From Trichosphaerium sp. ATCC 40318 (lineage: Eukaryota; Protista; Tubulinea), in contig JALMLS010000465.1 in the NCBI GenBank assembly GCA_038496445.1, positions 1-33,704 on the forward strand: 33,704 nucleotides of DNA, read 5' to 3'. The notes below the pieces were generated by a model that saw only the letters and a list, made by a program, of their open reading frames with translations, was not told the origin of the DNA and did no database searches. The translations under genes were made by a program, and so were the position numbers. Positions 1 through 33,704 of this stretch are shown piece by piece (within the stretch, counting starts at the first letter, position 1; the number at the start of each line of letters is the position of its first letter).

Positions 1-1
1 G

Positions 2-544
2 CTTGGACATTATGTTGATGGTAAACGTGATGGAGAGTGGAAAGAATGGGGTGACATGAGATGGTTTCGATGTCAAGGTAACTTGATGCTACATTGTCAT
101 TATGTCAATGGCAAAGAGCATGGAGAATATAAAGAACGGCATAAGGATGATAGTAAAATTCATGGTCAATATGTCAATGGTAAGCGAGACGGAGAGTTCA
201 AGAAGTGGTATCCAAATGGTCAATTACAAGAGGTGCATCATTTTGTTAATGATAAGTATGAAGGTGAGTCCAAGACATGGTATGAAACAGGAGAATTATT
301 GGAACAGAAGTTTTATGTAAACGGTGTACTAGATGGAATGTATCAGAGTTGGTACAAAAATGGTCAACTCAAGGAGAAGTGTCAGAATAAAAATGATGTA
401 TTGGAGGGAGAGTATAAAATGTGGCATGATAATGGTAATTTGTGTAAGCACTTTTATCTTGTAAATGGACGTAAAACAGGAGAATACAAAGAATGGCGTA
501 AGGATGGAGAATTGATGGAGCACTATAATTTAAGTTATTGGTAG
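2..544 (+). CDS. MORN-variant repeat protein (YwqK/giant-virus-like), 5'-partial, intronless in view
   Basis: The frame is open from base 2 (LGHYVDGKRDGEWKEW...) to TAG at 542-544. Tandem ~24-aa repeats of the form G-x-Y/F-K-x-W-Y-x-NGQL-x-E-x-x-x-Y-x-NG match MORN-variant repeats. Confidence 0.85.
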   Translation, partial: LGHYVDGKRDGEWKEWGDMRWFRCQGNLMLHCHYVNGKEHGEYKERHKDDSKIHGQYVNGKRDGEFKKWYPNGQLQEVHHFVNDKYEGESKTWYETGELLEQKFYVNGVLDGMYQSWYKNGQLKEKCQNKNDVLEGEYKMWHDNGNLCKHFYLVNGRKTGEYKEWRKDGELMEHYNLSYW

Positions 545-781
545 CTGAACGCCTAGTGTAATCAAAACAAGTTACACTGATTTGATTCTTATGGATGCAA
601 ATAAAAATTAACACTAAATCTACATCCATGACACTCAACAACCTACAAGCCCTTGGTGTAGTTCACAAGTTTGCTTAGGCTAACCTATTTAAAGTGTATT
701 GAGTTCTCATTCTAGAAAAAGTATTTAAATAAAAAGTTCATTAATATCCATGTGTAGAAGTTTGCTTTGGCTTAAGTTCAT

Positions 782-2738
782 TTATTGTCTTGTTGCACGG
801 GTAACCGATGACACATTTGATAGATATTGTTTGTTGCTGTCATATGACGGTTTTGACATTCGTGAAGGAACAAAACTAACTGCCTGAACAATAGACAAAG
901 AATTAAAGCAACAAAACATATATAGCCAGAATAGTAGTTTCCCTAGAGGGTCATCCTTTGGCGCTGGCAAAGCTAACCATATCACTGCCCCTGCTCCAAG
1001 TAAGTACAAAATGATTATAGTTGCTGTAACACGTGTAAAATGTCTTGAAATTATAGCATTTGTTTCTCCATTATCTGATATACTTCTAAGTCTTTTCCAG
1101 AGTTTATATGAGATAATGATTAGGTACATCATCAACAAGGTGTTAATTGCAGCATAGAATCCGGCATTAACAAAGTTAAGAGCATCAAAGTTCGCCCTAG
1201 TGAATAGTGCGATTCTTATCGCAGCAAAGGTAGTCTCAACTAGTACTATACCTCCAGCTAGAATATAGAAAGGTATTGCAAACTTTCGGAGGTATGGTGT
1301 AGCTTCCAGGCTCAATGAGACCATTGATTCGTGCCAGTAAAGTACGATAAGTAGGTTGGATACTACAGCAAAGCTGGTGTGATAAACAGTGAATACTTCT
1401 TCATACCTATGTGGTGACTTAATGTTAGATTAAGTTTCAATAAAACAATGAGCTTTAAAGTACCATCCAGGTACGACAAATAAATAGCCGAAAGGGTCAG
1501 GAATACACCAAAACAATCTAAGTATATTACTAAGTATCTCCACGCTCAGGGCAACTTTAGCGATTGATACACGGTATCCATCGAGGATGATAAACTGCAC
1601 AAACCTACCAGCAAACTTAGATTGTAGTCGAACGCTAAAAAAAGTTTCTTACCTTGTGACTACTACAGCCAACGCAGCTAAAGTTGTTGTTACTAAAATC
1701 ACGTGTGTGACTAAAATGAAGTAAGAGTCACCATTCAGAGTTGGCTTCAATAAGTACCAATAGCCCAAGGACTAGAATAAAGATTATACCACTCATTTTC
1801 TCCAAACTTAAAAGTCACTGTTGTATTATCTTTTATCGAATCAAACCCTCTTTGTCCCAAAATAGGAACTCCTATTCCCTTTAAAGAATCTAAAAAAAAC
1901 AATTTAGAATAACAAGACAGCACAAAGGCGAGTGTACTTTTTGATCTTGTTCTACATTTTCTTACCTCCATGCATTTTTATGTAGTTTGCATTGCCTAGG
2001 CGAATATCGCTTGTTGTATCATACCACTCTACAATCCCGACAATACCTTGTGATACCCAGTCCCTGTATGACCGTCTACCTTCCGGGAAGACAGCAAAAA
2101 CAGCTTTTCCTGCAAGCTATTAATTAACTTAAGAGCGTTGCGTCGACAAAGTGCAAAAAACCGGAAGCCCAAATATGTAGAATTTTGTCAAAAAAAAGTC
2201 AAAAATTCGGCACACTATTTATCCTAAAGTATGCCATAGGAACTATTTAAAAAGCCCCTTTTAGGGTTTGGGAGGGCAGAGCCTAGCGACTGAGCGCCAT
2301 AACTCAGTTGTGTCCCTTTGTGACTTTTTTTTCCACATTTTAGGAAAACCAAAAAACACGTGTTTTACAAGTTTTTCTGGTACTCAAAAAGGGCGGTTTC
2401 ATCGTGCCTATCTAAAATTAACTAAAGTGTTTTTTTTCATTTTCTATTTTTTCGTCTTTATTTTACCTGTTAGATTAGCGCCATCACGTGGAATAACAAT
2501 TGAAGCGTTAAAATCATCAAAAGCTACTTTAGAACCATATCCAAAGAAATACGGAACTGCTTTGTGTTCCGTAGATGTGCCTAAACATATAAGTCCTCGG
2601 ACTTTGTCGGTCGTCGTTCTAAACGAGAAAAACGGTTGTTTTTAGAAGTTTATTGCCCTTACCATTTACCGACAATACTAAATTACCATTATGTACTCCG
2701 AAAATAACAATAAGAAAGAACACCAGCCGAAGCATCAT
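782..2738 (-). CDS. Multi-exon membrane protein: signal peptide, extracellular N-terminal domain, ~7 TM helices (GPCR-like topology)
   Basis: Starts MMLRLVFFLIVIFG (ATG 2738). GT-AG splicing, including two micro-exons within 2117-2466, keeps the frame open (...ETALFEDTTELWRSLAGKAVF...NEWYNLYSSPWAI...). Several hydrophobic helices follow, ending in the 782-1324 ORF. Confidence 0.65.
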
Positions 2739-2838
2739 TATTAACGGAGACAGGTGATTGAGTTTGTATTGACAAAGTTTAGAAAAGTGAAAGTGTCAAC
2801 ATTTTTCTTTATCAGACTACTGGATTTTTATAGCCGGC

Positions 2839-3660
2839 TTAACCTCTAATCACGTGCCAACAGCTTCCTTGATGTTGTTGTTGCCAAAGACAAGATTCAT
2901 GCTGAAGAGCATTCTTTGATGTTTTAGTTTGTTGTGGACCTAGAAAAAGAAAATGAGAAAGAAAATAAAACAACAGAGGAAACGTTTCTCCCTCATTTTG
3001 AATTTGAACATGCAACCAATCATGTTGTTGTACAGAGTTTGAACTCCAAGAGTACTGACCAAGAGATGGTGGAAACCTTTTCCTTGTACATGTACGAGTA
3101 AAGTACTTCATCAATCTACACGTGATGGTTAGAATCTCACTTTGTAAAAAAACTCTGGTGTAGTATACTCTTTCTACTGCAACTACCGGAAGTAGAATTA
3201 ACCCCAACAGCTTCGAATTGTCATCAAGCTTAAAGAAAAACAAACACTTGAGCAAGAAGAAAAACCAAAAAAAAAAACGGACGAAGATAAACAACAGTAT
3301 CACGAACCACTACTGCAGATCCATACATAGCTATTGCCAACTCAATAGCTTGTTTATACATAACAAACAGAGCAGCATTGTAAGAACTCTGGAAACTGAT
3401 ATCTTCGCCATTAAACAACTCAGTCATAGCATCTAAAAACTCTGTCCATGTACCAAGCTCTCTGGTAGTAGGAAAAGCCATACCAGGATGATACTGAGAG
3501 TTTCCTGATACGTAATGCCATAACTTCTGATCATAAGCAGGCACTCCTGCGTGGTACTCAGGTATCGCTACATATCTTGGGTGTAATCTACTTCACGTGC
3601 TGTGTTCACTTTAAATACAGCACTTTTATTAATGACAAATCGTGTACAGTATCCTTCAGT
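2839..3660 (-). pseudogene. Fragment of a periplasmic-binding-protein type 1 (extracellular ligand-binding receptor) domain
   Basis: YVSGNSQYHP...EFLDAMTELF...YNAA...YKQAIELA and LGQYSWSSNS...HVQIQ resemble the PBP1/LivJ-like receptor domain. There is an apparent 1-nt frameshift near 3580 (EVDY/TPRY) and no start or signal-peptide exon. Confidence 0.45.
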
Positions 3661-3794
3661 TTAGAACAATGAAATGTCCAGCTAAAGCATAGGCACAGCT
3701 CATAAACCCTCAAAGCTGGTAAATGTGTATAACTGCTTTAAGTTGCCCAATTAAAGCACTTTTTAGGTATAAAGTTTATTGAACTGTACAGTGT

Positions 3795-4959
3795 TTAACG
3801 ATGTAGCAGTGCTATTCGTTCCTCATTTAATGACGCCACTGCCTTTGCTGACCGTTTACTAAAAACACTGGTAAGTGAGTATTCTTTTCTTTCTTTCAAT
3901 TCACCTTGATACACACGGAGCTATGAAACCTGGGTAGAATGTTGGCAGAGTGATGCTTGATGATTGAACTGTTCTATATGGTGTTTGAGTGCCTACAATT
4001 CTTGTAAGCCAAATATAATAAACAATAAATGATTGAAGAGAACATAAGTGCCTGTTGTTTTATCAATTGCTATTGACATTCGTGGGGTTTCAGCAAAACT
4101 GTTGATACCAACATTTGTAGTATCATCAAGCCTTAACAGCAAGATAGTACCCACAATTGGAGAACCCAAAGTATCAATCGAATCAATAACACATGCTCCT
4201 GGAACAAAAAAAGCTGATGTATCAACAGAATGAATTTCAGAACTCCCAAATCTTTGAGCAACAGACAACATTGTTGTTTCGCTATCAACTACCACTGTAA
4301 CAGAAACAGTAAGTCATATTAAGCAAGAAAAAAAGAAGAAAAAATTGATGGTTATCAACGTACTTCCAATAAAACCAGAAGGTCTTACTGGTGATATTAC
4401 GCACGAGTATATTGGAGATACACAATTATTCGTATTTGTTATGTCAAGTTTGTATGTTGCCACTGTGGATGACGGAGGAAGTAAAACAATGAAAGTTGTA
4501 TCATCAATAAATTGACCGGCAATAGCAAACTCTGGGAAGTCGCCAGTACATATTAATGTGTTGTCAATTGATTTAACTATTACTTTAAATCTTCCACTAG
4601 TTTCTATCATTGTCAAAAGAATCATCGAGCCATCAAATGAAGGTACTAAAAAAGCATCATCAGCCTGTAAAACAGCATACTTGGTTTTACATCTGTGGCT
4701 CACTTATGGCTGGAAATTGTTCTGATTGAAGCGTAAACGTAGCAGTGACGCCCAGAGAAGTAGGTTCTGCAAATAGTTAAGTACGAAACAAGGGTAAAGG
4801 TATTTTACCATTATTAAACTCTAAGTCTGTATAAAATACTTCAACATTTTCAGGATCAGTTAGTGATGAAGCCACACCATAAATATACCCAGGAGAGATT
4901 TGGCGACAAGAAATAGATATAATTAAGGCCAATAACGCCAGTATGGATGTAAAATGCAT
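3795..4959 (-). CDS. Secreted protein of unknown function, copy A (6 exons; inverted paralog of 24591-25764)
   Basis: Signal peptide MHFTSILALLALIISISC. Exon structure is colinear with copy B, and it ends ...NEERIALLHR*. Intron 4 has a GC donor (4050-4051). Confidence 0.75.
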
Positions 4960-5768
4960 GTGATCTCAAGAGACGTTGTGATGTTTAGTGTACCAATAGT
5001 TTTTGGCTTAAGTGATAAAAGGCACTTGATATCACGGAAGCAGATCATCATGAACAAACATTATGGCATTATATTCATTGTGTCAATCCTGTCTTGGCCT
5101 TCTTTTGTAGTTTATTATGTTGATTAGTTTGTAGTAAAATACTACAATCACGGTTATCCACGAACTCTTTTCTATCACACTTGTTCTTCTTGCTCCATTT
5201 GAAACGTAAGCAGTGCTCTTTGTAGTGCAAAAATAGTGATAACTCCGCACCTCAGTCATGTGCGGATCATTTGACGAAATGTACGCTTTTCAAAATTGGA
5301 TCTTTCGAGAAACAGCTGTACCATCACGACCGCAATATATCCGTAACACTCTCAGTTATTTCTAACCAATTGAAGTCTGTAATTGTATTCATATCAGTCA
5401 TGAGTGAATATGTGGAAAATTTCAAGCTTTTACAAAACAATTACAAGTAGTGATCATGCTTTCTTGTTTTGTTATTCAATTATCATTTGCTACACGATTC
5501 TTTTTAAGTGTATAATAAATCCCCTCGTATGGATGATAGAGCCATCAAGACTCTTCACCTCCAATATGCACCTTCTTTGTGTTGACTATGTCCAATCTAA
5601 CGTATCAAGGTGACTCTACAACCTGGCACATGAGTCTGGTGGATCTTGAGGCCGAATGAATGCTTGTATCTTTAGTGCTTTAATACCACAGAACTACGTT
5701 GACAATAGCCTGAATTTCACATATTGGAAACACTCTATTTTTTGTAGAGCAACAGCCATACACTACTC

Positions 5769-8183
5769 ATGTTAAAAAGCTTGTTGGCTATCCTCTTTTT
5801 GAACTTTTTAGTAACAATCACGTGCCTGAATTATTTTGGATCATCTCCGCCTGTAGTTCAAACAAAGAACGGACCTGTTCAAGGATATTACAGTACTTTC
5901 TACGCCATATTATTGGTAAGATACTAAATCGGTTTAGATACAACTGAGGCGCTACCGTTTACTTACTTCCACGGTGAGAGCGTCATTCTCGTAACATTAC
6001 GTCTTTTTCTTACGATTGTTTCACTAGGTATACCATACGCAACGCCTCCTATTGGAGATAAGCGTTTTCAGGCTCCACAACCTGTAGACGATTGGAATAA
6101 AATCATTGACGCCAAAGAGTACATTCATTGAGAACAAAATCGAAAAACTTTTCTCTGAGTTTTTTGTTATGTAGTTTCAAGGAGGCTTGTGTTCAAGGTG
6201 GTAGTATGTATACTTTGGATCAAACTTCAGAAGATTGTCTATACCTTAATGTATTCACTCCTATGCCAATGCACTCAGAAACGCCAGTTTTACTATTCAG
6301 TGCGTGAAGTGAAGTGACTTGTCTAGAGTGTATTGACCTTAATAGTTTATGGTGGTTCTTTTCTGTATGGAGGCACGTCTTTGTACCCTGGTGGACAACT
6401 CGCTGCTCAAACAGATTCCATTGTAGTCACCATATCGTATGTTGAAAAAAAACTTCGAAAAAAATAATATCACGTGACCGAAAAGTCAATTTCTTTTTGT
6501 AGATATCGACTTGATGTTTTCGGATTTTATTACAATGAAGATAACAAACAACACGAAAACGTTGGATTACAAGATCAAGCGTTAGCTATTAAATGGGTCT
6601 ACGAAAATATACACGCGTTTGGTGGTAATCCGAGTACCTTGACAGTATTTGGTGAATCAGCAGGTGGTATGAGCACGTTGCTACAGAGTATCCTACCACC
6701 TACAATTCAAACAGTACCTATACGGTGAGCACCCTTTTTTGAAAATTCGAACTCTTCACAAGAGTTGCAATACTTCATTTATTACACAACCAACAATATC
6801 ACTCGTATTTGAAATCATCCGATAGTCAAATCCTACTGTTCTTGCTTTCCCATGATAAATACATCTATTATACCTCCATCTGGAGTTATTGTAGGTCGTT
6901 GAGTGGGTGCTTCAGTACTAGGTGATGCAGCGCATCATAGAACATTGACAATCTATCTTTTTATCATAATTATGTTACTTTTTGTTCTGACCACGTGATC
7001 TTTATCAATCGTTCTTTTTTTGTACTAATAATTGTTTGAGGGCATTAATCGCAGAAAGTCCTGGGCCATGGAGACTTCCCTCAAAAGAAACTAGTATGAA
7101 GATTACAGAGAGTGTATTACAACTTTTTGATTGCTCTAATACTGAGTACAGTCAATGCTTACATTGTTAAATAATTGATGATTTCTCAGATGCCTGAAAA
7201 AAGTACCAGCAAAAACACTAATGACTGAAACACAGAAATCTGGCGTATGAGCATGTTTACTAGTGTATGGTTTTCTTGACTGCTAATAGTTATCATACTA
7301 CCCCACTGTTGGTGGAACCACTATCACCGCTCAACCATTGTCTTTGCTCCAAGATGGTTTATATAGGAAGTACCCTATGATAATCGGCACTCAAGAATAT
7401 GAAGGAAACATATTTATGTTTCAAAACAGCGGAAAGACACCAGCAGAAGGTATGACCGACTTTGCTGCTGTTATTATACATAACACCTCTAACGTATTTA
7501 GGTATTGATGAAGCAATGTATAACAAGATAGTCGCTGAATCTTTCGCTGGATATTCTTCTGACTTTATTGAGCTTGTTAAGTCATGGTTTGTGATGTTTG
7601 TATTTATAAGTTTGTTCACGTGATGTTTTTTTTAACAGGTATGTGCCGTATACTAAGGCGAGAGGATATTGGGAGGGCGCTTCTAAGATTTTTGGAGATT
7701 CTGGTATTGCGTGCGGTGTACACTTAGCTTCTCCATTTATTGGAAAATTTCAGCCAGATTCTTACTTTAGATATCATTTTACAAAGTTCCCTGAAGGACC
7801 AAACTCCTTCCTTAATGCTACACATGCTTCAGAGTGTAAGTACATGATCTCTTCAAACTTCTAGTATACTTACAAACAAAACAACAGTAGCATACATATT
7901 CCAGCACCAAAGTCTGTTCTTCAATGGAACTTTTTCTCAAGATGACGTCTACGTTTCACACTCAATGGCAGCGTATGATTTTTAACTTCAGTCACATCTT
8001 TTAATACTTTATTGCAGATATTGGAAGTCTATGACCGTTTTAGGAGTTCCAGGAGCCCCATGGAAGAGCTTTTTTTCTGATTCTGATGTTCTTGAGTTCA
8101 ATGTACCTCTTGAAATGAAAACTCTCAATGACAATACTTGGTCATACTGTAATAACTGGCAAGACATATTAACCAGGTTATAG
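5769..8183 (+). CDS. Secreted type-B carboxylesterase/cholinesterase-family hydrolase (multi-exon)
   Basis: Signal peptide, then GIPYATPPIGDKRF, SEDCLYLNVF, YGGSF, NVGLQDQ, FGGNP, nucleophile motif GESAGG, acid EYEG and HASE histidine. The frame is kept by GT-AG introns. Confidence 0.9.
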
Positions 8184-8279
8184 TAATAAATACTTCTCCA
8201 AGCCAACAAATTTTTTCATTTCAAAATACACGTGATATTTTACAAGGCCTTTTTCTTCCAACACTTATCTTGCACCAAA

Positions 8280-8520
8280 ACTGAAATGGCCTATTTTTGC
8301 TACTGTTTACAATGTGACCTGCCATGTACCATGTGTATACTGTTTACATCACAATCACCACGCTCAATTAGTGTTACAGTAGATGATGTACCATGCATGA
8401 AAGATCCATGTAGACAAGCTTCAGATACACACGCATTGACTAGGCCGCAAAAAGATATTCAATGATGATTATCTCTTCTGCATAGTATAAGAATGTTATT
8501 TGTGTATCTCTTTGTGTTGC
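8280..8520 (-). pseudogene. Degenerate ankyrin-repeat relic
   Basis: Minus-strand fragments TFLYYAEEIIIIEYLF and LHGSFMHGTSSTVTLIERGDCDVNS resemble ANK repeats, broken by stops and frameshifts. Confidence 0.3.
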
Positions 8521-8807
8521 TTATTGGCTTCCAAGTCCGATTTTGTAGCAACTAAAGTCTATTTGTTACTGTCAGTTATTGGTGAACACAGATCATGAGT
8601 GATGCTAAGTGATGATTCATTAAATCTTTTGTATTTGAGGGAAAGTTTGTTTCAATTATGTCAATTAGTTTTGTTTTGTAATCAAACATCATCCCTGATA
8701 ATTATACGTCAAGCAGGGTACTAGTATTCAAGGTAAGTTTATTAACATACAAGTACAAGGCATGTAGCAGTAAGGCTTAATAAGTTACGCTTAAGGGCAC
8801 AGTGCGC

Positions 8808-9728
8808 TTAAGAAAATGAAACAAAAGTTATACCTAACATTTCAATTTTTTCTTTTGAAACCTGTTTACAACCACTTAGTATAACAAGGCGTTTAAGTGA
8901 TTTCAAGTGCTCAAAACATTCATTGGTGATCATATCATTAGACATAAGGTAAAGAATTTCAAGGTTGACCAAGTACTTTAATCCTAAGTCTGTAATCCCA
9001 TTACACCCACAAACACCAAGCTGCTTCAGGTTGACCAAGTTCTTCAAACATGAGTCTGTTATATTCGGACACCTAATCAAGGAAAGGGTATTCACATTTA
9101 TCAACGATGAGAATCCTTCATCAGTCATCATTTTAGCTTTATCAATAAAGAGTGTATGGACATTACATAGATACTTCAACCATGAGTCTTCAGGATTAGA
9201 GAGGATAAGTTTATGAACTTCTTTTAGTGCCTTTATTCCTTCAACAGTAATATTCTTGCAATGTCTAATATCGATTGTATGTACACCTTTGAGTGCCTTT
9301 AAAGATACATCTGTGATGGACGTTTCACTCAAGTATATTGTATGAATGGAGCAGTGACTAAAATGTTGTCCTTTGTTTACTAGTCCAACAATATCTGCAT
9401 CTGTCAATATGGCACCATTTAAATAAATGGTTCTAACACCACAAAGATAATTCAAGTCGTTCCCTTCTAGTTCTAGATACTCACAAACAATTTTAGTGTT
9501 TTTGAGCAAAGGACTTTCAAAGAGAACACGACAATCTGTTGAATCATGTAATTTGATGATATTAAAGCCAAGATTGTTACGTATGATGTCTTTGAATACA
9601 CTAGATACTCTACAAGCTCTAATACGCTGTTTCCTGTTTAAAAAACTCAAAATATGAGTAATCGTCTCTGGTGGCATACTTTGAAGACGTGTAACTCGAT
9701 TCATAGCTTCTTCTTGCTTGATCGACAT
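8808..9728 (-). CDS. Intronless F-box + leucine-rich repeat (LRR) protein
   Basis: N-terminal F-box LQSMPPETITHILSFL...RACRVSSVFK, then ~22-aa LRRs of the form LxxVHTLxLxxCxxITDxGLKxL. 306-aa uninterrupted ORF. Confidence 0.88.
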   Translation of the reverse strand: MSIKQEEAMNRVTRLQSMPPETITHILSFLNRKQRIRACRVSSVFKDIIRNNLGFNIIKLHDSTDCRVLFESPLLKNTKIVCEYLELEGNDLNYLCGVRTIYLNGAILTDADIVGLVNKGQHFSHCSIHTIYLSETSITDVSLKALKGVHTIDIRHCKNITVEGIKALKEVHKLILSNPEDSWLKYLCNVHTLFIDKAKMMTDEGFSSLINVNTLSLIRCPNITDSCLKNLVNLKQLGVCGCNGITDLGLKYLVNLEILYLMSNDMITNECFEHLKSLKRLVILSGCKQVSKEKIEMLGITFVSFS

Positions 9729-10032
9729 TATTTGATGAGTGTAATGGTCAAACTTGTTAAAAACTCACTGTAGCTTAACCAAACTCCTGACTTGTATATT
9801 TGCTCCCAGCCTCCTACAAAGAGTTATCACGGTCAGAACGTTAGTTGATAAGAAATGTGTAAAACTAGCTTTGTCACGTGATATTGGTAAAGGGAATTTG
9901 TACTTGTCAAGTAGCTTGACAGCGAGTTCTTCGCTGACAGTATAATGTAAATCAATTATTACCAAACAGTGTGTTGAGATGAGCTGTTAACACTGATAAT
10001 TTGCCTAAAAACATACAGCAGAAAGGATAGAT

Positions 10033-10394
10033 TAACGCCCTTCCGTTATGAATACAAGCAATATTCATATTGTCCCGTAAGCCATATTCATTAATATTCA
10101 TTCATGAATATTCATGGGCGTTTGGTGAGTCAGGATGTTGAGGAGCTTTGGTTTGTAGCACCTAGCAATGTTCCTAATGGATAGATTCAACAAGTTGCAT
10201 TTGAAAACCGAATCGGAATAGTCAACAGAACACCAAAACCCACAAATCCAGTCAAAATCAGCCATCAAATTGCACAATTTTCTGCCGTTTACTGTGTGCA
10301 TGAATAATGAATGAATTTTTTTTAGTCGTGAATATTTGTGAATGTAGGCTGTATTTGAATATTCAATTTATTCATTCATAACGGAAGGGCGCTA
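10033..10394. mobile_element. hAT-superfamily MITE (362 bp)
   Basis: TIRs TAACGCCCTTCCGTTATGAAT (10033-10053) and ATTCATAACGGAAGGGCGCTA (10374-10394) match at 20/21. Perfect 8-bp TSD GGATAGAT at 10025-10032 and 10395-10402. Multiple subterminal ATTCAT/ATGAAT motifs. Confidence 0.9.
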
Positions 10395-10844
10395 GGATAG
10401 ATCTTGTGATTCAAGATTACCTCTTCCTGCACTAGCACCACATTTTTTTTTAAAATAGTGTCAAAACAGTTCCAAATACATGAAAATAGCTAGTACAAGG
10501 TTTGTGGTTTTTCCAAATGAGCGTTATCCATATCTCCATGCGCTGAATAGTCGCCAGTCTTAGTAATTGGTCTGAAACTTGTCTAAACCTGCTCTCCACA
10601 CCCAGGCGACTATGTTAGCTGGTCCATAGCGCTCCTATTTTCGTACACAATCTTAAACAAATTTGAGCAGCATCCGCAGCGTTTTTTTCGTGTTCACAGA
10701 AACCATATTTTATTTTCGGACAATGTTACACGTCCACACACTTTCCATATTGGGTACCCATGTACAAAGGGCTCCAACGAGTATGTAAATATACAATTAC
10801 ACTTAAAACAATACATAAATATACCCATCTTCGGCATCATCTTA

Positions 10845-13838
10845 TTAGCATGTCAAAATTGCTTTTTTAGTAGCCATCAAAAGAGTGCCTTGTAAAAGCC
10901 GTGGAGCTTCTTTTGGATGCAGTAGGCGTCTTTGGTGTATTTTATTTAGTTGAAGCCAAGCATCAGTTGTAGATGCATCTGTAGAAGGTACCTCAGCAGT
11001 TGATGAAGCACTTGAAGGTACTATTGTAGTTGCCTCCGTAAATAAAGTTAGTTCTAGAAAGTAAAGTAGGAAGTACCATTTATTGAGCCTTTGTAGTTGG
11101 AGATTTAGTAGGAGCTTCAGTTGTAGGAGCATCTGTAATTGGTGCTACTGTGGTTGGCACTCTGTTGTTGGAGCTTTGGTTGTTGGTTCTAATACTGTTA
11201 AGTTGAAAAAGATGATAGTAATGTCCTATTAATCACTCAAGTACCATTGTAGTTGAGGCTTCCATTGTAAGAGCTACTATAGTTGGTGCTACTTGTAGGA
11301 GCTTCAGTTGTTGGAACCTCTGTGTTCAGTGCCTCCGTTGTTGGCGCAGCAGTTGTAGGAACCTCTGTGGTTGGAGCCTCTGTTGTTGGCGCATCAGTTG
11401 TAGGCGATTCTGTAGTTGGTGCATCTACAAAGAAAGTTAGTTGCTTTAGAAAGTAAAATACAAAGTACCACTTGTTGGCGCTACAGTTGTAGGTGCTTCA
11501 GTAGTTGGAGCTTCAGTTGTTGGCACTTAAGTTGTTGGTGCTACAGTTGTAGGAGCCTCTGTAGTTGGTGCTTCAGTAGTTGGAGCGTCAGTAGTAGGTG
11601 TTTCAGTTGTAGGAGCATCAGTAGTTGGTGCTTCAGTCGTTGGAGGTTCTGTAGTTGGAGCGTTAGTTGTAGGAGCCTCTGTAGTTGGAGCGTCAGTTGT
11701 TGGCGCATCAGTTGTAGGCGATTCTGTAGTTGGTGCATCTACAAAGAAAGTTAGTTGCTTTAGAAAGTAAAATACAAAGTACCACTTGTTGGTGCTACCG
11801 TTGTAGGTGCTTCTGTAGTTGGAGCCTCAGTCGTTGGTGCTTCTGTTGTTGGAGCTTCAGTTGTTGGGGCTTTTGTTGTTGGAGCATCTGTCATTGGTGC
11901 ATCAGTTGTTGGTGCATCTGTAGTAGGCGCTACAGTGGTTGGAGCCTCAGTTGTTGGAGCCTCAGTTGTTGGTGCATCTGTGGTTGGAGCTTTAGTCGTA
12001 GGAGCTACTGTAGTTGGTACCTCAGTCGTGGGAACCTCCGTAGTAGGCGCCAATGTAGGTGCTACAGTTGTAGGAGCTTCAGTGGTAGGGGCTTCAGTTG
12101 TAGGTGCTACAGTTGTAGGTGCTTCAGTTATTGGAGCGTCAGTTGTTGGAGCCTCAGTAATTGGCGCCGATGTTGTTGGAACCTCTGTAGTTGGTGCTTC
12201 TGTCGTTGGAGCCTCGGTTGTAGCCGCATCCGTGGTAGGAGCAGCAGTAGTTGGAGCTTCAGTCGTTGGGGCTTCGGTTGTTGGTGCATTCATTGTTGGT
12301 GCCTCAGTTGTACGCGCCTCTGTGGTAGGAGCTTCGGTTGTAGGAGCTCCTGTAGTTGGAGCTCCGTAGTAGGGGCTTCAGTAGTAGGCGCTACAGTTGT
12401 AGGAGCATCTGTAATTGGTGCTACTGTGGTTGGCACATCTGTTGTTGGAGCTTTGGTTGTTGGTTCTAATACTGTTAAGTTGAAAAAGATGATAGTAATG
12501 TCCAATTAATCACTAAAGTACCATTGTAGTTGAGGCTTCCGTTGTAAGAGCTATAGTCGGTGCTCACTTGTAGGAGCGTCAGTTGTTGGGGCCTTTGTTG
12601 TTGGAGCATCTGTTGTAGGCAGATTAGGTGGTTGGAGCATCTGTAGTTGGAGTTCAATAGTAGGCGCTACAGTCGTAGGGGCTTTGGTGGTTGGAGAAGC
12701 TGTAGTTGGTGCTTTGATTGTTGTTGCTTCAGTGGTTGGAGCGCTTGTAGTAGGTCATCAGTAAGTTGGCACAGCTATCATAGTTGGAAAAAGGTAAAAA
12801 TAATATCGATCAAGTATCAGTTGTTGGTGCATCTGTGGTTGGTGCTTCAGTGGTAGGAGCGTTTGTTGTTGGAGCATCTGTTATTGGAGCAGCCATTGTA
12901 GGAGCCTCAGTTGTTGGTTCATCTGTTGTAGCAACAGTTGTTGGAGCCTCTGTAGTCGGTGCTTCAGTTGTTGTCGGAGTAGCTGGTGTAGGTGCTTCTA
13001 CAAATAAAGTAAGTTCCCATAGAAAGTAAACAAAGTACCAGTTATTGGCACTACATTGTAGGTGCTTTTGTTGGTGCCTCAGTCGTAAGTGTATCTGTAG
13101 TAGGTGTTACTGTGGTTGGTGCAGCTTTTGTTGACCCCTTGGTTGTTGGAGTGCCAGCAGTTGGCGCTTTCGCTGCCTCTGTTGTCAGTGCATCAGTGGT
13201 TCTATAGTTTATTGTCTCAGTTGTTGGTGCGTCTGTAGTAGGTGCTACAGTGGTAGGAGCATCAGTTGTTGGTGTGGCTGTGGTAGGGCTGCAGTTGTAG
13301 GTGTAGTTGGTGCATCTATCACAGTTAGAAAGAAAGCTAAAAACAATATCAAGCAAGTACCAGTTAGGTTGGTGCATCTGTAGTTGGAGCGTGTTCTTGA
13401 CACATCTGTAGTTGGAGCGCCTGTTGTTGGTGCATCTGTAGTTGGAGCGCCGGTTGTTGGAGGAACGGTTGTGTTGGCTGATTGCAATGGAGTAGCGGTT
13501 GTTGGGGGAACGGTTGAGTTGCTTGGTTTTGATGGAGTAGCGGTAGTTGGAGGAACAGTTGTTGTGTTTTCTACAAAACGCTTAGTAGCTGTAGGAGACT
13601 CGGTTGTTGGTGGTTCACTTGATGGTGGGGCAGTGGTTGGAGCATCTGTTGTTGGCGCATCTGTAGTTGGAGCGCCTGTTGTTGGCGCAGCTGTAGTTGG
13701 AGCGCCTGTTGTTGGTGCATCTGTAGTTGGAGTGCCTGTTGTTGGCGCATCTGTAGTTGGAGCGCCTGTTGTTGGTGCATCTGTTGTTGGTGCAACAGTT
13801 GGCTGTGAAGCAGTGGTTGGTGAGCTTGTAAAAGGTTT
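10845..13838 (-). repeat. Mucin-like (TTEAP/TTDAP)n 15-bp tandem array arranged as duplicated exon-intron modules, partly degenerate
   Basis: 15-bp unit (e.g. GGAGCCTCAGTTGTT on +) encodes TTEAP on the minus strand. Related ~45-50 bp GTAC...AG introns recur near 11037, 11194, 11426, 11739, 12472, 12776, 12998 and 13316. Several frameshifts (e.g. ~12367, ~13290). Confidence 0.85.
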
Positions 13839-13866
13839 CTGTGACAGAAGTTAAGACAACGTATCA

Positions 13867-16800
13867 TCAGCAGTGATCCTTCTGTCTTGAAACTTTTTTT
13901 GTTGGCCTTTGTACTTGGTGCCTCAGTTTTAACAGTGTACGTTTTACAACAAGCCTTGGAAGTTTAGTTGGCCCTTTTATAGTTGTAGCTATAGGTGTTT
14001 CAGATATTGGAAAGTTGGTTGCCAATGAGCGATGTCTTTTTAACGGCTTACAAGATAACTTTTTGTTAAAACCTATTGTTGGTCAGCAAAACAAGATGTG
14101 AGGTTTAAAAAATAGATTACTTACCTACAGCATCTCCACTTTGACTGTTTCGTTTTCTTTTCTTACCTGTGACAGCGTGTAATATTTTCTTGCTATCTTC
14201 CCACTTTTTATGTGCTGTTGTCCTTTTTTGCCACATACATTGAGTGCATGTGGCATGTCGCTCACGAATGCAAAACGGCTTGTTTGAGCCCAACAAAATT
14301 GTAGCAACCATTTGCATGTATTGGCTATATGAAGTGATACTACTCTTGTTCAACATGGTGTACCAACAAAAAGAAGATGCCATAAAAAGATCACTAGAAA
14401 ATGTAAACAACAAATTATTACTACCATAATGTACAAATATGCTGCCAATAGTGCTGTCGTCCAGCGAGTGTCTTTAATGGTATGTATTCTTTTATATTTG
14501 AGCACACTACTTATAAATTAAAAACTGATGAGCTATCTTAGTACGTACAATCTATTAAATAAATCACAAGCATTTTTCAAATCTGAATACAAGTTAACTG
14601 GTTCAGGTTTTGATACTTCTTGTGACTTAGACTGAACTTCTTTTACTGTTGCTTTGACATTGGGATCTCCAATATTAGATACATACGGCACATACGCTTT
14701 TATATCTTTAAATAAACCCACACAAACTGGAGAGTGTTGGCTCAAAGTGTTTTCGTCATATACCCATGCATGTGCACCCACATTTTTGTTAGGTAGCAAC
14801 TTTCAAATAGTTAGTCGTTACACATATTGGAGTTTACCTTTTTTAAATGAGAAACCATATGTGGTGCTTTTTTGGAACTCATCAACCCAACAAACTTGAA
14901 GCGATGATCTGGATTCAGCTTTGCAATTGTGGGTGTTGTATAATATGAATCAGTTGCTATTACGATTTGGTTTTTTGGATATTTCTGTAGTATAGCTGAG
15001 GCAATATAATGAGCCATATATGATGGAGGCATGGTGCTTTCTCCAAATCTGACTTCTAAAATCCAAGGCCAAACATCTTTTTTGTTCTAGCTTTCATTAG
15101 TGGTTTAATAATGGTGAGATTTACCTTAAAACAAAACTCAAACACCCAAAACCCTTCCTTAACTGGTTTGCGTGAACAATAGCATGTGAACCACACCTCT
15201 ACAACAGTTACCATAAAAACAATGTGATTGCTACCGCACTTGCTCCTGGAAGCACAGTTTCATCTAAGCATCCCAGTTTTCCAGGTTTGAAATACTGTTG
15301 TATTGTTTTGTTTAAAGTCTCAAACCTGTGTTAATTGTAATACAAAATATACTACTTACTTTTGGACTGAAAGAGGTAGATAATCAATTTGTTTGGTAAG
15401 TTCTTGCCATTGCTCCATAGTACAACTTGTTTTAATGGCTTTAAATGGATAAGTTATAACGCCAACAACATGTACATACCAGTATTACCAAACAATGGAT
15501 TATTGCTCCAGTAGTTCTTAAGTTTTTGTTGTGGAGACAGTTTCATGACTAACAGCACACCAAAATAGTATCTTACTAAATCAATTGTCCATGTTCCTGC
15601 ACATGTCCATTTGTGATGTGAAGAGTTTTGTTTAGTGTGAGTGTATTCTGCAATGTCAACTTTAGCTAGCAAAGACTGTAATGATGCCGTTCCACACTTT
15701 TTTGCTGCTTTTTCAAGTCTAGCTTTAGTCTTTTTAAAAGTGCTTTCATACCAGGATGTCTGTTTAATACCTGGACAAGTTAAAAAAGTACTAATGCAAT
15801 AAAAGTCACCTGGATACAACTTGACTGCTTCACATTGGTTTTTATGAGTGTCAATTATAATGTCACGTTTTTTAAGCAAACTGTATAAACGCCTGTTGTT
15901 ATCGTCAAGAGTTTTATAGCCTTGAATATTGTTTAAAAAAAGCTTTCTACACAGCACAAGTACCTTTGTTTGAATAGTCCAAAACCATTGTGAATAGTGG
16001 AGTAAACCAGTGATGTATAGCTTCTTGTATTGTTGGTGGAGTCGTTTTATCCCATGATGTATATGTAGCACTGTTATTGACATTAAGAAGAGTATTTGTT
16101 GAAATGTGTTTCAAAGCTTCTAATCCAATTTGTCTTTGAGTAATGTTGTCTCTGCCAGGCTTCCAGTTCTAACATTTGTTAACAAAGTACATTGTGTATT
16201 GGTTGAGGTTACCCCGTCAGCTATGTACTTTTGCACTAGCCACTGTTGTTTAGCAACTTTGTATCCATCAAGTTTTTTAGCAGAACATTCCCACAAAACA
16301 CCTCCGAGAACCCTTTTTTGTGTTTACTGCTGCTTCAAGAAACCACTTGCGATTGCCATTTTTGTTTCTTTCTGCTTCTGTCGCTGTTTGTTTGTTCAAT
16401 ATTTGAACAATTTGAACACCTGCATTTGGCCCAAAAGCTTCTATATTCCGTGGCAATTCCATTTGATTTTGGGAAGTAAATGCCAACTCAACACTATTGT
16501 CAGACACATCTGATTGAATACTCCCGTCACTATCAGCGCCACTATCAGTGTCACTGAAGATATAGTCACTGTTTGATGTTAGTAAGCAATGGAACAACAT
16601 TTACATACCTGAAACTGTCACTTTCACTTATCAGGTCAATTTGTATTACTTGCCTCTCTGGGCGCAATTTGTACGGGTCTTTACATGATACGGTGTGTTG
16701 TGATCCTCTGTAGACAACCACCTGTACTTTCCACATATTATTGTGGGCGCTAGAGGCATTTCCTTTCAATGTGTTAGTTAAAAGCTTTGAATATAGCGTA

Positions 16801-17814
16801 CAAGGATTAGATTCCACAGGAAGTGATGTCATACAATCAATAAACCACCAAGTTCCATTGTTATTCACATATGTAGTGAAATGTGGATGCGGTTTAGGCT
16901 GCCACATCAAAATGTAAGCTGCCTCCCAAGTTCTGTTTATGTAAGTGCAAACGCTAACTGTCTTTACATACCTTCCATGGAGCTTTAAAGTCTTAGGTAA
17001 TTTGGCCATGTCCTGAACAACATTGGGGTTTGGATACACTGTAATCAAAGCCGGTAATGTCACACTCTTTATCAAATTAGGTTGCTTTCAAAATAATATA
17101 AAGTTACATACCTCAACAGCCTTAAACCCTCCCTCACTGCAAGTCCGACAGTTGTTTGAAACTGAAAGACGTTTATTCAGCCAGTTGCATATTTTTGCTT
17201 CAATATCTTGCTCTCCAAAAATGCACAACTGATGCGACACTCTGTAATCTGGATGTGTCAGAAGCACGGATGACAATAGTTTATTATGCTCACCTTCACA
17301 TTTGCAACCGCTGTTATAGTTAGAAAATGCATGAAATGAAACACAAACACTTCTAACATAGCTGTGAATTTCACGGACACTACAATCAGGGCTATATTTT
17401 CCACAGCGATGCTCCTCATAGTTATGTTCTATTTTCTTCCTCCTCTTTGGATATTTTGTGTAGCAATGCTGTAAAAACAACTGAATAAATGTGTTTCTAC
17501 TCCCATCTATGTTGTTAGATGTGAGTACTGTCGGGTTGTTGGGAATCACCTAAACTTTCTTAGTACTTGTGTATAGAACAACACATACGCAAATATCACT
17601 AACAGACTGTAAACCAGTGAAAACAGCATCCCAGGGACAGCTGTGATTATTCCAACATGCGTGGGGTTTCAAGTTTCCTACGACTACATTAGCATGTTTG
17701 GGTTTCTTCAAACAGAAAATCACGTGATTGAAATTGAAGAAAAAAAAAAGAGTTCTAGCCACGACAAGAGCTTGTCTTGCTGCGCACAGATATCAAATCT
17801 ACACTACGCACCAT
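13867..17814 (-). CDS. Intron-rich piggyBac-like DDD transposase with an N-terminal USP/peptidase-C19-like cysteine protease domain
   Basis: Spliced translation gives CWNNHSCPWDAVF (Cys 17637-17639), CKC and CRTC cysteines, LPKTLKLHG, HFTTYVNNNGTWWFID (His 16881, Asp 16836), VQVVVYR, then an acidic linker. The piggyBac motifs follow: YFGVLLVM...NYWS, PGKLGCLDET (D 15262), RKP.K.G, IATDSYYT (D 14949), KP..VNLYSDLKNACDLFN (D 14563), RW...D...S...Y. The start exon and one junction near 16240-16330 are uncertain. Confidence 0.75.
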
Positions 17815-18829
17815 TTGCGTATGCTTCTTCTATTTAACCTGTGTTGGGTGAAAAAACTATCGCAAATAAATACAACAGCGCTATTAACGCCTGGTAGGTG
17901 CTTTTAAAGCAGGTTGAGGCTGTACTTAATTATTGCTGTATTAAAACATACCGTAAGTATCGTAGCGTGCGCTCATTGCCAAAGATGTAATAATTACTCG
18001 TTCGCGTGGAGAATTATGTTATTTACTCTACAGTGCACAAAAAAAATATGAGTTTTCGGACTTTTACAGAAAACCCTACAACACAATGTGGCCATCTGTT
18101 TAACCTCAAACCGTTCTGTATAGCATCACATTGTGTAAAAATATTCATTGAGACAGTGTGGGGCTCAAAAAAGGACTTGTAGCCTATTCAGTGCACAGAG
18201 ATATTTGAGTAATTACGAAACAGTATCTAAAAAAAGAAGTTCTCGTTTCGTTGCACGCTTTTAGATACAAAACTTGTCCAATGTGGTTTCCACGTGTGTA
18301 AATAGCTATCACAGGCCTTTGGGAGCGTTTTGAAATGTGCATTATCCATATTTGAGTATTTAAAATAGAATTTTCAGTGAAGTAACCTTCTAGAAGCTTC
18401 TATTAATACCACAATTTATTTTTGTGTAGTTTTTATGGGTATAAAAAGAAACGAAAATATTCTCGATATCAGATGGAAGTAGTTCTCCACAGCTAGTTTC
18501 GGTTTGACTAACCGAAGCGACTCACATAAACCCCTCTTAAACCTTTCGTAGTGGCTGACGAAAGTAGACACATAATGGTCGGTCTTTAAAACCAATAAAA
18601 AATCCAAAAAAAAAAAAAAAAAGTAACAAATCTATTAGCGGCTTCCGTGATCTTAAAGTATCGGTGAACATAGAAGTTACTTGGTACCCAAAAAAAAAAA
18701 GAATTCTCAAAAACAACCAGCGGCCTTACCTAGGAAGTGCATCTGAATGAAAACAAATAAAAATACCGTGTCCTCACCTAGGGAGGATACTTTTGTTTTT
18801 GTTACATAGAAAACGTATCTCTAAGTACT

Positions 18830-19510
18830 CGGATATTATTAAAGCAGTAGCTACAAAGGGGTATTGGTGTTGTCTGGTCATGTAAGGTACTTCACATGAG
18901 CATAATGTGCAACTCTACCACAGCCATAGAAGCTCTTATACTAAACAACTTAAAACCACTATACCAAGTACAGACGGTAAGTAATCGAATACAAGGAAAT
19001 TGCTTTTTTTGGGTAATTGTTCTTAGGCTGTACAATGATGCATTGGCTTGCATCAAGGGCAAACACAATCACTTGGAAATTCTTCTTAAAAACAAATTCG
19101 AAACAAGTGTTACTATGAAGACGGTCAAACACCACTTCACTGCGCGTCGCCATGGACACTCGAAATCAATTGAATTGCTTTTTGATCAAATTAACAATGA
19201 CTTAGTTCTTGTTTGCCGGTACTTAACTTCCTTTTGTGCTCGACTGTTAACTCTTTAATGAGTTTTAAAGGGACTCTAAGGGAGATAAACCTCTACATAA
19301 GTTAGAAGAGCAAACTAGATGATGAGGCTATCAATAACGTACTCTAGAAACTTGACAACGAAGCGATTAAGTCAATTCTGGTTCCGAACGATAAAGGAAA
19401 AATACCATTCTTGGATAAGCCCGACAGTATAAAAGCTTTGGAGCTAGCCATACAACCAATACCTAACAATAAGCCTTGCCTAGAGATTCAACTTGCTCAG
19501 GTACCTTTAA
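18830..19510 (+). pseudogene. Ankyrin-repeat pseudogene
   Basis: ALACIKGKHNHLEILL followed, across two frameshifts, by EDGQTPLHCA/RHGHSKSIELL, a canonical ANK motif. In-frame stops upstream. Confidence 0.6.
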
Positions 19511-20093
19511 AATGAGCAAAAACTATGAAGTCGAAACGTTCTAAACCAATGCTTGCATAGACATTCACTTGGAAGTTGGTGTTTACAACGTTAGTAATCA
19601 CGTGCTTTTCATTCATTTTTTGACAGTATAAAAGGTATTTTATGGCGTTTGATAAGTGAGAGATAGTTGTTTAAGTACAGTAGAGAGAATTTTATTAAGC
19701 AGTTCCACTTCTTGTATACACGCACACATGCGTGGGGATCATGTTTTAATTGTTTTTATTGTGCTTTTTTGACTTTGAACGTCAAAAAAAAATCAACTCT
19801 GATTCTGCATAAAAAAAATTTATTTTTGCGGAGAAGATTTTAAAATACTATTTTCTCCTCCTGTTATGCCTTTTCAATGTTGATACCACTATCGTATGTC
19901 TCACTTGGAATGTTGTGTCTGTTGTGAATACCTAAGGGCTGCTACAGGCTTTTGAGTCACAGTACAATTAAAAAATACCCAATAGCACATGGGAAGCTTT
20001 CTTTGCTTGTTAGACATGCATAGCACACGGCTAAAAGCATTTGCGTGCAGTCATTGTGTGAATGAAAATGCAGTTGTGTTAAAGGTACGTTCA

Positions 20094-20182
20094 AAACCAT
20101 TAAACGGCAGCCATAATGCGTCAAATATTATAACACATTAATGACTACCCGTTCTGAGAGTATGGCTGCCGTTTTATGGTTT
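20094..20182. repeat. 22-bp inverted repeat with 45-bp spacer
   Basis: AAACCATTAAACGGCAGCCATA (20094-20115) vs TATGGCTGCCGTTTTATGGTTT (20161-20182): 21/22 complementary. Confidence 0.8.
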
Positions 20183-21134
20183 GTCTTTGAGATTTCGCCT
20201 AAATATCCCATCTCAACTATTTTTTTGTACTACAAAAAGTTATTAATACACTTTCTGAGGTATGCAGGGACAAATTCATGCCTAGTGAACCGTTTATAAA
20301 CTCAAATTAAAAAATACCAAAAATAGTCCATCAAACCACTCAACAATCATGCCCACACAAGGACAGGCGTTTGGGGTTTGAGTGCAATGAACCAATTGAA
20401 GAAGTTGCCGCAGGTCAGCACAAAACATTGTCAAGAATGTCAAAATACCGTCATATGCACGCTTTCATTCAAAAATGGTATGTGGGAGGGTACAGAGTTA
20501 AAGTAACAACGTTTAAAAGTAGTGAACAGCCAAAAAACTTAAAATTTTGGGCAATTGGATAGCGACTTTATTGCTAGCCAAACTCCTTCCAATGATACTA
20601 CAGTGTACACGGCAATTGATTGGAGCTTTTTAGATTACTATTATGGAACAGGGGATGAGACTTTTCGCGTATAATTTGTAAAAATCACATGTAAAAACTT
20701 AAGCAACTCATGGAGATATTGCACAATAATTTTGAACGCTCTAATTATAACAGAATATGCCCGACATATAGTAGATAATGTACAAAAAATAAATTCACGT
20801 TTTTGTTTACTGCTAAGGACTTGGCGATTTTTTTTCCAAATGGGAACTACATAATAAAATTCTCTCTAGTATCGTAAAACAACATCAGCAAGTAGCAGTT
20901 CTATACAATGGCACATTATGATGCAAAAAGTTTTTGTGTTGCTGATTGAATTCTTCAATTTATATATGTAATTTGTTGTATATGTACAAGAGATAACTCC
21001 AATTTAATAAATGGGAAGGGTCTCTGGGTATGTGATCCAGGGATTGAAGCTGAGTGAGACATATTCTGCCTCCAATCTGGTATTGTAGATCAACAAGAAC
21101 ACATGAATCTTATGAGAAATGATTTCTATCTAAG

Positions 21135-21940
21135 TCAAAACGATATCGCTAAATACGATTTGTCACGTATAAATTGACCTTTATCATAAAAATGTACAGT
21201 TCTTAATTCACCATCTTCACTCCAAAATATATCTTCGCCCTGTTTTTGTGGAAAGACTTGTTGTTGTGTACTTACATAAAAGCATTGACGCTTTATTTGA
21301 CCATTCTTATACCAACTTTTTTCTTCACCTTGCTGTTTGTTATCAACATAAAAACACTTGTAAGCCATTTGGCCATTATCATGCCAAGCTATTTTATCAC
21401 CTTCTAGCTTCTGAATTGCTGTACAATTACTAATCGGAGCCTTGCTATAACAAATACTACTTCTTTTGATGCCATTCATGTACCAACTTTTCTCTTCTCC
21501 AACTTTTATGTTGTTCGAGTACAAACACGTGGATTCCATCCTACCATTCCTATACCAACGCTTCTCTTGTCCGTGTCTCTTACTATTGATGTAAAAACAT
21601 TCCATTTTAACCAGACTTTTATGCTCAGCATTCCACAAGTTGCCTTCTCCTTCAATTAGGAAACATTGAATGCGCATTGGACAATTAAAATATTTCCTCC
21701 ATTTACCATGCTTATCAAACGTGCTATTGAATCTTGTAGTTATAGCCATGTGTTTGGATAAAAGAGGAGCCATTTTATGAATACTTCTCCGTCTAAATCG
21801 ATAATATCTAGGTGCAACTCAACGGGGAGGGTTAATAGGCAGTAATCAGCCAACTCTGAGGTATTAATCTACGAGGATGTCGCCGGTTAGTTTATGCTAC
21901 ATAGTACGTTTTAGCCAGCTACCTTTCGTTTTGACGCCAT
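21135..21940 (-). CDS. F-box-like + MORN-variant repeat protein (single short 5' intron)
   Basis: The ORF extends upstream of the listed Met as INTSELADYCLLTLPVELHLDIIDLDGEVFHKMAPLLSK (F-box-like). A 54-bp intron (21869-21922) joins exon 1 MASKRK. MORN repeats of the form GEEKSWYKNGQIKRQCFY follow. Confidence 0.75.
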
Positions 21941-22322
21941 TAAAGCAGGAGTCTATGAGTATTTTGATTTTATAAGACTAAAAAAATCAGCCAACTCCTA
22001 GTCACTGAAGAGTAATACACGTGTTCTATTTATTTTTTTATTACATTAAACGTGAAATATGAAAAGTTACAACGCCTACAGGTTGAGTTTATTCTTGACA
22101 CAAACCAATTGGTTTGCATGTCAAAATCTGTTGTACAGATTGCAACAGAATACTATTAATGGCGATTCTATTCTCATCCAGATTAACTTCTACATGCAGT
22201 TCAATGCAATGAAAGTAATTGTAAACTCGGACAATCTGTTTTTGGTTTGTCCATCCAAAGTCACGTGACTTGGCTTTTTAGTCGTAAAAAGTAACGAACT
22301 TAATAACACTTCCAGATTGGCT

Positions 22323-24052
22323 ATGGCTACGTTAAAGGTTATCACGTTTTCGGCTTTAGCAGCAACAGGTGAAATATGTTGCTTAGTTGCCGCTGGTAAG
22401 TGAAATAAACAGGTTTTTGCCAACGAACAAACAAACGCGTAAACTCGCTTATTTAAGGTATTACGATGACTCGTATAGGCGTCTTAAGTGACAATACAGT
22501 ACAAAGTATTTCAAACCTTATAAAATCACTTATTATGCCATCACTGCTATTCGCAACAGGTCCGCCACCTTTTTTTTTCTGGCAAAAAGCCAAAAAACAA
22601 TACAAAATTGTCAAAAAAGGTTATGACTTAAAACATTAAGTGTCTGACGTTGTAACACTTTCTCAACTTGTTAAATACTGGCCCACATTCGTATTTCTTT
22701 ATTTATATATTGCACTTGGTCTCTTCATTGGCTGGACGATAGGAAAGTGCGTGAAAATAATCAAAGAAACTTATCCTTATACCTTTTAAACTCAGAATTT
22801 TCCGCACATCGACTTCCTTTAAGTATTACTTGATGTGCGTTCTTGGACTCTCAAGTACGGCAAGTTTTGCTCTTGCTTATACAACCTCTCTCATAAAAAA
22901 TTCTCCACAAGTGCGTAATGAGCGTAAGTAGACATGTTTTTCTAATCATCCAATAGCTTTTTCAATCCGATGCCAAAGAATCCACCGAGATACTCTTAGT
23001 ACATCCTATTTTTTATTAAAACCCTTTACTTATTAAATAGAATCGGAGCACATCGTATGTACTGTTGATTGCTATATTCATGCAATTTCCGACATGGTTG
23101 ATTGGTTTTAATCTCTTGGCAAAGAATAAGGATGTAAAATCTTTAGTTTCTCAACAAGCACTAAGACAAACTTTCTTTAGAAGGAAGAATCAAGCAGTTC
23201 ATTTGACAATATGATACAAACCATAAGCGATACAGAGACGGAGATGCTAATCGAAGACTCTGGAATAGAAGATGTTGTTGAAGATGCTGAAGATGTTGTT
23301 GTTGAAGAAATACAAGAAAACAACTGGCAACGTATTAAAAGATACTCAAAGCTAGGTTACGGCATGTTAACTCCTCCAATTTGTGTGGGTGTATTAGGTA
23401 CGCAGAAGACTGTGTTGTTTACAGGTTCCGTTGCTAAGCTTTGTTAGCTATATTTATTGGCTGCGTACCACAAGTCCGTGCTTTGTTTCATGAAAGTAAA
23501 TACTTCAGTGGCACTCCGCCTTTGAGTTTTATTACTACAGCATGTACACTGATTGGAAACTGCCTGGTGCCACTTGCTATGATAATTCTAGGAAGTAAAA
23601 TAGCACGTGTAAGTCTTCTTTTTTTTTTCTTTTTTTTATGTCACCACAGCAGCTTATAACTCCGCGGACTTACGATTTATAGGGGCCACCAAAAACTGAT
23701 ATAAAGTTTAAGTGGCTATCAGCAATTTGTTTTATCAAGATGGTGCTTATACCTGCTTTGTTTACATTTGGTATAGTGTTTTTCTTGGCTCATAAAGTAA
23801 TTGGGTTATTCGATAATGATAAAGTAATGTTGCTTGTTCTTATGATAGAAGGATGTAAGTAGTATATGAACTGTTCAGTAAGTTCTTGTAACGTTATGGT
23901 TAGGTGCACCTACATCCGTCACTGTTGTTGTAATGGCAACTATTCATGGAAATATGTCAAATGGAGTGTCTGCGTTATTGTTCTATCAGTACATTGCAGC
24001 AATCTTAACTGTATCTTTAAGTGCAATGGCCATCATGGCTTGTATGGGATAG
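22323..24052 (+). CDS. Auxin efflux carrier / PIN-LIKES (Mem_trans) family transporter, multi-exon
   Basis: ISNLIKSLIMPSLLFA, a central acidic loop, TPPICVG, PLSFITTACTLIGNCLVPLAMIILGS, IKMVLIP, DKVMLLVLMIEGCAPTS...LLFYQY. The frame is kept by GT-AG introns. Confidence 0.8.
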
Positions 24053-24590
24053 TTGTATAAAATTGTAGTGGACTGTGTAATACGAGAGTTGAGTCATAAA
24101 CATTACTGTTTTTTCAATTGAAATTCGTTTTCTTTCATCTGCATCAAGAAGTAGCCGTGAAAACAATAGGAAAACCCAAACACTATTGACGTTGTATTTT
24201 TACAATTCGCAATCGCTAGATAACGATATAGACACGGTGTCTCGGAGCACGTGATACCTCTGATACATTCATTGAATAGGTGTCTCGAATCCTCTCGTTA
24301 CAGTTCGATCTGTGTAGCCGGATCATTCTTGTCAGTTCGTGGTTTTTAACCAAACACGAGATTTCAATAGACAAAATTTAAACTATAAGTATGCTGTGAC
24401 ATCTATCTTATCACTATATAAAATTGGAGCAAATATTACGCCATGACTTTTTGTTTTTGCGATGAATCTGCTTCGTGAAATCAAGTGCGTTTTGTTCACT
24501 TAAGCAAACAATATTGTTTTGAAGGCCAATCACATCACACATCTCTTGTTACATCGCAGCGTCTCTTATTAAATAAATACCTTTGATCAC

Positions 24591-25764
24591 ATGCATTTTA
24601 CATCCATATTGGGGTTATTGGTCTTAATTATATCTATTTCTTGTCGCCAAATACCTCCTGGATATGTTTATGGTGTGGCTTCATCACTAACTGATCCTGA
24701 AAATGTTGAAGTATTTTATACAGACTTAGAGTTTAATAATGGTAAATTACTATTACCTCGCCTTATACTTAACTATTTGTAGAACCTACTTCTCTGGGCG
24801 TCACTGCTACGTTTACGCTTCAAATAGAACAATTTCCAGTCATAAGTAAGCCAAAGTTTTTTATACCAAATGCTGTTTTTACAGGCTGATGACACTTTTT
24901 TAGTACCTTCATTTGATGGCTCGATGATTCTTTTGACAATGATAGATGCCAGTGGATTTAAAGTAATAGTTAAATCAATTGACAACACATTAATATGTAC
25001 TGGCGAATTCCCAGAGTTTGTTGCTGCCGGTCAATTTATTGATGATACAACTTTCATTGTTTGGTTTAGCTCGACATTCACAGTGGCAACATATAAACTT
25101 GACATAACAAATACGGATAACTGTGTATCTTCAATATACTCATGCGGAACACCAATAAGACCTCCTGGATTTGTTGGAAGTACGTTGGCGAACAACAATT
25201 TGTTCTTTTTTCTTCTTTTTTTCTCGCTTAATATGACTTACTTTTTCGGTTACAGTGGTAGTTGATAGCGAAACAACAATGGTGGCTGTTTTTCAAAGAT
25301 CTGGGGACACTGTGCTTTATACTATTGATACACCAGCTTTTTTTGTTCCAGGAGCATGTGTTATTGACATGGCATCTGTCAATACTTTAGGTACTGTTGG
25401 GGGTATTTTCTTGTTAGCAAGGCTTGATGATACCCGGAATATTGGTATCGACGTTAATACCGCCACCCCACGAGTGTCAATAGCAATTGATAAAACAACA
25501 GGTACTTATGTTCTCTTCAATCATTTATTGTTTATTATATTTGGCTTACAAGAATTGTAGGCACTCAAACACCATATAGAACAATTCAATCACCAAGCAT
25601 CACTATTCCAACATTCTACCCAGGTTTGATAGCTCCGTGTGTATCAAGGTGAATTGAAAGAAAGATTATCATCTTCGATACTCACTTAACTTGTGTTTAG
25701 TAAACGGTCAGCAAAGGCAGTGGCGTCATTAAATGAAGAACGAATAGCACTGCTACATCGTTAA
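24591..25764 (+). CDS. Secreted protein of unknown function, copy B (6 exons)
   Basis: Signal peptide MHFTSILGLLVLIISISC, five GT-AG introns keeping the frame, ends ...NEERIALLHR*. Inverted paralog of 3795-4959, with homology extending about 160 bp upstream and 50 bp downstream. Confidence 0.8.
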
Positions 25765-26225
25765 GTACTAGGGTTGTTTAATAAACTTTATACTTGAAGT
25801 GCTTTTTAAATTGTGTCATGAATTTATCTAAATACGCTGTACTATAGCGTAATATCACTGGCCTTGTACGCTTACAATGGTAAGTAAATAGTCTAGTGTG
25901 ATGCTAGTATTGTTATAGCCATCAGGTCACCATATCCAGTATTACTGGACAACTACAATTAGTGGTAAACATTGTTGAGGGCTATTTTATTTGCCAAGAA
26001 AATTCCCCATTCCGCTTTAAGTCATACAATGTTGCTGCCTTCGAATATCTAGTTTGTACAACCGAAATTAATGACTAACATGGAAACCTGGACCCCTCCA
26101 ATGGTCAACTTGGAGCAGCAGCTTTTTATAATTTTACAAGCTCTGCAGTTTTTGAGAGGTGTAAAAGGGTTTAGTACGCACTTGGAATTGGCAATTGCAC
26201 TTGACAAAAGCCACATGTGTACATT

Positions 26226-26505
26226 TTATTTAGCTAAAACACCTTTTTTTACAGATAATTCTTTGGCAATACTCTTCACATTATCAGTCTCAAAATATGG
26301 TACACCAGCATAATCGCAAGATCTTGCATGTCTTTTCTTGATACTTTTACATCCATATGTTCCGATTTGTACCCAACAAGTAACTTACACTCACTCTAAG
26401 CAAAAAAAAAAAGAGTGAAACTGGCGATTCATAAACCAACGTCTTGACGCATACCTGAGCTGATTTGTCATCAATAAATGCTGCATTTTCAAGTGAATCC
26501 AATAA
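26226..26505 (-). pseudogene. C-terminal fragment of a Rab-like small GTPase
   Basis: DSLENAAFIDDKSAQ|SECKLLVGYKSEH..VSRKDMQDL, a 1-nt frameshift, then DYAGVPYFET, matching the degenerate G4/G5 region (KLLVGNKxD...FxETSAK). No P-loop present. Confidence 0.5.
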
Positions 26506-26512
26506 AAATCCA

Positions 26513-26635
26513 AGGGAGTACCTTTGACAAAAGTCCCTATTTCGGCTATTTTTCCGATTTTCCAAGGGTACTCCCTATGACAGCGGACCGTTTACAGACC
26601 CGTCTTTTGCGTTTCGGTCCGTAACCGGTTCGGAC
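26513..26635. repeat. Cluster of three inverted repeats/hairpins
   Basis: AGGGAGTACC(T/C)TTG arms bounding 26513-26576. CGGACCG/CGGTCCG at 26584-26590 and 26615-26621. Palindrome GTCCG-T-AACCGGTT-CGGAC at 26617-26635. Confidence 0.7.
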
Positions 26636-26885
26636 TGGTACTTCTCTAGAACTGGCTAATTGAAGGAGTTGTAGTTAGTGGTTAAGGAGAATGTGTATTT
26701 TGACGGATGATTAAACCGATAAAAATATAAACAACATTTTCTCCCATTTTTGAGAGTGGGAAGCTACTAGGTCTGTTTCTTTTTCACAAATGAAGGGTAG
26801 CTGTGAACTCAGTTTGAAGGAAATTTACTATTACAGTTTGTACAGTGTTTTTCGACATGGAATTTACTGGTTTTATGATTGGTAC

Positions 26886-28653
26886 TTAACTTGTACCCTT
26901 CAACAGAGAGTTTGTATGTGTAAGTAATCCCCTTTTTTTTTATAAGCATGATTGTTGGTTTTTTTTTTTCTTACCTTTGTTTCGCTCTTTTGCTTGATGC
27001 ATCTGAGAACTTCTTCCAATCCCACTCTTCATCTGGATACAAGTGTAATAAAATTCGAGGCCATTTCCTTACAAGACCAGGTGCACCAACATCAGTGATA
27101 TCTTGAGTTGAAACACGGTACCTTGTTGTATGTTTGTTAGTCAATAGTAAATCAGAAAATTTTGAGAAAGAACACAAATGTGGTGTACCAGTCCTTCGGT
27201 TTTTGCAGATTTAATCGTTTCTTTATCTTGTTTAAAATTTTTACAATATTCCTTGTAGTTGCCCAATACATATTTGGCTTCTTACTAACCCAGAAAAACA
27301 AGTGTCAAAAAAAAAAGATGAAACATGAAAAAAGTGTTTCCATGAAATATGCTGTGTACCTGAACTCTGAAGCTTGCCAGTTATAATCAGGATATACTGA
27401 TTTTAACATATAAGAAGGAGAATCATTATAACTAAATGAATAAGAAACTTGACAGTAAAGAGCGAACTTGACAACAAAAACAGAAAAAATCGAAAATCAC
27501 TCTCCCTTAACGTACATCAGAAGAAGTGTCCTGCCACCTCTATTATTTATTGTTCCACATCTTATAGTATACCAATCATCTAGAGTTTTGAAGTTAATAT
27601 CCTTGGCAACTCCGTTCAAGAATAAGCCTTGATTGTGTTTATCTTCCCACTATCCACCAGGCATGTTTCTGAACAAAATATAAGGTCACAAAGAAAATAC
27701 AAACACCGCACTCGAATCGCCATATTACCCACTCATACTCAGGGTAAGCATCCATCAGTGCAGCTGAATATGATCTATTGTATCTAAGGCTTACTTAGAC
27801 TATTCCAACAGGCTACAGCAAAAGAGTTCTTCCGGGATTTTTGGTACGTACTTGCCAATGAGTGACGAGTTTCCTTCAACAAGACACAAGCTAAATCCAC
27901 TCACTTTATACCAATCAGTCATTAGCATAACTTTTAATGTCACAGCCATATGTTCAAAATAAGCTCTAGAGTTCTTCCGTGTCCAACAATCAGTCGGCGT
28001 AAGTCTAGTTCCAAAAAAGTCAGTTAAACCATAATTGCATCAATTAGGCACAACAAAAACATTGTCACGTGATAAGCACGTTGCTAAAAAGAAACAAGAA
28101 AAGTAAAGCTTCAACAATAAAAAACTCAGTTCACTAAAGAGAGAAGAGTAAAGGCGTACTTGAACTTCCAAACTTGCCAATTGTAATTGCTGTAAATTGA
28201 CATGAGAGCGGTTGGCATACAACCCTCGAACCTGCACCAAAACGTCTTTTTTAATTGTACAATCGGTACAAAGCGTAGCTTACAGCTTTAATAAAGCGCG
28301 TGGAGTGGCTTTGACCGTTTCTCGCTTCAATGTTGCTTTATCAACGTCATACCACCCCTCAGCTGTTTTCACGCCAAGATCTGTTGCCCAAGAGTCCATT
28401 TCCATTCGTTGGTTAGCGAGTATGTAAGAACTGACTGTAAATGAGTTAGACTACCGCACACTCCATAACAGTTACTCTACAGACCATATTTTACAGTATT
28501 AACCGATTGTAATTTTGCAAGCTTTAAACGAGATTTTCTGGCGTTAAATAGGCCTACGCTCGATCTAACAAGCATAGAGAGCGGGTTAAAACGCCGTACG
28601 GCGCTATACGGCCGGTTGTGGATAATACTCAAAGTCAAACATCTTCTCAACAT
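26886..28653 (-). CDS. Trp-rich tandem-repeat protein with a probable mitochondrial transit peptide (multi-exon)
   Basis: N-terminus MLRRCLTLSIIHNR is basic with no acidic residues. Repeats of the form W......F...A..L......DWY.V....I...GG..LL..Y..S....L...YP.Y.W..WKF. Ends SSKRAKQRGLLTHTNSLLKGTS*. Confidence 0.65.
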
Positions 28654-29105
28654 CAACTCAAACGCTGGTTCTAAACACATCAATTTACAACTTATGGGCG
28701 TAGTCTTGGCGTTTTTACTACATTTCAGCGTCTCATTCAGTATTGGCTATAAAAATGGCGACAGCGGCAGTTAGACGCAAGTTTAGGCTAATATTCGGTT
28801 CATTGCATGCATCTTTTTGCTGAGAAAATAGAGTCGTTCAGTTACTTTTTTTATTTTATTTTCCTTCATGAACGGCAATTTTGGATGAAAATTGATTTAA
28901 ACGAAGTTGTGAAGATACCGTAATTATTGTATATGTGCTATTATTTTAGTATGTTGCAAGCATGGAATTCCCGTAGCTCTCCCAAAACTCGAGAATTCTG
29001 TGTTTCTTGGTTTTTTTTTTTCTTCCAAAAATGATTTTCTGTTCACTGAGAATAGTAAACTTATTCGAATACTTTTAAGCCCAAATACAAGCATATTATT
29101 AAACA

Positions 29106-29143
29106 ATAACAACCAACACAACAACAACAACAACAACAACAAA
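29106..29143 (+). repeat. (AAC)n microsatellite in the actin 5' leader
   Basis: Imperfect AAC run directly upstream of the ATG at 29153. Confidence 0.8.
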
Positions 29144-29152
29144 CTTCAAAAA

Positions 29153-30780
29153 ATGAACGTAGACGTACAACCAGTAGTTATCGACAACGGAAGGTACATA
29201 TAAAAATCGCCAAAAGAACCAACTTCTACTTTCGTTTCATTAAGTATTCACTCTCTAAATAACTTTAATCTCACCTTGTATAGCGGTGTCTGTAAAGCAG
29301 GATTTGCAGGAGAGGACGCGCCTAGAGCAGTATTCGTAAGTATTTACTATGTGAAAATAACAGCAGACTTTTGTGTGAAACTACCTTGTTCAGCTGTGCT
29401 TACAACAAATCTTTAGTCATCTTTAATTGGAAGACCAAAATATGCTTCTGTCATGCCTGGTATGGGCACTAAGGAGCTATACGTTGGCGATGAAGCGCAA
29501 TCAAAGAAGGGTATTCTTTCACTCAATTATCCGATTGAGGTACCAATTTGCTTTTAGGGCGCCCGTTGGTATTCTTGCTAATACTTGCCAGCACGGTATC
29601 GTCACAAATTGGGATGACATGGAGGCGATATGGCACCACACTTTTTACAATGAGCTCCGAGTTGCACCAGAAGAGCATCCAGTAATGCTTACGGAAGCTC
29701 CATTGAATCCAAAAGCAAATAGGTATGTACCAGCTTTTTTCCTTTTTGATCTTTTACTAGGGAGCAAATGACCACCATTATGTTTGAGACCTTTAATACG
29801 CCTGCGATGTATCTATCTATACAAGCTGTTCTTTCACTTTATGCGAGCGGCAGGTACGTGCTCTTACAAACAAACTAAAGAGCTTACCTTTTTATCTCCA
29901 GAACAACAGGTGTCGTGCTCGACATGGGTGATGGCGTATCACATGTAGTTCCAGTCACAGACGGATACGCTATGAAACATGCTATTCAGAGGATTGACTT
30001 GGCAGGACGTGACTTGACAAACTACATGCAGAGGATACTATCAGAGAGAGGATATTCTTTCAAATCATCTGCAGAGCAAGAAATTGTTAGAAACATGAAA
30101 GAAAAATTATGCTATACAGCACAAGATTTCGAAAAGGAAATCATAAAGTCACAACGTATAAGATTTATTCTTCCTTAATATGATTACTTAGTCTTCTTCT
30201 AGAATCCTCACAACTTGAGAAAGACTACGAGCTACCAGATGGTCAAGTAATCACAATAGGAGCTGAAAGATTCAGGTACACAAACAGCTTATGAAAAAAT
30301 TGTTTCGACTCACGTGATTTGTATTAGAGTACCTGAGGTTCTATTTAAACCATCTTTTATCGGCATGGAAAGTGCTGGTATACATGAACACTTATATAAC
30401 TCGATCATGAGCTGTGATATAGATGTCAGAAAGGACTTGTACAAAAATGTTATACTATCCGGAGGAAGTTCAATGTTTCCTGTACGTCTCACTGCTTTTC
30501 GCTTCACTACTTTATACTAACACTATTATAGGGCCTCCGCAAGCGTTTGAAGACTGAGTTAGAGACTCTTGCCCCAAAGACAATGCAGATTAAGTGCTTA
30601 GCACCTCCAGAGAGGTACAACAATAATTCCTAAACATAGCTAATTTTCCGTTCTAGAAAGTACTCTGTATGGATAGGTGGATCAATCCTAGCCTCTTTGT
30701 CTACTTTTGGTAACATGTGGATAAGTAAAGAAGAATATGACGAATGCGGAGAGAGCATAGTCCATAGGAAATGTCATTAA
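29153..30780 (+). CDS. act: Divergent actin (9 introns)
   Basis: [109 protein letters not shown]...IVHRKCH*. All 9 introns are GT-AG. Confidence 0.95.
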
Positions 30781-31103
30781 ACTCAACTTGTAACAAAAAA
30801 CTACATAAAAAATACAGAGTTTTTTTTCACCTCAATATCAAGTACTTCCTTTTTTCTTCTTGTTTTCGGTTTTTATGTTCATTTGCATGAGTACCGTATT
30901 AACACGGCCATCAAAATATTATTAGGAAAGAATTCACGTGTGCAGAGGCAAAATATTGTGAAACTACTTTGGTAGTAGTAAGTGACAACAAAGAAAATTG
31001 ATGGTTTTTTTTGGTATTTTTTTTTTTACTAAAGCTTCGTTGCGTTGCTGTGTTGCAACAAACAAGCATGTTGCTATTGTACAAAGAGATCAAAATATTG
31101 TGT

Positions 31104-32934
31104 TTAAGCATTTGTAGTATTAAAGAATGCATTTTTAAGGCGACCCAACGTAGTTGTATCCTAAAAGTAAACTCAGAAAAAAAAAACATTAAAAAAAACT
31201 GATGAGAGTTTTAAAGCAAAGTCATCTTAAGCGTAGTGTCTTAAGGTTTTTTAGTGAAATCCATACCTCAGCGCTCTTCTTCTGAGCAGCAGTAAGTTGA
31301 GCTTCTAACTTTTTGTTCTGTGCCTAAGAAGCAATTAACGAGAGTGAATAAAAAAATATACAAGAGTTGCTGATAGAAGTACAAAATAAAAAACTCACCT
31401 CCAGTTGTTTAACGCGTTTTTCAAGAGCACTGTTCTTTTTCTCCACACGCACTACATGAGCCTAAATGACATCAATACACAACAACAAAAATAACAAACA
31501 ACGAAAGGACTAAAAAGTAAAAATAAGAAAAAAAAAGAAACGGTTGCTTACCTTAATGCTAGCAGAATGAAGTTCAAGTAAGGCTGATATCTTTTGAGCT
31601 AATGCGTCACTCTTATCATCAATTACAGGATGTCTATTTACATCGCTCACAGAAGAACCAGAAGAACTCTTACGCAATGTATCTTTCTTAGGTTCAACAC
31701 GACTAACTGCTTTCACAGCAGGCTTAGCCTTTACTACTGGCTTCACTTTCGCTGCTGGTTTCACAGCGTCAGAGCTCTTACGAGATCCTGAATGGTTCGA
31801 CGATACTACACGTTTTGTACCATTATCTTTAGGAAGAGGCTAATAACATATAAGACTAGACACGAAGCACGTACGTGTCTCAAAAAAATAAGAAAAAAAT
31901 AAGAAAAAAAAAAAAATGTCTTTTCGAACACGTGTTCCTTGAAAGAATTTGTGAAATACCTCAATAGTATCAAGCAAGTTTGTCAAATCTTCAGGTTCAG
32001 GGATAATATCATCACTCTTGGTAGAACCAAGAATAGGATCAACAAGAGGTAAAGTAGTAGCTGACGATGTTGAACCAGAAAGTTTTGAAGGAGGAGTGCT
32101 TCGAGGAAATTGTTCATTAGTCGCATTGGCATCAGGTGTCAACGGTAAAATAGTATCTGTAGTTGTAGCCTCAGGTGATATATCTCCATTATTACTGAAT
32201 AAGTGACTTTCTATACAAGACAAGAAGTGTAAGTCGAGTTTCCAAAACGAACGTTTTTCCAAAAAAAAATTGCTTTTTTTTTGACTTCTTTTTTTAACGT
32301 TCGTTGTTTGTCAATCAGTACCTAGTGGTGTCTGTATAGGTAAAGCTGAATCACTCATGTACTCTGGCTTGTTTGCGGGCTAAAGTCAGGTTACTTGGCC
32401 GAGAAAATAAGAAATTGCGACTCACCTTCATAGGCGTAACGTTAGGTGATCCTGACGCGTCTAAAAGGGCGAAAAGAGGCATTGATACATTTCCAGGAGC
32501 CTTTTAAAGAAAATGAGTTAGCTACGTGTAGAAAATAGATTCTAACGAAGAAAAATCCTGTATAGGACTGTAGCTGGCATGAAAATAGCGACGTTAGCAA
32601 TTTTGGGAGTTTTTGCCACAACAATGCGTTTTCGGTTCTCAAATGTTATACCGTGGCAGATCTAGTAAGCGCTGCTGGTTTTTGTGGCGAGAAAGCCGCA
32701 GGTAGTGCAGATGGAGGTGTAGCTTCCTCTAATAAATGCGTTAAATACAGCGTTAACGTTTAACGTACTCTTTGGTGAGTCGAAGAAGCCTAAATCCTCG
32801 TGCTTGATAATGGGTTCTTCTTCCTTTGGCTTTTGGAAGGGATCAAACTCCTGGAACGAGTTTCCTGCTCCTTGTTGTGCCGTATTTGAATCAAAAGGGT
32901 ACAAGGAAGACAAACCACCTAGCGAATCTGCCAT
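31104..32934 (-). CDS. Hypothetical Pro/Ser/Thr-rich protein with a C-terminal coiled coil (multi-exon)
   Basis: Starts MADSLGGLSSLYPFD...EFDPFQ. Low-complexity exons, then heptad-rich LAQKISALLELH...LEKRVKQLE|AQNKKLEAQL. The last exon and stop are tentative. Confidence 0.55.
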
Positions 32935-33228
32935 AACTGCGTTTAAAGAGTTTACCAAGTGATTACTTGTTTAATTATACGAGAGAAACGCGTTAACAAA
33001 GCGAAACAAGCGAAAACAAAGACCTTTTCAAGAGTCCATTTTGTTCTTCTTCACAGAATTTTTTCAAACCAAAAACTGGTCAGTATCTCAACTACCGCCC
33101 TCTCGTTATGGCTCATTATCAAGAATAACGCTACTCGGTACTGAAGCAAAGCTTTTTAACACAATACAAAGCCAAGAAAATACAGTACAAGAATGAACAA
33201 ACAAAACCCAAAAATAGGAGTGCCTTTT

Positions 33229-33704
33229 TCAGTCGTTTAAGACTTTGGCACGTTAACGGTAAATGGAGATCCATTTATGTGCCCCTTTTCACGTGACATC
33301 TTCTTGCGTGCAACAACAGATACTTTATAAGCACCTTCCACCTTAGGTTTCCAAGTAACCTCAAACTTTCCTTCACCTTTAAAAAAAAAAAGTCAAAAAA
33401 AAAAGTTCAAACAAAATCGCTGGTCGCTGCTCGTACCCTTGTCGTCTATACTCTTACGAGCATATCTTGGTCCTTTAATCTCAACATCGAGCTTATACTC
33501 TGATACTTTAAAAGGGTTACCAAGTTGGTCATTGATTTGAATGATAAAGACATTCTGCTCTTGGACTTTAACCTTATCGGAGTCCTAGAAAAAAAAAGTT
33601 AATTTCAATCATTACTGTCACGCCTTTGAAGTACTCACCAAACCATCACCAGAAAGTGTTGACTCCTCAAAAGATACATCGAGTACATCATCGCTTGCAT
33701 CTTT
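33229..33704 (-). CDS. Filamin-type Ig repeat protein, 3' end (5'-partial)
   Basis: STLSGDGL...FIIQINDQLGNP...LDVEIKGP...IDDKGEGKFEVTWKPKVEGAYKVSV...HINGSPFTVNV matches the filamin repeat consensus. Confidence 0.85.

Follow-up and report, generated by a model that had tools for sequence, protein, structure and literature searches.

A piggyBac-like transposon of Trichosphaerium sp. ATCC 40318 whose transposase gene encodes a candidate USP-like N-terminal domain

The window, a 33,704-nucleotide stretch of Trichosphaerium sp. ATCC 40318 DNA (contig JALMLS010000465.1), contains a 7.67-kb element (10530-18204) with an ATAT flank on each side. Its main gene encodes a piggyBac-like transposase preceded by a ~330-aa domain with protease-like motifs, and a gene model and partial RNA evidence support a single fused gene. 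On balance, we lean towards reading the element as one copy of a multi-copy piggyBac-superfamily transposon that encodes a USP-like domain, a tract with a motif like a SUMO-interaction motif (SIM) and an acidic stretch, and a DDD transposase. The copy appears intact.

Results

Gene structure and splicing

The gene was modelled by hand on the minus strand, guided by the piggyBac blocks. The model contains 16 exons and 15 GT-AG introns; its reading frame starts at 17720, continues uninterrupted through 1075 codons and ends in a TGA stop at 13869-13867. An automatic model built on the least number of introns was rejected as it contained over-long or wrong introns and, for example, missed the exon encoding KPVKEGFW. 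The introns are 34-52 nt long (mean 41.7) and have GTA-type donors and branch sites resembling CTAAC; GT-AG borders and a branch-like site are kept in every one. The 39-nt intron at 16971-16933 is optional. An actin gene within the window has introns of the same type (38-52 nt), indicating that tiny introns are normal for this genome. The chance of a stop codon on this strand is 0.072 per codon, so that even one open exon of 146 codons is expected by chance with a probability of ~2e-5. Thus, the scattered minus-strand reading frames do join through short GT-AG introns into one frame, as the initial annotation had claimed. The candidate intron at 17588-17550 matches the common donor and branch pattern of the gene and lies outside the RNA cover.

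The first open stretch is without an in-frame ATG, and the only usable ATG upstream of the Cys box is the one listed in Table 1; with 16 or 17 exons, the gene encodes a protein of ~1075 aa. The second irregular place is the junction at 16.3 kb, where the initial annotation saw a need for either an unconfirmed intron or a 1-nt correction (16240-16330). A solution with two introns and a micro-exon restores the frame with zero base corrections, and other in-frame solutions exist. The intron route can therefore close the junction, although its introns are unconfirmed by RNA.

The RNA evidence consisted of contigs from the single available run, and it bears on two introns. The 45-nt intron was spliced out, and the edges of the 40-nt intron are marked by one contig ending at 16609 (19 further letters unplaced) and another ending at 16570. 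RNA cover halts at 16347, and in this run none was seen over 16346-13850, which comprises the transposase part. Mapping RNA to the proposed junctions thus confirmed one and agreed with another, but left the transposase part without cover. The contigs are 95-99% like the window and have deletions of their own of 10 and ~74 nt. Because they carry such private indels, other transcribed copies of the element exist. Six substitutions were seen in the contigs, two silent and four replacing, too few to judge selection.

The single-gene claim is supported by the gene model and in part by RNA: splicing joins the final protease-like exon to the acidic one, which corresponds to a piggyBac N-terminus, and the transposase part has no in-frame start of its own.

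Table 1. Positions of the features of the element and its gene in the window.
Feature	Position	Strand	Basis or remark
Candidate start codon ATG	17814-17812	-	Depends on a first intron of 106 nt at 17811-17706 (phase 0), itself unconfirmed; read from sequence
Protease-like N-terminal domain, ~330 aa, four exons	17720-17589, 17549-17112, 17066-16972, 16932-16609	-	Gene model
Cys-box-like NNHSCPWD	17651-17628	-	Compared visually with the USP Cys box; no profile match
Candidate catalytic Cys	17639-17637	-	Within NNHSCPWD
Zinc-ribbon-like cysteines, GCKCEGEH and NCRTCS	17309-17286 and 17153-17136	-	CKC and CRTC ~52 aa apart
45-nt intron	17111-17067	-	Spliced out in RNA: joint 17066/17112, CT..AC on + strand, contig depth 6.5
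LPALITVY and LPKTLKLH	17057-16977	-	Motif reading
His/Asp-box-like HPHFTTYVNNNGTWWFID	16889-16836	-	Under weak Peptidase_C12 match, profile positions 162-197
Terminal strand-like VQVVVYRG	16727-16704	-	Strand predicted in low-confidence AlphaFold model
SUMO-interaction-like core VIQIDLISESDS, 40-nt intron, then Ser/Asp-rich acidic tract	16649-16493	-	Motif reading
40-nt intron with TACTAAC branch site	16608-16569	-	Links protease-like domain to acidic exon
Candidate junction	16294-16169	-	52-nt intron 16294-16243, 30-nt micro-exon 16242-16213, 44-nt intron 16212-16169
piggyBac-like transposase part, ten exons	16168-13867	-	Gene model and Asp blocks
First Asp block GCLDETV	15273-15253	-	Read in gene model
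Second Asp block IATDSYYTT	14960-14934	-	Read in gene model
Third Asp block NACDLFNR	14574-14551	-	Read in gene model
Mucin-like Pro/Thr-rich multi-exon region, 15-nt period	13838-10950	-	Inside element, downstream of transposase stop
Left end: ATAT, then inverted repeat starting CTCCATGCGCTGAATAG	10530-10550	+	Local match 18/21 to right end
Right end, 5' side of gene: ATAT, then inverted repeat CTCTGTGCACTGAATAG	18204-18184	-	Motif search and RNA contigs

The transposase part

The data support the identification of the C-terminal part as a piggyBac-like transposase that keeps all three catalytic Asp residues. Specifically, the three Asp blocks have the canonical spacing and stand beside YFG..L..YWS, KPxKxGFW, KPxxVxxY and RWxxxLL blocks. 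In an ESM-Atlas feature search with the exon at 15086-14838, 95 of the 100 nearest clusters carried PF13843, with a recognition of 2829, a score of 0.93 and 186 shared features. These results, together with piggyBac-type ends, agree with the piggyBac core and three Asp residues of the initial annotation. The annotation's expectation that a search would return DDE_Tnp_1_7 (PF13843) was borne out by the Atlas. In Pfam, searched with single exons of 27-152 aa at E values up to 10, PF13843 was not among the matches. The best Pfam match to the exon containing the second Asp was DDE_Tnp_1_4 (E 0.007-0.012, single-exon query), and a word-index homologue search with this exon was blank.

In canonical piggyBac, a C-terminal Cys-rich domain binds the element ends. 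Here, this domain looks reduced, to C-x7-C-x2-C (14272-14237, minus strand), and none of the frames read holds its second Cys pair. Based on this reduction, the copy or the family may not be fully functional.

Element ends and cargo

The ends of the element, at 10530 and 18204, are newly reported here. They are the best local match between 10300-11150 and the reverse complement of 17750-18950, ATAT included. A 16-nt degenerate end motif occurred three times, against 0.03 expected, and the likeness among the ends begins exactly at ATAT. Two contigs in the RNA data, derived from other copies, follow the window as far as 18205 and then diverge. The inverted repeats begin with CTC, as the C[C/A/T][C/A/T] rule for piggyBac has it. 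A search for TTAA-flanked inverted repeats found none, and the flanks do not show the TTAA target-site duplication; an ATAT flank is listed as a rare exception among piggyBac-like elements (PMC5381638). Joining the flanks into the inferred empty site restores no host reading frame.

The mucin-like exons have well-formed introns of 44-56 nt. An acceptor at 13840-13839 could join in frame with a weak GTTTCA donor at 13893.

The N-terminal domain

Each motif that the initial annotation had listed for the N-terminal domain was found in the expected place and order. The candidate His lies in PKPHPHF, ~210 aa from the Cys, and the Asp follows 16 residues further on. The domain has two Cys pairs, the first zinc-ribbon pair being CxC, not CxxC, and the second CxxC, as well as a basic KRRKK stretch. 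We take the spacing of CKC and CRTC to be like that of the USP fingers zinc ribbon. PROSITE-type USP Cys and His patterns were compared by eye: NNHSCPWDAVFTGLQ and AAYILMWQPKPHPHFTTYV resemble the strict Cys-box and His-box patterns but fail them. Their USP likeness is one of motif order and spacing.

Searches with the separate exons gave faint signals that point in the same direction. With the exon containing the His as query, PF00443 (UCH) was present in 76 of the 100 clusters closest to it in the ESM-Atlas, at a recognition of 1917 (reliability mark 2300) and with 130-142 shared features versus 170 typical of true family members; nothing was found for the zinc-ribbon exon. In Pfam, none of the four exons matched UCH (PF00443), UCH_1 (PF13423) or another USP-clan family at E ≤10. 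The sole protease family returned was Peptidase_C12 (PF01088; E 0.04-0.08, 13-14 bits versus a cut-off of 27), and the matched profile positions, 162-197, hold the catalytic His and Asp of that family. UCH had been predicted from the motifs before the search, and a chance hit on that same family would be rare.

With phmmer, the His exon had no true homologue among 1.84 billion representative proteins; two matches, to collagen-like repeat and immunoglobulin repeat proteins, were rejected as summed-repeat artefacts. Word-index homologue searches with the 218-aa ORF and the His exon (E 10) were blank, as were PDB sequence searches with three exons and viral and metagenome locus scans. AlphaFold models made without an alignment from the two largest exons had pLDDT values of 33.5 and 42.6 and were unusable for fold comparison.

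Related peptidase families were also considered. Membership of UCH/peptidase C12 was rejected: the match is below the cut-off and covers the His/Asp region only, and the Cys-to-His distance expected is ~70 aa. The distance is likewise far too long for Josephin and UCH-L, for which there was no profile match above the cut-off. VTD was rejected as the invariant Asp-x-His is missing from the domain.

Overall, the proposed identity as a USP-type deubiquitinase is partly supported, by motifs and weak signals. The order of the motifs and the UCH neighbours in the Atlas speak for it, whereas Pfam returned no UCH, the strict signatures were not matched and phmmer gave artefacts only.

The Ser/Asp-rich linker that follows spans 16610-16493 on the minus strand. 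Judged from its motif, VIQIDLISESDS may be a SIM.

Discussion

Possible function

The preferred reading distinguishes three parts in the protein. The ~330-aa N-terminal domain has a zinc-ribbon-like insert, and its Cys, His and Asp are ordered and spaced like those of a papain-like isopeptidase of compact USP type; the middle part provides a SUMO-interaction-like hydrophobic core, followed by the acidic Ser/Asp tract; and the C-terminal part is a piggyBac DDD transposase. We infer that the N-terminal domain may work as an isopeptidase on ubiquitin or SUMO. In cis, such an enzyme could free the transposase, or else chromatin and repair factors at donor and target sites, of these modifiers. Deconjugation could in turn keep the host from degrading or silencing the transposition complex, a role that would parallel that proposed for the Ulp1, OTU and VTD proteases borne by transposons. 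More tentatively, and with somewhat less than even confidence, the element may represent an active, ATAT-inserting piggyBac lineage with a working, divergent USP-fold isopeptidase, its own SIM and mucin-like cargo exons.

If true, piggyBac would gain its first protease-bearing member, and the element would count as a separate acquisition of a de-conjugating enzyme by a transposon. Unrelated transposon superfamilies have independently gained ubiquitin or SUMO proteases (Ulp1, OTU and VTD), and the piggyBac case would add another. No eukaryotic cut-and-paste system is better understood or more widely engineered than piggyBac, and the fusion would therefore offer a tractable setting in which to test de-conjugation in cis. 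Should ATAT prove to be a true target duplication in the other copies as well, it would also bear on how piggyBac transposases read their 4-bp target.

Alternative interpretations

The N-terminal domain might instead be a lineage-specific zinc-binding module that is not a protease and, for example, reads the unusual ends as a substitute for the reduced Cys-rich domain, its USP-like motifs being due to chance. The CxC and CxxC pairs and the KRRKK stretch fit such a module, as do the reduction of the end-binding Cys-rich domain and the non-canonical ends, and none of the profile, sequence and structure tools used confirmed USP or any protease. We nevertheless consider it the less likely reading: the Cys, His and Asp motifs are correctly ordered at USP-like spacing, the Atlas neighbours of the His exon are mostly UCH, and the lone weak protease match in Pfam sits on the His/Asp box. 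If the domain is not a protease, the finding would be an intron-rich piggyBac variant with an N-terminal module of another kind. A different doubt concerns the copy itself, which could be a dead relic without a functional protein, whatever the family once encoded. A clean start codon is absent unless the 106-nt intron is used, the Cys-rich domain is reduced, and the copies behind the RNA contigs carry frame-breaking deletions, with no RNA matching the transposase part. Against decay stand 1075 codons open over 16 exons with well-formed introns, for which the chance in decayed DNA is negligible, and intact inverted repeats with both ATAT flanks; we judge a relic to be a minor possibility.

Two further readings have much less in their favour. 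The element could contain two genes, the protease-like one stopping at the TAA at 16279-16277 and the transposase gene beginning further downstream. RNA cover does end just before the doubtful junction, and GTGGGA, which opens the 52-nt intron, is a weaker donor than GTATGT and GTAAGT, used elsewhere in the gene. But there is no in-frame ATG between 16276 and 15964, upstream of the conserved piggyBac N-terminal blocks; the acidic tract, of the kind seen at piggyBac N-termini, belongs to an exon that RNA contig ends place beside the protease-like exon; and the two-intron solution restores the frame exactly. Two genes are thus very improbable. The initial annotation had also raised a domesticated fusion gene, that is, a host gene derived from piggyBac that is no longer mobile. 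Such a gene could well be rich in introns, like host genes and the domesticated PGBD5 and TPB2 (PMC5381638), and could have a reduced Cys-rich domain. It would not be expected to have terminal inverted repeats with matching 4-bp flanks or near-identical transcribed copies with private indels, and given both of these we regard domestication as scarcely credible. We accordingly retain the transposon carrying a USP-like domain as the preferred reading.

Comparison with known systems

The initial annotation knew of no USP-type protease fused to piggyBac, a statement that needs qualifying. In a one-sentence mention, Bao, Kapitonov and Jurka (2010) describe Trichomonas vaginalis XP_001314237.1 as a pfam01609 transposase with a Peptidase C19 domain (PMC2836005). 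Our literature search found no paper on a ubiquitin or SUMO protease in piggyBac. The T. vaginalis protein, compared here by its published description only, likewise combines a USP-type (C19) domain and a DDE transposase in one polypeptide, the transposase being of cut-and-paste type and of the IS4/piggyBac clan. Its C19 domain is a curated-profile match, whereas the N-terminal domain described here is not; the gene here has ~16 introns and lies in an element with ATAT flanks.

Among other isopeptidases, Ulp1 is also carried by CACTA and Zisupton elements. Ulp1 occurs in Mutator and Ginger2, and OTU in Helitrons and Ginger1 (PMC2836005); VTD deubiquitinases, with an invariant catalytic Asp-x-His, occur in Helentrons and Helitrons (PMC9741609). 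As would be the case here, these are papain-like isopeptidases on DNA transposons, often in the reading frame of the transposition enzyme, and are proposed to guard transposition proteins or modulate repair. The domain described here differs in its order, Cys...His...Asp, in its zinc-ribbon-like insert and in being without the Asp-x-His of VTD, and it belongs to another transposon superfamily. USPL1 is a SUMO isopeptidase of USP fold whose divergent catalytic domain is barely recognised by standard USP profiles. The likeness to USPL1 is by analogy, with no sequence match, and the SUMO link here is suggested by the SIM-like core.

The transposase shares its DDD blocks and an acidic Ser/Asp N-terminal tract with piggyBac of Trichoplusia ni and with piggyBac-like elements (Bouallegue et al. 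2017, PMC5381638). As in canonical piggyBac, the inverted repeats start with C and the flank is a 4-bp, AT-only palindrome. In contrast to canonical piggyBac, the flank is ATAT and not TTAA, the gene has ~16 introns where the canonical one is intronless, and the protein has the extra ~330-aa N-terminal domain and a ~70-aa insert before the first conserved core block. The reduced Cys-rich domain and the mucin-like exons within the element are further differences.

Finally, PGBD1 and CSB-PGBD3 are piggyBac transposases spliced to upstream host domains (PMC5381638, PMC2268245), and they resemble the present gene in having a foreign N-terminal domain joined through introns to a piggyBac transposase. 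These are single-copy, domesticated genes with no functional ends, whereas the element described here is multi-copy, has ends and keeps its three catalytic Asp residues.

Gene structure and transposase core

The window is AT-rich eukaryotic DNA (~36% GC). From 17.8 down to 13.9 kb, its minus strand carries numerous open stretches whose frame keeps shifting. The initial annotation joined these through short GT-AG introns, and our hand-built model bears this out: the frame shifts are accounted for by introns that are tiny and uniform in build, most with GTATGT, GTAAGT or GTAA donors and a CTAAC-like branch site 8-12 nt upstream of the AG acceptor. In the model, 15 introns with a mean length of 41.7 nt (range 34-52 nt) separate 16 exons, and the joined reading frame is open for 1075 codons. 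At a stop chance of 0.072 per codon on the gene's strand, an open single exon of 146 codons would arise by chance at ~2e-5. An automatic search for the fewest introns yielded a partly wrong path, so the right introns were chosen using conserved piggyBac blocks; for example, removal of the 41-nt intron puts KPVKEGFW in frame, with canonical spacing to the first catalytic Asp. A divergent actin-like gene served as a control for intron type. It contains about nine introns (38-60 nt), and the signals seen in the transposon gene recur in those of 38-52 nt, indicating that tiny introns are the norm in this genome.

Coordinates of the features discussed (forward-strand positions)
Feature	Position	Strand	Remark
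Transposon copy	10530-18204		7.67 kb
Fusion gene, open frame	17720-13867	minus	TGA at 13869-13867
Candidate start ATG	17814-17812	minus	106-nt intron would end at 17706
Catalytic Asp blocks		minus	GCLDETV, IATDSYYTT, NACDLFNR; gene model
45-nt intron	17111-17067	minus	
40-nt intron	16608-16569	minus	
52-nt intron	16294-16243	minus	modelled
44-nt intron	16212-16169	minus	modelled
41-nt intron	15239-15199	minus	
55-nt intron	13893-13839	minus	candidate
Mucin-like region	13838 to ~10950	minus	multi-exon
Direct repeat, 116 nt	11161-11276, 12438-12553		97% alike, 1277 nt apart
Terminal motif	10530	plus	motif count over window
Terminal motif	18204	minus	motif count over window
Terminal motif	20719	minus	motif count over window
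Actin-like gene	29170-30777	plus	
Paired ORFs	4314-4703, 24870-25265	minus, plus	80% identical over 104 aa
MORN-repeat ORFs	56-544, 21135-21773	plus, minus	
F-box/leucine-rich-repeat ORF	8808-9728	minus	306 aa, intronless

The identity of the C-terminal part as a piggyBac transposase is well supported. All three Asp blocks reported initially were recovered, and both the order and the spacing of the flanking blocks YFG..L..YWS, KPxKxGFW, KPxxVxxY and RWxxxLL are canonical. In an ESM-Atlas feature search, the 83-aa second-Asp exon (recognition 2829, score 0.93, 186 shared features) had the expected PF13843 (DDE_Tnp_1_7) on 95 of its 100 nearest clusters, whereas Pfam searches of single exons, which are too short for it, peaked at DDE_Tnp_1_4 (E 0.007-0.012). 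The C-terminal Cys-rich domain is reduced (C-x7-C-x2-C), and an extra segment of ~70 aa precedes the first core block.

Transcription and continuity of the fusion gene

A single RNA run contained any of the stretch (share 0.07). Its contigs are confined to 16347-17173 and 18104-18205, two spans that include neither the transposase part nor the Cys-box exon nor the 16.3-kb junction. Within these spans, part of the proposed transcript could be checked. The 45-nt intron was spliced out; its ends read CT..AC on the plus strand, hence GT..AG in the direction of the gene. Two contig ends agree with removal of the 40-nt intron that separates the last protease-like exon from the acidic exon: one contig stops matching exactly at 16609 and has 19 further letters at odds with the intron sequence, and a second stops at 16570. 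The acidic exon encodes a Ser/Asp-rich tract typical of the piggyBac N-terminus. Fusion of the protease-like domain and the transposase in one gene is well supported, in that the contig ends place this exon beside the protease-like exon and the piggyBac N-terminal blocks lack an in-frame ATG ahead of them. The first open stretch contains no ATG; the candidate start upstream, read from the sequence, would be usable only with a 106-nt intron directly after it.

The contigs were 95-99% alike to the window and had deletions of their own, one of 10 nt and one that removes a net ~74 nt and breaks the frame; they also match the window briefly upstream of the gene (window 16816, 16904-16984, 18104-18205). 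Thus, they derive from partly damaged sister copies within this family, which are transcribed at a low level. Selection cannot be judged from just six base differences (2 silent, 4 replacing).

For the junction near 16.3 kb, either a 52-nt intron or a homopolymer correction had been proposed. The 52-nt intron alone runs into a stop, but combined with a 30-nt micro-exon and the 44-nt intron it keeps the frame exactly with zero base corrections, so the homopolymer correction is not needed. Since alternative in-frame choices also exist, this junction stays a model.

Nature of the N-terminal domain

The USP-like motifs listed in the initial annotation were all found, in the order described. We take CKC, CRTC, LPALITVY, LPKTLKL, YILMW, HFTTYV...WWFID and VVVYR to run in the order of fingers and palm in a compact USP, and the Cys-to-His distance of ~210 aa suits a small one. 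This distance does not fit UCH-L or Josephin domains. In the Atlas, UCH (PF00443) clusters made up 33 + 43 of the His exon's 100 neighbours (scores 0.89-0.92), although recognition (1917) and shared features (130-142) fell under the marks of a reliable call. The family expected on the basis of the motifs was thus also the one that an independent method picked out, which lends the USP reading extra weight.

Formal support for that reading is nevertheless weak. Pfam matched neither UCH nor UCH_1 (PF13423) in any exon; the sole protease family it returned was Peptidase_C12 (E 0.04-0.08), over that family's His/Asp region. The zinc-ribbon exon retrieved nothing from the Atlas; phmmer against 1.84 billion representatives and word-index, PDB, viral and metagenome scans gave blank or spurious matches; and AlphaFold without an alignment gave unusable models of two exons (pLDDT 33.5 and 42.6). 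Judged from sequence, a USP fold is plausible and unproven, with about even chances, and the domain is somewhat more likely than not to be some papain-like isopeptidase. The hydrophobic core VIQIDL and the Ser/Asp run behind it resemble a SUMO-interaction motif, so the substrate could be SUMO instead of ubiquitin. USPL1 provides a precedent, acting on SUMO, and by analogy the Trichosphaerium domain might do likewise.

Element ends and surroundings

The best local match between the sequence beyond the mucin-like repeats and that upstream of the gene pairs 10530-10550 with the reverse complement of 18204-18184 (18/21), a score that by itself lies inside the range of shuffled controls. Its significance comes from elsewhere: the 16-nt degenerate terminal motif occurs 3 times in the window vs 0.03 expected; when the three ends are aligned, the flanks are unlike and likeness begins exactly at ATAT; and two RNA contigs from other copies cease matching at 18204/18205. 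Together, these data delimit the element, whose ends are first identified here. The third motif, ATAT CTCCATGAGTTG (20704-20719), is oriented as the right end and is unpaired within the window. The subterminal CACATGTAAAAA of this third copy recurs in RNA contig letters running past 18205. These observations point to a related element and to nested insertions at other sites.

Immediately behind the transposase stop, the element contains a Pro/Thr-rich mucin-like region with a 15-nt period and introns of 44-56 nt. A weak GTTTCA donor just before the stop would allow a 55-nt intron to link this region in frame. The direct repeat within it probably arose by recent duplication inside the element.

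Outside the element, two ORFs of no assigned function are inverted ~20 kb apart, and two MORN-repeat ORFs show the same opposed arrangement, a possible sign that a large segment around the transposon was duplicated in inverted orientation. At 0.8 kb from the left end is an F-box/leucine-rich-repeat ORF, for which a look-up of the exact protein in the public gene-position collection gave no match.

Comparison with known transposons

The inverted repeats start CTC, conforming to the piggyBac pattern C[C/A/T][C/A/T] (Bouallegue et al. 2017, PMC5381638). ATAT flanks both sides, whereas TTAA is the rule for piggyBac targets, with ATAT and a few other tetranucleotides each reported in a unique sequence only (same study); a search for a TTAA-flanked inverted repeat found none.

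The initial annotation was aware of no USP-type protease fused to piggyBac. Full-text literature searches brought up no account of a protease, USP or otherwise, in piggyBac, but a T. vaginalis protein combines a pfam01609 transposase domain with a Peptidase C19 domain, and a wide role of the ubiquitin pathway in transposition has been proposed (Bao, Kapitonov and Jurka 2010, PMC2836005). Helitrons carry active VTD deubiquitinases with an Asp-x-His motif (Erven et al. 2022, PMC9741609), which is absent from the Trichosphaerium domain. Protease-bearing DNA transposons are thus already known as a class, of which the Trichosphaerium element would be a variant if the plausible protease reading holds.
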